Positions 1-64,000 of a DNA stretch of 64,000 nt are shown one piece after another. Location of the stretch: positions 258 through 64,257 of the forward strand of contig JAFGEK010000079.1 of assembly GCA_016931625.1 (NCBI GenBank), in the 5' to 3' direction. Source of the DNA: Deltaproteobacteria bacterium (lineage in GTDB: Bacteria > Myxococcota > XYA12-FULL-58-9 > JAFGEK01). The position numbers and the translations under genes are program-made. Each line of letters starts with the position of its first letter. Within the stretch, counting starts at the first letter, position 1. Under the pieces are notes generated by a model. That model was not told the origin of the DNA. It did no database searches and worked only from the letters and a program-made list of their open reading frames with translations.

Positions 1-1509
1 GATTTAATAATTTATGAGTTACATATTGGAACATTTACTAAAGAAGGCACATTTGCTGCAACTATCGATCGTCTGCATTATATTAAAGAATTAGGTATTA
101 CCGCAGTTGAAATCATGCCAGTAGCTGAATTTCCAGGTGGACGTAATTGGGGATACGATGGTGTACATTTGTATGCACCGCAATCAACATATGGAGGTCC
201 TGAAGGGTTTAAACAATTAATCGATGCCTGTCATAAACAGGGATTAGCAGTAATTTTAGATGTTGTTTACAATCATCTCGGCCCTGAAGGCAATTATCTT
301 AACGAATATGCACCATTTTTTACCAAACGTTATCATACCCCATGGGGTGCCGCATTAAATTTCGATGATGCTGAGTCAGATGGAGTTAGAAGATATTTTA
401 TTGATAATGCGCTATATTGGTTGACTGAATATCATGTAGATGCATTTCGTCTTGATGCGGTTCATGGAATTTTTGATTTTTCGGCACTACATATTCTTGA
501 GGAGCTAAATAGCGCCGTTCATAATGAAGCTAAAAAATTAGGCAGATTAGTACATGTAATAGCAGAGAGTGATCTTAACGATGTAAGAATTATACGTTCA
601 AATCATTTTGGCGGTTATGGCCTTGATGCTCAATGGAGTGATGATTTTCATCATTCATTACATTCATATTTAACCAATACCCAAAGAGGTTATTTTATTG
701 ATTTTGGTAAATTAGCACATTTAAAAAAGTCGATAGAATCTGGTTATGTATACGATGGTAAAAAATCAGCTTATCGTAAACGACGACATGGTAACTCATC
801 AAAGGAAGAACCTGGAAATAAATTTGTAGTGTTTACTCAAAATCATGATCAAGTTGCTAACGGCTCTGGCGGAGTAAGAATTTCAAATTTAATTACTTTC
901 GAGCAGCAAAAACTAGCAGCTACATTATTGTTTTGTGTTCCTTACTTGCCGATGTTGTTTCAAGGGCAAGAATATGGTGAACAGGCGCCATTTATATATT
1001 TTACTAGTCATAGCGATGCAGAATTAGTTGCAGCAGTGCGAAAAGGTAGACATGAAGAGTTTTTAGCTTTTAATTGGCAGACTGATTTTGCTGATCCACA
1101 AGCAGAAACAACTTTTCAGCAATCAAAACTTAATTGGTCGTTATGCAACAAAGCGCCACACTCATACATTTTAAAATTATATCAAGATCTTATAAAATTA
1201 AGAAAAAAATATTGTTTTTTAAATAACTGTCGTAAAGATATGGTTGAGGTAAAAATTAATGAAGAAGAATCATGGATGCAAATATGGCGAAGCCAACCTA
1301 ACGGACAAAATGGATTAGCAGTATTTAATTTTAATATAAAAGCGCAAGATATTAAGTTAAATAATAATTTGTTTACTAATCAAAAAGTAATATTATATAC
1401 TGAAACTATATTATATGGCGGTAATATATCAGATTTAAATAAATTGGTTAATAATATTGATGTATTGAAATTAGCTCCTTATAGCGCCGTAATTTTTAGT
1501 AATCATTAA
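1..1509 (+). CDS. treZ: GH13 alpha-amylase-family enzyme, malto-oligosyltrehalose trehalohydrolase-like (5' partial; frame open from base 1)
   Basis: The reading frame continues upstream of the listed Met back to base 1 (DLIIYELHIGTFTKEGTF...). Conserved GH13 blocks are present: AVILDVVYNHLGPEGNY, FRLDAVHGI, ESDLND, and QNHDQ near the C-terminus. Overall TreZ-like layout. Confidence 0.7.
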   Translation, partial: DLIIYELHIGTFTKEGTFAATIDRLHYIKELGITAVEIMPVAEFPGGRNWGYDGVHLYAPQSTYGGPEGFKQLIDACHKQGLAVILDVVYNHLGPEGNYLNEYAPFFTKRYHTPWGAALNFDDAESDGVRRYFIDNALYWLTEYHVDAFRLDAVHGIFDFSALHILEELNSAVHNEAKKLGRLVHVIAESDLNDVRIIRSNHFGGYGLDAQWSDDFHHSLHSYLTNTQRGYFIDFGKLAHLKKSIESGYVYDGKKSAYRKRRHGNSSKEEPGNKFVVFTQNHDQVANGSGGVRISNLITFEQQKLAATLLFCVPYLPMLFQGQEYGEQAPFIYFTSHSDAELVAAVRKGRHEEFLAFNWQTDFADPQAETTFQQSKLNWSLCNKAPHSYILKLYQDLIKLRKKYCFLNNCRKDMVEVKINEEESWMQIWRSQPNGQNGLAVFNFNIKAQDIKLNNNLFTNQKVILYTETILYGGNISDLNKLVNNIDVLKLAPYSAVIFSNH

Positions 1510-1529
1510 AATCTTGGTCAGAGGTTATA

Positions 1530-2735
1530 ATGACTGATTTAATTATCCATGGGCATTTTTATCAACCACCGCGAGAAAATCCTTGGACAGGGTTAATCGA
1601 TCGAGAACCAAGTGCATATCCATATCATGATTGGAATGAACGTATTCATGCTGAATGTTATCGTGCCAACGCATTTGCAAGAGTATTAAATCAATATGGT
1701 CGTATCGAAAATCTGGTTAACAATTATGCATATTTAAGTTTTAATTTTGGCCCAACTTTACTGTCATGGATAGCTCGTAATGACAGCGAAACTTATAATC
1801 GTATAATTGCCGCAGATCGTTGGAGTGTAAAAGCAAACCACGGCCATGGTAATGCTATTGCTCAAGCATATAACCATATTATTCTACCATTAGCCAACAA
1901 ACGCGATCGACTTACTCAAATACGATGGGGTATTACTGATTTTAAATATCGTTTTGGTCGTCAGCCAGAATCATTATGGCTATCTGAAACGGCATGCAAC
2001 GATGAAACTTTAGGTGATCTTATAGATGAGGGCTTAAAATTTCTAATTCTATCACCAAATCAAGCTGAACGTATTAGACCAATAGAGGCAAAAGAGTGGC
2101 AATCAGTTACAGAGGGCAATATTGACCCTGGAGTCGCTTATAAATATTTTCATCGTGATGGCTCAGGTCGTTCAATAGCACTATTTTTCTATGATGGCCC
2201 AATAGCCCGCTCAATTGCTTTTGAAGGGACGCTAATATCTAGTCAATCATTAGTGAACCGTCTGGCTCAGGCTCACGGTGGCGATGGCCGAGTTGTGCAT
2301 ATTGCAACAGATGGTGAAAGCTATGGCCATCATACTCATTTTGGTGAACGTGGTATTGCTTATGCATTGCTTGATGAAGCACCAAAACAAGGTTTTAATA
2401 TTACCAACTATGGTAGTTACCTTGAGCGTAATCCTCCAACAATAGAGGTAGAGATAAAAACAGGCCCAAACGGTGAAGGTACAGCATGGAGTTGTGCCCA
2501 TGGTGTTGGACGCTGGTGTCGTGATTGTGGATGTCAAACAGGTGGAAGAGAAGATTGGAATCAAGCATGGCGTGCTCCCTTGCGGCAAGCTTTAGATTAT
2601 TTACGCGATGAAATAACAAATATATTTGAACAATTGGGCTACGAATATTTTATTGATCCTTGGGTAGCGCGTGATAAATATATAGAAATAATGCTTGAAA
2701 GACCAATAGATACTTCTTTTAGTGAAGTAAATTAA
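1530..2735 (+). CDS. glycoside hydrolase family 57 protein (alpha-glucan processing)
   Basis: N-terminal HGHFYQPPRE block and DGESYGHH block, both typical of GH57. Located 20 nt downstream of the treZ-like gene on the same strand. Confidence 0.7.
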   Translation: MTDLIIHGHFYQPPRENPWTGLIDREPSAYPYHDWNERIHAECYRANAFARVLNQYGRIENLVNNYAYLSFNFGPTLLSWIARNDSETYNRIIAADRWSVKANHGHGNAIAQAYNHIILPLANKRDRLTQIRWGITDFKYRFGRQPESLWLSETACNDETLGDLIDEGLKFLILSPNQAERIRPIEAKEWQSVTEGNIDPGVAYKYFHRDGSGRSIALFFYDGPIARSIAFEGTLISSQSLVNRLAQAHGGDGRVVHIATDGESYGHHTHFGERGIAYALLDEAPKQGFNITNYGSYLERNPPTIEVEIKTGPNGEGTAWSCAHGVGRWCRDCGCQTGGREDWNQAWRAPLRQALDYLRDEITNIFEQLGYEYFIDPWVARDKYIEIMLERPIDTSFSEVN

Positions 2736-2751
2736 TTTTAAAATTAAATGT

Positions 2752-4341
2752 TTAGCTAATATCCAATTCTATATTACGATCGATTAAACGCAAATTCAAA
2801 GCTTCACTAAGATCACAAGCTTCTATATGTTCGCGTTGTTCTAAATCAGCAATTGTTCTTGCAACTTTAATCATTCGTACAGCAGTACGTGATGATAAAC
2901 CATTAATATCAACAGCACGTTCAAGCACTGCGAGTGCTTTGTTATTTAATGGTACAAAATCATTAAGTTCTCGTTCAGTCATTGTTGAATTTGTACGACC
3001 TGAACCGAGTCTTTTTTCTTGTATACTGCGAGCTGTAATAATGCGAGAACGTAAATCACGGCTACTCTCGCCAGATACACGTTTAGAAAAATCACGATAC
3101 GGAACAGCATCAACATTGACATGTAAATCTATTCTATCAAGTAACGGTCCTGAGATACGAGCACGATATCGTTGAATCTGGTCGAAAGAACATACACATA
3201 CATTTTGGTTACTATGAGAAAGTGGAGAATTATTATTTGGTGAAGAAGGAGGGTTAATTTGAAAACGACCGCAAGGGCATGGATTCATTGCGGCTATTAG
3301 CAAGACACGCGCTGGAAAAACTAGTGATCGAGCGGCGCGAGAAATATGGATGGCTCCTTCTTCAAGTGGCTCGCGTAAAGATTCAAGCGCACGGCGAGAA
3401 AACTCGGGGAGTTCATCAAGAAATAATACACCTCGGTGGGCAAGAGTTACTTCACCTGGTTTAGGAACTGAACCACCACCACAAAGAGCTGCATCACTGG
3501 CGGTATGATGTGGTGATCGAAAAGGCCGCTCACAAATTAAATAATTACCTGATGCTAATTTGCCAGCAGCAGAGTGAATTCGTGTTACTTCAATACGCTC
3601 TGGATTAGTTAATGGTGGCAGTAGGGCAGGCAAACGACGAGCAAGCATGGTTTTACCACTACCAGGTGGACCGATTAATAAGAGATTGTGATTGCCAGCA
3701 GCGGCAATAATAAGCGCGCGCTTTGCTTGTTTTTGTCCTTTAACTTCAGATAGACAATTTTCATAAGTTATATTCAAATTATTTGAAACGGTAGTGTTTG
3801 TCGCCGGTATATGATTTTGATTACAAATATGATCAATAACATCTTGCAAACAATGAGCGCCTAATACTGATATACCATCAATCACTGCTGCTTCAGTAGC
3901 ATTACTTGCAGGAACGAAAATCTCTTTATCACCCATACGATGAGCAAGATCAGCGATAAGCACAGCACCGCGAACTGGTTCAAGAGCGCCGCCAAGTGAT
4001 AACTCACCGAAAAATCTTCGGCCAGCTAATGCAGATGCTGGAATAATTTCGAGTGCAGCTAACAGCGACATCGCCAGCGCGAGATCGATGGCACTGGCAT
4101 CTTTTTCGAGTTCAGCAGGAAGTAAATTAACCACCAAACGATGGGAACCAATGTGTATATCGCTTGCAGTAATTGCTGAACGCACTCGCACCGCAGCTTC
4201 ACAGACAGCACCGCGTGCTAAACCAATAACCGTCATACATGGTAAACCATTTGCACGATGTGCTTCGACAATTATTTCATGTGCGTCAACCCCGATAATG
4301 GTGCCAGTGGCAGCACGAGCAAGCATATAAATTACCCCCAT
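2752..4341 (-). CDS. comM: YifB/ComM-family Mg-chelatase-like AAA+ ATPase
   Basis: Lon-like N-terminal domain, Walker A GPPGSGKT, FLDELPEF Walker B region, and a CPCG zinc-ribbon segment characteristic of ComM/YifB. Confidence 0.85.
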   Translation of the reverse strand: MGVIYMLARAATGTIIGVDAHEIIVEAHRANGLPCMTVIGLARGAVCEAAVRVRSAITASDIHIGSHRLVVNLLPAELEKDASAIDLALAMSLLAALEIIPASALAGRRFFGELSLGGALEPVRGAVLIADLAHRMGDKEIFVPASNATEAAVIDGISVLGAHCLQDVIDHICNQNHIPATNTTVSNNLNITYENCLSEVKGQKQAKRALIIAAAGNHNLLLIGPPGSGKTMLARRLPALLPPLTNPERIEVTRIHSAAGKLASGNYLICERPFRSPHHTASDAALCGGGSVPKPGEVTLAHRGVLFLDELPEFSRRALESLREPLEEGAIHISRAARSLVFPARVLLIAAMNPCPCGRFQINPPSSPNNNSPLSHSNQNVCVCSFDQIQRYRARISGPLLDRIDLHVNVDAVPYRDFSKRVSGESSRDLRSRIITARSIQEKRLGSGRTNSTMTERELNDFVPLNNKALAVLERAVDINGLSSRTAVRMIKVARTIADLEQREHIEACDLSEALNLRLIDRNIELDIS

Positions 4342-4496
4342 TTTTAAGTGTTATTTATTCATTTGGTTTTCAACAAAGGTTGAGCAATGACTTGTGAGCA
4401 AAAATAAGGCCAATACTAACTGTCTAAAAATACGTTGTTTTAGTTGTAGCTAGGTAAGCAATGTAGCAATTTGCGACACTTTTTTTGAAGATTTTA

Positions 4497-4588
4497 AAAT
4501 TAGCTATCAAAGTAGAAGATCAGGGATAAACTTCCCAAGCCGTAGCAATACCAAGTTGGCCTTGGTAATTATCACCAAAGCAGTAGGG
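4497..4588. repeat. 92 bp direct repeat, copy 1 of 2 (about 90 percent identical to 9241-9332); corresponds to the 3' end of an RCC1-repeat gene
   Basis: aaattagctatcaaagtaga...gggataaacttcccaagccgtagcaataccaagttggccttggtaattatcaccaaagcagtagg matches 9241-9332 with a few mismatches. Confidence 0.85.
4520..4588 (-). pseudogene. orphan 3' fragment of an RCC1-repeat gene (last roughly 22 codons plus stop)
   Basis: The minus-strand translation reads ...PYCFGDNYQGQLGIATAWEVYP*. This is nearly identical to the C-terminus of the 9264-13085 gene (...EAYCFGDNYQGQLGNATAWEVYP*). An in-frame stop lies immediately upstream, so there is no gene body. Confidence 0.75.
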
Positions 4589-4594
4589 TTATAA

Positions 4595-4826
4595 ATTAGT
4601 TTAGTAATAATCGTCTTGCAAACCCTAAATTATTAGGCCAATAGTGGCAAAAGCAATGAGCAAAACATCACCTATAATATTAGATACGGCTAAGTTAGAG
4701 TTGCTAAAGCCCCCTGCGCAGCAACAACTGGCCGCCATTATTGAGTTATATGCTGCCTGCCCATTGGTTGAATATTTAATGTTGTTTGGCAGTTATGCGC
4801 GTGGTGACTTTGTTATTGATGAAAAA
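4595..4826. repeat. roughly 233 bp direct repeat, copy 1 of 2 (promoter/leader plus first roughly 60 codons of the nucleotidyltransferase gene); about 93 percent identical to 6255-6488
   Basis: attagtttagtaataatcgtcttgcaaaccctaaattattaggccaatagtggcaaaagcaatgagcaaaa... is shared by both copies. Homology ends at gatgaaaaa (4826 / 6488). Confidence 0.85.
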
Positions 4827-4883
4827 CTAAAACAACAAACTACTACTGAAAAATTATTTATGCTGTGCTGGAGTATCAAGTGA
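4644..4883 (+). pseudogene. truncated N-terminal fragment (roughly 60 aa) of the nucleotidyltransferase gene duplicated at 6305-7552
   Basis: MAKAMSKTSPIILDTAKLELLKP...LFGSYARGDFVIDEK matches the N-terminus of the 415 aa protein. It then diverges into a short nonsense tail that overlaps the Fic start codon at 4865. Confidence 0.75.
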
Positions 4884-6004
4884 CAAAAAACAATAAAAGC
4901 AACGCTTGGCAGCCATGTTATGAAATTACACCTAATATAGCTAAGTTGCTTATGTCTATTGCCACTATTAAAAGTGAGGTTGAGCATTTAACATTATCGC
5001 TAGTGCTTACCTCTAAGTTGCGGCAACAAGCCAAAATACGCTCAACCCATTATTCAACAAGAATCGAAGGCAATCGTTTAACATTAGCAGAGGCCACACA
5101 GGTGGTTAAACAAGGTAAAATAACTTTTCGTGGTCGTGAGCGCGACGTACGTGAAGTGCGCAATTACTGGAACGCGCTACTTAAAGTTGAGCAATGGGCG
5201 CGTGAACGTAGAATTATAAGCGAAAAGTTACTTCGTGACCTACATGCGTTAGTAGAAATTGGACCACGTGCTCGACCGACACCATATCGCGATGGCCAAA
5301 ACGTAATTAGTGACGCAGTTTCAGGTGCTATAGTGTACTTGCCTCCAGAAGCAAAAGATGTACCTGATCTCATGGCTGGTTTGGTGAAATGGATAAAAGA
5401 AGCCGAGCGAGCTAATATACCAATGCCTTTAATAGCTGGTTTAGCTCATTACCAATTTGTAACCATCCACCCATACTTTGATGGCAATGGACGCACCGCA
5501 CGATTACTTGCGACTTTTATTTTGCAACGCGGTGGTTTTGGCCTTAATGGATACTACTCACTTGAAGAACATCACGCTCGCGATTTGTCAGGCTATTATC
5601 AGGCTCTGGCTGTTCATCCACATCACAACTATTACGAAGGTAGAGCGCAGGCAGATCTAACTTTATGGCTTGAATACTTTATAGCTAAGTTGGCTGACAC
5701 CTTTGCCGCGGTAAAAACTGAGGCCAATCGTCTAACCCAGCACGGTGTTAGCACTATTCCTAAAGGGTTACAAAAACTCGATCAACGCGCCAAAGTAGTA
5801 ATTAGTTTATTTGTCGATGCTGATCATATCACAACCTCAGAGGTGGCGCAGGTATTGGGGCTGTCAGAACGTATGGCGCGATTGTTACTTGCTGATTGGG
5901 TAAATGCTGGTTGGCTGGTAATTGTCGAAGCATCACGCCGTAAGCGCAACTATAAGTTATCGGCAAAATATCGGAAATTTATCGGCAAGCCATCGGCAAA
6001 ATAA
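4865..6004 (+). CDS. Fic/Doc-family protein (putative AMPylating toxin) with N-terminal inhibitory-helix motif and C-terminal winged-helix domain
   Basis: Fic motif HPYFDGNGRTARLL. Upstream STRIEGN fits the [ST]xxxE[GN] auto-inhibition motif. The C-terminal ...SEVAQVLGLSERMARLLL... looks like a wHTH. Confidence 0.85.
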   Translation: MLEYQVTKNNKSNAWQPCYEITPNIAKLLMSIATIKSEVEHLTLSLVLTSKLRQQAKIRSTHYSTRIEGNRLTLAEATQVVKQGKITFRGRERDVREVRNYWNALLKVEQWARERRIISEKLLRDLHALVEIGPRARPTPYRDGQNVISDAVSGAIVYLPPEAKDVPDLMAGLVKWIKEAERANIPMPLIAGLAHYQFVTIHPYFDGNGRTARLLATFILQRGGFGLNGYYSLEEHHARDLSGYYQALAVHPHHNYYEGRAQADLTLWLEYFIAKLADTFAAVKTEANRLTQHGVSTIPKGLQKLDQRAKVVISLFVDADHITTSEVAQVLGLSERMARLLLADWVNAGWLVIVEASRRKRNYKLSAKYRKFIGKPSAK

Positions 6005-6254
6005 CGGTAATAATTTAAAAACAACGCGTTATAGGATGATTAAATAATTCTCGCGTAACTTCTTAATGAGTGCTTGCGAAGCATGGGTGTCATACCGAGT
6101 GCATTGAGAGATCTTACAATGAACATTAAAATAAAGAATCTTATCTGCGCTCTTAAATAACAAGTCTGCTTGCGTTTGTGCCACGATTTATTGAGAAGTT
6201 ACATACTCGCCTAGCTAGCATTTTATGGTTTTGCTCTGCAACATTAGAGTTATG

Positions 6255-6488
6255 CATTAGTTTAGTAATAATCGTCTTGCAAACCCTAAATTATTAGGCC
6301 AATAGTGGCAAAAGCAATGAGCAAAAAAGCACCTATAATATTAGATACGGCTAGGTTAGAGTTGCTAAAGCCCACTGCGCAGCAAAAACTGGCCGCCATT
6401 ATTGAGTTATATGCTGCCTACCCATTGGTTGAATATCTGATGTTGTTTGGCAGTTATGCGCGTGGTGACTTTGTTATTGATGAAAAAA
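6255..6488. repeat. roughly 233 bp direct repeat, copy 2 of 2 (promoter plus 5' end of the intact nucleotidyltransferase gene)
   Basis: See the 4595-4826 entry. Confidence 0.85.
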
Positions 6489-7552
6489 CCGGTTACCGCT
6501 CGGACTTTGATTTGCTTATTGTCACTCAAGCCGCCACTAATAAAGATGAAGACAGAATCTTTTTTGACCTTGAAGAGCAAGCACGTTTAATTACCGGTGA
6601 AACACCTTTATCAATAATTCGACATCATATTGCTGAACTAAATCGCGAAATACGCTCAGGGCAATTCTTTTTTGCCGAGATTGTGCGCGAAGGCATAACG
6701 CTTTATGACACCCATCATGTAAAAATAGCTAAGCCCAAGGCAGCTACTCCACAAGAACGCTTTGAGTTGAGCCGTCGCTATTTTTGCACTTGGTTTGCCA
6801 GCGCTAATGCTTTGTGGATTGTTTCACACAACATAACTTTTGCTGAGCGGCGCATGGCCGCCTTTTTGCAACACCAAGCTGCCGAGCGTTATTTTCATGC
6901 GGTGACTTTGGTGTTTGAAGGCTATAAACATCAAACGCATAATTTAGAATTTTTGGCCAAACGTGCTGAGCTATATCATGAATTATTGCAACCAGCTTTA
7001 GCGCGTAGTGAGCCGCACGATAAACATATATTTAATTTATTACGCCGCGCCTATATCGAGGCCCGCTATAATATGGGCTATGATGTAACGCAAGCTGAGC
7101 TTGATGAATTCAGTATACGCGTGCGTGACTTAGCCAACCGGGTGCATCGTGCTTGCAGTGAAAAACTAGCTTCGTATTTTGGTGGTGAGGCTATTGGCGA
7201 GTTGCCACTCGTGCCGAGCAAAGCTGATGTAAAAATATTGCCGCAACCGCCACCAGAATTTATTGACAATGGAGACTTTAAAATTTGGCAACAACTAGCC
7301 GAAAATTTTGCCAAGCAAGTTGGTGATGAGCGTGAGGCTCAAGGTGAGGCGAGGGGCCATGCCGCTGGCAAAGAAGAAGGGATTTTAGAAGGCCAAGCGC
7401 GGGCAATTATCGATATATTAAAACGAAGAGATATAAAAGTAGATGATGCTATGGCCGCGCAAATATTAAACTGCCGCGATGCTAACTTGTTAGCTAAATA
7501 TTGGGAGCGCGCGTTTGTGGTGGGGTCGGTTGATGAGATGTTGGGTGATTAA
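6305..7552 (+). CDS. three-part fusion: minimal nucleotidyltransferase (Pol-beta fold), HEPN-like helical domain, and C-terminal DUF4351-like domain
   Basis: NTase motif LFGSYARGDF...DFDLLIV. The central helical region has an R/H-rich motif (LLRRAYIEARYN), which I tentatively read as HEPN-like. The C-terminus GEARGHAAGKEEGILEGQARAIIDILKRRDIKVDDAMAAQILNCRDANLLAKYWERAFVVGSVDEML resembles the DUF4351 tail of Rpn/YhgA-like recombination-promoting nucleases. Confidence 0.65.
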   Translation: MAKAMSKKAPIILDTARLELLKPTAQQKLAAIIELYAAYPLVEYLMLFGSYARGDFVIDEKTGYRSDFDLLIVTQAATNKDEDRIFFDLEEQARLITGETPLSIIRHHIAELNREIRSGQFFFAEIVREGITLYDTHHVKIAKPKAATPQERFELSRRYFCTWFASANALWIVSHNITFAERRMAAFLQHQAAERYFHAVTLVFEGYKHQTHNLEFLAKRAELYHELLQPALARSEPHDKHIFNLLRRAYIEARYNMGYDVTQAELDEFSIRVRDLANRVHRACSEKLASYFGGEAIGELPLVPSKADVKILPQPPPEFIDNGDFKIWQQLAENFAKQVGDEREAQGEARGHAAGKEEGILEGQARAIIDILKRRDIKVDDAMAAQILNCRDANLLAKYWERAFVVGSVDEMLGD

Positions 7553-7677
7553 TTAGATACTAGAACTGTATCTTTAATAAGTCAGAAGCTTTTTCATATT
7601 CTAGAAACAGACACATTAAGTAATAGTAAACCATCGCTAAGACTATTATTTTCAAAAATAGGAATAGAAACAGTATA

Positions 7678-8850
7678 TTATTTATTGCTTTCAATTCTAT
7701 ACAATTTATCATTTTGCGATAATTTCACAATGATATATTCATCTTTTTTTAATTCATCTGGTAATTTGTCCTTCAAGATCGAGGCAACAAATTGAATATT
7801 TTTTGATTTAACAAGTTTGCCTATCATGACTAGTTGATTGTCATGCATTAGTTCTTTTTTATCGTTAAGTAAAAAATGCATGCAAGGAATATTTTCTTCA
7901 TCAGCAAAAAGTGTATAGGCAATATCAAAACAAGATATCTCCCCCTGCTTTTTGCCAGAGCTAAAATTAGCATTGAAAGCGGTGAACTCATAAAGGCGTT
8001 GCCCATTTTTTAATGTCTTCTGATCTGCCTTAAGTGCATATTTTTCGCCGTAAAGTTCATAGGAGACAGCTGAAAAATGTCTATTAAATTTATTAACCTG
8101 TTGTTTAATCTTTTCGGCGAATTCATCTGAAAAAAGGCCATCATCGATTTTATTTAGAGTTTGTTTGAGGGTGTATAGTTTATCTTCAACAGTTTTTAAT
8201 TGACTTAATATATGTTCATATTCGCCCATTTTTTGATATTTGAGATTAAGTTCTCCAATCATTGTTTCAAGAACTTCAAATGAGTCTGATTTTGTAACAA
8301 TAGCGCTGAGCCGGGTTTCTTCATCAATGAGATTATTTAATTGACTACGTTTGTTTTTAATATCTATCGCAATATTGGGTAACTCTTGCGCAATGAATTT
8401 TCGCTTCGATTCTACCATTTGGTTATGAAAATTGCATAGTTCTTTAAAAGTCTTCTGAACTTTATCTACAAGAGAAGTCGCTTGAAAATAGATTTGCTTA
8501 AGCTGTTGCTGATCAATATTGGCAACACTTGCCTATAGCTCACTCTGTGCCTCTAAAATTAATTCTTTTCTTAAGTCTAATCTGCTTATTTCTGATGATG
8601 TTATATTAATCTGATATTTAATTTTGTTAAGATTGTTTAGGTCAGATTCAAATGTGGGGTTGAGATTGAGAGCTGCTTTCTGGCTTTCTAAATCTTCAAT
8701 TTCTCCTTGCAAAAGCGCCAATGCAGTTTCATATGCTGCTTTTGTTTGTTCAGCTTCTAGGCGTTTTTTAAATTTTAATTCAACATCAATACTTGCTCGC
8801 AACTCTTGCTTGATATCGCCTTGGGCAAAATCGCAACCCAATAAAAACAA
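7678..8850 (-). pseudogene. N-terminally truncated gene for a DUF2326-like SMC/ABC-type ATPase (coiled coil plus C-terminal ABC lobe), interrupted by an in-frame TAG
   Basis: ORFs 8533-8850 and 7678-8418 are in the same frame, separated by a single amber codon at 8533-8535. The product is coiled-coil rich, then has SSGKKQGE (signature-like) and HFLLNDKKE (Walker B-like). Only about 400 nt lie upstream before the next gene, so the Walker A half is absent. Confidence 0.55.
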
Positions 8851-9240
8851 ATACAGAGTTTCGTATTCATCATCTCGCGTATATCTATCAAGGTTTTTAA
8901 GGGTGTTGTTGATATCAAGGTGATTACAGGTGACACCGTCTTAAAAACAAATAAAACATATTTTCTTTTAATCTTTACAACAAGTTATGGCTTATTTTGC
9001 AAAAACAATGTCCCCAATACTGCCTATCTTAAAATGTAAACTGCAATTAGTCGCTATTTATGTAGATGGCTAATTTCCTAAGTAGCAACTATTAAGTAAT
9101 ACTTAATAGTTCAAATTGAGGAATAATACATGGTAAAACGACTCTCACCGATCAAAGTAAAAACGACTTAAACCACATAGTATTCACCCATCATACCATG
9201 ACAATTTATTGCCTCTTATAATTAACTTTTTTAATTTTTT

Positions 9241-9332
9241 AAATTAGCTATCAAAGTAGACAATTAGGGATAAACTTCCCAAGCCGTAGCATTACCAAGT
9301 TGACCTTGGTAATTATCGCCGAAGCAGTAGGC
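9241..9332. repeat. 92 bp direct repeat, copy 2 of 2 (native 3' end of the RCC1 lipoprotein gene)
   Basis: See the 4497-4588 entry. Confidence 0.85.
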
Positions 9333-12300
9333 TTCGTATACCGCACCGTTTGCGCGAATACCACAAGTGAAGTTATCACCAGCAGCAACTGCCACCCAAT
9401 CAGTTTTGGCGCCGACTTGTACTGGAGTTGCCGATTGGTAAAATTGATAACCAGCGCCTAATTGCCCAGAGTGATTTGCACCCCAGCACCACAGCGAGCC
9501 TTTTCCTGCTGAAGCGTATTGAATACCGCAAGTATGATTTAAACCAGCAGCAACCCAAATCCAGTTATTACCAAGCGAAGTTGAAGATACCGGCGAATAG
9601 ACATCAGTAAAGGTGCCGTTACCTAATTGACCAAGACTATTTGAACCCCAGCAACGCAGCGAACCGGGAAAAGCTGAACCGGTAATACCACAAGTGTGAT
9701 TACCACCAGCACTAGCAGTTAACCATTGGGTTTGGCCGGACCAAGTGTTAGTGGGCATAAGAATTTTTGTCGGTGAATTTGAATCAATACCAATTTGCCC
9801 ATTAGCATTTTTACCCCAGCAGTAAAGTTCGTTATAACCATAAGTATAGTCATGACGAATGGCACACGAATGTTGATCACCAACTGCTAATTGAGTCCAA
9901 TCATCAAAGCTAGTACCGTTTTGCACCATTATTTGTGGAGTATTATAAAAGTTGTCGGATTGATTATTACCTAACTGTCCATCATTATTTTGTCCCCAGC
10001 AATAGACGCTGTTTGAACCTGATATTGATCTAATACCGCAAGTATGTTCTGATCCTGCGCCAACCGCAATCCAATCACTGCTATAATAATATTCACGCTC
10101 TGGTACAGCCCGAGAATTATAGGTACCAGTGCCTAATTGCCCAATGCTATTGTCACCGCTGCAGTATAGTTCGCCACCGTTAATGATAAAGCATGAATGT
10201 TTGGCGCCAGCGGTTACTTTATTAATAGCATTACTACCGCTAAATAGACCCACAGCTTCTTGGCGTGGCGCAATATCATCTATAAATTCTGTTGCAGGTG
10301 TTGGCCATTCATTACCAAGTTGGCCAAAGCGGTCATCACCCCAACACCAGGCTTTACCATATAAATCACGACCACAAGCATGCTTGCCGCCTGTTGATAG
10401 GCTAGTAAGTTCAATATATCCATAGCTAGTGTTAAGAACTTTATCGGTAGGCGCAAGCGTTGCCGCAATACCATTACCAACAGTGCCCTCATTGCGATTA
10501 CCCCAGCAATATAAACCATAACTATTAATTGCACAGGTATGTACAGCCCCAAGTGCGGCAGTAGTTGCGCCGTTTAATACTGCTGATGGACCTTGTGAGT
10601 AAGTATGGCCGACTCCTAATTGTCCATTATAATTACCGCCCCAACATTCAAGGTTATTGTTTCTTATGGCGCAAGTATGATTTGCACCAGCAAAAATCAT
10701 CCCACTCCAGTTGTCACTAAGATATAATGGATAAAGCGAAGATGAAGGTCCTACTTGTAGCCAACTATTATCACCCCAACAATATAACTTATCACCGGTG
10801 TCAAGAGCGCATGCATGTTTTTGTCCAACTACTACATTACGATATTGCATAGTATTATCTACTAAGGTCGGTTGAGATTTATATTGGTTATTACCTATAC
10901 CTAGTTGCCCATAATCGTTTTTACCCCAGCACCATAATGAATAGTCATTTTGAATGCCGCAAGTAAAATCATCACCAAGAGCAAAATCTTGCCATTGATA
11001 GCCACCACTTACAATGTTAGTAAAGTTTGATTCATAATCAGAAGTATTACCGAGACCTAACTGGCCATAACTATTGTTGCCCCAACAATATAAAGTTTTA
11101 TTACTAGTTAGAGCACAAGTATGCCTGGTACCAGCCTTAACTTTAACAAAATTATAGCTATAATCAGCAACCTGCATGGGCTCAGTAGGAATAGAGCCAG
11201 TATAACCTAAACCTAATTGACCGTCAGAATTTGCGCCCCAACACCATAGATCTTGATAAGCACCACCATTGGCATAGCGAAGCCCGCAAGTATGACCGCC
11301 ACCTGCAGTTGCTTGCAGCCAGTTATCTACACCATCAGCAGTTTCAGAGTGAATACGTGTAACCCATCCGATACGTTCATCGCCTAAATCAGGAGCGACT
11401 TGCCCATTTTTATTAGCACCAAAACACCATAAGCTTTGATCAGAGGCAATAGCACAGTTATGCTGTGCGCTCGGACCTGAATCAACAAATTGCCAAACCA
11501 TGCTGACTGTCCAAGTGCGAGTGTCTTCTGTTGTATTTCCAGCAGAGTCAGTAGCCCAAACAGTAAGAGTATGCGATGTTTCGGTTAGTCCATAGCGAGA
11601 AACATTTTCTGGATAATTGGTTGCAGTGGTCACATTTTCACTATCAAATTTATAAGTAATCGTGCAGCCATTATAATCGCTACAGTCAAGGTCTACATTA
11701 AAACTCGTGCGACTATCAGGGGTGGTAGGTGCAGAGGGATAAAAAGTCAGTGATAGTGTTGGTTGAACAGTATCGACGTCCCAATAGTAAGTAGCTCCAT
11801 AGTCATCACGATTATTAGAACTATCAAAGGCCCATACCTCAAATGTATGTGAACCCTCGTCGACATATTGAGAAATTGAACCACCACTACAATCGAAATA
11901 TGCACCATAATCTAAACGACATTCGTAAGTACAATTAGTTTCATTGCAGCTAAAAGTGAAATTTGCATATGAATCATTGGTGAGACTTGATGGTGATGAG
12001 TTAATATAAGTAATTGGAGGCGTAGTGTCAGCGCTTGCGACATACCAGGTGAAAGTAGATGGGCTATTGTCAACGTTGTTGCTGCTGTCAATGGCACGCA
12101 CCGCGAAATAGTGAGTCCCTGGTTGTAGAGAATAATAATCTATAGAGTTTGAAGAGCCATCGCCACAGGGAGCAAATGGTTCAGAATCAAGTCGACAGTC
12201 AAAGCCGGTGACTTGTATATTGTCGCTACCAGAAAAAGAAAAGTAAGCATAAGTGTTGGTTGATGATGAAGCTGGGGTGCTATTTAGGTATGTTTCAGGA

Positions 12301-13085
12301 GATTGAGAGTCAGTAATAGTAGTTACAATATTCCAACGATATTCTGGTGGTTGTGGATCATAATTGCCATTGTTGTCTTTGGCGCGTACACGAAAAACAT
12401 GCTCACCGTAACTTAAACTTGAGTATGAAAATGATCCAGGATTTATATTAGAACATACACTATATCCAGAATTATCAAGTTCGCATTCGAAATTAGCTAT
12501 TCCATAGTTACTACTAGCAGAGAAATAAAAATTTATATCTTTTTGAGTGGTCTGGGCAGTATCAGGATATGCGCTGGTAATAGTAGTAGATGGATATTCA
12601 AATCCAGAACTACTACCACTAGTATCAATTTGCACTTGCCAAGTATAAGATGCAGGATTATTATCTACATTACCAGAATTATCTCGTGCACGAACTTGAA
12701 AAGTATGAGAACCAGTCGATAGATCATTATATTGTATAGAAGCTTGACCACTGTTAGGTACGCCGCAAGGCGAAAAAGAGGCATCATCAAGACTGCAATC
12801 AAAACCAATCACACTATCATTATCTGTGCCGGTATATTTAAATTCAACTGATGTACCACTTGGGTTAGTTGGGGAAGAGGTTATTTGTGTATCTGGTGCA
12901 AGGGTGTCATTGCTAACCATGCTAGAATCATTAGGTACACAGATGTTATTGTTACAGTGAAACTCTTTAGCGCAATCGTCATCAGAATTGCATTTAAAAG
13001 TTTCTTTGTAAATATCCGGTACTTGTACAGTGCAACCGGTTAATAGCCAAATTAAAATAAAACAAGTGGTAAGATAGTGTCGCAT
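9264..13085 (-). CDS. giant secreted lipoprotein: N-terminal tandem roughly 95 aa beta-sandwich-type repeats followed by a long array of RCC1-like repeats
   Basis: Start set at MRHYLTTCFILIWLLTGC (lipobox LTGC, GAGGGAG Shine-Dalgarno upstream). Five to six repeats of the pattern F(D/E)C.LD...F..C....HTF.VRA.D..GN.D. Then more than 15 CWG.N..GQLG RCC1-type repeats. Confidence 0.85.
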   Translation of the reverse strand: MRHYLTTCFILIWLLTGCTVQVPDIYKETFKCNSDDDCAKEFHCNNNICVPNDSSMVSNDTLAPDTQITSSPTNPSGTSVEFKYTGTDNDSVIGFDCSLDDASFSPCGVPNSGQASIQYNDLSTGSHTFQVRARDNSGNVDNNPASYTWQVQIDTSGSSSGFEYPSTTITSAYPDTAQTTQKDINFYFSASSNYGIANFECELDNSGYSVCSNINPGSFSYSSLSYGEHVFRVRAKDNNGNYDPQPPEYRWNIVTTITDSQSPETYLNSTPASSSTNTYAYFSFSGSDNIQVTGFDCRLDSEPFAPCGDGSSNSIDYYSLQPGTHYFAVRAIDSSNNVDNSPSTFTWYVASADTTPPITYINSSPSSLTNDSYANFTFSCNETNCTYECRLDYGAYFDCSGGSISQYVDEGSHTFEVWAFDSSNNRDDYGATYYWDVDTVQPTLSLTFYPSAPTTPDSRTSFNVDLDCSDYNGCTITYKFDSENVTTATNYPENVSRYGLTETSHTLTVWATDSAGNTTEDTRTWTVSMVWQFVDSGPSAQHNCAIASDQSLWCFGANKNGQVAPDLGDERIGWVTRIHSETADGVDNWLQATAGGGHTCGLRYANGGAYQDLWCWGANSDGQLGLGYTGSIPTEPMQVADYSYNFVKVKAGTRHTCALTSNKTLYCWGNNSYGQLGLGNTSDYESNFTNIVSGGYQWQDFALGDDFTCGIQNDYSLWCWGKNDYGQLGIGNNQYKSQPTLVDNTMQYRNVVVGQKHACALDTGDKLYCWGDNSWLQVGPSSSLYPLYLSDNWSGMIFAGANHTCAIRNNNLECWGGNYNGQLGVGHTYSQGPSAVLNGATTAALGAVHTCAINSYGLYCWGNRNEGTVGNGIAATLAPTDKVLNTSYGYIELTSLSTGGKHACGRDLYGKAWCWGDDRFGQLGNEWPTPATEFIDDIAPRQEAVGLFSGSNAINKVTAGAKHSCFIINGGELYCSGDNSIGQLGTGTYNSRAVPEREYYYSSDWIAVGAGSEHTCGIRSISGSNSVYCWGQNNDGQLGNNQSDNFYNTPQIMVQNGTSFDDWTQLAVGDQHSCAIRHDYTYGYNELYCWGKNANGQIGIDSNSPTKILMPTNTWSGQTQWLTASAGGNHTCGITGSAFPGSLRCWGSNSLGQLGNGTFTDVYSPVSSTSLGNNWIWVAAGLNHTCGIQYASAGKGSLWCWGANHSGQLGAGYQFYQSATPVQVGAKTDWVAVAAGDNFTCGIRANGAVYEAYCFGDNYQGQLGNATAWEVYP

Positions 13086-13230
13086 TGCTCCCTCACAGCT
13101 AGTAACAATAAGGTATAACGGCTCTATTTTGAAAAACATGTAGTGCGATTTTAAAAAGGTTAATTCGAGGTAGTAAAAAATAGTAATAATGTAGTATAAA
13201 CGCAGATACTTATATTAGTTAGGCATAAGC

Positions 13231-14673
13231 ATGATTCGGGCTAAAAAACCTCAATTTGCAGCAAAAAAAAAGAAATATAAAAGGCGATCATCATCTATAG
13301 CATTGGTGGCGGAAAATTTATATTTGAATAACTATAATTCACGGGCGAAGAAAATCGATATTGGTGAGTTTGATCGAAACGCTAAGCTACAAAAATTAGC
13401 TTTAGATTTATGGAGTCGTATTCGTCTTGATTGGAATTATGTGGCAACACGATTATCGACAGCAGTGCGTCAAGAACGTTGGTTAAACAGTAAAGAAAGG
13501 CGAGATTTATTTGAATTATTATTTGGAATGATTCGCCAATATCGTAGGATAGATTATTTATTGAATAATGCGGGTGTGTTAATACCACCTGGTACTACCT
13601 ATGAATTAGCTCGCTTATTAATTTATAGACTAATAAATGATGAAATAGATATCGTGACTGCAAATAATTACTTTAAAAGTATTGATTGGCAAAAAGTTAT
13701 TGATAGCAATGCAAACCTTGCAAAAGAACATAATATGCAAAAACGTATTGCATATTTACACTCCTATCCAGATTGGCTTACTAAGCGTTTTATTAAAGAA
13801 TTTAATGAGGAAGCAGAGCCATTAGCAATAGCACTTAATCAACGGGCAAATTTAACGTTGCGATGTAACATTAGTAAAATATCTCGTAAGTCATTACTAG
13901 AGCGTTTTAGTGAAAAAAAAATATCAGCAGAAGCTGGTCAATTTTCAGACCAAGCAATAATACTTAAATCACACATAGATGTCTTTGGATTAACCGAATA
14001 TGCTGAGGGTTTATTTGAAACACAAGATGAGGGTAGTCAATTAATTGCCGCACTAATAGATGCTAAAGCAAATGATATAGTGGTCGATGTATGCGCGGGT
14101 GTAGGAGGAAAAACTTTTGCTATAGCTGCTACTATGCAAAATAAAGGCAGTATATGGGCACTTGATATTGATGCTAAAAAACTTGCAGCGCTTGATAAAC
14201 GCGCGCGCCACTTAGATTTATCAATAATTAGAACACTATCTACAGCGACGGATAATTGGCCAACAGAAATCGCAGCGCTAATAGGCAAAGTAGATCGGGT
14301 TTTAGTCGATGCACCTTGCACTGGTACTGGTGCTTTGCGACGCAATCCCGAAAATCGCTGGCGTTTAAATGAACAAGATATTGGTGTACTTGCTAAGCTA
14401 CAAGAAAAGTTAGTTATAAGATCATTATCGCTTTTAGCTAAAGGGGGTCGTTTAGTTTATGCGACTTGTTCTTTGTTGCAGGAGGAAAACGAGGCAGTTA
14501 TTGCGCGTGTGCTTAAGCGTGCATCTAATATTGAGTTAGTACCTATTAATAAGGTTGTTAAGCAACAGCTTGCCGCACAAATAAGTGATCAGCAGGGGTT
14601 GTATTTGCAAACATTACCGCATACACATGGTAGTGATGGATTTTTTGCCGCAGTTTTGCAAAGAGTTTGTTAG
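13231..14673 (+). CDS. rsmB: 16S rRNA (cytosine-C5)-methyltransferase, NOL1/NOP2/Sun family, with NusB-like N-terminal domain
   Basis: SAM-binding motif VVDVCAGVGGKT, the DAPCTGTG catalytic Cys motif, and YATCS motif VI. Confidence 0.85.
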   Translation: MIRAKKPQFAAKKKKYKRRSSSIALVAENLYLNNYNSRAKKIDIGEFDRNAKLQKLALDLWSRIRLDWNYVATRLSTAVRQERWLNSKERRDLFELLFGMIRQYRRIDYLLNNAGVLIPPGTTYELARLLIYRLINDEIDIVTANNYFKSIDWQKVIDSNANLAKEHNMQKRIAYLHSYPDWLTKRFIKEFNEEAEPLAIALNQRANLTLRCNISKISRKSLLERFSEKKISAEAGQFSDQAIILKSHIDVFGLTEYAEGLFETQDEGSQLIAALIDAKANDIVVDVCAGVGGKTFAIAATMQNKGSIWALDIDAKKLAALDKRARHLDLSIIRTLSTATDNWPTEIAALIGKVDRVLVDAPCTGTGALRRNPENRWRLNEQDIGVLAKLQEKLVIRSLSLLAKGGRLVYATCSLLQEENEAVIARVLKRASNIELVPINKVVKQQLAAQISDQQGLYLQTLPHTHGSDGFFAAVLQRVC

Positions 14674-14730
14674 AAAATTGAGGGTAAATTTTTTTTATAA
14701 AATTTTTTTATAAAATTGGATTGTCTATAT

Positions 14731-14755
14731 TTGACTGGTAAATTATACTAGTCAA
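14731..14755 (+). promoter_or_regulatory. imperfect 10 bp inverted repeat (TTGACTGGTA-n5-TACTAGTCAA) overlapping candidate promoter elements just upstream of the antitoxin gene; likely autoregulatory operator
   Basis: Seen in the sequence. The position and symmetry are typical of type II TA operators. Confidence 0.4.
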
Positions 14756-15001
14756 ATGCAATGGATAAATGCGTCTGAATTTAAAGCAAAGTGTTTAGCA
14801 ATGCTCGATGAAGTGGCAAAGAGTACTGATGGTATAACTATTCTTAAAAGAGGACGTCCTATTGCTAAGTTAATACCTTATGTTTCGAGCGATGAAAAAT
14901 ATCCACAGAATTCATTAAAAGGCAGTGTTGTGATTAAAGATGATGTTATAAAGCCAGTATTGTCTGATTCAGTTTGGGAGGTAGATAAGCATAATTTATG
15001 A
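14756..15001 (+). CDS. type II antitoxin, Phd/YefM-like
   Basis: Small acidic protein ...KAKCLAMLDEVAKSTDGITILKRGRPIAKLIP... Its stop overlaps the start of the downstream PIN toxin gene by 4 bp (ATGA). Confidence 0.75.
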   Translation: MQWINASEFKAKCLAMLDEVAKSTDGITILKRGRPIAKLIPYVSSDEKYPQNSLKGSVVIKDDVIKPVLSDSVWEVDKHNL

Positions 15002-15393
15002 AGATTATTTTAGACACACATATTATTTTATGGTGGTTTGAAGATACTAATAGACTATCAAAAAAGCAGAAAAAAACCATTGAAAATGCTGATCAACAAA
15101 ATCCACTGTTGATTTCAGATATATCGTTATGGGAAATAGCCACTTTATATGAATTAGGCAGAATAAAACTTAAACTGCCATTACGAGATTGGCTTATGCA
15201 AGCTTTTGCGCCACCACTAGTCAGGTTATGTGGTATTACTGCCGCAATTGCTGCAACGGTTGCTTCACTACCAGAGAGTTTTAATCGAGATCCTGCCGAT
15301 AGAATTATAACAGCTACCGCGCTGGTTCATGGTGCAACATTAGTTACTAATGACGAAAGAATAATAAGATCAAAAATTGTATCAATACTTTAA
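14998..15393 (+). CDS. vapC: PIN-domain ribonuclease toxin VapC
   Basis: MKIILDTHIILWW..., SLWEI, DPADRII and TNDERI supply the four acidic PIN residues. Translationally coupled to the antitoxin gene. Confidence 0.85.
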   Translation: MKIILDTHIILWWFEDTNRLSKKQKKTIENADQQNPLLISDISLWEIATLYELGRIKLKLPLRDWLMQAFAPPLVRLCGITAAIAATVASLPESFNRDPADRIITATALVHGATLVTNDERIIRSKIVSIL

Positions 15394-15430
15394 TATTTTA
15401 GCATAATTTGTTATATTCGATTTTATATCT

Positions 15431-15466
15431 GATAAGTATAGATATTTTGATAAGTATAGATATTTT
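15431..15466. repeat. perfect 18 bp tandem direct repeat (gataagtatagatatttt x2) upstream of ORF 15510
   Basis: Seen in the sequence; candidate regulator-binding site. Confidence 0.6.
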
Positions 15467-15509
15467 AGTACAATTTTGTTAAAAGTCATATAACAGTAAA
15501 AAACTTTGA

Positions 15510-16043
15510 GTGTCAGATAATATGGCAGAAATAAAAAGCGATAGCCAAGTTATCGGTAAACCCCTTATCAGCGACTTGGTGGCAAACGATATTGATAATA
15601 GTCTGCAAAGTTCACTAACAGTCTCAGCGTTTATTAATAATAGTCAAATAATTGAAACAAACAAATTAGTATATAGTGATGCAGACTTATTTTGCGATGG
15701 CGATGAACAATTATATTCACAGTATATTACAGGTAATCCAGCAAGTGGGCAGAATTTTAGCGCCAATAGCAATTATTTAAGTTTAAATACTGATTTTGCC
15801 TGCCACAACAACGCTGGGGTTAATTTATCGGTTTCTTCAAGTAAAATTAAAGCAGCAGAAGATGTAGAGATAGAAGAGGCCTTTAAGTTTTTAAAGCACA
15901 TCGGTTTTTCAGATGAGCAAGCGCTTGATACGATTACGGTAGGAATAACTAGTACAGTTAGCCAAATTGCCATCGCAAACAGTTGCGATGCTGCAAGACT
16001 TACCAGAAGAAATCGTTGCATTTATACCAATAGAGAAACTTAA
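15510..16043 (+). CDS. hypothetical protein (Ser/Asn-rich). It may continue by a +1 frameshift into ORF 15967-16335.
   Basis: ORF only; no recognisable motif. It overlaps the next ORF by roughly 75 nt in a different frame. Confidence 0.4.
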   Translation: MSDNMAEIKSDSQVIGKPLISDLVANDIDNSLQSSLTVSAFINNSQIIETNKLVYSDADLFCDGDEQLYSQYITGNPASGQNFSANSNYLSLNTDFACHNNAGVNLSVSSSKIKAAEDVEIEEAFKFLKHIGFSDEQALDTITVGITSTVSQIAIANSCDAARLTRRNRCIYTNRET

Positions 16044-16335
16044 AGAACTATCGTCCGAGAAAGTATGGGCGATGTCGAAAGCAAAATTCAATGCAGTAGT
16101 TACAGGTTATATTCTTGAATACCTTTTAACTAAGACGCCCAGCGATGTAGCATTTGTAAAAACCTTACCAGAAATAACTGAAGAATTTGTAAATCTAAGC
16201 CATAAAATTAAGATGCTAAGAATAAAAATGAAAAATGAAAAACCGGATAGCTTTTTTTATCGAATATATCAAAAGTTATTAATTAAGTATAAAACAAGAC
16301 ATAAGAAGATACATGATCTGCTGAGTAAAAAGTGA
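15967..16335 (+). CDS. hypothetical protein (possibly the C-terminal part of a frameshifted gene)
   Basis: ORF with a TTG start; lysine-rich tail. Confidence 0.35.
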   Translation: MPSQTVAMLQDLPEEIVAFIPIEKLKELSSEKVWAMSKAKFNAVVTGYILEYLLTKTPSDVAFVKTLPEITEEFVNLSHKIKMLRIKMKNEKPDSFFYRIYQKLLIKYKTRHKKIHDLLSKK

Positions 16336-16385
16336 ATTATAAAATGTATAATCAAAATAATAAATATATATTCATATTGAGGTAA

Positions 16386-17690
16386 TTACTGCCATCTTAG
16401 CGGTTTATTTAGTAGCATCTCACTAAAAGCATCTATGCGTGTACGGACTTGTGAAGGATTAAAACTATGAGAGTCAATGCAACAAGCGTCAAGAGTTAAT
16501 ACTGGTATTTGTTCGCGTAAGAATAATTGCTGTAAAAGCGGATATTGCATAGCATAAACTCCACAATGAGGCATAGCTAGCATTACCACGCCATCAATAC
16601 GATGCTCTTCGGCTTGCTCTAATAAAAGTTTAAAGCGTTGTTGGGGTAAAATCGATTCACGGGAATTAAGTAGGTGTTTGGCTAAATCATCATAGGGGTC
16701 ATATAAATCACAACCTTTAAAGTTAAGTTCTGATATATCTTCCCATACAAAACGAATCAGGCCATCACGCTCGATATATTCAACTATATCATTGGGATAG
16801 TATGGCATTAAAAACATCCACATAAGCCGCCGCTGTGGTTGTTGTTTAACTTGATCATCATTTTGTAAACGTTCTTGGTAACTTTGCAGCATATGTTGGG
16901 CAAAGGCAGTAAATTCCGGCTTACCATAGTAGGGTGAAACTCCAATGGTAAGTGATTGAAAGACACTTGGCGGATCAAGCAATGGGTAGCGACTGCGCAA
17001 ATGCAGTGCAGCTTTAAATGCGGTATAGGCATTATGGGCGTATGCTAAACTATTGTGTAAGTTTGCAGAACTAAGGGTTTCACCAGTTTGCTTTTCAATT
17101 AGGTGAGTCAACTCATATAGTTGTGATGCCACATATTTAATGGCATTAATATTATCACCGGCATTATAGGGCACGTTAATTAAATAATGTGGCGCTTGAT
17201 AATGATGAGCTGCAAAACTATATACATTGGATATACCTTCACAACCTTTAGCCGTGTTAATAATAAAATCTGGCGAAGCACAAATATTTAAGTATTGACT
17301 GGCAGGTATCGTGCGGACAAAATTGCATACTGATCGTGGTATGCCGATTTTGTCAGCAGCAATAAGCAGACATTGCTCGGCGCCCTGAGCTGCAAATAAT
17401 GAACCGATAGCTTCAACCGGAAAAAAGACAAGGCTGCTAAAGGCATTAAGTAATTCAGGGGGGACGGTAATATTGCGCCAGACTACAAAAGCATCTGGGG
17501 TATAAGCGCGACGCAATTCAGAGGCAATTAATGATAAAGGTGATGAAGTAGCTGCGGTCGGGTTAAGCGAGAGATCAGCGGCAATTTTGTTGGCCAAAGT
17601 TTTTTTAGGTATTTTATGTCGACGTAATTCGGTAAATAGCCTCGCTATTTGTTGACTACGTTCATGATGTTGTAGCTTAATTAAACTCAT
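16386..17690 (-). CDS. 2-hydroxyacyl-CoA dehydratase-family subunit (HgdB/BcrB/BadE-like)
   Basis: Size and Cys-containing blocks (e.g. MPHCGVYA, LDACCIDSH) are typical of the dehydratase family that depends on an ATPase activase (a CoA-substrate-specific enzyme activase). Confidence 0.6.
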   Translation of the reverse strand: MSLIKLQHHERSQQIARLFTELRRHKIPKKTLANKIAADLSLNPTAATSSPLSLIASELRRAYTPDAFVVWRNITVPPELLNAFSSLVFFPVEAIGSLFAAQGAEQCLLIAADKIGIPRSVCNFVRTIPASQYLNICASPDFIINTAKGCEGISNVYSFAAHHYQAPHYLINVPYNAGDNINAIKYVASQLYELTHLIEKQTGETLSSANLHNSLAYAHNAYTAFKAALHLRSRYPLLDPPSVFQSLTIGVSPYYGKPEFTAFAQHMLQSYQERLQNDDQVKQQPQRRLMWMFLMPYYPNDIVEYIERDGLIRFVWEDISELNFKGCDLYDPYDDLAKHLLNSRESILPQQRFKLLLEQAEEHRIDGVVMLAMPHCGVYAMQYPLLQQLFLREQIPVLTLDACCIDSHSFNPSQVRTRIDAFSEMLLNKPLRWQ

Positions 17691-17730
17691 TATATTATCA
17701 CAACCTTTAGATAATTTTTTAATAATAGAC

Positions 17731-19710
17731 CTAGCTATTTTTTATTGAATTCAAACGCTCAAGCCATGCATCACAGCGTGTTTGCAGTTGTCCGTCAATA
17801 GTTAAATTACCTGAGAGTTCAAGTTCTAGAGTCGGTAGCCCGAGTTTTTCAAATTCTTGCGAAATAAAATGCATATTTGTATAAGCCACCGTACAGAATT
17901 TTGCATTGACTACCACTATCCCATCTGCTTGAGCATGTAATACTTGACCTATAATATTGCGTAAAAATTTATGCTTGTCGATTAATCGCGGGCAGTTAAT
18001 ATGAGTTAGGGTATAGTCTGCTAAAGCAATAAAAGGGTCTTTACATTTAACATTAATATAACCTTGCCATGGTCGCATTGCCGAGCAATGATCAGTTACG
18101 ACAAATTCAGCGCTCGTAGCAAATGTTTGCTGCAGCGTTTCGTTATTAATACAACACCCTAAAATTGCGAGTCGCAATTTTGTTGAGACAATATTTTTAT
18201 TACTATGCTTAGCTTTTAGCTGTTGAAGATAACCTTGCAATTGTAAAGAGATCGATGAGGGTGGCATGGTTAATGCCATAGTATATAGTTCAGCCATAGC
18301 AGCTTCATTTATGGTTAAAGCGCCAGATGTACGAAATAACATAAGTTGTTGCCATAAGAGTCTAGTTTCATTGCTAGCATTAATAGCTTGCCATAATTTA
18401 TTAAGAGAAAACGATATATTAAAATATGCACAGAGTTGATCAACAATTGCACGATAGCTTTCAGCTAAATAGTGGCAGTCGTTAACCTGGTTTTTTAACG
18501 GCATTGCACTTAACACCGTGAAAATTTGGGGTTGTTGCAATGCAATAGCATCATAAACACGGCGTTTGGCATCACATGAGTCAACTGCGATAACACCGAG
18601 TAATTGGCGGTTAGCATGTAGATTTTCAATTTGACTTGCTTGTGCAGATGCAATTGAGCAAATTTGTGGATGTAGATTAAATAGTGAAAGTTGTTGGTGT
18701 TGTGTTTGAATAGCGATAATGCGATTTGGTAGGTTAAGAGCGTATAAAATTTCACGAGGAAAACAACTGCAAAGTACGGCAATAAAACTATCCTTAGCAA
18801 TAGCCTTATTAGTATTTGGAGAAGCAATAACTTGATTTGAACATGTTGGCTGAGACTTTATTTGATTATTACATTTAAGTGAATAGTTATTATTAAGTAA
18901 ATTATCACGTGCAATAAGTGCAGCACCAAGAGCCCCAACTATTTGGGGATTATCACATACATTTAGTGTATATCCTAACAAGTGTGTAAGTTGTTTTACT
19001 AGGGCCTGATTAAGTGCAACACCGCCACTCATAACATATAAAGGAGAATGATCCAGCCGTTGTATTAATGCTAAAGTACGATTAGCAATAGCATAAAATA
19101 CTGCCGCCATTATATCACCAGGGTTAATATTTTTTGCAATAAGACTTACAACTTCAGACTCGGCAAAAACCGCGCAGGTAGAATTTATATTTACTTTATT
19201 AATACTATTAGCTGCGGCGAAGTTTAATTGCGTGAGATCATCATTAAGCGTACGACAAATCGTTTCAATAAAGCGACCAGTACCAGCGGCACACCGATCA
19301 TTCATAACAAAATTTTGAACATTACCATTATTAGCAAGACAAATAACTTTGCTATCTTGTCCACCAATATCAATTACTGTTTTAGCTTCGGGAAAAAAAT
19401 GCAAGACCCCACGAGCATGACAAGAAATTTCAGAAATTGTATTTTTCACCCAACTAACACTATGACGTCCAAATCCAGTAGCTACGCTAGCAATAATTTG
19501 CTGAGGTTTAATATGAAATAACCCTAATATTGCTTGATAGGCCATATCAGCAGTATTTTCAGCACTAGGACTACTTGAAAAAATATGACTAAAGGAAATA
19601 TGACCAGTATCAGTATCAACAGCAACAATTTCTGTTGAGATCGATCCAATATCAATGCCCAAACAATAGGTTGCAGTAGGTTTTGGCAGCATTGTAAAAC
19701 TATTAATCAT
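17731..19710 (-). CDS. fusion of a BadF/BadG/BcrA/BcrD-type ATPase (dehydratase activase) with a second 2-hydroxyacyl-CoA dehydratase-like subunit
   Basis: The N-terminal roughly 270 aa have an ASKHA fold (CLGIDIGSISTEIVAV ... VMSGGVALNQ). The C-terminal roughly 390 aa form a Cys-rich dehydratase-like domain (AILGCCINNE, VTDHCSAMRP). Confidence 0.6.
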   Translation of the reverse strand: MINSFTMLPKPTATYCLGIDIGSISTEIVAVDTDTGHISFSHIFSSSPSAENTADMAYQAILGLFHIKPQQIIASVATGFGRHSVSWVKNTISEISCHARGVLHFFPEAKTVIDIGGQDSKVICLANNGNVQNFVMNDRCAAGTGRFIETICRTLNDDLTQLNFAAANSINKVNINSTCAVFAESEVVSLIAKNINPGDIMAAVFYAIANRTLALIQRLDHSPLYVMSGGVALNQALVKQLTHLLGYTLNVCDNPQIVGALGAALIARDNLLNNNYSLKCNNQIKSQPTCSNQVIASPNTNKAIAKDSFIAVLCSCFPREILYALNLPNRIIAIQTQHQQLSLFNLHPQICSIASAQASQIENLHANRQLLGVIAVDSCDAKRRVYDAIALQQPQIFTVLSAMPLKNQVNDCHYLAESYRAIVDQLCAYFNISFSLNKLWQAINASNETRLLWQQLMLFRTSGALTINEAAMAELYTMALTMPPSSISLQLQGYLQQLKAKHSNKNIVSTKLRLAILGCCINNETLQQTFATSAEFVVTDHCSAMRPWQGYINVKCKDPFIALADYTLTHINCPRLIDKHKFLRNIIGQVLHAQADGIVVVNAKFCTVAYTNMHFISQEFEKLGLPTLELELSGNLTIDGQLQTRCDAWLERLNSIKNS

Positions 19711-19756
19711 TTAAAGGCTCACCCATATATACATTTTTTTAAAAAATAGTTTAAAT

Positions 19757-21028
19757 TTAAAAATTTGAAATAACAAGAGCTGCCGCGTTACCTGCATGTG
19801 AAGTAGAGGTAATAAGTGCATGCTTAGTATTTACTGACACCTTCTTAGTTTGCGCGTAATTTAAAGGAGTTTCTGGATTAACCAGGTTGGCAATTGCTGG
19901 TACCGAACTATTTCGTATTGACCAAGCAGCTACTAATGTTTGCAGTAAACCACCAGTTTCTAAGGTTTCACCTATACTACCCTTAATCGCAGTAATTATC
20001 GGACATATATTATCATTATTAGTATATAAACATGATATTACATCAGCTTCACGACGGTCAATTTCGATATCTCCAGATGCAGATGCAGAAATGACACCGA
20101 TATCATTAACATCAATACCAGCCTGCTTAATTGCATGTGTGCATGAATTAAGTAAGGTTTCGGTTGCTTCATCATTATCAGCCGCCATTGCTGATGATAA
20201 TCCGCTTAAATTTGTGAGAGGAGTGATATCACGTTGTTGAGCATATGATAATGGTTCAAGTACTACAGCAGCGGCAGCTTCTCCTAAAGCAATATTTTTG
20301 CGATTAGTATCAAATGGTCTAGGTAAATAATTAGTATCAAATTTGCTGGCTCTTGACATGCTAAATAGTAACTCATCACAAAAAGAAAAACTTGTAACAA
20401 CTACCAAGGCACGTGCGCGTTTTTGTTGTAATAATAGTGTCGCAAGATTAAGTGCCTCAAGTGATGAAGTGTTTCCGCTTGATATAGTGAAACATAAGGC
20501 CTTGAGACCAAGAGATAAAGCGATTTGACTACTGGCAGCGCTTGGAATGCTAAATGGAACCAGGGCAGGATTAGATTTATGCAATCCTTCAACTACCACA
20601 CTGCGGTCATATTTTATTAAAGTTGGAAGATGAGCAAAACTAAACGCTCCTATTAACCCAATTTGATTACAATCAAAGTAAGTATCTGAAACGTCATCGA
20701 AGGTTTGATGATTTTCGTTATTTTGCTTATTGATATCGCAATATATTTTAGCATCATCAAGAGCAAGTTTTGCGGCGCAAAGCCCTAATTGAGTAGTGCG
20801 GTTAAGTAATCTCAATCCCTTTACAGGTGAATATTTTAAGGGGTCAAAATTTGGAATGCTAGCAATATTGATTTTAGGTATATCTTTAGCAGATTGCCAG
20901 GTTTGCAAAATGCCATTATATCCAGTGCATAATGAAGTAGCTAAAGTATCTAACGAATCACCAAGAGGCGTGATTACCCCAACCCCGGATATGGCGATAG
21001 GATTGCCAATTTCACCAAGTTGATTCAT
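19757..21028 (-). CDS. ketosynthase-like protein lacking the Cys-His-His triad (KS-beta / chain-length-factor-like partner)
   Basis: Thiolase/KS fold. The active-site position reads ALCFTISSGNTSS with Asn in place of Cys. The two His positions read ISASASG and IKGSIGE. The start of the upstream KS gene overlaps its end by 4 bp. Confidence 0.7.
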   Translation of the reverse strand: MNQLGEIGNPIAISGVGVITPLGDSLDTLATSLCTGYNGILQTWQSAKDIPKINIASIPNFDPLKYSPVKGLRLLNRTTQLGLCAAKLALDDAKIYCDINKQNNENHQTFDDVSDTYFDCNQIGLIGAFSFAHLPTLIKYDRSVVVEGLHKSNPALVPFSIPSAASSQIALSLGLKALCFTISSGNTSSLEALNLATLLLQQKRARALVVVTSFSFCDELLFSMSRASKFDTNYLPRPFDTNRKNIALGEAAAAVVLEPLSYAQQRDITPLTNLSGLSSAMAADNDEATETLLNSCTHAIKQAGIDVNDIGVISASASGDIEIDRREADVISCLYTNNDNICPIITAIKGSIGETLETGGLLQTLVAAWSIRNSSVPAIANLVNPETPLNYAQTKKVSVNTKHALITSTSHAGNAAALVISNF

Positions 21029-22260
21029 GTTTCACAACGCTTTATGATCAGGCAAACATTAAAGCCGCCAAAGCCAGCAGATAGATTTAAACAGTTATTT
21101 AATGGCAAATTGCGACCATGAATAGGCACGTAATCAAGGTCACACTTAGGATCATGTGTCGTAAGATTTGCCGTAGGTGGTACGGCTTGGTGTTGCAGCG
21201 CTAAAGTGCAAATAATAGCGGCGATAGCGCTGGCGGCGCCATTGCAATGCCCAAGCATAGATTTCAAAGAACTAATGCTTAGCTTATAGGCATGTTCACC
21301 AAATATATTCTTTATAGCTGAGGTTTCCGCATTATCATTATGAATAGTACCGGTACCATGAGCGCTTATATATTCAATTGCAGAAAAAGATGTATTACTT
21401 TGTTGTAATGCTTTACGCATAGCTCTTGTAAAACCATCACCTTGTGGTTCTGGGGCAGTAACATGGTAGGCGTCATTACTCATGCCATATCCTGCGATTT
21501 CAGCAATTATATTAGCGCCGCGTGTTCGCGCATGTTCATAATCTTCAAGAACTAAAATACCTGCCCCTTCACCAAAACATACACCATCACGATTTAGATC
21601 AAAGGGTCGACAAACAGATTTGGCTAAAATTCCCAGACGCGAGAAACCGCTATAAACTGTGCGGGTAAGTGTATCAGCGCCGCCAGCCACCATAAGTTCT
21701 GCTCTGCCGCTAGCAATCATATCGTAGGCAAGAGCAATTGCGGCATTACCCGAACTGCATGCAGCTGTGCATAATATTGATGGACCGGTGAGGGAAAAAT
21801 AACGAGAAATATTCGTTGTTATATGATGGTTATCAGCACGTTGATAAAACGTTGCATCAACTGCGTCATAGCCAATTTGAGTAAAATGATCATTAAGCTC
21901 ACCAACTGATTCTTCTTCGCCCATGGTAGTACCGATAATTACTCCAATAGGTGCGCGTCTTTTGGTGTCATTAATTAGTTGGGCTTCAGTAAGTGCAAGT
22001 TTTGTCGCTATTAAGGCTAGTTTAGTGCAGCGACCATAGGCAGCAATATGATCGATTACTTGTTTATCGTTATCAGTTGATAAATCGCATAGTGGTGTGG
22101 ATACTTCACCGCCCCAAAGATCAGCCATATTTGTACAAGAAAAACGCTGCAATGGAGCGATAAAGCAAGTACCGTCGAATAGTGATTGCCATACACTGTA
22201 TAGCTCACTTCCTGCAGCAGTTAATAAACCTCTGCCGGTTATTGCGACTTTACGTAACAT
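21025..22260 (-). CDS. beta-ketoacyl-ACP synthase (FabF/KS-alpha-type, catalytically intact)
   Basis: Cys motif ILCTAACSSG; His motifs ISAHGTGT and MLGHCNGAASA. Confidence 0.85.
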   Translation of the reverse strand: MLRKVAITGRGLLTAAGSELYSVWQSLFDGTCFIAPLQRFSCTNMADLWGGEVSTPLCDLSTDNDKQVIDHIAAYGRCTKLALIATKLALTEAQLINDTKRRAPIGVIIGTTMGEEESVGELNDHFTQIGYDAVDATFYQRADNHHITTNISRYFSLTGPSILCTAACSSGNAAIALAYDMIASGRAELMVAGGADTLTRTVYSGFSRLGILAKSVCRPFDLNRDGVCFGEGAGILVLEDYEHARTRGANIIAEIAGYGMSNDAYHVTAPEPQGDGFTRAMRKALQQSNTSFSAIEYISAHGTGTIHNDNAETSAIKNIFGEHAYKLSISSLKSMLGHCNGAASAIAAIICTLALQHQAVPPTANLTTHDPKCDLDYVPIHGRNLPLNNCLNLSAGFGGFNVCLIIKRCET

Positions 22261-22281
22261 AAAAGGACTCCCAAACTAGTG

Positions 22282-23559
22282 CTAGCTTTTTATGTAGCGC
22301 TTGCGCATGGCTTCACCATGATTTGTTAAAAACCAATTCCAGCAATCAAGCCACCCTTGACGTAATTGTTCAACTGAAAAATGCTTTGGTCGAAAAACAA
22401 TATTAGCACCGTTATATTTTTGCCATTGGTGATGCAAAAGACGCCCTGATTTTGTAAAACGAGCAAACAAGCGACTGCCCGGAAAAGGTGTTGCAATAAA
22501 AAATACCGCGTCATTAATAGATAATCTTGTTAGATAGGCAAGAACTGTATCAAAGATCGATGGTTGATCGTAATCAAAACCTAACATTGTCGAAGCGCAA
22601 ATATGAAAACCTAAATCTTGAATATATTTAATCAAATCATGATTATTCCAATATTTTTGAGCTAATTCACTTGGTATGTTAGTAGCAAAACTATTGAGGG
22701 TTAAATATAGACTATCAACATTACATGAATGTAGATGCTTTAAAAATGAAGGGTCGACTTGTTTGATCGAGCTTAACTCATCAGGAGCTAAAGCTAGCAT
22801 AAAACGTTTTTGTGTAGTGCTCAGTGCCGCGAATAATTCGCGTAACATAGGCAAAGCGTTGTCACCAGTGGCGCCTTGAGTCAAATTATCTGGAATATAT
22901 AAAGTGTTACTGGCCACGTTAGTAAGGTCTTGTAGTATTTTATCTGCTGTCAGCTGACGAATTTTACCATCAACCAAGGGTTCAACATGGGCAATGGGAC
23001 ACCATTGACATTGCAGGCGACAAGAGCGCGGTGTCAACATAATTTCCATGTCATGCGGGTAGGTCTGTCGATTCACTAACGAACGTTGGGGTAGGGGAAT
23101 TTCATTTATTGTTGGCGGACGCTCGCTAATATAAAATTGCTTGGTGGTGCCATGTAGCAAATCATTTATAAAAAGTGGCCAGGTAAGCTCAGCCTCACCA
23201 ATAAAAAGTATATCCGCATGCGCTCGTGCTTCTTGAGGCATTATAGTTACATGTTTGCCTCCCAGAATCACGAGTTTGTTTCTTTGGCGAAAATTATCAG
23301 CAATGTCATATGCTCGTGAAGCTTGTGGAGTAAAAAGGCTTATTGCCACAAGATTTGCATTAGTTTCATATGGAATGCTCATAAATTGGTCATCGATAAA
23401 TTCTAGTTCTATTTCTTTGGGTGTCAATGCTGCTAAAGTTGGTAAAGCTAACCCAGGCCCAACAGGATCAAGCCACGGGTAACCATCAGTGAGATGGCTA
23501 AGTTCAGAATGACCTTCTATGAGTTTTGCATAGCTTGGATATATTAATAATATTTTCAT
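22282..23559 (-). CDS. B12-binding-domain radical SAM enzyme
   Basis: N-terminal MKILLIYPSY... Rossmann-like B12 domain. The radical SAM cluster motif is CRLQCQWC (CxxxCxxC). Confidence 0.7.
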   Translation of the reverse strand: MKILLIYPSYAKLIEGHSELSHLTDGYPWLDPVGPGLALPTLAALTPKEIELEFIDDQFMSIPYETNANLVAISLFTPQASRAYDIADNFRQRNKLVILGGKHVTIMPQEARAHADILFIGEAELTWPLFINDLLHGTTKQFYISERPPTINEIPLPQRSLVNRQTYPHDMEIMLTPRSCRLQCQWCPIAHVEPLVDGKIRQLTADKILQDLTNVASNTLYIPDNLTQGATGDNALPMLRELFAALSTTQKRFMLALAPDELSSIKQVDPSFLKHLHSCNVDSLYLTLNSFATNIPSELAQKYWNNHDLIKYIQDLGFHICASTMLGFDYDQPSIFDTVLAYLTRLSINDAVFFIATPFPGSRLFARFTKSGRLLHHQWQKYNGANIVFRPKHFSVEQLRQGWLDCWNWFLTNHGEAMRKRYIKS

Positions 23560-23579
23560 GCTAACAGGGTGTTGGTCGA

Positions 23580-23804
23580 TTAGGCGTTGGCATTTTTGGC
23601 AACTCGCAATAGGTCATTAAAGTTATGCACTTCGGCGTATTGTTTTTCAGGAATGGTTATTCCTAAAGCTTGTTCAATTTCAAAAATTAATTCAAGCGCC
23701 CCTAGAGAATCGATACCTAAGACCTCGCGAAAATCTGCATCATTAGCGAAATCCTCATTAGTTTCAGCTATCTGTGCAACTATCTGTCTTAGTTGTTGTT
23801 CCAA
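23580..23804 (-). CDS. acyl carrier protein
   Basis: 74 aa, acidic. Phosphopantetheine-attachment motif LGIDSLGALEL. Confidence 0.8.
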   Translation of the reverse strand: MEQQLRQIVAQIAETNEDFANDADFREVLGIDSLGALELIFEIEQALGITIPEKQYAEVHNFNDLLRVAKNANA

Positions 23805-23858
23805 AATACTCTCCTGAAAATGTATAGTGTAATGAAGTAAAAAATTGTTAGCTTGCCG

Positions 23859-24137
23859 TTATGCTATAGAGATGAATTTATTTTGTTGTTTTTGCATTTG
23901 TTGTACTAATGCGGTGATAGTATTAACGGTACGAAAATTATCAGTATTTATATCCACAATATTGACATTGACTGCGAATCTCTCATCAATAAAAGCAATT
24001 AGAGCAAATGTTGAAAACGAATCAAGGATACCGTTTTGTTGAAGATCAGTATCAATATCGAAGCCGCGTTCGTCATTGTTAAGAAAATTATAAATAATAT
24101 ACTGGCTAATCTCTTTGGCAATTAATGAAGCACTCAT
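23859..24137 (-). CDS. second acyl carrier protein-like protein
   Basis: 92 aa with GILDSFSTFALIAFIDE (DSx attachment-site context). Its start overlaps the stop of the upstream ligase gene. Confidence 0.6.
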   Translation of the reverse strand: MSASLIAKEISQYIIYNFLNNDERGFDIDTDLQQNGILDSFSTFALIAFIDERFAVNVNIVDINTDNFRTVNTITALVQQMQKQQNKFISIA

Positions 24138-25702
24138 GAAGATCGTCCCAAGCGATTTTTATCGCGAGCAGGAATTAGTAAATCAGGATTCATCCCGGCA
24201 ACTGCTGATCCAATACTAAGGCGATCAGCTTTGCCATTATCGGTACGTGGTAATTTTCTAACTAATCTAACATCAGATGGGATCATATAGCGAGGTAGTA
24301 AACCAGCACAATGCCGTTTAAGATCTAAAACCGATAGTGTTTGTTCATTTGGTACCGCAACCGCAATTAATTTATTATGTGCAACTAAAGCTACAGCTTC
24401 ATGGACTTTGGGATGTTGATTTAACACAGCTTCGACTTCACCAAGCTCAATGCGATTACCGCGAATTTTAACCATATGATCAAGTCGACCATGATACCAT
24501 AACTCACCATTAGCGCCACGTGATACTAAATCACCAGTTGGGTAAGGACGTTGAGGTTTTATGGTGTTACCGCCATTAAAATAACCAAGCATTACCGTCG
24601 GTCCATCAACTAATAATTCACCGATTTCTCCATCAGCAACAGGATGCCCACTCGTAGAAACTATACTAATTGTGTTGCTACAACTCGGCCAACCAATAGG
24701 TATTGCTGCGGAGTTTTCTGAAGGAGGTTTTTTTATTTCATAGTATAAACACACATTAGTTTCAGTAGGACCAAAGAAATTAAAAAAGCGAGCTTGGCGA
24801 ACTGCGGTCATAAGCCGACGTAAGTGTTTTAGGGGAAACACTTCACCAGCGAAACAAATAACTCGTAATGAAGCAGCACCATTGCGCGTTAATTCACCTG
24901 AATCTAACATAAGCATAAGCGCTGAAGGCACTGAATACCAGATGGTAATATTATAGTGTCGAATAAATTCTGACATGTGATGGCCAGAGTTGCTAATAGC
25001 CTCATCAACAATAAATATCGTAGCACCGCGACTAAATGATGCCCAAATATCAAAAACAGATAAATCAAAATGAAATGGCGCATGATTAGCTACATGATCA
25101 TGATTATTAAGGTCTACTAACGTAGCAGCCCACTCAGTAAATGCTAAGACATTTCTGTGTGATATCATTACTCCCTTAGGAGTGCCAGTTGAGCCAGAAG
25201 TATAAAGAATAAAAGCTAAATCATCAGAACAATTTGTTGATACAGAGGGAATATTATTGCTATGTTGTTTAATTTGGTTAAGGTTTGTTACTTTGCTAGT
25301 TGAATGATCGTGATTATCGATAAGTAAAAAACGATTTATTTTGTTTTCTTGTTTAGCTTCTTGCCATACTTTTAGCAGAGATGAAGTTGTGATTAAGTGA
25401 TGCAAATTACAGTCATTAGCGATAAGAATAGCGCGAGATATTGGTGAGGCAGGATCAATAGGTACAAAAGCTGCACCTGCACGCAATACTCCTAACATTG
25501 CTGCCACAACTATTGGTGAGCGAGGTGAATGAATTCCTACGCGATCACCAATACCAACTCCTTGGTTAATTAGACTGTGGGCAAACTGATTTGCCAGTGT
25601 ATCTAAGTCACCATAGGTAAGTTTTGATTTCTGACCGACAAGCGCTAAGTGCTGACTTTCGTGCTCGGCCCATATAGTTACAAGCTGATCTATGCGCATC
25701 AT
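24134..25702 (-). CDS. AMP-dependent synthetase/ligase (fatty-acyl-AMP / acyl-ACP ligase-type adenylating enzyme)
   Basis: Adenylation core motif ILYTSGSTGTPKGV and GEL..GP..M.GY block. Position next to the ACP genes suggests it loads an ACP. Confidence 0.8.
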   Translation of the reverse strand: MMRIDQLVTIWAEHESQHLALVGQKSKLTYGDLDTLANQFAHSLINQGVGIGDRVGIHSPRSPIVVAAMLGVLRAGAAFVPIDPASPISRAILIANDCNLHHLITTSSLLKVWQEAKQENKINRFLLIDNHDHSTSKVTNLNQIKQHSNNIPSVSTNCSDDLAFILYTSGSTGTPKGVMISHRNVLAFTEWAATLVDLNNHDHVANHAPFHFDLSVFDIWASFSRGATIFIVDEAISNSGHHMSEFIRHYNITIWYSVPSALMLMLDSGELTRNGAASLRVICFAGEVFPLKHLRRLMTAVRQARFFNFFGPTETNVCLYYEIKKPPSENSAAIPIGWPSCSNTISIVSTSGHPVADGEIGELLVDGPTVMLGYFNGGNTIKPQRPYPTGDLVSRGANGELWYHGRLDHMVKIRGNRIELGEVEAVLNQHPKVHEAVALVAHNKLIAVAVPNEQTLSVLDLKRHCAGLLPRYMIPSDVRLVRKLPRTDNGKADRLSIGSAVAGMNPDLLIPARDKNRLGRSS

Positions 25703-26847
25703 TAAAGTCCTAATGATTTAGCGATGAGTATGCGCTGCATTTCAGAGCTACCGGAAAATACTCGCGCAGGAAGGGCATCGCGTAAGAGAGAATCGACACC
25801 AGTAGCAGTAATCATGGCAAAGCCACCAAAAATTTGTACCGCATCGCTGCCACTTTGTACTGCGGCTTCAGAAATCCAAAGTTTTGCTAAAGAAATAGCT
25901 TCTTCACAATGTTTGCCATCACGATGCAACTCGCCAGCGCGATAAAGCAGCGCACGACTAGTTTCAAGACGAAGTTTCATATCAACAATACGATTTTGTA
26001 TCGACTGATTTTCACCTATAACACGACCAAATTGTTTGCGCGTACGTGCATAGTCAATACATTGTTCAAGCGTACGTTCCATATAACCTACGTAGAAGGC
26101 GAATAGGCAACCACGTTCCCAAATCATTGACTCATGAAACAGAGCAGCGCCACAACCTTCAGCACCCAAACGGGTTTTGGCGCTTACACGACAATCGTTT
26201 AAATATACTGTACCCCATGGTGAAGTACGTAAGCCTGTTTTATTGAGCTCAGCTTGCACCTGCAAGCCTGCTGTTTCACGTGGCAATAAAAAGGCGCTAA
26301 TGCCCAGAAAACCACGAGCAGGATCGGTAGTAGCATAGATTAAAAAATAGTCAGCTATAGGTGCATTGGTGACAAAACACTTGCTACCATTGATAATATA
26401 TTGGTCACCATCGCGTACCGCGAGAGTTTTCAAGGCGAATACGTCAGAACCAGCTTCTGGTTCAGTAATAGCGTTAGCGCAAATATGGGTACCGTTAATG
26501 AACGATGGCAAATAGCGAGAAGTCATTTCATTTTGGGCACGCCAAATGGGTACTGACGCTGCAAACATATGTGCACACAGAGAAAAAATTAAGCCACTAT
26601 CTTCGCAGTGTTTGCCTAACGCCTCAATGATTACCATGGTATCTAGGGCATTAAGATTGCTGCCCCCAAATTGCTCAGGAAACGGTAGACCTGTAAGTCC
26701 AAAGCTAGAGGCTTGCGTCCAAAGCTCTCTATTAAAAGCGGCAGCAGCTTCACGTTCACGAGCACCTGGTGACAAACGTGTTTGTGCAAACTGGCTGACC
26801 ATTTGGACCCGCTCTTGTTGAGCTTGGTCCAAGTTGTAATAAGGCAT
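25702..26847 (-). CDS. acyl-CoA dehydrogenase-family flavoprotein
   Basis: ACAD N-, middle- and C-domain arrangement. Sequence ...QIFGGFAMITATGVDSLLRDA... Its start abuts the ligase gene. Confidence 0.8.
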   Translation of the reverse strand: MPYYNLDQAQQERVQMVSQFAQTRLSPGAREREAAAAFNRELWTQASSFGLTGLPFPEQFGGSNLNALDTMVIIEALGKHCEDSGLIFSLCAHMFAASVPIWRAQNEMTSRYLPSFINGTHICANAITEPEAGSDVFALKTLAVRDGDQYIINGSKCFVTNAPIADYFLIYATTDPARGFLGISAFLLPRETAGLQVQAELNKTGLRTSPWGTVYLNDCRVSAKTRLGAEGCGAALFHESMIWERGCLFAFYVGYMERTLEQCIDYARTRKQFGRVIGENQSIQNRIVDMKLRLETSRALLYRAGELHRDGKHCEEAISLAKLWISEAAVQSGSDAVQIFGGFAMITATGVDSLLRDALPARVFSGSSEMQRILIAKSLGL

Positions 26848-27012
26848 AGTTTATAATTTCAAAGCACTATGTCGTTTTTGTCAAGAAATGCAAGAGATAA
26901 TTAATACATATTAATTGATATACTATCTAAAACGTAAATAGTATAAATATAGTGATTTTTCTTCGTCATTACATTAAAACGAAGTAGTCACTTGTATGTG
27001 CAGGGAGTTATT

Positions 27013-28281
27013 TTATCGACATAAAGCGCGATCAAGCTCAGTAATCAGATCATTTACGTTTTCTAAGCCTACTGACATACGGATAAAATCATCACCAATA
27101 CCAGCATTTTCTCTTTCATTAATATTTAAGTTGCGATGAGTTGTGCTTGCTGGATGAATAACTAGTGTTTTGGTGTCACCGATGTTGGTGCTATGACAAA
27201 GTAACTCTATTTGATCAATAAAGTGACGGCCAGCTTCATATCCACCAGCTACACCAAAACCTATCATAGCACCAAAGTATTGACGTAAATACTTTTTAGC
27301 TTGAGTGTGTGATGGATGGTCTTCCAATTCTGGATAACAAACCCATTTTACCTGCGCATGTGATTTTAAAAATTTTGCAAGTTGCGAAGCGTTTTCACAA
27401 TGGCGTTGCATACGAATATGCAATGTTTCCATGCCGCGCAGCATGAGCCAAGCAGTATGTGGTGACATGCAAGCACCCATGTTCATCAGCACTTTGCCTC
27501 GTAAACGAGTAGTGAATGCTAAAGGACCAAACTGTTCGGCATAAGCACGACCAGTTGGGGTAGATTCAAACATCAAGGGATAGCGTTCAGGTTGCCAAAT
27601 AAAGCGGCCGGCATCGACTAAGATGCCACCAATAATCATACCATGACCATCAAGATATTTAGTGCATGAATGAATTACAAAGTCGGCACCATAATTAATA
27701 GGATTAGTAAGATATGGTGTCGCAATGGTATTATCAACGACATAGGGGACATTTATTTCATGAGCAATTGCACTTAAAGTTTCGTGGATGGGGACTAACA
27801 AACTAGGATTGGCTAAATTTTCAACAAAAATAAGCCGAGTTTTCTCAGTGATTTGAGTACGTAGCGAATTTTCATCAAGCGGATTAAAAAAGCGTGTTTT
27901 TATGCCAAGAGTGCTTAAGGTATCACGTAGTAGCCCAATACTACCACCATATAAGCAGGAGGCCGCGACGATCTCATCGTTAGGTCGCAACATATTAAGA
28001 ATTAGACCTGTTACTGCCGCCATGCCTGAAGCAAAGGCAACCCCAGCAACGCCGCCTTCTAACATTGCTACACGTATTTCAGCTTCGGCAACGGTTGGAT
28101 TACCTAAACGGCTATAGATGAAACCCGACTCTTTAAAATTAAAAAGTTCTGCAGCATGATCACTACTATCGTAAGTAAAAGCCGCAGTTTGATATAAAGG
28201 AATTGCACGAGCATGTTGATGGGCTTGCGGTTCATAGGTGCCATGCACCAACTCGGTCTCAGGAGCATATCGTTTTGACAT
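27013..28281 (-). CDS. metY: PLP-dependent O-acetylhomoserine aminocarboxypropyltransferase / sulfhydrylase (Cys/Met-metabolism family)
   Basis: Trans-sulfuration-family layout with the Lys-bearing motif region ...VIHSCTKYLDGHG... Confidence 0.75.
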   Translation of the reverse strand: MSKRYAPETELVHGTYEPQAHQHARAIPLYQTAAFTYDSSDHAAELFNFKESGFIYSRLGNPTVAEAEIRVAMLEGGVAGVAFASGMAAVTGLILNMLRPNDEIVAASCLYGGSIGLLRDTLSTLGIKTRFFNPLDENSLRTQITEKTRLIFVENLANPSLLVPIHETLSAIAHEINVPYVVDNTIATPYLTNPINYGADFVIHSCTKYLDGHGMIIGGILVDAGRFIWQPERYPLMFESTPTGRAYAEQFGPLAFTTRLRGKVLMNMGACMSPHTAWLMLRGMETLHIRMQRHCENASQLAKFLKSHAQVKWVCYPELEDHPSHTQAKKYLRQYFGAMIGFGVAGGYEAGRHFIDQIELLCHSTNIGDTKTLVIHPASTTHRNLNINERENAGIGDDFIRMSVGLENVNDLITELDRALCR

Positions 28282-28410
28282 ATGGCATTGATTACTTAAG
28301 TTTAGCAGAAAACCAAGAGAAAAATTACTTGCGAGTCACAGTTTCATATGTAATGGCATACTACATCAGCTTGCTAACGCTTACGGTACGGTTAAATTCA
28401 TCATAAAAGC

Positions 28411-29250
28411 ATGACAACACGTATTGGATTATTTGATTCTGGTGTAGGCGGTCTTGGTGTTTGGCGCGCTATAAATGCTGCTATTCCTGAAGCGACAACA
28501 ATATATGTCGCTGATCAGGTGCATTTTCCTTATGGTGCTTGTAAAAATACCCAAGTACAAAGCTATGCCTCTGCGATTTCCCGCTTTTTATTGGCAAAAG
28601 GTGCAGAAATTATTGTTGTTGCATGTAACTCAGCCTCGACTGCAGCCCTGCAATATCTGCGCGATAATTTTAAAAATGTTCCTTTTGTAGGTATGGAACC
28701 TGCAGTGAAACCAGCGATCGAACAAACACGCAGTAAAGCTGTTGCGGTATTAGCTACAGAGTTAACCGCCCAAGGCGAAGCTTTGGCGAAGCTTTGTCAG
28801 CGCTTTGAGCATAGCGCGCGGATTATTGCACAACCATGTCCGGGGCTGGCTGAAATTGTCGAAGCTGGTGCAGTTGATATAGCTTCAACTGATGGGCATC
28901 TCCGTGAACTACTAAAGCCGCTAATTGCCGCCAAAGTTGATCAATTAGTCTTAGGATGTACTCATTATTCGTTTTTACGTACGGCAATTGCCAAAATTGT
29001 TGGTGATAAAGTTAATATAATTGACCCAGCAGAGGCCGTTGCACGTCAGGTGCAACGAGTATTGTTATCGCTAAATACTATTAATGATAAGTTAGGAATA
29101 TCGGTGCAGCATGAGTTTTATACTACTGCGGTACCAGAAAAATTTTCTAGCCTCGTAGATAGTTTACTACCATCCTTACCGCATGAAACTAGTAGTATTA
29201 AAGGTCTTATATGGCGGGATGAAAGCTTAAGTTTGGTAGAATCTTTGTGA
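28411..29250 (+). CDS. murI: glutamate racemase
   Basis: MTTRIGLFDSGVGGLGV start; the two catalytic Cys blocks ACNSAS and GCTHYSF. Confidence 0.85.
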   Translation: MTTRIGLFDSGVGGLGVWRAINAAIPEATTIYVADQVHFPYGACKNTQVQSYASAISRFLLAKGAEIIVVACNSASTAALQYLRDNFKNVPFVGMEPAVKPAIEQTRSKAVAVLATELTAQGEALAKLCQRFEHSARIIAQPCPGLAEIVEAGAVDIASTDGHLRELLKPLIAAKVDQLVLGCTHYSFLRTAIAKIVGDKVNIIDPAEAVARQVQRVLLSLNTINDKLGISVQHEFYTTAVPEKFSSLVDSLLPSLPHETSSIKGLIWRDESLSLVESL

Positions 29251-29256
29251 GTCGTT

Positions 29257-29407
29257 AATAATTCGGTCAAGCATAGTATCGAATTTGGCATCGATAGATC
29301 GACGTGCGGCATCTGCATCATACCAGGTCATAATTTCTGCCGCCCCACTTACGAATGAAATACGTGCGGTATAATCAGGAACCACCACCAATAAATAATA
29401 CTTTCAT
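29257..29407 (-). pseudogene. possible remnant of a small gene with a strong Shine-Dalgarno (MKVLFIGGG...) that is frameshifted after roughly 10 codons
   Basis: Minus strand: GGAGAA, 8 nt, then ATG MKVLFIGGGS*. A second frame continues VVPDYTARISFVSGAAEIMTWYDADAARRSIDAKFDTMLDRIINDSQRFYQT*. Confidence 0.25.
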
Positions 29408-29453
29408 AATAGTAGTTCTCCTAATACCTAATCTGTTGAAGTGGCAGAAAGCG

Positions 29454-29633
29454 TTACTCGTCCGGGAAATACTCAAGCCCAAAAGAGTCGTTATTGAGCA
29501 AGGTTTCTTGAGGGTCGATACTAATTTGCGGGTCGATAGTTGCATTATTATTGCTGCAACCTCCTGAAATAAAGGAGGAAATTATGATGGTTAGCGTAAG
29601 CCATTTGAATTGGTAATAGTAAGTTAAAAGCAT
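29454..29633 (-). CDS. candidate 59 aa small lipoprotein (not in the supplied ORF track)
   Basis: The minus-strand ORF reads MLLTYYYQFKWLTLTIIISSFISGGCSNNNATIDPQISIDPQETLLNNDSFGLEYFPDE: a hydrophobic signal followed by Cys. No clear Shine-Dalgarno. Confidence 0.25.
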   Translation of the reverse strand: MLLTYYYQFKWLTLTIIISSFISGGCSNNNATIDPQISIDPQETLLNNDSFGLEYFPDE

Positions 29634-29740
29634 GGAGATAATTCCAATAATTCTTGATTTAAAAAATTAGCAACTAACAGGTGACAGGATAAGTCTTTCA
29701 TGTTTTGATAAAGCTTAAATAGCAGAATGTGAGGGTAGTT

Positions 29741-31402
29741 ATGAACCGCAAGACTACAATATTTTTTAGTTTATGTGCATTATTAGTTATTGCTGCAAAA
29801 GGCAATTCATGCACGCAAACCTGCGATACCAATGCTGATTGTGGAAAAGACAAATACTGCGCCAAAGTTGCTGAAGATTGTGCAGGCTCGGGGACGTGTG
29901 AAATACTGCCAACTATCTGTCCCAAAAATTATACTCCCGTATGTGGCTGTGATGGCAATGAATATAGCAATACCTGTTATGCAAATCGTCAGGGCGTAAA
30001 TGTTGCTTATGCGGGTGAGTGTAATACTGGAACTAACCCTGAAGCTTGTTTTAATAGCGAAAAATGTGGCGAAGGCAATTATTGCCTTTTTGCGAGTTGT
30101 GCTGCACAAACAGGTGAGTGTGCGAAACGCCCAGAAGCATGTTACGAAATTTACAGTCCAGTATGTGGCTGCGACGGCAAGACCTATAGCAACGATTGTT
30201 TCGCTGCGGGTGCGGGAATAAGTGTTGCTTATGATGGTGTGTGCGAAGGTGAAGTTGAAACCTGTTGGGACAATCAATCCTGTGGCCCCAAAGGCTATTG
30301 TAAGTTTGCTAGTTGTGCAGCAGAGACAGGAGTATGCCAAGCTCGGCCAGATGCTTGCTTAGATGAAGATAAAGCAGCAGTTTGCGGTTGTGACAATAAG
30401 ACATATAATAATGAATGTTTTGCTGCTATGGCGGGTGTACGTGTTGCCTATGAAGGTGAATGTAAAGTTGATCCCGACCCAGATCCAAAGACCTGTGGAA
30501 TTGATAAAAAATGTAACGAAGGTTTTTATTGTTTGCTAAATGAATGCAATGCCAACTCCGGCGTATGCGAAAAAATTCCAACAATTTGTCCGCTACAGAC
30601 AGATCCATTGCTTAAAGAAGATGTCTGTGGTTGCGATGGGATTAGCTATAAGAATTCATGTTTAGCAGCGGCCTCCGGTGTAAACATTGCGTATAAAGGT
30701 GAGTGCCAAACTGATCCCGATCCTGAGACCTGCAGGGATAACGAATTTTGTGGCATAAATCGTTATTGCAAGAAATCTAGTTGTGCTGCTGAATCAGGTT
30801 TGTGCAGTGACCAGCCCAGTAAAGATGATTGCAATGCTACTGATTATAAGCCGGTCTGCAGTTGCGAAGGTAATGATTATAATAACGAATGCTTAGCTGC
30901 AGCAGCTGGCGAAAATGTTGACTATGAAGGCAAATGCAAAACTGAACCACAAATTTGTTGGGAAGGTAATAAATGCCCCGAAGGTAACTACTGCCTATAC
31001 AACGCTTGTGGGGCAAAATCAGGTACGTGTACATTGCAACCAACTTATTGCCCAACTGTAAGAGAGCCGGTCTGTGGCTGCAATGGTGTTACTTATAGTA
31101 ATTCTTGTATAGCTGCTAATAAAGGCATGAGTATTGATTATAAAGGTGTTTGTGAAAGAGACCACTGCTTTAAAGTCGGTGAATGCGGCGAAGGTTTATA
31201 TTGTTATTTTGACTCTTGTGCTGCTGAAACCGGTAAATGCATAAAAGTTCCAACAGATTGTAAAAAACCAGCAAGACCAGTATGTGGTTGTGACTATAAT
31301 TTATACGACGATGAATGCCAAGCAGCAAACAAAGGCATTTCAATCGATTTAACAGGCATGCGATGCCTGCATTTTGAAAAGGGAATCAATATATTAGATT
31401 AG
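29741..31402 (+). CDS. secreted protein of seven tandem follistatin-like modules (N-terminal 4-Cys subdomain plus 6-Cys Kazal-type protease-inhibitor subdomain each)
   Basis: Signal peptide MNRKTTIFFSLCALLVIAAKG, with a GAGGGT Shine-Dalgarno 5 nt upstream of this ATG. Seven repeats of roughly 75 aa follow C..C..G.YC....C....G.C...P..C...Y.PVCGCDG.TY.N.C.A...G..VAY.G.C, i.e. 10 Cys per module with the Kazal core PVCGCDG.TY.N.C. Confidence 0.85.
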   Translation: MNRKTTIFFSLCALLVIAAKGNSCTQTCDTNADCGKDKYCAKVAEDCAGSGTCEILPTICPKNYTPVCGCDGNEYSNTCYANRQGVNVAYAGECNTGTNPEACFNSEKCGEGNYCLFASCAAQTGECAKRPEACYEIYSPVCGCDGKTYSNDCFAAGAGISVAYDGVCEGEVETCWDNQSCGPKGYCKFASCAAETGVCQARPDACLDEDKAAVCGCDNKTYNNECFAAMAGVRVAYEGECKVDPDPDPKTCGIDKKCNEGFYCLLNECNANSGVCEKIPTICPLQTDPLLKEDVCGCDGISYKNSCLAAASGVNIAYKGECQTDPDPETCRDNEFCGINRYCKKSSCAAESGLCSDQPSKDDCNATDYKPVCSCEGNDYNNECLAAAAGENVDYEGKCKTEPQICWEGNKCPEGNYCLYNACGAKSGTCTLQPTYCPTVREPVCGCNGVTYSNSCIAANKGMSIDYKGVCERDHCFKVGECGEGLYCYFDSCAAETGKCIKVPTDCKKPARPVCGCDYNLYDDECQAANKGISIDLTGMRCLHFEKGINILD

Positions 31403-31415
31403 TAAATTATTTCGC

Positions 31416-31450
31416 CTCTTAAGGTCTCTTCTCATATGAGACCTTAAGAG
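31416..31450. terminator. hairpin between convergent genes (13 bp perfect stem CTCTTAAGGTCTC / GAGACCTTAAGAG, 9 nt loop); likely bidirectional terminator
   Basis: Seen in the sequence. It lies between the stop of the Kazal gene (31402) and the stop of the Hsp20 gene (31476). The flanks are AT-rich on both sides, but there is no clean U-tract. Confidence 0.5.
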
Positions 31451-31458
31451 ACTAAAAG

Positions 31459-31479
31459 CTAGGGACACCCCCTAATTAT
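31459..31479. repeat. solo copy of the roughly 20 bp motif CTAGGGACACCCCCTAATTAT, related to the MITE terminal inverted repeat at 47.3 kb
   Basis: Shares AGGGACAC-N-CCCT-RAYTA with the sites at 35048, 46978, 47324 and 47521. Its TAATTA provides the stop codon of the Hsp20 gene. Confidence 0.6.
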
Positions 31480-31874
31480 CCCGCCTTTACTGCAATTTTT
31501 TTAGCTTTTGCTGGTTCAGCTTTGGGCAGCGTTAAACGCAGGACACCGTTTTTCACATTGGCGGATATACGATCGCGATCGACATCAGTAGCCAAGGTAA
31601 ATACACGGCGATAGTCGCCATCGCTAAACTCTTTTAAACCTAAATTATAGCCAGCAAAATCACTGGTGGGCATATGTCCTTCGATAGTAAGCACATCGTT
31701 TTCAAGAGTAATGTCAATTGAACTTTCATCAATCCCGGCCATGTCAGCAGTTAACACAATTTCTTCATTTGATTCATTGATGTCAACCGCTGGTACTAAG
31801 ACCGGACGATTACTTGCGCGTTCAATACGATGAGCGACGCTTTTAGTATCTTGAGTTTCAAGTTGTGTTGACAT
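31476..31874 (-). CDS. Hsp20/alpha-crystallin-family small heat-shock protein
   Basis: Start set at MSTQLETQ, with a GGAGGA Shine-Dalgarno. Alpha-crystallin domain ...EIVLTADMAGIDESSIDITLENDVLTIEG...GVLRLTLPKA. Confidence 0.8.
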   Translation of the reverse strand: MSTQLETQDTKSVAHRIERASNRPVLVPAVDINESNEEIVLTADMAGIDESSIDITLENDVLTIEGHMPTSDFAGYNLGLKEFSDGDYRRVFTLATDVDRDRISANVKNGVLRLTLPKAEPAKAKKIAVKAG

Positions 31875-31902
31875 GGCTTCCTCCATAACAACGAGATATA
31901 TA

Positions 31903-32343
31903 TTAATGAGATTTAACCGCAATCCGTTTTGGTCGATCAGCGTTGGCTCGCGGCAGCTTAAGTTCCAAGATACCGTTTTTAAAAGTAGCTTCTACCTGAT
32001 CCGACTCAAGTCGATATGGCATTTGCAAAGTGCGACTGAACGAACCAAACTCACGCTCTCGTCGGTGGTAAGTTGTATCCTTATCAGCCTCGGGGAGGTT
32101 GCGTTTGCCACTAATTGTTACCGAATCACCTAACACTGAAATATCAATGTCTTCTGGTGCGGTATCGGGTAATAATGCACGTAAAATAGCACCTTCGTCG
32201 TTAGTCCAGACGTTGATAGCTGGGGTGTTTACTATGCGTCCGTCGCTAGCATTAGAAAATACGCGATTAAATTCATCATGCAATCGAGACAGCTCCCGCC
32301 ACGGAGCCCACGTTCTTGCGAGACTGAACTCATTACCAAACAT
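31903..32343 (-). CDS. Hsp20/alpha-crystallin-family small heat-shock protein (second tandem copy)
   Basis: Start set at MFGNEFSLART, with an AGGAGG Shine-Dalgarno. ...DIDISVLGDSVTISGKR...GILELKLPRA. Confidence 0.8.
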   Translation of the reverse strand: MFGNEFSLARTWAPWRELSRLHDEFNRVFSNASDGRIVNTPAINVWTNDEGAILRALLPDTAPEDIDISVLGDSVTISGKRNLPEADKDTTYHRREREFGSFSRTLQMPYRLESDQVEATFKNGILELKLPRANADRPKRIAVKSH

Positions 32344-32462
32344 GTTGTTCCTCCTTGCGGTTAAGCCCATTTGTTTGGGCGCCGTTTGTTGAGAGGAATT
32401 TAGGTAGACTCTTTTTACTGTCAACTATCGCTTCTGCAATAAAATTGAGTTAAAAGTATTTT

Positions 32463-33455
32463 ATGAAAAAAGTGATCTGGGGCGTTTTAAGTACCGCGAA
32501 TATCGCGATCAAAAAAGTAATTCCCGCAATGCAACAAAGTTCATGGTGCGAAATTCGCGCTATTGCGTCGCGCTCAGCAGACAAGGCGCACAAAGCGGCT
32601 GATACCTTAGGTATTACGCATGCTTATGGTTCCTACCAAGAATTGCTTGCTGATAGCGAGATTGAGGCAATTTATAATCCCTTGCCTAACCACTTACATG
32701 TGCCACTTACATTGCAGGCGGCTGCTGCCGGTAAGCATGTCTTATGCGAAAAACCAATAGCTTTAAATCACCACGAAGCCGAACAGCTTCTTGCTGCGGC
32801 TAATAAAGTAAAAATAATGGAAGCATTTATGGTGCGCTTTCATCCACAGTGGCAACGTGTACGTGAACTAATCAGTAGTGGGCATATCGGTACACCTCGT
32901 GCAGTACAAGTATTTTTTTCATTTTTTAACGACAACCCAAGAGATGTGCGAAACCAAGCTATGATCGGTGGTGGTGCTTTATACGATATTGGCTGTTATG
33001 CCATTCTAGCCGGTCGTTTTATGTTTGCTGCAAAAGCCAAGCGAGCTATTGCGCTTATCGATCGCGATCCAAATTTTGGCATAGATCGTACCAGCAGCGG
33101 CATTGTCGATTTTGGCGAAGGACGTCAACTTAGTTTCACCGTTTCGACGCAAGCTGATAACTACCAATTAATGCAAGTACATGGCAGTAAAGGACGCATC
33201 GAATTAGCCATACCCTTTAACCCGCAATCAGAAACTCGCATTTTAATTGCTGATCATGAAACTCAAATAGGTGACCCTTTAAAAGTTGAAATAATACCAA
33301 AATGCGATCAATACACCTTACAAGGCGAAGCATTCTCGCGAGCTATTCGGGGCGAGATTGAATTACCCTATGATGTTAACGATGCCATACAAAATATGCG
33401 TATTATTGATGCGCTCTTTCGTTCAGAGCAAAGCGGTACTTGGGAAACATGTTAG
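32463..33455 (+). CDS. Gfo/Idh/MocA-family NAD(P)-dependent oxidoreductase
   Basis: N-terminal Rossmann fold (VIWGVLSTANIA...) and the EKP motif HVLCEKPIALN. Confidence 0.8.
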   Translation: MKKVIWGVLSTANIAIKKVIPAMQQSSWCEIRAIASRSADKAHKAADTLGITHAYGSYQELLADSEIEAIYNPLPNHLHVPLTLQAAAAGKHVLCEKPIALNHHEAEQLLAAANKVKIMEAFMVRFHPQWQRVRELISSGHIGTPRAVQVFFSFFNDNPRDVRNQAMIGGGALYDIGCYAILAGRFMFAAKAKRAIALIDRDPNFGIDRTSSGIVDFGEGRQLSFTVSTQADNYQLMQVHGSKGRIELAIPFNPQSETRILIADHETQIGDPLKVEIIPKCDQYTLQGEAFSRAIRGEIELPYDVNDAIQNMRIIDALFRSEQSGTWETC

Positions 33456-33504
33456 CCCTATAGGAATGATATTGTACTAAGAGGCTATTTATAGGAGATA
33501 GCTA

Positions 33505-34116
33505 ATGATTAACGACAGCAAAAAAGTAATACTTGACGAGACGGCATGGCGTTTACTTTTATTAGATGCGCGCACTCATAAGGCATGGATCAATAAGCCA
33601 ATTGCTGACGATCTACTAAAAAGATTATATAATTTGGTTCGTATGGCTCCGACCGCTATGAATATACAACCGATACGTCTATTGTTTGTAAAAAGCCGAG
33701 AAGCCAAAGAGCGCCTACGACCAACTTTAGACCATGGTAATGTCGATAAAACAATGGCTGCGCCGGTTACTGTTATCATTGCATACGATACTGAATTCTA
33801 CCATAAAATGCCCAAGTTGGTGCCACACGATCCAGATGCAGGCAAGCGGATCGCTGCAAGAGAGTCAGAAGCTATAATACGAATGGCACTTGCTAGCGCG
33901 ACACTACAAGCAGGTTATTTAATCCTAGCGGCCCGAGGGCTTGGGCTTGATTGTGGACCCATGGGGGGATTTAACGCTAATAGAGTTGACGTTGAATTTT
34001 TACCTGAAGGTAAATGGAAGTCGTTTTTGTTATTGAACCTTGGTTATGGTGATTCATCGCAACTTATTGCAAGAGCACCTAGATTAGAATTCGATGAGGC
34101 TTGCGAAATTATCTAA
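33505..34116 (+). CDS. nitroreductase-family protein, RutE-like (malonic semialdehyde reductase-type)
   Basis: Close to the RutE pattern over its whole length: LLDARTH..W, KERLRP.L..GN, LNLGYGDSSQL.AR.PRL.F(D/E)EAC. Confidence 0.7.
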   Translation: MINDSKKVILDETAWRLLLLDARTHKAWINKPIADDLLKRLYNLVRMAPTAMNIQPIRLLFVKSREAKERLRPTLDHGNVDKTMAAPVTVIIAYDTEFYHKMPKLVPHDPDAGKRIAARESEAIIRMALASATLQAGYLILAARGLGLDCGPMGGFNANRVDVEFLPEGKWKSFLLLNLGYGDSSQLIARAPRLEFDEACEII

Positions 34117-34259
34117 TTATCCGACATATTAACATTAGGATATAGTCTATGACATTTTCTATTTATGACTTTTTAGTGAAGACTAACAAAGGTGAAGAAA
34201 TAACCTACAAAAATATCGTGGTAAAGTTTTGCTGATTTTTAAAGCAACCAGTATAACGA

Positions 34260-34560
34260 TTATATTTGTTCTGTTGCGATGATTGTATTATTTAATTTAT
34301 TAGAATCACTGAGCATCCGCAGTTGTATAAATATCGCAGTGGCGGTTAAAGAAGTGGCGCAGAAATCAGCTATAGGTATAGCAAACCACACGCCATCAAG
34401 ACTAAACCATCGAGGTAGTAATAATAGTAATGGCAAAAGTAGAATTACTTGGCGTGACAAGCTTAATAGCAAAGCGATTTTGGCTTTACCGATAGCTTGA
34501 AAAAATTAGCACCAATGATTTGAAATCCAATTATTGGTAAAACAGCAAAACAAATATGTA
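34260..34560 (-). pseudogene. C-terminal remnant (roughly 95 codons) of a MATE-family efflux transporter gene
   Basis: The minus-strand frames give NFFQAIGKAKIALLLSLSRQVILLLPLLLLLPRWFSLDGVWFAIPIADFCATSLTATAIFIQLRMLSD, a typical MATE C-terminal helix pair. Upstream is broken by stops and frameshifts. Confidence 0.55.
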
Positions 34561-34756
34561 TGCCATGTACACCAATTTTAATTAGATTATAAAAGCGCTA
34601 GGTTACTGCTTTGGGATTTCGTTATTAGACTTGATTACGAATAATCTCACTTAAAATTTTTAATTCTCTGTTCCCTGTTCTTTAAATCTTCATTTTGTCT
34701 TTAACCAAGCGAGGTTGAACTTACGTATTTAAAGAACTTAAGAATAGGGGACGGGG

Positions 34757-35033
34757 AATGAAAGGCGATGATATAGCTGATAGACTGCTACTTTTTGCCG
34801 TAGATGTATTTAACTTGGCTTTTGAAAATACCACAAGATGTAGCAGGAAAACATTTATCGCGACAGCTTATACGTTAATCTACAGGCGGTGGCGCAAATT
34901 ATGAAGAAGCACGCGGTGCACTTAAGCAAAGCTGATTTTATACATAAGGTAAGCATCGCAGTTAAAGAATTACGAGAATCTTTGTATTGGCGTAAAATTG
35001 ATAAAACGAGCAAAGCTTTCAACATGTGTTAAA
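34757..35033 (+). pseudogene. frameshifted remnant of a four-helix-bundle (23S rRNA intervening-sequence-type) protein gene
   Basis: Frame 1 reads MKGDDIADRLLLFAVDVFNLAFENTTRCSRKTFIATAYTLIYRRWRKL*. A shifted frame continues ...GGGANYEEARGALSKADFIHKVSIAVKELRESLYWRKIDKTSKAFNMC*, which corresponds to the NIAEG...FI.FL.IA.GS..E..T.L blocks of that family. Confidence 0.5.
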
Positions 35034-35047
35034 CTTGACGAGCAACA

Positions 35048-35069
35048 TTTAGGGACACTCCCTAATTAC
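35048..35069. repeat. solo copy of the MITE-TIR-related motif TTTAGGGACACTCCCTAATTAC
   Basis: See 31459 and 47324. It lies in a roughly 1.1 kb stretch that otherwise holds only gene remnants. Confidence 0.6.
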
Positions 35070-35252
35070 TTTCAATCTTGATCGTGTTGATGGTTAAATA
35101 TTTTGATTCACTATTTAAAAAAATGGTGGCATTTAAGCTTTAGAAAAAAATGGTAGCTTTTTAAGAAGTAACTATTTTGGTAAATATTTAAATAAAACCA
35201 TTGCACAAAATTATTCGTCTGCGGTGTCAGTATCGTTAGAGCATTTTGGAGA

Positions 35253-35801
35253 ATGGTAATGCATATTAGCCTTAAAGTAGCATTACAGCTGTTAGTATTT
35301 GCTATGACAGCCTGCGGACCAGAAACCGAAGAAATTACTTTAGTAGTAGAAGATTATCGTGTGCCTTGTTATTACCAATTGGCGCGTTTATGCTATTTAA
35401 CTAATGAAGGTGTAATCTATGAAGATATTGAAAATTGGCGTTATCGGTGGGGATATCAGACGGTTTTACAAATAAAGAGAGAAAAAGTTAAAAATCCGCT
35501 GATGGATGAACTACCGTATCGTTATTATTATGAGAAAGAAATATTTGCCGAGCGAGTAGTCACAGGGAGTAAATTTAAAATTAACATTCAAGACCCTGGG
35601 CATTTAACCTATGTTGATGAAAGCAGGTATTCGTTGGTGGGTGAGCAAGATATAGATTGCGGCAAGAATTCTTTATGTGAGCAAATCGCTGCTGCCTTAC
35701 AAAATGACGAAATGTATTTCAAACTAGAATTAAGTCATCCTGCTAATGAATCAGAGCCTTTTCTACTTGAAACATTTATCCCACACTCAAAAGAAAACTA
35801 A
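35253..35801 (+). CDS. hypothetical lipoprotein
   Basis: Signal peptide with lipobox LVFAMTAC. No further recognisable domain. Confidence 0.55.
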   Translation: MVMHISLKVALQLLVFAMTACGPETEEITLVVEDYRVPCYYQLARLCYLTNEGVIYEDIENWRYRWGYQTVLQIKREKVKNPLMDELPYRYYYEKEIFAERVVTGSKFKINIQDPGHLTYVDESRYSLVGEQDIDCGKNSLCEQIAAALQNDEMYFKLELSHPANESEPFLLETFIPHSKEN

Positions 35802-35864
35802 GAGCTACTATATTACCGTATAAATATATTATGACAGTAGTGGCAGAAATATGCCTTGTAAAAG

Positions 35865-35904
35865 CGAAGTAACAACCATCGCCTTAAGGCGATGGTTGTT
35901 ACTT
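35865..35904. other. perfect 18 bp-stem inverted repeat with 4 nt loop (GAAGTAACAACCATCGCC-TTAA-GGCGATGGTTGTTACTTC)
   Basis: Seen in the sequence. It lies 64 nt after the lipoprotein gene stop and overlaps the predicted start of ORF 35892. No U-tract follows. Confidence 0.6.
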
Positions 35905-36146
35905 CTGATAATATCAGATTACGTATCGCCGCAGTGCGAGCCTTGCGTTTTATACCAGGTCAAAAAACTGACAATATTATTGCGCAAGCAATGACTACTG
36001 AACCTAGCACCAGTGTACGACGTGCAGCTTTGTTAGCCGCATCATATCGAACCCGAAAACCATTAACCGAGGCTTTACAACAAGTTGCACGAAGCGATCC
36101 TAATGATGATATTCGCAAAGAAGCAGCTAAATTATTGCATGATTAG
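35892..36146 (+). pseudogene. probable C-terminal remnant of a HEAT/PBS-lyase-repeat protein
   Basis: The 84 aa product has roughly 2.5 HEAT-like repeats (...AAVRALRFIP..., DPNDDIRKEAAKLL). The start codon sits inside the hairpin, and an in-frame stop lies 30 nt upstream. Confidence 0.35.
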
Positions 36147-36241
36147 ACTGTGCTACTGCGTTATTGCTTTAATTATTTAATTAACAAAAACATGTCATAG
36201 CTTGTGATTTTCCCCTAAAAGTATCAATTTAAATAGTAGAG

Positions 36242-36454
36242 GTGTGGGTCATGTATACTGTTACTTATTCGGTACCATCAATGCGCTGTGGACACTGTAG
36301 CAATGCTATTGAATCAGAGGTAGGTGAACTGCAAGGTGTGGCATCAGTCAAAGCAGACAATACAACTAAACAAGTTAATATTGTATTTGATAAACCAGCT
36401 AGTGAAGGACAAATCAAAGCATTGCTAGCCGAAATGAATTATCCCGTAGCTTAG
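36242..36454 (+). CDS. copZ: heavy-metal-associated copper chaperone
   Basis: MRCGHCSNAIE (MxCxxC) HMA domain, 70 aa. Confidence 0.8.
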   Translation: MWVMYTVTYSVPSMRCGHCSNAIESEVGELQGVASVKADNTTKQVNIVFDKPASEGQIKALLAEMNYPVA

Positions 36455-36467
36455 AATTTAGTTAGCC

Positions 36468-38918
36468 ATGAGTGCATCTATGAATGAGCCTGGCACTAAA
36501 CAGCTTACTCTACCGATTACCGGTATGACCTGCGCTAATTGTGTTGCTACTATTGAGCGTAATCTAAAAAAGCTTAACGGTGTAAATAGCGTGGTAGTAA
36601 ATCTTTCATCTGAACGTGCTACAGTAAGTTATGATGAAAGCAAACTTGCGCTGCAAGATTTTATAGCTCGTATTAAGCGTGCGGGTTATGGCATTGCTAC
36701 TGGTGAAGCCGAATTAATTATTAAAAACTTAGCGGATGATAGTGATGCACAGCGATTATTAAAAGCATTAAGTAGCACTAACGGAGTAGTAACTGCTCAA
36801 GTTAATTATGCCACTGAAAAAGCGCGCATCAAATATGTGCCAACAATTGTCAGCCAAGCACAATTGCGCCAGGTGGTTAAAGTTAACGGGTTTGCTGCTA
36901 TCGAACTTGGTGCAAAAGCCCAAGATATTGAGGCGCAAACGCGGGCGCTAGAAATTGCGCAACAAAAGCGATTGCTTATTGTTGGCTTGTTATTAACGGT
37001 ACCATTATTTCTTATTAGTATGGGGCGCGATTTTAATTTGTTGCCCATAATACCGACAGGGCCGTGGAGTAATTATCTTTTACTGGCATTGGCAACCCCG
37101 GTGCAATTTTACGTTGGTGCACAATATTATAGTGGCGCATATAAAGCACTACGCAATAAAGCCGCAAATATGGATGTACTCATCGCCATGGGTTCATCAG
37201 CAGCTTTCTTTTATTCGCTACCGGTAACTTTTGGATTGTTGCCGGGTCATGTTTATTATGAGACTGCGGCGGTTATCATCACCCTAATAAAACTTGGCAA
37301 ATATCTTGAGGCCCGTGCCAAAGGGCATGCCTTCGCAGCCATCAAAAAATTAATGGGATTACGCGCCAAGAGTGCACATGTGATTCGTGATGATAAAGAA
37401 GTCGAAGTGTTAATTGATGATGTGCAAGTTGGTGACATTGTTGTGGTTAAACCAGGAGAAAATATTCCGGTAGATGGTGTGCTGATTGCTGGGCAGAGTA
37501 GCGTGGATGAATCGATGTTAACCGGCGAATCGCTGCCAGTAACTAAAAAGCAAGGTAGCACGGTCATTGGTGCTACATTAAATAGACTGGGTACGTTGCA
37601 GTTTGAAGCTACTAAAGTTGGTAAAGAAGCAGCATTAGCGCAAATAATAAAACTAGTTCAAGATGCACAAGCCAGCAAAGCACCGATTCAAAAAATAGCT
37701 GATCAAGTATCGGCCATTTTTGTGCCAGTTGTATTAATTATTGCCGCAATAACTTTTAATGCTTGGTATTTTGTGGCGAGCACAGTTGATGGGCAATTTA
37801 CGCGTGCTTTAATTAATACGGTGGCAGTTTTAGTAATTGCCTGCCCGTGCGCTATGGGGTTAGCTACCCCAACGGCAGTATTAGTTGGTACTGGTAAAGC
37901 GGCACAAGCAGGGATACTGTTTCGCAATAGCGAGGCACTTGAACGCGCTGGTAAATTGTCAGTTGTGGTGTTTGATAAAACAGGTACGATTACCAAAGGT
38001 CTGCCAACTATTACTGATATTGTAGTTAATCAACATGCGACATTAAGCGCTGATACAATATTGCAATTTGCCGCTTCGGTAGAGTCGAGCAGTGAACATC
38101 CTTTGGCCGAGGCGATTTTGCAAGCAGCCAAAGCTCGTGGCTTAAAGTTATTAGAGGCTACTAGGTTTGAGGCCGAGCCTGGTTATGGGGTACTTGCTGA
38201 TGTTGATGGCAAAATCGTGGCTATTGGTAATTTTAAAATGATGCAAACTCACGATTGGCTGAAAAATGATCTTGCTTCTGAGGTTACTCGTTTGCAAGAC
38301 GAAGCCAAAACCGTGATGCTGGTAGCTATAGATGCTCAAGTTGCTGCTGCTATCGCTGTTGCTGATGTAGTAAAAGAAGACTCGCAAGCTGCAATCACCA
38401 AGTTGCGTGATATGGGTTTGCAAATACTAATGCTTACCGGTGATAATCAAAAAACTGCAGCAGCAATCGCCAATAAGATTGGTATTAGTAAAGTGATTGC
38501 CGAAGTAATGCCCGAGCATAAAACCCAGGCAATTAAAGATTTGCAAACAGCTAATGAAAATAAAAATATACCAAATATAGTTGCAATGGTGGGTGATGGA
38601 ATAAATGACGCGCCAGCTTTAGCCCAAGCCGATGTGGGTATTGCTATTGGTACCGGTACCGATGTCGCCATGGCTACGGCATCGGTGACGTTGATTAGCG
38701 GTAACCTGCATGGCGTAGCGCGGATGATAAATTTATCACGCCAAACTTTGCGCACAATTAAGCAAAATTTATTCTGGGCATTTTTTTATAACGTTGTGCT
38801 TATCCCCGCTGCAGCGCTGGGTTTTTTGCATCCAATGTTAGCCGCCGGCGCTATGGCTTTTAGTAGCGTGTTTGTGGTTAGCAATAGTTTAAGATTGCGG
38901 CGAGTGAAGTTGGGGTAG
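36468..38918 (+). CDS. copA: copper-translocating P1B-type ATPase with two N-terminal HMA domains
   Basis: [12 protein letters not shown] plus a second, degenerate HMA domain. CPC motif [10 protein letters not shown], phosphorylation site DKTGTIT, hinge [10 protein letters not shown]. Confidence 0.9.
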
Positions 38919-38944
38919 TGTTAAAAAATTTTTTCAAGGCAAAT

Positions 38945-39024
38945 ACCCATAAATATATCCAAAAATATCCATAATTATTGATATTTTCATTAATATATGG
39001 ATATTTATGGATAAACATATGGGT
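38945..39024. promoter_or_regulatory. roughly 80 bp imperfect palindrome carrying four ATATCCA(T) boxes (two direct, two inverted) bounded by ACCCATA / TATGGGT; candidate operator
   Basis: Seen in the sequence, between the copA stop and the start of the Fic-remnant ORF at 39030. Confidence 0.45.
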
Positions 39025-39029
39025 AAAAA

Positions 39030-39438
39030 ATGAAACCATTAAAAAAGCTAGTCATAACTGCAAAATTATTAAAAAATATTGCCGAAATTGATGAGTTTAA
39101 GGGTCGTTGGGAAGCTATCGGTAATCTAGCTCCTGAACGATTATCTGCTTTCAAAAAAATAGCAACTATAGAGTCGGTTGGCTCTTCAATTCGTATAGAA
39201 GGTGTACAGCTTAACGATGATGAGATTGAAAAAATACTTTCAGGGTTAGATATAAAACACTATCAGAAAAAATTATTGAAATTATTAGGGAGCATGGGCG
39301 CATAACAGTTCGCGATGCTGTGATACTTATTAAGGCTAATCGCAACACGATAAAAAAGCATCTCAAACAACTATATGAAACTGGTTATATTATACAGAGA
39401 GGAGAAGGCAAAGGTACTTGGTACGAAAAGAAAACTTA
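39030..39438 (+). pseudogene. internally deleted Fic-family gene: the Fic N-terminal region is joined, with a frameshift, to the C-terminal winged-helix domain; the catalytic core is missing
   Basis: The N-terminal ...LLKNIAEIDEFKGRWEAI...SSIRIEGVQL carries the SxxxEG inhibitory motif. After the stop at 39303 a shifted frame continues ...EHGRITVRDAVILIKANRNTIKKHLKQLYETGYIIQRGEGKGTWYEK*. There is no HPFx(D/E)GNGR motif. Confidence 0.6.
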
Positions 39439-39479
39439 ATCATTAAGCAGCAGCAGTGGTGCCAGGTAGCAAATTGTAA

Positions 39480-40292
39480 TTAATAGGTTACAATATCATT
39501 GGGATTAACATTAAGCCTTTCAGCAATTTTTTGTATAGTTGATTGATGTGGATTTTTAACTTCATTACGCTCTATACGTCCCATTTCTTTTTCGGTCACA
39601 TCTGGTAAGAAATCATTGAGTCTAAGACCGCGCTGAAGTCGGAGTCGACGAAGCGCAGCACCAAAGCTTCTATCTTTTTTTAAACGATTCTTTTTAGCAC
39701 GGCGCCGATAATCTGCATCTAACTCGAAAAGTATAGCGTCTGCAGATGCTTCGTAGTTACCAAGTTTTATGGTTTGCCCGTAATCAATAATTTCAAAGTC
39801 AGTAAAGTTTGGTTTGCTATGGCCTGATGAATTACTAAATAAAGAAAATGGTGCTACTAATCGACTCATGTCACCGCGATATAGTGTTATGACTTTATCT
39901 TTAGCATCGACACGCCCGCCAATAAAAAGGTCGTTATGATTAGAGGCAGCAAGTACTTCGGCGATATCAGCAGAATTAAGCATGCTAACATCATTTTGTC
40001 GAACGATTACAGATTTGAAGAAAGCATTAAGAAAATCGATTCTTGAACTATCTATATGCTCAAGCAGCAATAAACGCTGTTCTCGTATATTACTTTTTAA
40101 ATAGTAAGCTCTCCAATAAGCAACAAGATCACTAATATCGTGTGCTCGTTTAACTATCCATAGTGCTGATTTTGTTAAGGAGGGCATATCTAGTTCAGCT
40201 TGTTTAGGACGACTAAGAATAAAAGGGTTGAGGCGTTCGAAGGGTTTCGATTTATTATTTGCATCAACAATAATTAGATCTGCCGTCTTCAT
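39480..40292 (-). CDS. hypothetical protein with C-terminal XRE/Cro-type helix-turn-helix
   Basis: The C-terminal ...NPHQSTIQKIAERLNVNPNDI looks like an HTH. The N-terminal roughly 200 aa are uncharacterised. Confidence 0.5.
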   Translation of the reverse strand: MKTADLIIVDANNKSKPFERLNPFILSRPKQAELDMPSLTKSALWIVKRAHDISDLVAYWRAYYLKSNIREQRLLLLEHIDSSRIDFLNAFFKSVIVRQNDVSMLNSADIAEVLAASNHNDLFIGGRVDAKDKVITLYRGDMSRLVAPFSLFSNSSGHSKPNFTDFEIIDYGQTIKLGNYEASADAILFELDADYRRRAKKNRLKKDRSFGAALRRLRLQRGLRLNDFLPDVTEKEMGRIERNEVKNPHQSTIQKIAERLNVNPNDIVTY

Positions 40293-40696
40293 TCTTCACA
40301 CTCTTTAACCGGATTATTGGGGTACATTTTGTTCCATTCATTTACAAGGACATGCCAAGATTCGTATATTTCATCTATTTTATAACCAAATGAGATTAAG
40401 CGAATACAGCAATCACTCATTTACATATATTGCAAATTACATTACTAGTATGTCCTATATTAAAATAAAATCAATAGGGACATATTAATGAAGTAATTAT
40501 TAATTGTTTAATTATGAATAATCGCTAGTATTTGTTGGCTTGACACACATAGCCCCGTTAGGCGAAAGTCGTTTTCGGTGCTAAGAACACCTGCTGTGAG
40601 CGGAGCCGTCCCGACAGAGCGGCGCATTATTGCGTCGGTTATTAGCGTATAAATAACTGCGTTAATACTGACATAGCTACTGTCGGAGGTTCGGCC

Positions 40697-40963
40697 ATGC
40701 CTGAAATTGGCAACAATTACTGTGATCTTGCACATTCTAAACAATATAAATGCTGTAGGGGCACTGTTTGCTGTGCCCTTTTTGATAAATTCAGCTACGA
40801 TTCAGAATTATCGCAAATAGCAAATGCTATACCTGATAGTGAACTAATACAAGCGTTACATGCCATAGTACGTGCAATGAAAATTTGTTTTAACGATAAG
40901 CTAAAGAGAATTCGCGTCTTAAGATTGATGAAATATATTATGTGTAGAATTATGGGGTTATGA
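40697..40963 (+). CDS. hypothetical small Cys-rich protein
   Basis: GGAGG Shine-Dalgarno 7 nt upstream of the ATG. It is preceded by an unusually GC-rich, potentially structured leader (40520-40690). Confidence 0.4.
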   Translation: MPEIGNNYCDLAHSKQYKCCRGTVCCALFDKFSYDSELSQIANAIPDSELIQALHAIVRAMKICFNDKLKRIRVLRLMKYIMCRIMGL

Positions 40964-41055
40964 ATTTATGATTACAGCTAATAAATATGTTTAAATTATA
41001 TTACGCATGATAGTATTGCATGTATGCAATACTATATGAATATAGCATCATTTGA

Positions 41056-41991
41056 TTATTTCAGATTAAATTCAAGTTGACTATTATTTATTTGATTAGA
41101 TTTTTGCTGTGCATCATACCATCCTAATAATGATGGTGAATCTTCATTATGGTTTTCTCTCTTTCTATGTGAAGAGGCATAACAGTATTTACATCCATGT
41201 TTACAACTATCATAAGCTCCAATATCTCGGCTAATTACACATCCACATTCTTCGCGTTGTACCGGGTCTTTCTTTTTTTGTACTTCGAAATGAAAAATAC
41301 GTTTAATTAATTCATCATCAATACATTTGCCAGGTTTGATACCATAGGGTTTTAAGTCTATAGCTTCAGCACAGCTAACAATTTCAAATCCATTTTTATT
41401 AGAAATTTCTTTTAAATTACCTGTTAATATGCCAATCTCATGTTTGATGAGTTCATTATTATCTGCTGTAAAATCTATACTGCCGATAGCATTGAGTTGT
41501 TTTTTTGCCTTACGATAATGATCAACCAAACTGATAACAACTCTATTCGAGTAACCAGATAATTGTTCTGCAATCATGGTAAATTTATTGAGATGATATT
41601 GTATAGACATACTACGTGTAATGATTATTGGGTCATATCGCCATATCACATGCGCAGGGCTTAAGTATTTGCACAAAAATTTAAATGTTTCGATACTTTG
41701 ATCTAGTTGCGGTACACCTGGCTCAAGTGTTTGGCCATAACCAGTAATAGTAAATTGAAAATAATAGAGAAAACCTTTATCGGTCAATTCGTTGAGATAT
41801 GGAAGCAATGGTTTAGGGTTTTTAGTCCAAAATATAATAACTTCAACATCCTCGGGCTTGAGAGAAATAAATGACACTTGCTTGTTGTTAAGGGGATTAA
41901 CCACAGTACAATATCCTGCGGCTATTCTTTTCATAAACCAGCGAGAGTAATTGGCTGGTATATCAGTACGTCTACTGCAACTTATTATCAT
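41056..41991 (-). CDS. DUF1848-family protein (predicted Fe-S enzyme)
   Basis: N-terminal MIISCSRRTDIPANYSRWFM, characteristic of DUF1848. C-terminal Cys cluster ECGCVISRDIGAYDSCKHGCKYCYA. Confidence 0.6.
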   Translation of the reverse strand: MIISCSRRTDIPANYSRWFMKRIAAGYCTVVNPLNNKQVSFISLKPEDVEVIIFWTKNPKPLLPYLNELTDKGFLYYFQFTITGYGQTLEPGVPQLDQSIETFKFLCKYLSPAHVIWRYDPIIITRSMSIQYHLNKFTMIAEQLSGYSNRVVISLVDHYRKAKKQLNAIGSIDFTADNNELIKHEIGILTGNLKEISNKNGFEIVSCAEAIDLKPYGIKPGKCIDDELIKRIFHFEVQKKKDPVQREECGCVISRDIGAYDSCKHGCKYCYASSHRKRENHNEDSPSLLGWYDAQQKSNQINNSQLEFNLK

Positions 41992-42143
41992 TTAAAAAAT
42001 CCTGGTTAATAATAATTGAAATAAGATATTGTTCAAGTTGATATTTTGCCCAATGTTTTCGTGAGGCAATCGTGTTATTGCCTACACTAATTTTAATGAT
42101 ATTTTTAAAAAATGGATAGTACATAAATCTGAAAAAAATTTAA

Positions 42144-42887
42144 TCAGCCATTTTTTCTAATTATACGATATGCAACATTAGCTTCTAATTTTGGACATCC
42201 GAATTTTTTGAAATATTCTCCAAGATCTGTTTTTTCTTTGTCAGTATCTAATTGAATATTGCATTCATCTTTTTCTAATACTTCCCAATCGTAGTTTTGT
42301 GTGAGTGAATCAAACCAGTTATAAAAATTTGCAGAATTATTATCTATAAATAGCATATATGAATTAGACTTGGCTTCTGAAAATAAATAATTAAAATAAT
42401 CGGTACATTGGTTACGAAATCGATATAGCTCTGAGATAAAATAGACAAGGGTAAATAAATCAGCTTGTAGATATTTTTTATAAGGCAACCATGTATTTCT
42501 TTCAGTTACGTCGAGAGGCATAAAATTGACAGATAAGCATAGCTTAGAGTCAACTTTTTTATCAACATCGCTCCAAGATTCGTTCCATGCTTTATTTCCA
42601 TCTAGTAAATAACATTTTAATTTTGATAACGAGTCATGATCAGCATAATATTTGATAGCACCAAGCAAATCGCTGCCAGGTCCACCGCCAACACAGCTTA
42701 TTGTTACTTGTTCTGCTTTAAATAATTTGGTTAATCTATTACTAGTAGAAATGAGACGATAAACAAGATTGGCATGGCATGTAACATAACGATATATATA
42801 TGCAAATCTAGTTGATGGGTCACTATAATCTATTTTAGCTACATTAGGTTCTGTTAATTGATTATATTTCGTTGAAAGTAAATTCAA
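42144..42887 (-). CDS. hypothetical protein, possibly Rossmann-fold SAM-dependent methyltransferase-like
   Basis: ISCVGGGPGSDLLGAI resembles methyltransferase motif I. No other support. Confidence 0.35.
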   Translation of the reverse strand: MNLLSTKYNQLTEPNVAKIDYSDPSTRFAYIYRYVTCHANLVYRLISTSNRLTKLFKAEQVTISCVGGGPGSDLLGAIKYYADHDSLSKLKCYLLDGNKAWNESWSDVDKKVDSKLCLSVNFMPLDVTERNTWLPYKKYLQADLFTLVYFISELYRFRNQCTDYFNYLFSEAKSNSYMLFIDNNSANFYNWFDSLTQNYDWEVLEKDECNIQLDTDKEKTDLGEYFKKFGCPKLEANVAYRIIRKNG

Positions 42888-43022
42888 ATCGATAAACTAA
42901 CTATCGAATATTTTAAAACGTTAGCGGATGATTTTGGTATCCCATATCAAACATTAATCAATCTTTATTTACGTGATTGCGCTATTAACCAAAAAAAGAT
43001 TTCTATCAGTTGGAAGAAATGA
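42888..43022 (+). pseudogene. orphan C-terminal fragment of a BrnA/CopG-like type II antitoxin
   Basis: IDKLTIEYFKTLADDFGIPYQTLINLYLRDCAINQKK fits the BrnA C-terminal (W/Y)FK...G.GYQT.IN..LR.Y pattern. There is no start codon; an in-frame stop lies 3 codons upstream. Confidence 0.5.
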
Positions 43023-43028
43023 ACGTAT

Positions 43029-43274
43029 CTACTTTTCACTCAACCAATCCTTAGCATAAACAACCGGCTTACCTGACTGTTTAGTTAAATTTTCAATCGC
43101 AAAGGCATTCTCAAGGTTGGGCTGCAGGCGACCGGTGATATAACGATTTAACTGAACCGTAGACATAGCTAAAGCATCAGCAAATGCTACTTGGCTTGGC
43201 CAATGTTGCCGAATATGAGTATTTAAGAGGCGACGTGCCTTAGAATGATAACTATCGACGTTTTTAGCACCCAC
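43029..43274 (-). CDS. small Cro/CI-type helix-turn-helix DNA-binding protein
   Basis: ...SQVAFADALAMSTVQLNRYITG... reads as an HTH. Confidence 0.5.
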   Translation of the reverse strand: MGAKNVDSYHSKARRLLNTHIRQHWPSQVAFADALAMSTVQLNRYITGRLQPNLENAFAIENLTKQSGKPVVYAKDWLSEK

Positions 43275-43380
43275 AAATAGTGCAATTAAATCATTTACAC
43301 TTGTGATAACATACGCACTAGTGCTAATATCGACATATGAAGCCTATTATAGGCCAATATTTGAAGATAATTACTAAACA

Positions 43381-43590
43381 ATGAAAACCATTCGCCTTAT
43401 AACAGATATAGCCTGCGAAATGGACGAAGACGTTTTTGCCTTACTTGGTCGCATAGATTTTCATGTTTGTGACAACCATTATCTTGATGACCACGAACGT
43501 TTAGCAGCAATCGCTGTGCTACTGCGAGAATTTTTTGCTAAACGTGAGCGTTTACGTTGGGAGTTAATTAATCATTTTATCATCAAATAA
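43381..43590 (+). CDS. hypothetical protein
   Basis: ORF only. Confidence 0.3.
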   Translation: MKTIRLITDIACEMDEDVFALLGRIDFHVCDNHYLDDHERLAAIAVLLREFFAKRERLRWELINHFIIK

Positions 43591-44567
43591 TAACTAACGT
43601 TGCGTCCGGCGGTATGCGCACGTTGTTTAAGTAACCCGCGCTCGCGCATATCTAAAATTTCGCGTTTGGCAGTAGCAGGGCTGGTTTTTGTAAGATGTGC
43701 ATATTTTTTAGTTGTTAGACCACCAAAGAATTCATCGGGCCATGCATCGAATAGTCTATTTAATGCTTTTAGCTGTCGAGGGTTAAGACCAGTGGTCTCG
43801 CGGCGCTGCCAAAAACGAGCTTTAGCAAATATTCGCTCAAGTTCTTTTTCAGAACGAGCAATAGCTGCCGAAAAGGTTTCTAAAAACCAAATCAACCAAT
43901 CAGTAATATCACCTTTACCTTTTTGTGTTTTTTCTAAGATTTCATAATAGCTATCACGAGTAGCTTGTATCTGCGCAGATATGCTGTAGCAACGAATTTT
44001 TGTTTCTTCATCTTGAGCCAAAGCCATATCGATAAGCGTACGCGCAATACGACCATTACCATCTTCAAATGGGTGAATAGTTACAAACCATAAATGAGCT
44101 TTAGCCGCACGAATTAATCCATCTTCAACACTGCGGCTTTTTGCCCACCACAATAAAAACTGGCGTATCTCAGAAGGTACATTTTTTGAAGTTGGTGCTT
44201 CAAAATGAACACGTTCGTGACCTATTGGCCCTGAAACAACCTGCATTGGTGAAGCCGTTTTACGCCACTTGCCTACTGGAATTTGCTGCATGCCAGAGTA
44301 ACCAGTAGGAAACAGTGCGGCCTGCCATGCCTTAAGTCTGCTTGCCGTTAATGATTTATTACAGTTTGTGGTGGCATCTAATAAAACTTCCACTTGCCCA
44401 TCTGCATTTTTTTCAATGCGAGGTAAACCTGCAGTTTTTAAACCAAGACGACGTGTAATTGATGATCGCACAGCATTAGGATTAAGTGTTTCAACGTCTT
44501 TTACAAGAACGCGCTCGCTTAAAAGAACTAACGACTCTAAAAAAAATGAATGAGACCGCGCAGACAT
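43572..44567 (-). CDS. Fic/Doc-family protein with C-terminal wHTH
   Basis: Fic motif HPFEDGNGRIARTL. C-terminal ...TSPATAKREILDMRERGLLK... Confidence 0.85.
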   Translation of the reverse strand: MSARSHSFFLESLVLLSERVLVKDVETLNPNAVRSSITRRLGLKTAGLPRIEKNADGQVEVLLDATTNCNKSLTASRLKAWQAALFPTGYSGMQQIPVGKWRKTASPMQVVSGPIGHERVHFEAPTSKNVPSEIRQFLLWWAKSRSVEDGLIRAAKAHLWFVTIHPFEDGNGRIARTLIDMALAQDEETKIRCYSISAQIQATRDSYYEILEKTQKGKGDITDWLIWFLETFSAAIARSEKELERIFAKARFWQRRETTGLNPRQLKALNRLFDAWPDEFFGGLTTKKYAHLTKTSPATAKREILDMRERGLLKQRAHTAGRNVSYYLMIK

Positions 44568-44941
44568 TAAATCAGTTAGTTACGTTTTTAACAGAGGAAC
44601 GTCGCAATCGCGATGATGCTATTAAAGATATTTTAATATTTAACCACCCAGCATTTCGACGACTAGCGGATTTAACCCAAACAGAATACCGTATATTTTT
44701 TACTAATCTAGATGAATTGAGTATATGGCTTAAAAACGCCAAGGGATACTATGAGGATTGTAATACTAATACTTCGTATCGCTGGTGTAGGCTTGATAAA
44801 GGATGGCAATCTATTATTTCAGTTGACAAAGGATTATTTGATCAAAATGGTAAGCTTCAAAGTATGACTCCAGAGGAGTGGGATCAAAGTCTGATCATTT
44901 TAGAGAAGGAACAAACTGATGATGAAGATGCGCATTTTTAA
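44546..44941 (+). CDS. hypothetical protein
   Basis: ORF starting MNETAQTLNQ; the upstream Met at 44486 overlaps the Fic gene. No domain recognised. Confidence 0.35.
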   Translation: MNETAQTLNQLVTFLTEERRNRDDAIKDILIFNHPAFRRLADLTQTEYRIFFTNLDELSIWLKNAKGYYEDCNTNTSYRWCRLDKGWQSIISVDKGLFDQNGKLQSMTPEEWDQSLIILEKEQTDDEDAHF

Positions 44942-45032
44942 AAATTTGTTGTTCTCATCTAACGCGACTCCTACCGAACGGATAAATTAATTGACCCCGC
45001 TTCTTTTAGGTGCCAATGTGTCGATGCTAGTA

Positions 45033-46925
45033 TTATTTAATTGCAGACATTAATACAATCGCTAAATTTCTCTCTGGGCCACTGTGTACTAGTTTTACAA
45101 ATATTTTCAAATCATCATATTCGCGCGCTATTTTACGTTGCTGGTTGTAGGCCATGCCGCGCCAATAATAGGCATAGGCGGCCCTAGGATTCGCTTCGAT
45201 TACTGCGGTCATTTGCTCAATGGTTTCGTCAATCTTGCCGGATGCCATTAGGATCTCACCCAGTGCTTGGGCAGCAAGTGCATTACCAGAATTAGTCGCG
45301 AGTAACGACCTGGCTATAGCCTCGGCTTCTACATATTGCGCATGTTTTAGCTCTGGATCGGTTTCTTTGGAGGCATTTTTTACTAAAAGCACTGCCCAGC
45401 AGGCGCGCGCATGGTCATTGTTTGTTTCTTTAATAATTTTTTCTGCCAGGTTAATATCAATGGCCTCCCAGGTTTTATAGTATTCATAAAACTCAATATC
45501 CGTGGTCATATTGATCATAGTTTTAAGAAATTCGCCTTTAGTATAATCAGTACTTTTGGCACTAATAGCTTGCGCTAAGGTTATTGTATCTTGGCTTTGC
45601 CCCAAGGTTTTTGCAAACTCGACGAGCTGCCGGCTTGCAAGGCTTTCGGCCATCATGTTCATCAGGTCTTTTTTCTCATCAGCCGAGAGACCGCCAAAGC
45701 CTAATATGGCCTTGCTATTAATTTCTTTTGCCCAGTGCTGCAATTCTTCGTCGCTTAATGCGTCAAAAACTACGCGCTTTTCAACACGATTGAGACCATG
45801 CAAAATATCATTGATTTGCTTAAGTTCGTTGTGGGTCACATCAAAATTAAAAACGCCACTTTCATCAAGTAGCTCACGGATTTTTTTAACTGCTGCTTCG
45901 ACATTTTCGGATTTGCCGTTGCCCATACGTAGCATGGCAATAATTACATCAGCATCACTAAAGCCTGCGGCACGCCATGTATCTTCCATTCGATCAAAAG
46001 ACTCGGGGTCAATAAAACCGGTACTTTCATCTACAAGTTTAAGAATTTGCTCGCTTTCTTTGGCGGTTACGCCATCTTCAATCGATGCAAGTTTTGGTGT
46101 TATCTCGGCGTAGTTTGCTGTTGATAACGCATGTAATGGTGGTACGACTTGATCATCCACACGTCGTGGCAGATGGTCTTTGGCGCTTGTTAAGTTAGCT
46201 AGCGCAATGTTTTTAGTCCGTGTGCTATTGTCGATAAAAGTTTGCAATTCATCATCATTACTCTGGTCGGTGATTTTGTTTGTTGCATCATACATCTCAT
46301 CAATTGCATTAAGCGAACGCTGAAGTTCATCTTGCGCTTTTTGTGCCTGAGCTTGCGCTTCGAGTGCCTGCCTTTGCGCCTCTTCGGCCTCGTTTCTCAG
46401 TGCTTCATACTCCTGGCATGACACTTGCTGATTTTGTGGGTCATTGGGCAACGTTTCTTCGAACTTTTGTTGAGCTTGGGTAAGCTCGTCTTGAGCGTCA
46501 GCTAGCTCTTGTTGCCGTGCTGCAAGCTCGTTTTCTTTTTGGGCAAGCTCATTGCGTGCGCTGTCAATCTTTGCGCGTAAGCTTTGCAGTTTTTGTTGAT
46601 AATGCGTCATAGCTGCATTAAACGCGGCGGTATCAATAGTATTAATATTTATGCTGCGTGCATTGGGCGGCGAGCCTTCGCTGCGCGTCTCGGTCTTTTG
46701 AAAATTTGCTGGGTCAGGGATCTCTAAATCGGCAAACTCAGCCTCAAGTTGGGCAATAATTTGCTGAATCGAAGCAATATCGTCGATAAGCAGGGTAATC
46801 GCCGATGATAAACATGTAATCTTGTTGCTTGTAGCATCAGAGACTGCTTGTACAGTGTTTGCGTTAGGTACGTTTGGTACATTAGGTATTCTTTGATCGA
46901 TTGGAATAAAAGAACACATAATCAT
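45033..46925 (-). CDS. hypothetical coiled-coil / TPR-repeat protein (effector-like)
   Basis: N-terminal PNVPNVPNA repeat, long Gln/Glu-rich coiled coil, and C-terminal TPR-like helices (...AYAYYWRGMAYNQQRKIAREYDD...). Confidence 0.6.
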   Translation of the reverse strand: MIMCSFIPIDQRIPNVPNVPNANTVQAVSDATSNKITCLSSAITLLIDDIASIQQIIAQLEAEFADLEIPDPANFQKTETRSEGSPPNARSININTIDTAAFNAAMTHYQQKLQSLRAKIDSARNELAQKENELAARQQELADAQDELTQAQQKFEETLPNDPQNQQVSCQEYEALRNEAEEAQRQALEAQAQAQKAQDELQRSLNAIDEMYDATNKITDQSNDDELQTFIDNSTRTKNIALANLTSAKDHLPRRVDDQVVPPLHALSTANYAEITPKLASIEDGVTAKESEQILKLVDESTGFIDPESFDRMEDTWRAAGFSDADVIIAMLRMGNGKSENVEAAVKKIRELLDESGVFNFDVTHNELKQINDILHGLNRVEKRVVFDALSDEELQHWAKEINSKAILGFGGLSADEKKDLMNMMAESLASRQLVEFAKTLGQSQDTITLAQAISAKSTDYTKGEFLKTMINMTTDIEFYEYYKTWEAIDINLAEKIIKETNNDHARACWAVLLVKNASKETDPELKHAQYVEAEAIARSLLATNSGNALAAQALGEILMASGKIDETIEQMTAVIEANPRAAYAYYWRGMAYNQQRKIAREYDDLKIFVKLVHSGPERNLAIVLMSAIK

Positions 46926-46977
46926 CTCCAGAGTACGTATAGTCTACATTTTTTATACTCGTAAAAAAGAAGCTTAA

Positions 46978-46997
46978 CTAGGGATACCCCATAATAT
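46978..46997. repeat. degenerate solo copy of the MITE-TIR-related motif (CTAGGGATACCCCATAATAT), overlapping the start of ORF 46996
   Basis: See 31459 and 35048. Confidence 0.45.
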
Positions 46998-47292
46998 GTT
47001 TAGTATTATTTACCCAGATTACTTTGCTTTGGTTAACCATAAGACTGAGTTTTTATGTGTAAGTGGCGCCATCAGCGAAGAAGAGTATTTAGCGGGCTTG
47101 CAAAAAGCAGGGCTTGTTGATGTTGAAGTTCGCGATCGTCTTTTTTATGATGCTCCGCAAATTGAAGGATTAGCCGCATCTAATCTTGAAAATCTATGTG
47201 GCTGTGAAGATATTAAAGCACAATTACCCGCTTTATTGCTTAGTCTCGAAGGTAAAATCTGGAGCGCCAAGGTTTATGCGCATAAACCATAA
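46996..47292 (+). CDS. hypothetical protein
   Basis: ORF only. Confidence 0.35.
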   Translation: MFSIIYPDYFALVNHKTEFLCVSGAISEEEYLAGLQKAGLVDVEVRDRLFYDAPQIEGLAASNLENLCGCEDIKAQLPALLLSLEGKIWSAKVYAHKP

Positions 47293-47323
47293 GTCTTTTC
47301 TTTGTTTAATATTGTTTACATAA

Positions 47324-47540
47324 TCAGGGCGTGTCCCTAAATTAAATCGTCATTGTTCGCGAAAGCGGCAATCCAGTAGCAAATACGATGAATTTTAGCA
47401 TTTGGATCCTAAGCTTTCGCGGGGATGACATAAAAGACAATTAAATCAAAATTATTTATTTTGTAACGAAAAAATACATTATAACAATGAGTTAGAAGCA
47501 TCATTAAAAAACTATGAATCAATTTAGGGACACGCCCTGA
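47324..47540. mobile_element. 217 bp MITE-like non-autonomous element with perfect 20 bp terminal inverted repeats (TCAGGGCGTGTCCCTAAATT ... AATTTAGGGACACGCCCTGA)
   Basis: The terminal inverted repeats are exact reverse complements. There is an internal secondary inverted repeat (gtcattgttcgcgaaagc / gctttcgcggggatgac). It carries no ORF. It sits in the intergenic gap upstream of the GT9 gene. Confidence 0.75.
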
Positions 47541-47567
47541 CTAAATAAAAACATAGCCGCAGTCTAG

Positions 47568-48689
47568 TTGCTTACGTTATGGTGCTGCTTCGTGGATGAC
47601 AACGATAACAAATTGCACGGTCGTGAGGTCATTGTTCTTTTTGAGTTAGGCGCACTCGGCGACAGTATAATGACCTTACCGGCTATGCAGGCAGTGCGTT
47701 GTGCTCAACCACAAGCTCACATAGTACGCGTGCACGAAAAGCGTATGAGTGAATTTTTTCGCGGTTGCCCGTTAGCAGATGTTTTTATTGCTTATGATCG
47801 TTCGCAAGCAAAACAAAAAGCAGCCTTAAATTTATTAAATAACTTGCGAGCTTTAAATCTCGCCAGCATTGCTAATTTGCACACCCCAGATTTTGCGCGT
47901 CCGCTGCGTTATTATTTGCGTGATAGCTTGTTTCTATTGCTTTCTAAAGCACCACAAAGGCTCGCGTGGACGCATTCAATTGACAATCTGTTAATTACCG
48001 ATGGGATACCACGTAAGTTTTTTGGCCAACAGCGTATTGATCAAGAGATATTAGCCGTTGTGCAACCTTTAATAAAAAATACAAATATACAAACTACCGC
48101 AAAAGTTTTGTATTGGCTAAGCGATAACGAACGCGACGCCACCTTACATCTATATGCACAGCATGCAACTACTGCAGGCATAATGGCGGATCATCCATAT
48201 TTTTGTGTGGCACCTTTCGCACGAGCGCCAACGCGTGAATGGTCGCTGTCATCAATGGGGCAAGCGGTTGAGTTGATTGTCAAGCAAACCGGATTAATAC
48301 CGGTGATTTTAGGGGCGGCGTCCGATCGTTCAAAGTTATCAAGCCTACTAGAGCAAATTCATAAACCGGTTGTTGATCTTGTCGGTACTAGTTCAATTCG
48401 TGATGCAGCAACGCTTATGGCTAAAGCAACTTTTACTTTATCAGTAGATACGGGCTTGATGCATTTGTCAGCTCTAATGGGTACGCCGGTTGTCGCGATA
48501 TTTACTGCGGGTAACCCGGTGCGTTGGCATCCGTTACCACAAGCAGAAATTCGTATTGTTGCCGCTAATTGTACTTGCAGTCCATGCTATCGTTTTACCT
48601 GTGATGATTTATGTTGTCATAAAGAGATTACAACTACAATAGTTGCTCAAGCCGCGATTGAATGTTATCAACAGATTACTAGCGAATAA
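47568..48689 (+). CDS. glycosyltransferase family 9 (ADP-heptose:LPS heptosyltransferase-like)
   Basis: ...VIVLFELGALGDSIMTLPA... N-terminus and ...YFCVAPFARAPTREW... / ...SVDTGLMHLSALMGTPVVAIF... blocks typical of GT9. The start codon is uncertain (TTG or GTG). Confidence 0.75.
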   Translation: MLTLWCCFVDDNDNKLHGREVIVLFELGALGDSIMTLPAMQAVRCAQPQAHIVRVHEKRMSEFFRGCPLADVFIAYDRSQAKQKAALNLLNNLRALNLASIANLHTPDFARPLRYYLRDSLFLLLSKAPQRLAWTHSIDNLLITDGIPRKFFGQQRIDQEILAVVQPLIKNTNIQTTAKVLYWLSDNERDATLHLYAQHATTAGIMADHPYFCVAPFARAPTREWSLSSMGQAVELIVKQTGLIPVILGAASDRSKLSSLLEQIHKPVVDLVGTSSIRDAATLMAKATFTLSVDTGLMHLSALMGTPVVAIFTAGNPVRWHPLPQAEIRIVAANCTCSPCYRFTCDDLCCHKEITTTIVAQAAIECYQQITSE

Positions 48690-48713
48690 TTTAATAAGTA
48701 TCTTTATTGTATC

Positions 48714-50495
48714 TTGCATTCCTATTATATGAACGCCATGATTAGAGGCAAACTAAATATTGCCATAACAATTGCTATACTAGCCGTTTTTGCTTTCATT
48801 GCGCAAGGCCGCACTTTTATTACTTCAAAAGGCTTGACCTTTGATGAAAGTCTTTATGTGACCGCAGGTTATGCCTACTTGAAAGGTGCTAATTTAAAAC
48901 TCAATAACGAACACCCACCCCTAATTAAATATATTCTTGGTTTGCCTAATTTAATTGCCGCCAATGATAATTATACTGATACTAACGAAAATAAATGGCG
49001 CCGCGCCCGTCGTTTTTTAGGTTCTGAAGTTTCTGATCGTGATGCATTTATCAGGCGTGCGCGTTATGCCAATCTCGTGCTTGGGGTATTTCTTATAGCT
49101 ATTCTTTTTATTTGGTCTTATCGATTATTTGGCCCTGCTGCTGCTGCGTTTACTGCGGTGCTTGCAGCATTTGAGCCGAACCTTATTGCTCATTCTTCAC
49201 TAGCTACTCTTGATGTTGGTGCCACGGCCTTTTTTATCCTTTTTCTATATATTTTATGGGAGTGGCATAATCATCTCACTTGCAATTGGTTGCATGCAGT
49301 AGGACTTGCCACCGGTTTGGCAGTCTGCACAAAATTTTCTAATTTTGGTCTTTGTTTTGGCGTCGTGGTACCAACAATATTAATTACCACATATGTTGAA
49401 CAAGGTTCACCGCGCGGGTGCTTTAAGATAAGGGCGGTATTAAAAATTGGTTTAGGTCGACTAGTGCGCGTTGGTGTTATTGCATTGAGTGTATTAGTGA
49501 TAATTTACCAAGTGCATAGCATTGGCGAATTTTTTCTGGGTTTTGGCGATCAAGCAAGCCACGCCGGGCATGGGCATGGGTCATACTTTTTTGGTCAATA
49601 CGGCAAACATGGATGGGCTTCATATTATTTAATGGCGTTTTTATTAAAAATACCACTTGGTACATTAGTTATAATTATTCTCTCGCTAGCTTTTTATAAA
49701 CGAGGCAAGGCACTAAATTGGCGTGATGGAGGTTATATAGTCGGTATACTTGCATTTATGATGTTGTTATTCACTCTCGGGCGTATTCATATAGGTATTC
49801 GCTACGTGTTGCCAGCTTTAGCCCTGTTTATACTTTTGGCAGGTCGTTTTGGCTCTTGTCTCGATTTTAAAAATGCGAAACTATTAACGCTAGGCGTGTT
49901 ATCACTAACGCTTTGGTCAGTTCAAGCCAGCGTACAAACCGCGCCGCATTACCTTGCTTATTTTAATGAAATTGTAGGTGGGTCAAACGGTGGTTTTCGC
50001 TATTTAAGTGATTCAAATGTCGATTGGGGTCAGGATGTTGCACAATTATCATTATGGAGTGCCAACAAACCAACATTACTGATTGCAGATGTTTTTTCTA
50101 ATGTAAAAGAATTCTATCCAATAGATACGATTGTTGCTAAAGCTAAGCAGTCTAATGATGCTTTATCATTTGTAAAAACTCTAGAGCCTAAAAGAGATCT
50201 CGTTGCCATTAGCGCTACGGCGTTGATGCGCCCTGGTCAAGAAGAATTGGCTTATCCGGTCTCAACATATACTTGGCCACTAATTACAACTATTGGCCAT
50301 TCAATTTTTATCTATGATATTACCGATATTCCCAATGCTTATGTCACTTTGGCACAACATTTTTTGCAACAAGCAATTACTGATAAATATCCACACTATA
50401 ACGAAATTGCGAAATGGCTTATGTTGCGTGCAAAAGCTCGTCATCCTAATAATAACGCTATAACTGCAGCTTTAATAGTTATGGGCAGTAGATAG
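48714..50495 (+). CDS. polytopic membrane glycosyltransferase, GT39/GT83 (PMT/ArnT)-like
   Basis: An N-terminal loop with EHPPLIKY follows the first transmembrane helix. Multiple hydrophobic helices, then a soluble C-terminal domain. Confidence 0.65.
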   Translation: MHSYYMNAMIRGKLNIAITIAILAVFAFIAQGRTFITSKGLTFDESLYVTAGYAYLKGANLKLNNEHPPLIKYILGLPNLIAANDNYTDTNENKWRRARRFLGSEVSDRDAFIRRARYANLVLGVFLIAILFIWSYRLFGPAAAAFTAVLAAFEPNLIAHSSLATLDVGATAFFILFLYILWEWHNHLTCNWLHAVGLATGLAVCTKFSNFGLCFGVVVPTILITTYVEQGSPRGCFKIRAVLKIGLGRLVRVGVIALSVLVIIYQVHSIGEFFLGFGDQASHAGHGHGSYFFGQYGKHGWASYYLMAFLLKIPLGTLVIIILSLAFYKRGKALNWRDGGYIVGILAFMMLLFTLGRIHIGIRYVLPALALFILLAGRFGSCLDFKNAKLLTLGVLSLTLWSVQASVQTAPHYLAYFNEIVGGSNGGFRYLSDSNVDWGQDVAQLSLWSANKPTLLIADVFSNVKEFYPIDTIVAKAKQSNDALSFVKTLEPKRDLVAISATALMRPGQEELAYPVSTYTWPLITTIGHSIFIYDITDIPNAYVTLAQHFLQQAITDKYPHYNEIAKWLMLRAKARHPNNNAITAALIVMGSR

Positions 50496-50783
50496 TTTAA
50501 TGGAGATTTCTGGCTTGAAATTTACACTAAGCGTACCTGTGAAAATGCCATAACAGTTTTTGCCCGTCTATCTTTATTTTGTATAGGGTTAATATTATTA
50601 TTCGTGCATTTAACATTATTCATAGTAAATTTAGTCCTCTCAAGACGTCGACATAAGCAGTTAATGGCAGAAACAAACTCTTCATTTTAGTGAATTTTGT
50701 TCACCTAAAATAAAAACGCTTAGGTATTGCAAACCAAAAATAGCCTTATATTCGGCTATAATACACATTTTTTTTTAATACAG

Positions 50784-50812
50784 TTGACAATCTTATTGCC
50801 GTTTTGATAAGC
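50784..50812 (+). promoter_or_regulatory. candidate sigma-70 promoter (TTGACA, 17 nt spacer, ATAAGC) for the rimP-nusA-infB operon
   Basis: Consensus -35 seen; the -10 is weak. Confidence 0.25.
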
Positions 50813-50979
50813 AAACGCCAACACATTTGGTAGAAGTCTTAAGCAAGGCAGCTTAAGTCTGCTCTAGGTGGGCCTTAATACCAAAGCGAATTATCGCAGG
50901 TATGGTGCTTGTGATATTCGTGATGGTTACGAGCCCATTTTTTTTTGTTTTTATTGCAGAGATTGAAAAGTGGTTTTAC

Positions 50980-51495
50980 GTGGGCGAAGAATTATCTATA
51001 CGTGCAGAAGTCGAGCGGGCGGTATCGCCTGTATTAGCAGGGCATGGCTATGAAGTTGTGCTTTGTGAATTTCTGCCACGTCAACATATTTTACGATTAT
51101 ATATCGATCGTGCTGATGGGCGTGCTGATGGGCGTGCTGATGGGCGTGCTGATGGGCGTGATAGCGGGGTCGGTGTAGAGGATTGCGCCCGTGTTTCTCG
51201 TCTCGTTGGCGATGTACTTGATGCAGAAGGTATATCAGATAATATTTCTGGTCGTTATCATTTAGAAGTATCATCACCTGGTCTTGACCGACCATTAGTA
51301 AAGCCTGCAGATTTTCGGCGTTTTATTGGGCAGAAGGTCAAAATAACTACACGGCAACCATTAGAGGGGCGAAAGCGTTTTAATGGTGAGCTAATAAGTT
51401 GTGATGCAAATAATATTAACGTAGCTATTGATGGCAATTTGTACGCCATTGCTTTTGAGCTTATTTTGCGCGCCAATTTGGTGCCAGAGCTTTAA
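50980..51495 (+). CDS. rimP: ribosome maturation factor RimP, with an in-frame tetrapeptide-repeat insertion
   Basis: Start set at GTG VGEELSIRAEVERAV. Conserved ...LEVSSPGLDRPL... and the C-terminal ...ANLVPEL are present. Lies upstream of nusA. Confidence 0.8.
   Translation: MGEELSIRAEVERAVSPVLAGHGYEVVLCEFLPRQHILRLYIDRADGRADGRADGRADGRDSGVGVEDCARVSRLVGDVLDAEGISDNISGRYHLEVSSPGLDRPLVKPADFRRFIGQKVKITTRQPLEGRKRFNGELISCDANNINVAIDGNLYAIAFELILRANLVPEL
51109..51156 (+). repeat. 12 bp tandem repeat x4 (cgtgctgatggg) encoding (RADG)4 inside rimP
   Basis: Seen in the sequence. Confidence 0.85.
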
Positions 51496-51593
51496 TCTAA
51501 ATGGGAGAGGTTTTGACTTAACGCTAATCACGTTGTGCTTAGAGCTACTTTTGTCAGGGGTTTAAGTACAGCGGGGGTCAAGGAGATGCGATC

Positions 51594-53324
51594 ATGTCAG
51601 ATGAGAACCTCACTACCGTTCTCGATGTGGTTAGCAAAGAGAAAGGAATAGACCGCAAGGTCTTAATCCAAGCTCTCGAAGAAGCAATTTTAGCCTCAGC
51701 AAAACGTGCTTTTGGCGCGGAGCGTAATCTTCTTGCGCAGTTTAACGCTGAGAAGGGTGCTGTTGATCTTACCCAGACGATTAAGGTCGTTGAAAATATT
51801 GAAGATGTATACAATGAAATAACCGTCGATGAATGCAGCCAACGCAATATTGATGTTGATCTTGGCGATGAGATGGTTTTTCCGATTTACTACCTTGATC
51901 AAGATGCTGCCGCCGCTCGTGAGCAAGATAATATGTATGGAGATATTTTACGGCTTAAAACTTATCGTCGAGGTTTTGGCCGTATCGCTGCACAAACCGC
52001 TAAACAAGTTATTATTCAACGCATTCGTGATGCTGAACGCAATATAGTATATACCGAGTATAAAGACAGAAAAGGCGAATTAGTTACGGGTATAGTTCGT
52101 CGTTTTGAACGTGGTAATATTATTGTTGATTTAGGGCGAGCCGAGGCAGTTATGCCCATGCGTGAGCAAGTGCCGCGTGAGTCATATCGTGCTGCAGATC
52201 GTATTCAAGCATATGTTATTGAAGTTCAAGAGCATGCACGTGGGCCACAGATTGTGCTATCGCGTACATGTCCAGAGCTATTAGTGAAACTTTTTGAGCT
52301 TGAAGTGCCTGAAATTTATGAAGGTATTGTTAAAATTGAAAGCGCCGCACGTGAGCCAGGCGCTAGAGCCAAGATTGCCGTTTCGTCTACCGATCGCGAT
52401 GTTGATCCCGTTGGTGCGTGTGTTGGTATGAAAGGTTCACGGGTGCAAGCAGTAGTTCAAGAGCTTCGCGGTGAAAAAATCGATATTGTCCCTTATAGTG
52501 AGGATCCTGCAACTTTCGTATGCAATGCCCTACAACCTGCTGAAGTCAGCCGCGTTCTTATTGATGAAGGCAATCATGCCATGGAAATTATTGTTCCTGA
52601 TGATCAGCTTTCATTAGCCATTGGCCGTAAAGGGCAAAATGTGCGTTTAGCTTCACAGTTAACCGGATGGCGACTCGATATTCACTCTGAATCACGTATA
52701 GCTGAAATAAAAGATAAAGCCTGGAAGTCATTATCTAGAGTAGATGGTCTTAATGAGTTTTTAATTCAAACTTTATACAATCATGGTATTCGTTCAGCAC
52801 AACAATTATTTGATTCACAGCATGATTTTCTTATGCAATTCCCCGGAATGGATGATGGTTTGCTTGATAGTGTGTTGGCTAGCGCCAAGCAGATTGCTGC
52901 TGAAGAAAAAGAAAGTGAAGAAAATGCTCGTGTTGATGCTGAACGCGCGCAAAAAGCAGTTGATGCAGCTAAACGTTTGCAAGAAATCCTTGGCCTTGAT
53001 GATCTTGGCCGTTTGCAAAAAGTACGCGGAGTCGGTGAGTCTATGTTGAAGCAGTTGCAAGATACTGGTTTTATCAAAGTTGAAGAAATTGCCGATGCGT
53101 CAGTTGAAGATTTAGCAGAAAAACTTTCAATTAGTGAGAGCAAAGCAAAACAACTCAAGTATGCTGCCTCGCAATGGCTAAAAGAAGAGAATGATATTCG
53201 TAGTACTGCTGATGAACTTGGTATCAGTGTTGAAGACGGTATTGCCAAATTAACCTCATTAACCACTGACGTGAGTAAAAACAAAGAGCAATCGCAGTCT
53301 GAAGTCTCTGGTAGTCCTGCGTAA
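51594..53324 (+). CDS. nusA: transcription termination/antitermination factor NusA with extended C-terminal region
   Basis: N-terminal domain, S1, KH1 and KH2 regions (...GMKGSRVQAVVQEL...) are present. It is about 80 aa longer than E. coli NusA. Confidence 0.9.
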   Translation: MSDENLTTVLDVVSKEKGIDRKVLIQALEEAILASAKRAFGAERNLLAQFNAEKGAVDLTQTIKVVENIEDVYNEITVDECSQRNIDVDLGDEMVFPIYYLDQDAAAAREQDNMYGDILRLKTYRRGFGRIAAQTAKQVIIQRIRDAERNIVYTEYKDRKGELVTGIVRRFERGNIIVDLGRAEAVMPMREQVPRESYRAADRIQAYVIEVQEHARGPQIVLSRTCPELLVKLFELEVPEIYEGIVKIESAAREPGARAKIAVSSTDRDVDPVGACVGMKGSRVQAVVQELRGEKIDIVPYSEDPATFVCNALQPAEVSRVLIDEGNHAMEIIVPDDQLSLAIGRKGQNVRLASQLTGWRLDIHSESRIAEIKDKAWKSLSRVDGLNEFLIQTLYNHGIRSAQQLFDSQHDFLMQFPGMDDGLLDSVLASAKQIAAEEKESEENARVDAERAQKAVDAAKRLQEILGLDDLGRLQKVRGVGESMLKQLQDTGFIKVEEIADASVEDLAEKLSISESKAKQLKYAASQWLKEENDIRSTADELGISVEDGIAKLTSLTTDVSKNKEQSQSEVSGSPA

Positions 53325-53346
53325 CTATTAAGGAATTAAAAAGTAT

Positions 53347-53946
53347 TTGATGATGATGTGCGCAACAACACATAGAGAGGATATCATTTCGACGACACCA
53401 CAGCGTAGTTGTGTGGTATGTCGACAATCGCGTCCACTCTTTGAATTATTGCGCCTATATGAAAAAAACGGCGCAGTAATTATAGGTGATCCAACCGGTG
53501 GTCGGGGAGCATGGATTTGTTATAAACATCCATGCCTTGAAAAACTTGACGCGCGCTTAGTGTCTAAAGCTTTGCGTAAACCGGTAGTAGTATGTGAGCC
53601 AAATTTGATGCGCAAAGCTCTCGTTGACATAGCGCAACAGAAAATCTTTACAGTATTGGGCTTGGCTAGACGACAAGGAATACTTATTGTTGGGCAAGAC
53701 CAGTTAGATAAACAAACGGCAGCATGCATTATTTTGGCAAAAGATGCATCTTCTCGAGTGCAACGAGCATTTGCAAAAGATGCATTTGTATTTGCTAATA
53801 GTAATGAGCTTAGTCGTGCCATAGGTTTAAAGGGCGTTTTTGTCTTGGGTATCGCTAAAAGTTCTTTTGCTAAACAGGCTGCATATTGGCTGACTGTATG
53901 GTATGAGGGACAAACTCGCGATAGCGCCTTGCCGAAGGAAGAGTGA
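53347..53946 (+). CDS. fusion of YlxR-like (DUF448) RNA-binding protein with L7Ae-family (YlxQ-like) domain
   Basis: ...RSCVVCRQSRPLFELLRL...GGRGAWIC in the N-terminal half and ...VLGLARRQGILIVGQDQ... in the C-terminal half. It lies between nusA and infB. Confidence 0.7.
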   Translation: MMMMCATTHREDIISTTPQRSCVVCRQSRPLFELLRLYEKNGAVIIGDPTGGRGAWICYKHPCLEKLDARLVSKALRKPVVVCEPNLMRKALVDIAQQKIFTVLGLARRQGILIVGQDQLDKQTAACIILAKDASSRVQRAFAKDAFVFANSNELSRAIGLKGVFVLGIAKSSFAKQAAYWLTVWYEGQTRDSALPKEE

Positions 53947-56906
53947 CTCGAGGTGTTGCAATGAGCAAGAAGCGAGTACATGAATTGGCAAAAGAGTATG
54001 GGCTTGACACTCGAGAAGTGTTACAGCGCCTGCAAAATGCAGGAGTAGACGCAAAAAGTCACTCTAGCTCTGTTTATGAAGAAGAAGCCCGGCAGATACT
54101 TGGCAAAACAAAAGCTGATGAAGCAGCTGAAGCCGCAGCAGCATCGCCAAGACGCCCGGGCATGATGATTGTTAAAAAACGACAAGATATTAAACCTAGG
54201 GTTGAAACTGCAAAGGTTGATGCCACGGTAGCTAATATGCCAGTGATTACAGCGCCAGTTGGAAAGATAGCCAAAGAGCAAATTAATGAGAATATTGACA
54301 CTGTCGTAAAAGAAATAGAAAAACCAGCAACAACTAAAGAAGAAGTCACAAAAACTATGGTTGCCATACCCCCTGAAGCAAAGGCTGAGGTGAGATCATC
54401 CAAGCCGTCAACCAGAGCTTCATCAGCACCTGTCACATCTACACAAAAAGACTCACGAGAGCGCAAAGACAATAGGCACACCGAAGGTAGGAACAAGCCA
54501 TCTTCGACGCACGGCGGTCCTCAAGAAAAAGAGCGTAAACATAATAACCATCAATCTCGCCATCAACATGGCCATTCACGCAATCATGGCCAGCAGCAGT
54601 CAAAATCTGGTGGGGCTTCACAAAATTCTTCAACACCTTCACGATCACGACCAGGTGTAGCCACTGTTGTACGTATGATTGATCGTGAGAAATTGATGGA
54701 ACGCGTTCCAAGTCGGCGACTTGGCGGCAGCAGTGGTGGTAGTAGTGGTAGTGGTAGTGGTAGTGGTAGTCATTCAGGTGGCGGCCATCAAGGTCAAAAT
54801 GATCGAAGACCATCATCAAACAATGGTCCGGCACAGCGTTTTGGTCAAGTTACCGAACTTAAAGTTGTGACGGATCCTTTTGGTCGCGGTCGTGAAATGA
54901 TTAATGTTGGTCGCGATCGTAAATCTAAATCGCCACCTTCTGGTAAGGTTTCAAAAAAAGAACGTGCACCGAGTAAGCGTGATTTACTCGAGATGCGTGA
55001 ACGAGTGCTTCACCCAGCAAGATTGAAGCGTAAAAAGTCGGCGGTAAAAGGCATCAAGAAACAGGATGTTATCGAGCGTAAAGCTTCAAAACGCATTATT
55101 CGTATGAAAGAAAGCATAATTGTTGCCGATTTTGCGCATCAGCTTGGTGTTAAAGTTACTGAAATCATCTCAAAACTCATGGGTTTGGGGATGATGATAA
55201 CACAAAATCAATCAATTGATTTAGATACAGCAACGTTGCTTGCTGCTGAATACGAGTACACTGTTGAATCAACGGCTTTTAATGAAGAAAATGCGCTTGA
55301 AGCATTAGATGCTACTAAAGAAGACGAAGACCAGCAATCACGTCCACCAGTTGTTACAGTAATGGGGCACGTTGATCATGGTAAAACTTCTTTACTTGAT
55401 GCTATTCGTGCTTCACGCATAGCTGCAGGTGAAGCTGGTGGCATCACCCAACATATTGGTGCATATCAAGTTGACGTAGCAGAAAAGGGCAAAATTACTT
55501 TTCTTGATACCCCAGGTCATGCAGCATTTACTTCTATGCGTGCCCGTGGCGCTCAAGTTACTGATATTGTTGTATTGGTTGTCGCCGCTGACGATGGTGT
55601 TATGCCGCAAACTGAAGAAGCGGTAAAGCATGCTCAAGCGGCTAAGGTACCTATTATTGTTGCGGTCAATAAAATTGATCGTCCTGATGCTAAGCCTGAT
55701 CGGGTTATGCAAGAGCTTGCTTCTAAGTTTGACTTAACCCCTGAAGCGTGGGGTGGACAAACTCTCTATGTAAATACCTCAGCGATTAAGGGACAAGGTA
55801 TTAATGATTTGCTTGATGCAATATTGCTACAAGCCGAAGTTTTAGAGCTTAAAGCAAGTGCTAATCGAGCCGCAGTTGGTGTAGTTTTAGAGGCAAAACT
55901 CGATCGTGGTCGAGGTCCGGTTGCTACTGTATTAGTACAAACAGGTACATTAAAACGAAGTGATTCGATAGTTGTTGGCGAGTATGTTGGTAAAGTACGA
56001 GCCATGCAAGATGATCAAGGCAGTAGTTTAGACTCTGCGGGCCCATCTGCAGCAGTTGAAATCACTGGTATCGAAGGTGTTCCGGCAGCAGGTGATACTG
56101 TACATACGGTTGCTTCAGAGAAAACTGCACGTGAAATTATTACTCATCGTATACAACGTAAGAACCAAGAAGCGGCTCAGCGCAGTGCGGTTACGCTTGA
56201 AGATATGATGAAGCGTATGCAAGACGCTGATGACCTTGAAGTCAAAGTTATTTTAAAAGCTGACGTGCAAGGTTCAGTTGAAGCAGTTAAAGAAGCCTTG
56301 CTTGGTTTAGTAACGCCTGAAGTTAAAGTCACCATAGTTTTAGCGGGTGTCGGCGGTATTAAAGAATCTGATATTACTTTAGCCGCTGCATCTAAAGGTA
56401 TAGTTGTTGGCTTTAATGTTCGTCCCGATAACAATGCTCGCGAGCTGGCAGAGCGTGAAGGCGTACAAATTCGTAGCTACAATATTATTTATGAAGTGAT
56501 TGAAGATGTTCGTCTTGCAATGCAAGGTTTATTGGCACCAGAAACTCGTGAGAAACTACTTGGTCATGCAGAAGTGCGTGAAGTCTTTCGTATTACCAAG
56601 GTTGGTCAAATTGCTGGATGCCGCTTAATAGATGGCAAAGCATTACGTGCAGCTCGTGTACGCGTATTACGTGATAGCGTACAAATTCACGATGGTTCGG
56701 TTTCTTCTTTGAAACATTTCAAAAATGACGTACGAGAAGTTGATGCAGGCCAAGAATGTGGTGTCGGCGTGCAGGATTATAACGACATCAAAGTTGGCGA
56801 TATGCTTGAGTTCTATCAAATTGAAGAAATCGCACGTGTATTGCATGCACCAGTAACTAGTGGCAAACGTCATGACGGTGGTTCGGGTGCATCAGCAACC
56901 CCATAA
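53943..56906 (+). CDS. infB: translation initiation factor IF-2
   Basis: GTPase G1 GHVDHGKTS, DTPGH, NKID. There is a low-complexity N-terminal region including a (GS)n tract. Confidence 0.95.
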   Translation: MTRGVAMSKKRVHELAKEYGLDTREVLQRLQNAGVDAKSHSSSVYEEEARQILGKTKADEAAEAAAASPRRPGMMIVKKRQDIKPRVETAKVDATVANMPVITAPVGKIAKEQINENIDTVVKEIEKPATTKEEVTKTMVAIPPEAKAEVRSSKPSTRASSAPVTSTQKDSRERKDNRHTEGRNKPSSTHGGPQEKERKHNNHQSRHQHGHSRNHGQQQSKSGGASQNSSTPSRSRPGVATVVRMIDREKLMERVPSRRLGGSSGGSSGSGSGSGSHSGGGHQGQNDRRPSSNNGPAQRFGQVTELKVVTDPFGRGREMINVGRDRKSKSPPSGKVSKKERAPSKRDLLEMRERVLHPARLKRKKSAVKGIKKQDVIERKASKRIIRMKESIIVADFAHQLGVKVTEIISKLMGLGMMITQNQSIDLDTATLLAAEYEYTVESTAFNEENALEALDATKEDEDQQSRPPVVTVMGHVDHGKTSLLDAIRASRIAAGEAGGITQHIGAYQVDVAEKGKITFLDTPGHAAFTSMRARGAQVTDIVVLVVAADDGVMPQTEEAVKHAQAAKVPIIVAVNKIDRPDAKPDRVMQELASKFDLTPEAWGGQTLYVNTSAIKGQGINDLLDAILLQAEVLELKASANRAAVGVVLEAKLDRGRGPVATVLVQTGTLKRSDSIVVGEYVGKVRAMQDDQGSSLDSAGPSAAVEITGIEGVPAAGDTVHTVASEKTAREIITHRIQRKNQEAAQRSAVTLEDMMKRMQDADDLEVKVILKADVQGSVEAVKEALLGLVTPEVKVTIVLAGVGGIKESDITLAAASKGIVVGFNVRPDNNARELAEREGVQIRSYNIIYEVIEDVRLAMQGLLAPETREKLLGHAEVREVFRITKVGQIAGCRLIDGKALRAARVRVLRDSVQIHDGSVSSLKHFKNDVREVDAGQECGVGVQDYNDIKVGDMLEFYQIEEIARVLHAPVTSGKRHDGGSGASATP

Positions 56907-56984
56907 GTATATCTAATTTTTAAGATTTGCTTTTTTAAGGTATTACGTTTTTATATCCTTTGTGATCAAAGGTTTGGGGTTTAT

Positions 56985-57272
56985 ATGATTGTTGGAGTCA
57001 TGGAATTAACCATGGCGTTGTATGACAACGATTCATTAAAAGATAAGCGATCAGTAGTTAAAAGGACAATCGGTCGCTTACAGAGTAATTTTAATATTGC
57101 TGCAGCCGAAGTCGAAGATCAAGATTGCACAGATCATGCGGTGCTTGGGATTGTTGCTGTAGGTAATGATCGTCGTTACGTTCAAGGATTACTCGATAAA
57201 GTTGAGCATTTCGTTATTAAAATGGCGCTAGCAGATGTGCTCGATGCTCATAAGATTATTGAGAATTATTAA
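56985..57272 (+). CDS. DUF503 (YlxP-like) protein
   Basis: ...SLKDKRSVVKRTIGRLQSNFNIAAAEVEDQD... is the typical DUF503 signature. It occupies the position normally followed by rbfA. Confidence 0.7.
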   Translation: MIVGVMELTMALYDNDSLKDKRSVVKRTIGRLQSNFNIAAAEVEDQDCTDHAVLGIVAVGNDRRYVQGLLDKVEHFVIKMALADVLDAHKIIENY

Positions 57273-57285
57273 AATAACGTAACTA

Positions 57286-58092
57286 TTAAGGTGAATTGCA
57301 GGGATCATTAGCGGTGGCAGGCTTTGCTTTCGAATCTAATGAATCAATAGGACAACCACTGTTAGGTTTACGATCAGAGGCTTTTGTAAGTGGATTTGCT
57401 GTCGTAGTAAAACTCCAACTAATGGGTATAGTCGGTAAGATATTACCATCAAAGTCGGTACCACCGGTGGGAGTTATAGTTATACGTAGTCTTTGTTTTG
57501 CAGGAAATATGCGAGTATCAAGTTTAAAACGCCATTCTTTATTTGTAGCATTATAAGTGGCCTTTGCATTTAAACCTGTATCGACCCAGGTTTTGCCATT
57601 ATGATATTCAAGTTTAAAAATTCCGGTAGGTGGTGTTTTTAAAGGCGCATCAATCAAAAGTACAGCTTGGCCAAGTAAAGGATTAATGTTGATAGCATGA
57701 CTTATAGGTAGAATAGGTTTAAAAATATTTTTTTTAGTAGTGCAGCTAAGATTAATAGTTTTTTCGAAATCAAGCGGAATAGCTGATGATGGGCTAATAT
57801 TGCATTCTGTTTGAGAAGGTTGTGATTCAATAGAAATATTTAACGAAGTGGTATTTGGTATTCTCGCAATTTTTAGTTGCATACGGCCATTATTGGTTAT
57901 GTATATAATAGTTGTTTTATTTATTGCTAAACCAACTCGACCGGTTATTCCTTTGGCTGAAATCCAAAGTTTTATTGCTTGTGCTTGTGAAGTTTTATTT
58001 TTAGCCTGTGCTCTTGGATTGGTCCATGTAAAACTAATACACAGGCAAAAACAAAAATAAAACATAAACGATTTATTTGGATATAAAATCAT
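57286..58092 (-). CDS. hypothetical secreted protein
   Basis: N-terminal hydrophobic signal; Thr/Asn-rich, probably beta-rich. Confidence 0.45.
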   Translation of the reverse strand: MILYPNKSFMFYFCFCLCISFTWTNPRAQAKNKTSQAQAIKLWISAKGITGRVGLAINKTTIIYITNNGRMQLKIARIPNTTSLNISIESQPSQTECNISPSSAIPLDFEKTINLSCTTKKNIFKPILPISHAININPLLGQAVLLIDAPLKTPPTGIFKLEYHNGKTWVDTGLNAKATYNATNKEWRFKLDTRIFPAKQRLRITITPTGGTDFDGNILPTIPISWSFTTTANPLTKASDRKPNSGCPIDSLDSKAKPATANDPCNSP

Positions 58093-58149
58093 ATAAATAT
58101 TTCATTAACATAATTGTTTTGATGAAGTAACTCTAAGTTTCGTTTAATT

Positions 58150-59874
58150 TTATGGTTCAGAGGAAGATATAAAAGGTAACATAATAGTAAATTCGGTTCC
58201 ATTATCTGAGTTAGAAGTAACATGCAAAGCGCCATTGTGTTGCTGAATAATTTCTCGGCATATGCTTAAACCTAAACCAGTATGTCCATCATTGGCTTTA
58301 GTGGTAAAAAATGGTTCAAAAACACGTGAAAGGCTAGTGGGTAAAATTCCAGGACCAGTATCAATAATATGTAGTAATACTTGATTATCATTTCGTTGTG
58401 CTTTAATTTTAAGTTCACGTTTTGTACATGTTGGCGCTCGCATGGCTTCTTCAGCGTTCATAAGCAGATGTAAAACAACTTCTGCTATTTGTCCCGGATT
58501 TGCAGAGATAGATAAATTAGGAGCCAAATCAAGTTCAATAGCTGCGGTACAACGCATTTGTGCGCCAGCGATACGCAAAGCAGAACGTACAGCATCACCT
58601 AAGTCAAATACTGATGAATCAGTTTTTTCACTACGCGATATTAGCCGGACATCGCGCGCAATTTCCATAATGCGTGAAGCGCCATTTTCAGCGCTGGCAA
58701 TCATTTGCTTAATATTTTCGAGTGTATTCTTATCGCTTTGGTAATTGTTGTCTTCGTTATCATTATTTATATGGTCAAGTTCGTAGCGGACTAATTCTAA
58801 ATTAGCCAAAATGCATGAGAGAGGATTATTTATTTCGTGCACCATACCTGCGGCTAGTTGGCCAACTGCACCAAGACGCGAAGCACCAGCCATAGTGTGT
58901 ATTCTACGTAAATTATCAAGAGCTATAGCCACTTGATGAGCCAATAAATCTGCACGATCTAGGTCGCGTTGAATAAAAGGACGATGTGCTGGTCGACGAT
59001 TAAGAGTTAAGACACCAACAAGCGATACTCCACGAAACAGCGGATAAACAATACTGCTTAGGGGACGGTTTGCTTGAGGAATGTTATTGAATCGCAAGTC
59101 ACCATTAAGTCCGCCATTTAATACAACAGGAGTTCGTTTAGTTGCTATACGGCCGGCAACACATGAATCCATAGGTATGCTTTGACCTGCAGTTTGAATA
59201 GCATGAGGATTTGTTGAGTGAGCTACATACAATCTTCCTTCACCATCAGGTAAAAGCAGTGATGCTTCATCGGCATTCATAACAAAAGCAGCATTTTTAA
59301 CGATGAATTCAGGTAAATGTTCACGCTCAGCACTGAATACATCGTGAATGGCACTACATAATTTGCCAATATACTGATGGTAGCGATATTTAGATGTTTG
59401 ATTCAATATATCAACTAGTTCTGTTTCAATCAGTGGACGCTGCAATATATCAAATGCACCAGCACGAAGTGTTGCTACTGCTCGCTTTAAAGAATTAGTG
59501 GTTGCAACTGAAACAACTACAGTTTCAGGTTCTTTTTGAGTTAACGTATCAATTACAGTAACTGCGTCTGCTTGTAGAAAATCAATATCAACTAGACATA
59601 ATTCAATAGTAATAATGCGTAAGTACTTCAATGCATGCCTAAGGTCAGTAACAGCAATGACACTTGCATTTAGATTATTGGCAATTTCAGTAGTTTCTTG
59701 GGCAAATGAAGTATCACCAATAACTAGTATTTTACCGATGTCGTTAACATTGTTGCTATGCATTATAGTATTTAATGAAGATGACACTTTTGGCCTATTT
59801 ACCGCATGATGAAGTCGAGAATGATCAGTAACAGCAATAATAGTAGGTTTTTGCTTTTTTGTAAAAGCTACCAT
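58150..59874 (-). CDS. hybrid sensor histidine kinase (receiver, GAF, HisKA, HATPase)
   Basis: The receiver domain has the LCLVDIDF phospho-Asp context. H-box MVHEINNPLSCI. G-box ...GHTGLGLSICREII. Confidence 0.8.
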   Translation of the reverse strand: MVAFTKKQKPTIIAVTDHSRLHHAVNRPKVSSSLNTIMHSNNVNDIGKILVIGDTSFAQETTEIANNLNASVIAVTDLRHALKYLRIITIELCLVDIDFLQADAVTVIDTLTQKEPETVVVSVATTNSLKRAVATLRAGAFDILQRPLIETELVDILNQTSKYRYHQYIGKLCSAIHDVFSAEREHLPEFIVKNAAFVMNADEASLLLPDGEGRLYVAHSTNPHAIQTAGQSIPMDSCVAGRIATKRTPVVLNGGLNGDLRFNNIPQANRPLSSIVYPLFRGVSLVGVLTLNRRPAHRPFIQRDLDRADLLAHQVAIALDNLRRIHTMAGASRLGAVGQLAAGMVHEINNPLSCILANLELVRYELDHINNDNEDNNYQSDKNTLENIKQMIASAENGASRIMEIARDVRLISRSEKTDSSVFDLGDAVRSALRIAGAQMRCTAAIELDLAPNLSISANPGQIAEVVLHLLMNAEEAMRAPTCTKRELKIKAQRNDNQVLLHIIDTGPGILPTSLSRVFEPFFTTKANDGHTGLGLSICREIIQQHNGALHVTSNSDNGTEFTIMLPFISSSEP

Positions 59875-60170
59875 CTAATTCCTCAATGGTAAGCTTTGCA
59901 AAATGTATACCAATATAGCTATTAGTTATTGATTACCTTAATAATGTGAACAACATAACAATTATTCGAAGTTTATATCATGTTGATGTATTAGAATTAC
60001 AAAGTGTTATGGTATTTTAAGCCCAGGGTATAATCACCCCAGTGCAATATAATTGCATGATAGGTAAGTAAATTGCTGATGACATATATAAAAATAATAG
60101 TAGGTAAAAAATACCCACATATGAGTTATAATGGTTTGCTTAATATTTTTTTAAAGAATATGGTTTAAGA

Positions 60171-61724
60171 ATGTTTGTAATATGGGTTTTAAAATTACAG
60201 GTACATGAAATGCTTACAATTTTAAAAATAGGATTAATTGTTACTATATTCATTGGAAATATAAATATGGTATACGCCAGCCCAAGGTTATCGATAGGCA
60301 AAAAATTTGGCTGCATTATTAAAGAAGGGCAGGTAATATGTTTTGGTGATCATGGATATAGTGTTACCCCAAAAAATTCATCAGTATATATTCCTAAACT
60401 TAGTAATGTAAAACAGATATCTGTCGGTAGAGATCATGCATGCGCAATAACAAATAAAAAAAGGGTATGGTGTTGGGGTGATACGGATTATGGTTTTCTA
60501 GGAGATAATAAAGACAGGAAAAATGAGCAACGACAAATACCAGTGGCTGTCTGGAAAATTAATAACGCGGTTAGTATAGCTTGTGGCGATTCATTTAGTT
60601 GTGCGCTACATCAAAATGGTGAGGTATCTTGTTGGGGCCTTGGCATTGGCGGGATTTTAGGTACAGAAAAACGTTATAGTATAAAGCCGATAAAAATAAA
60701 GGGTTTAAAAAACATTAAAAAAATTGTAGCTGCAGATCAGTTTGCCTGTGCTATTGATCAAACAAAAAAAGCTTATTGTTGGGGTACAAATAAATCAGAT
60801 TTATTTGCAATACCTAACAGTAGATCATATCAGCGTTATTATAAACCCGTAAAAATATTGCTTGAAGATTTATCACAGCTTGCCTTTGGCGAAGAACATG
60901 CATGTGCACTTAAAACCAACGGAGGGATATGGTGTTGGGGTGAGAATGTTTATGGTCAAGTTGGAGTAGAAACACCTAAGACGATTATTAAACCTTTTCG
61001 TCTTGATAACCTAAAGGCAAGTTTTATCACTTTAGGTTTTGCGCATACATGCATATTACAAAAAGATGGTAGGGCCGCCTGTTGGGGACTAAATGATCAT
61101 GGTGAGTTATCACAAGATGAGAATAGTTTCGAGCATTCGGTAAAACCGATAATGATTGAAAATGAACAAGCAATAGTTGATATTACGGCGGTAGAAGAAT
61201 TTACCTGTATATTACAAGAAGATAGTAATATTAAATGTTGGGGTAAAGTTGATAGATTATTGGTTGATAATCAAGCCAGACAAAAAAATAATAAATTAAA
61301 TATAAATATCGCTCATGCAGCAAAAGTAAAAACAATAAATAATGGTAAAAAAATATTTTTTAGTTCTAAAGACCCAACCTCAGATGTAGCTTCAAATCTT
61401 AGTAATATACAAGTTGGTAATGGTGTTGGCGGGATTAAAGGATATCCTGTTAAAGGAGCAATTAGTACCGTTTCATTAGAGATGCATTGCCAGACGAATG
61501 CTAAAAAAGTAAAGATAGGCGAAGAATTATCGTTAGCAGTTTTAAATTTACCTGAAGATGTATTAGTACAAATTGGTGAGACTAAAGCGAAGATTTTACA
61601 AAAAAAATTAAAACAATTAGTAGTGATAGTACCACCACCAAAGTTTGGGGTTGGTAAGAAGAAAATTATATTGAGTTTGCCTGATCGTATAGTTATGTGC
61701 GGTGAAATAATAATTACAGAATGA
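60171..61724 (+). CDS. secreted RCC1-repeat protein
   Basis: The signal peptide MLTILKIGLIVTIFIGNINMVYA places the likely true start at 60210. There are about 7 repeats of ..CA....G.V.CWG.N..GQLG. Confidence 0.75.
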   Translation: MFVIWVLKLQVHEMLTILKIGLIVTIFIGNINMVYASPRLSIGKKFGCIIKEGQVICFGDHGYSVTPKNSSVYIPKLSNVKQISVGRDHACAITNKKRVWCWGDTDYGFLGDNKDRKNEQRQIPVAVWKINNAVSIACGDSFSCALHQNGEVSCWGLGIGGILGTEKRYSIKPIKIKGLKNIKKIVAADQFACAIDQTKKAYCWGTNKSDLFAIPNSRSYQRYYKPVKILLEDLSQLAFGEEHACALKTNGGIWCWGENVYGQVGVETPKTIIKPFRLDNLKASFITLGFAHTCILQKDGRAACWGLNDHGELSQDENSFEHSVKPIMIENEQAIVDITAVEEFTCILQEDSNIKCWGKVDRLLVDNQARQKNNKLNINIAHAAKVKTINNGKKIFFSSKDPTSDVASNLSNIQVGNGVGGIKGYPVKGAISTVSLEMHCQTNAKKVKIGEELSLAVLNLPEDVLVQIGETKAKILQKKLKQLVVIVPPPKFGVGKKKIILSLPDRIVMCGEIIITE

Positions 61725-61762
61725 AAAAATAGTATTTAAATATATAAGAAAAGAGAATTCTT

Positions 61763-62704
61763 ATGATTGTATCAGTAAAAAATCTGACTTTTGATTACCC
61801 AGGGACACGGGCTTTAGATGATGTTTCGTTTGAACTCGTACCGCAAAGTATTACGGCTTTAGTCGGTCCGAATGGTGCCGGTAAAACAACATTATTACGT
61901 TGTTTGGCAGCATTAGAAGAACCAATGACTGGTGAGATTGTAATTAATGGTATAGATACGATTGCAAAGCCGCGTTTATGTCATAGCCAAGTCGGCTATC
62001 TTTCTGATTTTTTTGGTCTCTATGATGAACTCACCGTTTATCATTGTTTGCAACACGCCGCAGCGATGCGGGGTTTTAAAGGTCAAAAAGTTTATGATTA
62101 TACTCATAAGACTGCGGCACGATTAGATTTAACCGATAAACTCACCAAACATGCCAGCGAATTATCTCGTGGCTGGCGACAACGCCTTGCTATTGCACAG
62201 GCGATAATACATGATCCAAAAATATTGTTGCTTGATGAACCAGCATCTGGTCTTGATCCCGAAGCTAGGCATTCTCTCGCAACATTATTTTTAGAGCTTA
62301 AAGATAGCGGGATGACACTTTTAGTTTCTTCGCATATTCTCGCAGAGTTAGAAGAATACTCAACCAATATGTTGGTTTTGCGTGAAGGTAAAATAACTGA
62401 TTGTAGCCAAACTAATTTTATTTCGAATAAATCTGAAAATATTGCAGCCTGTGTGATAAATTTGGTGCAACCAATTAATGATTTAGAACAGCAACTCAGT
62501 AGCATTGATGGACTAAGTGATATTAGTTGTAAAGAATTATCAGCACGTTTTTTATATACCAATGATGCTGAAGCTCAGCATAAGTTATTGCGTCAATTAA
62601 TTGAACGCGACTTGCCAATTTGCGGTTTTATGATTGAAAAACGTAGCATGCAAGATGTGTATCTATCAATTAAAGATAAGCACGATAAGGAGTACAGCAA
62701 GTGA
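61763..62704 (+). CDS. ABC transporter ATP-binding protein
   Basis: Walker A GPNGAGKTT, signature LSRGWRQRL, Walker B LLLDEP. Confidence 0.9.
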   Translation: MIVSVKNLTFDYPGTRALDDVSFELVPQSITALVGPNGAGKTTLLRCLAALEEPMTGEIVINGIDTIAKPRLCHSQVGYLSDFFGLYDELTVYHCLQHAAAMRGFKGQKVYDYTHKTAARLDLTDKLTKHASELSRGWRQRLAIAQAIIHDPKILLLDEPASGLDPEARHSLATLFLELKDSGMTLLVSSHILAELEEYSTNMLVLREGKITDCSQTNFISNKSENIAACVINLVQPINDLEQQLSSIDGLSDISCKELSARFLYTNDAEAQHKLLRQLIERDLPICGFMIEKRSMQDVYLSIKDKHDKEYSK

Positions 62705-64000
62705 TTATTAACCCTGAATTACGGCGTAATCTCTGGCTTGAAATAACCCATACTCGTCTAATAGTCATGCCGATTGTACTTGGTTCGATTTTTGCATTAC
62801 TCTACCTTGCAAGTGCAGATGCAGATTTAATAGGTTCAATAACTATAGTTATTTATATTGCGCTGACCTTTTTTTGGGGAGCAAGATTAGCTAGTGAATC
62901 AATTTTTGCCGAAGTTCGCGAGCGTACTTGGGACGCCCAACGCCTATCTTCAATTAGCCCGTGGACTATGACTTGGGGTAAATTATTCGGTAGTACAGCA
63001 TATGCTTGGTATGGCGGTGTTTTTTGTCTGGCAGTTTTCATTTGGCAAGTACGTTTTGATAATGATTGGTATAAGACAGTATTGATTTTGATACTTGGTG
63101 CATTGTTAGTGCAAACACTTGCATTATTTTCTAGCATGCACATGATTATAAAAAGTAAAGTAATTTCACGTTCACAATCTGCGGCTGTCCCTCTTTTAGC
63201 TATAGCAGCTATGATTCCATTTTTAATTATTGGTGTATCTACTAAGGTAACTAATTTTACTTTTTTTCAATATTCGTTTGCGTCTATTGATTTCAGTTTA
63301 GCATCGCTTATCGCATTTTTAATATGGGCACTTTGGGGAGTTGAAAGGCTAATGCGTGCTGAGCTGAAATATCGTAAAATGCCTATCGCATGGGCGGGCT
63401 TTTTATTGTTTTTAATAGCGTATATTGCAGGGTTTGATTTTTCAGAAGCAATTAATGATTTCAATAAAAATTTAAGTACTCTCTCATCTTGGTTAATTGC
63501 ATTTTTAACTGGTATAGGTATTACTTGGCTTACCATACTCGCTGAAAAGAAAGACCCTATTGCTTGGCAACGTCTGTGGCAAAGAGTTAAAGAGCATAAT
63601 TACCGCCGGGCCATTGAAAGTTTACCGGCATGGAGCATTTCGTTATTTGTTGCGATATTTGCCGCGATTATATTATCAATACTATTGCTTTCAATGACAA
63701 TCATTGATAATACGCCACTAATAATCATAAATTTAGTACTATTTCTTTGTCGTGATGTTGCCTTAGTAATTTGGCTAAATTTATCAGAAAATCAACGCCG
63801 CGCTGATGTTTTTGCGGTTATTTGGTTGTTGCTTATTTATACAATATTCCCGATGTTATTTAAAACTATAGGGTTAACCGCGGTTGCTGCTTGTTTTCGC
63901 GTTGAAACTACTGATTATGCTTTGGTGAGTATGTTCGCTGCATTGCTTGAGTGTATCGCTTTGGGGTATCTTATCAATAGACGTTGGCAGCGCTGGAAAA
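62701..64000 (+). CDS. ABC-2-type transporter permease-like membrane protein (3' partial; frame open to the end of the window)
   Basis: The GTG start overlaps the stop of the ATPase gene. The remaining roughly 1300 nt are stop-free and hydrophobic. Confidence 0.6.
   Translation, partial: MIINPELRRNLWLEITHTRLIVMPIVLGSIFALLYLASADADLIGSITIVIYIALTFFWGARLASESIFAEVRERTWDAQRLSSISPWTMTWGKLFGSTAYAWYGGVFCLAVFIWQVRFDNDWYKTVLILILGALLVQTLALFSSMHMIIKSKVISRSQSAAVPLLAIAAMIPFLIIGVSTKVTNFTFFQYSFASIDFSLASLIAFLIWALWGVERLMRAELKYRKMPIAWAGFLLFLIAYIAGFDFSEAINDFNKNLSTLSSWLIAFLTGIGITWLTILAEKKDPIAWQRLWQRVKEHNYRRAIESLPAWSISLFVAIFAAIILSILLLSMTIIDNTPLIIINLVLFLCRDVALVIWLNLSENQRRADVFAVIWLLLIYTIFPMLFKTIGLTAVAACFRVETTDYALVSMFAALLECIALGYLINRRWQRWK

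What the first reader, a model, noticed from the sequence alone, without database searches (positions are those of the whole stretch)
47324..47540. 217 bp MITE with perfect 20 bp terminal inverted repeats
TCAGGGCGTGTCCCTAAATT at 47324-47343 is the exact reverse complement of 47521-47540. The 177 bp core is AT-rich, non-coding and contains a second internal inverted repeat. The element sits between a small hypothetical gene and a GT9 glycosyltransferase gene. No transposase gene is present in the window, so it is a non-autonomous element that a transposase encoded elsewhere would have to mobilise. The target-site duplication is ambiguous (TAA precedes the left end).
Basis: seen in the sequence. 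Interest (0 to 1): 0.65.

Follow-up and report, generated by a model that had tools for sequence, protein, structure and literature searches.

The report
Transposase-less mini-transposon with IS5-type ends
This is an ordinary 217-bp non-coding remnant of a mobile element, sitting just upstream of a sugar-transferase gene, whose ends are identical to those of a widespread family of small bacterial jumping genes (IS5 family, IS427 type).

Summary
47324-47343 is the exact reverse complement of 47521-47540. The arms enclose a 177-bp core (31% GC) with no ORF longer than 37 aa and a nested hairpin.

The inner 17 nt of each arm, GGGCGTGTCCCTAAATT, are the terminal inverted repeat of IS5-family insertion sequences. 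Complete copies elsewhere are 823 bp (L021) and 839 bp (L057). L057 has a two-ORF, frameshifted DUF4096 + DDE_Tnp_1 transposase. Both copies are flanked by TA, as in the IS427 group. The same ends bound many transposase-less elements of 90-520 bp in other genomes, including true multi-copy MITE families.

The MITE reading is therefore essentially right, with four caveats:
- The outer three bases (TCA/TGA) are flank, not element.
- The canonical TA duplication is missing (CA...TG).
- The 177-bp core matches nothing retrieved.
- Copy number and a parent IS in the host genome could not be tested. The host is an NCBI "Deltaproteobacteria bacterium" MAG that was absent from the searchable collections.

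The window also holds two or three solo relics of the same end (35046, 31457, and possibly 46979), so the family has visited this genome more than once. This is a new member of a known kind, of low interest.

The parts
47324..47343 (+). Left arm of the 20-nt perfect inverted repeat. The IS-type terminal inverted repeat proper is 47327-47343 (GGGCGTGTCCCTAAATT). 47324-47326 (TCA) is in the flank position.
47521..47540 (-). Right arm. The TIR proper is 47521-47537, and 47538-47540 (TGA) is in the flank position.
47344..47520 (.). 177-bp core at 31% GC. It has no ORF longer than 37 aa, no Rfam match, and no homologue in any fetched locus, in the rest of the window or in PLSDB plasmids.
47349..47429 (.). 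Nested imperfect inverted repeat (GTCATTGTTCGCGAAAGC ... GCTTTCGCGGGGATGAC) that forms the inner stem of the predicted fold. Its left half (CGTCATTGTTCGCGAAAGCGGCAATCCAG) resembles a hairpin next to a solo TIR in L006.
47478..47486 (-). TGTTATAAT on the minus strand, an extended -10-like sequence about 45 nt inside the right TIR. This is where the L021 and L057 sequences show promoter-like -10 motifs ahead of the transposase start (my reading). It was read by eye and was not called by the promoter scan.
   Evidence: inference
35046..35065 (-). Solo end of the same family: TTA|GGGAGTGTCCCTAAATG, 15 of 17 TIR positions, with the canonical TTA flank. No partner was found within 1.1 kb upstream.
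31457..31478 (-). More degenerate solo end (14 of 17 TIR positions, TTA flank), between a + strand ORF ending at 31402 and minus-strand ORFs read by eye downstream.
46979..46994 (+). Weak third relic of the core motif (TAGGGATACCCCATAA, 2 mismatches to the motif pattern), directly before the start codon of the 98-aa ORF. Membership is doubtful.

Best explanation
The feature is a non-autonomous, MITE-type derivative of an IS5-family insertion sequence of the IS427 type. Its two 17-nt ends (GGGCGTGTCCCTAAATT) are the sequences that this lineage's DDE transposase (DUF4096 DNA-binding domain plus a DDE_Tnp_1 catalytic domain) uses as element ends in complete copies. The element keeps the ends and has no transposase, so it could move only if a cognate transposase were supplied in trans. 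That enzyme would cut at the GGG ends and insert at YTAR sites, duplicating TA. Shown: identity of the ends with transposase-bearing IS and with bona fide MITE families; absence of a transposase gene in the window. Inferred: mobilisation in trans; origin by internal deletion or replacement. At this site the element sits 27-51 nt upstream of the possible GT9 start codons. If transcribed it would fold into a very stable hairpin (-70 kcal/mol, z = -9). It is therefore likely to affect the transcript of the GT9/PMT-type glycosyltransferase genes, as shown for other MITEs such as Correia elements. That effect is inference only. Because the TA duplication is missing and the core has no relatives, the copy may well be an immobile fossil.
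For: The 18-mer AGGGCGTGTCCCTAAATT gave 20 loci in GTDB species genomes and 47 in metagenome contigs. In these loci the sequence upstream of the motif varies while the sequence inside is conserved. A transposase lies directly inside the motif in several loci. L057 is a complete 839-bp IS with two exact TIRs and two frameshifted ORFs. L021 is a complete 823-bp IS at 38% GC. In L003 the stop codon lies inside the TIR. L043, L022, L042/L056, L012, L015 and L009 also carry transposase sequence next to the motif. The L057 transposase matches PF13340 (E = 2.8e-26), PF01609 (E = 2.5e-23) and NCBIfam NF033580 'IS5 family transposase' at 284 bits against a cutoff of 110. The size, 2-bp duplication and two frameshifted ORFs match IS427-group elements captured experimentally (PMC3281130, Table 2). 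Fourteen of about 23 paired-TIR elements are flanked by TA...TA. Of 62 non-redundant ends, 69% have T at -2 and 82% have C or T at -3, giving a YTA|GGG flank. Transposase-less elements with both TIRs span 90-518 bp. They include multi-copy families: a ~95-bp family with about eight members at 83-95% identity to one another, a ~250-bp family, and the L060/L046/L058 family. The window contains no IS5-type transposase. It does contain two to three further solo ends; the core motif occurs five times against 0.05 expected.
Against: The flanks are CA...TG, not TA...TA. Only 6 of 62 ends elsewhere have CA. Nothing beyond the 17-nt ends aligns with any IS or MITE retrieved. No second full copy exists in the 64-kb window. 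The exact 20-mer is absent from JGI metagenomes and the 18-mer from IMG/VR. The host genome was not in the searchable collections, so copy number and presence of a cognate IS are unknown. A k=31-based Logan contig runs straight through the element, which argues against many identical copies in that sample; this rests on my understanding of how Logan assembles. About 17 chance hits are expected for an 18-mer in 596 Gb. Some single hits and the Coriobacteriaceae palindromes are probably unrelated.
Confidence: 0.8

Rival explanations
1. The feature is two independent solo ends. Two separate IS copies once flanked about 177 bp of native intergenic DNA, and each later lost everything except its outward-facing terminus. 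On this view it was never a single mobile unit.
For: Solo ends do exist in this window (35046, 31457). The core has no relatives and is AT-rich like local intergenic DNA. There is no TA...TA duplication.
Against: It needs two insertions and two precise deletions that leave two error-free 17-nt ends in exactly the IRL...IRR configuration. Transposase-less elements in the same 90-520 bp size range and the same configuration are common for this TIR elsewhere.
Confidence: 0.08
2. The feature is a REP doublet (REPIN or BIME-like) mobilised by a RAYT (IS200/IS605-type) enzyme, and the solo motifs are decayed singlets.
For: Each arm contains its own small palindrome (TYAGGG-N5-CCCTRA). The window shows a pattern of singlets plus one doublet.
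Against: The arm is identical over 17-18 nt to the ends of DDE-type IS5-family elements that carry the transposase inside and have TA duplications. The 177-nt spacer is much longer than in REPINs (my knowledge). No RAYT gene was noticed in the window, but none was specifically searched for.
Confidence: 0.03
3. The feature is a locally evolved regulatory palindrome or structured RNA (operator, terminator/attenuator or RNase III site) for the GT9 operon, with no origin in a transposable element.
For: It lies just upstream of GT9. The predicted fold is very stable on both strands (z = -9.1 and -8.7).
Against: The arms are exactly identical to an IS terminus found across several phyla, which cannot be coincidence. 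There is no Rfam match. No terminator-like site was called in the element. The closest GT9 homologues have a different upstream gene and give no evidence that such a structure is conserved; their DNA was not inspected for the arms. Exaptation of the MITE for regulation is not excluded, but that is an addition to the main explanation rather than a rival.
Confidence: 0.03

Closest known systems
IS427 group of the IS5 family (e.g. IS427, IS1248, ISPaes1/2; Dziewit et al. 2012, PMC3281130)
   Same: The complete elements that carry exactly these ends (L057 at 839 bp, L021 at 823 bp) match the group on several counts. They fall close to the 832-865 bp size range, have 13-21-nt inverted repeats that start with GGG, and duplicate 2 bp (TA). 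L057 has two overlapping ORFs joined by a frameshift, and its product contains DUF4096 and DDE_Tnp_1. Annotated plasmid relatives have similar ends (B. cereus CTA|GGGTGTGTCTAAAAACT...|TAG).
   Different: The window element has only the ends. It has no transposase, is 217 bp long and lacks the TA...TA duplication. ISfinder could not be queried, so the subgroup assignment rests on architecture rather than on a named nearest IS.
Bacterial MITEs in general, e.g. Neisseria Correia elements (my knowledge)
   Same: It is small, AT-rich, non-coding, bounded by TIRs and intergenic, close to a gene start. Relatives insert at TA. If transcribed it would form a long hairpin. In Correia elements such hairpins are RNase III substrates, and the elements can supply promoters.
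   Different: Correia elements are present in hundreds of copies and have no known parent IS. Here the parent IS family is clear, but the copy number in the host is unknown and possibly one. No effect on expression was tested.
MITE families with the identical TIR found here in other genomes (~95-bp and ~250-bp Polyangiales-type families; L060/L046/L058 family)
   Same: They have the same 17-nt ends, the same IRL...IRR configuration, a comparable size range and no transposase.
   Different: Those families are multi-copy, are flanked by TA and share internal sequence, including subterminal GTGCCC/GTAAAC hexamer arrays. The window element shares nothing internal with them.
REPIN / BIME (REP doublets mobilised by RAYT)
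   Same: Inverted pairs of a short motif that is itself palindromic, accompanied by singlets.
   Different: The ends belong to a DDE-type IS. The spacer is 177 nt. No RAYT was noticed in the window.

Membership tests
MITE | Small size (roughly 50-600 bp) | tested here: met
   217 bp including flank bases, or 211 bp from TIR to TIR.
MITE | Terminal inverted repeats | tested here: met
   A 20-nt perfect inverted repeat, of which 17 nt are element sequence.
MITE | No transposase coding capacity | tested here: met
   ORFs within the element are 32 and 37 aa. tblastn with IS5-type transposases gave no hit anywhere in the window.
MITE | TIRs match those of an autonomous IS that could supply transposase | tested here: met
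   The TIR is identical to the ends of complete ISs L057 and L021 and to transposase-adjacent ends in L003, L043, L022 and L042. This was shown only in other genomes, not in the host.
MITE | Target-site duplication of the kind made by the parent IS | tested here: not met
   TA...TA is expected (14 of about 23 paired elements; 43 of 62 ends). The window has CA...TG.
MITE | Multiple dispersed copies in the host genome | not testable with these tools
   The host MAG is absent from genome contigs. There is one full copy in 64 kb plus two to three solo ends. The exact 20-mer is absent from JGI metagenomes. ORF look-ups found nothing.
MITE | Polymorphic presence/absence (empty site) in relatives | tested here: inconclusive
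   The only other contig carrying this locus is the same organism and is identical. The next GT9 homologues (59% and 53% identity) are not syntenic.
IS5 family / IS427 group (parent lineage of the ends) | DDE transposase with DUF4096 N-terminal domain and DDE_Tnp_1 domain | tested here: met
   The L057 transposase matches PF13340, PF01609 and NF033580 above cutoff. The L006 transposase, whose own left end is only related (GGGCGTGTTGACATTT), matches the same models.
IS5 family / IS427 group (parent lineage of the ends) | Length about 800-1000 bp, two ORFs joined by frameshift, 2-bp duplication | tested here: met
   L057 is 839 bp with two ORFs and TA...TA. L021 is 823 bp with TA...TA and an interrupted reading frame. 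Reference values are in PMC3281130 Table 2.
IS5 family / IS427 group (parent lineage of the ends) | Nearest named IS in ISfinder belongs to the IS427 group | not testable with these tools
   ISfinder is not available. The closest annotated plasmid transposases (44-48% identity) are named only 'IS5 family transposase'.
REPIN / REP-RAYT | Associated RAYT (Y1 transposase) gene and a REP motif with a conserved 5' GTAG-type tetranucleotide | not tested
   No RAYT search was made. The motif lacks a GTAG-type start by inspection, and its ends belong to a DDE-type IS.

The most novel reading that the evidence does not exclude
The element has been exapted. It was immobilised (no TA duplication) and retained just upstream of the GT9/PMT-type glycosyltransferase genes. 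On this reading its 20-bp stem and inner hairpin act as an RNA processing or stability signal. Alternatively, it encodes a short minus-strand transcript, running from the TGTTATAAT at 47486-47478 to the hairpin plus T-rich tract at 47429-47339, that regulates envelope glycosylation. A related possibility is that the perfect 20-nt arms, including the non-canonical C/G in the flank, were produced by quasi-palindrome correction (template switching).
Probability: 0.08. Interest if true: 0.4.

Novelty: new member of a known kind. Interest (0 to 1): 0.22.

Why it matters
It matters little beyond annotation. It adds a transposase-less derivative of an IS427-type element to an uncultured low-GC MAG. 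It also shows that one 17-nt end sequence is shared by ISs and MITEs across Myxococcota-type, Chloroflexota, cyanobacterial and proteobacterial genomes. For this locus the practical point is that the promoter and 5'-UTR region of a GT9 heptosyltransferase-like gene has been rearranged by a mobile element, which may alter expression of envelope glycosylation genes. Because the TIR is exact and diagnostic, it could serve as a search key for this IS lineage and its MITEs.

Tried and rejected
These searches and ideas led nowhere or were set aside:
- Rfam scan of 46500-48500 at E <= 1 gave no match.
- The promoter and terminator scan found nothing convincing inside the element. There were only two weak + strand promoter-like sites and no terminator.
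- The exact 20-mer gave 0 hits in JGI metagenomes. The 18-mer gave 0 hits in IMG/VR.
- The element gave no match against PLSDB plasmids by blastn.
- The inner 177 bp matched nothing in the 74 loci or the rest of the window, apart from an 18-nt hairpin piece in L006.
- Alignment of the subterminal regions with the IRL and IRR regions of L021, L057, L006 and L051 showed nothing conserved beyond the TIR.
- Exact look-ups of the 32-aa and 37-aa internal ORFs found nothing on record.
- The empty-site test failed. The only other contig is the same organism and identical. The P0002 and P0003 loci are not syntenic.
- The MITE has not truncated GT9. Its N-terminus aligns with homologues.
- I suspected that four-helix-bundle genes are regular passengers of these elements. 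phmmer and a signature search found none in the 67 loci, apart from a 33-aa fragment in L013 that I recognised by eye. The idea was dropped as a general claim.
- The Coriobacteriaceae RUG11201 hits are 64-bp terminator-like palindromes with the motif in reversed polarity and with compensatory variants. I judged them unrelated or chance matches.
- A literature search for the TIR string returned only unrelated papers.
- No 2-bp or 3-bp target duplication can be read at any choice of element boundary.

Full report
**Observation**

The sequence is as described. TCAGGGCGTGTCCCTAAATT at 47324-47343 is the exact reverse complement of 47521-47540.
- No shuffle of the window produced even a 3-mismatch match to the 20-mer.
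- Among perfect inverted repeats with arms up to 600 nt apart, this and a spacerless palindrome at 35866-35905 are the longest in the window, at 20 nt. Thirty block-shuffles reached at most 17 nt.
- The 177-bp core is 31% GC against 39% for the window. ORFs overlapping the element are 45 aa or shorter, and the two that lie within it are 32 and 37 aa. It has no Rfam match at E <= 1.
- The core contains a nested imperfect inverted repeat, 47349-47366 with 47413-47429, which forms the inner stem of the predicted fold. The fold is -70 kcal/mol with z = -9.1 on the + strand, and z = -8.7 on the other strand.
- A Logan assembly of run SRR13394437 carries the same 98-aa ORF and GT9 gene and is identical over the 451 nt aligned across the element. 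The structure is therefore not an assembly artefact.

**What the arms are**

I scanned one genome per GTDB species for AGGGCGTGTCCCTAAATT and found 20 loci. The same scan of metagenome contigs found 47. The host genome itself was not among them. The GT9 protein is recorded at NCBI from a 'MAG: Deltaproteobacteria bacterium' contig of 75,542 bp.

In nearly all hits the motif marks a boundary. The sequence outside it differs from locus to locus, and the sequence inside it is shared within families. An IS5-type transposase lies directly inside the motif in many loci (tblastn).
- L057 is complete: 839 bp, two exact 17-nt ends in inverted orientation, and two overlapping ORFs joined at a frameshift. 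The last codons and the stop (CGA ATT TAG) lie within the right end.
- L021 is a complete 823-bp copy in a contig of 38% GC.
- In L003 (Chondromyces apiculatus) the stop codon also lies inside the end.
- The L057 protein matches PF13340 (DUF4096), PF01609 (DDE_Tnp_1) and NCBIfam NF033580 'IS5 family transposase' at 284 bits against a cutoff of 110.

Length, a 2-bp duplication and the two-ORF frameshift architecture are the features of IS427-group elements captured experimentally in Paracoccus (PMC3281130, Table 2: 832-865 bp, IR 13-21 bp, DR 2 bp). Annotated plasmid relatives, with transposases about 44-48% identical, have similar ends and flanks. An example is CTA|GGGTGTGTCTAAAAACT...|TAG in a B. 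cereus plasmid.

**Target site**

Among about 23 elements with both ends present, 14 are flanked by TA|GGGCG...CGCCC|TA. Over 62 non-redundant ends, T occupies -2 in 69% and C or T occupies -3 in 82%. The element proper therefore starts at GGG, TA is duplicated, and the preferred site is YTAR.

This re-reads the window element. Its TIR is 17 nt (47327-47343 and 47521-47537). The outer TCA/TGA are flank bases that happen to be mutually complementary. Given the invariant A/T at the innermost flank position, that has about a 1 in 16 chance.

The flanks here are CA...TG, not TA...TA. No alternative boundary yields a direct repeat. CA occurs at 6 of 62 ends elsewhere, so it is unusual but not unique. 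I cannot explain the symmetric C/G. One mutation followed by quasi-palindrome correction is possible but untested.

**Non-autonomous relatives**

The same ends bound many transposase-less elements: 90-101 bp, 156-163 bp, 232-268 bp and 447-518 bp. Some still contain the first roughly 60 codons of the transposase (L015), which shows origin by internal deletion.

Several are true multi-copy families at different loci:
- a ~95-bp family (L010, L032, L037, L041, L047, L048, L053) at 83-95% identity to one another;
- a ~250-bp family (L016, L027, L064, L039);
- a family in one metagenome (L060, L046 twice, L058).

This IS lineage therefore produces MITEs repeatedly, and the window element fits their size range and configuration.

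**What remains weak**

The 177-bp core of the window element has no relative anywhere I could look. That includes the other loci, the rest of the window and the plasmid collection. The single exception is a hairpin piece, GCGAAAGCGG(C/G)AATCCAG preceded by CGTCATT..CGCGA. It also lies next to a solo end in L006, a Gammaproteobacteria MAG at 42% GC.

There is no IS5-type transposase in the window. Copy number in the host could not be measured. The Logan contig, built from 31-mers as I understand Logan assembly, passes through the element without breaking. That argues against many identical copies in that sample. The element may therefore be a single fossil.

The family has nevertheless hit this genome repeatedly. 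A solo end at 35046-35065 matches 15 of 17 positions and has the canonical TTA flank. A more degenerate one lies at 31457-31478, and a doubtful one at 46979-46994. The core motif TAGGGACACNCCCTRA occurs five times in the window against 0.05 expected.

**Likely consequences at this site (inference)**

The element ends 27 nt before the first possible GT9 start (TTG 47568) and 51 nt before the annotated one (GTG 47592). The GT9 N-terminus aligns with homologues, so the gene is intact. GT9 must therefore be transcribed either through the element or from within it.

- The scan found only weak + strand promoter-like sites.
- On the minus strand there is an extended -10-like TGTTATAAT (47486-47478) about 45 nt inside the right end. 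The L021 and L057 sequences show promoter-like -10 motifs at the corresponding place ahead of the transposase start, by my reading. This suggests that the right end corresponds to the transposase-proximal IRL.
- Read-through RNA would form a 20-bp stem. In other MITEs (Correia elements, my knowledge) such stems are RNase III substrates.
- None of this was tested.

**Rivals**

- Two independent solo ends enclosing native DNA is possible but less parsimonious.
- A REP/RAYT doublet is contradicted by the DDE-type IS that owns these ends.
- A locally evolved regulatory palindrome is contradicted by the exact identity of the arms with an IS terminus found across phyla.
- Some hits to the 18-mer are probably chance or unrelated. 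About 17 chance hits are expected in 596 Gb. The clearest case is the set of 64-bp terminator-like palindromes in Coriobacteriaceae RUG11201, which carry the motif in reversed polarity and show compensatory variants.

**Verdict**

This is a MITE-type, transposase-less derivative of an IS5-family (IS427-type) insertion sequence. Its multi-copy status and current mobility are untested, and it lacks the canonical TA duplication. It is a new member of a known kind and is ordinary.

Noticed in passing
window 34759-35030 (+), with solo TIR at 35046-35065: A frameshifted pseudogene of a four-helix-bundle / 23S rRNA intervening-sequence protein (PF05635 at E = 8e-10, TIGR02436 at E = 3e-14 on a stitched translation) ends 15 nt before the solo IS end. 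It is preceded by a GGGGACGGGGAA repeat. A 33-aa fragment that looks like the same kind of protein lies inside a TIR-bounded element in L013, but no other locus showed one.
   Followed up: partly
window 35866-35905: A perfect 40-bp spacerless palindrome (GAAGTAACAACCATCGCCTT|AAGGCGATGGTTGTTACTTC), followed by a second small palindrome (CTGATAATATCAG). It lies between a DUF4377 gene and an 84-aa ORF, upstream of a heavy-metal P-type ATPase (36468-38918). Its function is unknown.
   Followed up: no
window 31416-31478: A hairpin with 13-nt arms (CTCTTAAGGTCTC...GAGACCTTAAGAG), followed by a degenerate copy of the IS end. It lies downstream of a + strand ORF ending at 31402; the next stretch appears by eye to hold minus-strand ORFs.
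   Followed up: partly
window 46996-47292: The 98-aa ORF upstream of the element has no Pfam hit. A weak copy of the TIR core motif sits directly before its start codon (46979-46994). It may be a gene fragment rather than a real gene.
   Followed up: partly
L006:850-980 (-) and L006:5843-6755 (-): A Gammaproteobacteria MAG (STL-PRO51, 42% GC) has a solo exact TIR followed by the hairpin CGTCATTCCCGCGA...GCGAAAGCGGGAATCCAG, which resembles the subterminal hairpin of the window element. Elsewhere it has a single-ORF IS5-family transposase with a related but different left end (GGGCGTGTTGACATTT).
   Followed up: partly
L010, L032, L037, L041, L047, L048, L053 and L016, L027, L064, L039 (high-GC, Polyangiales-type contigs): These MITE families carry the identical TIR. 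Their interiors consist largely of inverted arrays of hexamers (GTGCCC, GTAAAC, GTGAAC). The same arrays lie between the TIR and the transposase start in longer copies. They may be subterminal binding sites; this is unexplained.
   Followed up: partly
L005, L008, L017, L019, L020 (Coriobacteriaceae RUG11201): A dispersed 64-bp palindrome, GGCAATTWAGGGACACGCCCTTTTTTGCCCCGCGGGGCAAAAAAGGGCGTGTCCCTAAATTGCC. It carries the 18-mer in reversed polarity around a bidirectional-terminator-like centre. Variant copies show compensatory changes in both arms.
   Followed up: partly
L057, L021, L043, L003, L022, L042: Transposases that sit inside 17-nt ends that are identical or differ by a single mismatch are only about 30-50% identical to one another. 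This is unusually strong conservation of the ends relative to the enzyme.
   Followed up: no
window 43572-46925 (-): A Fic-domain protein (PF02661) and a 630-aa coiled-coil/TPR protein lie immediately upstream of the locus. rimP and nusA follow downstream at 50902-53324.
   Followed up: no
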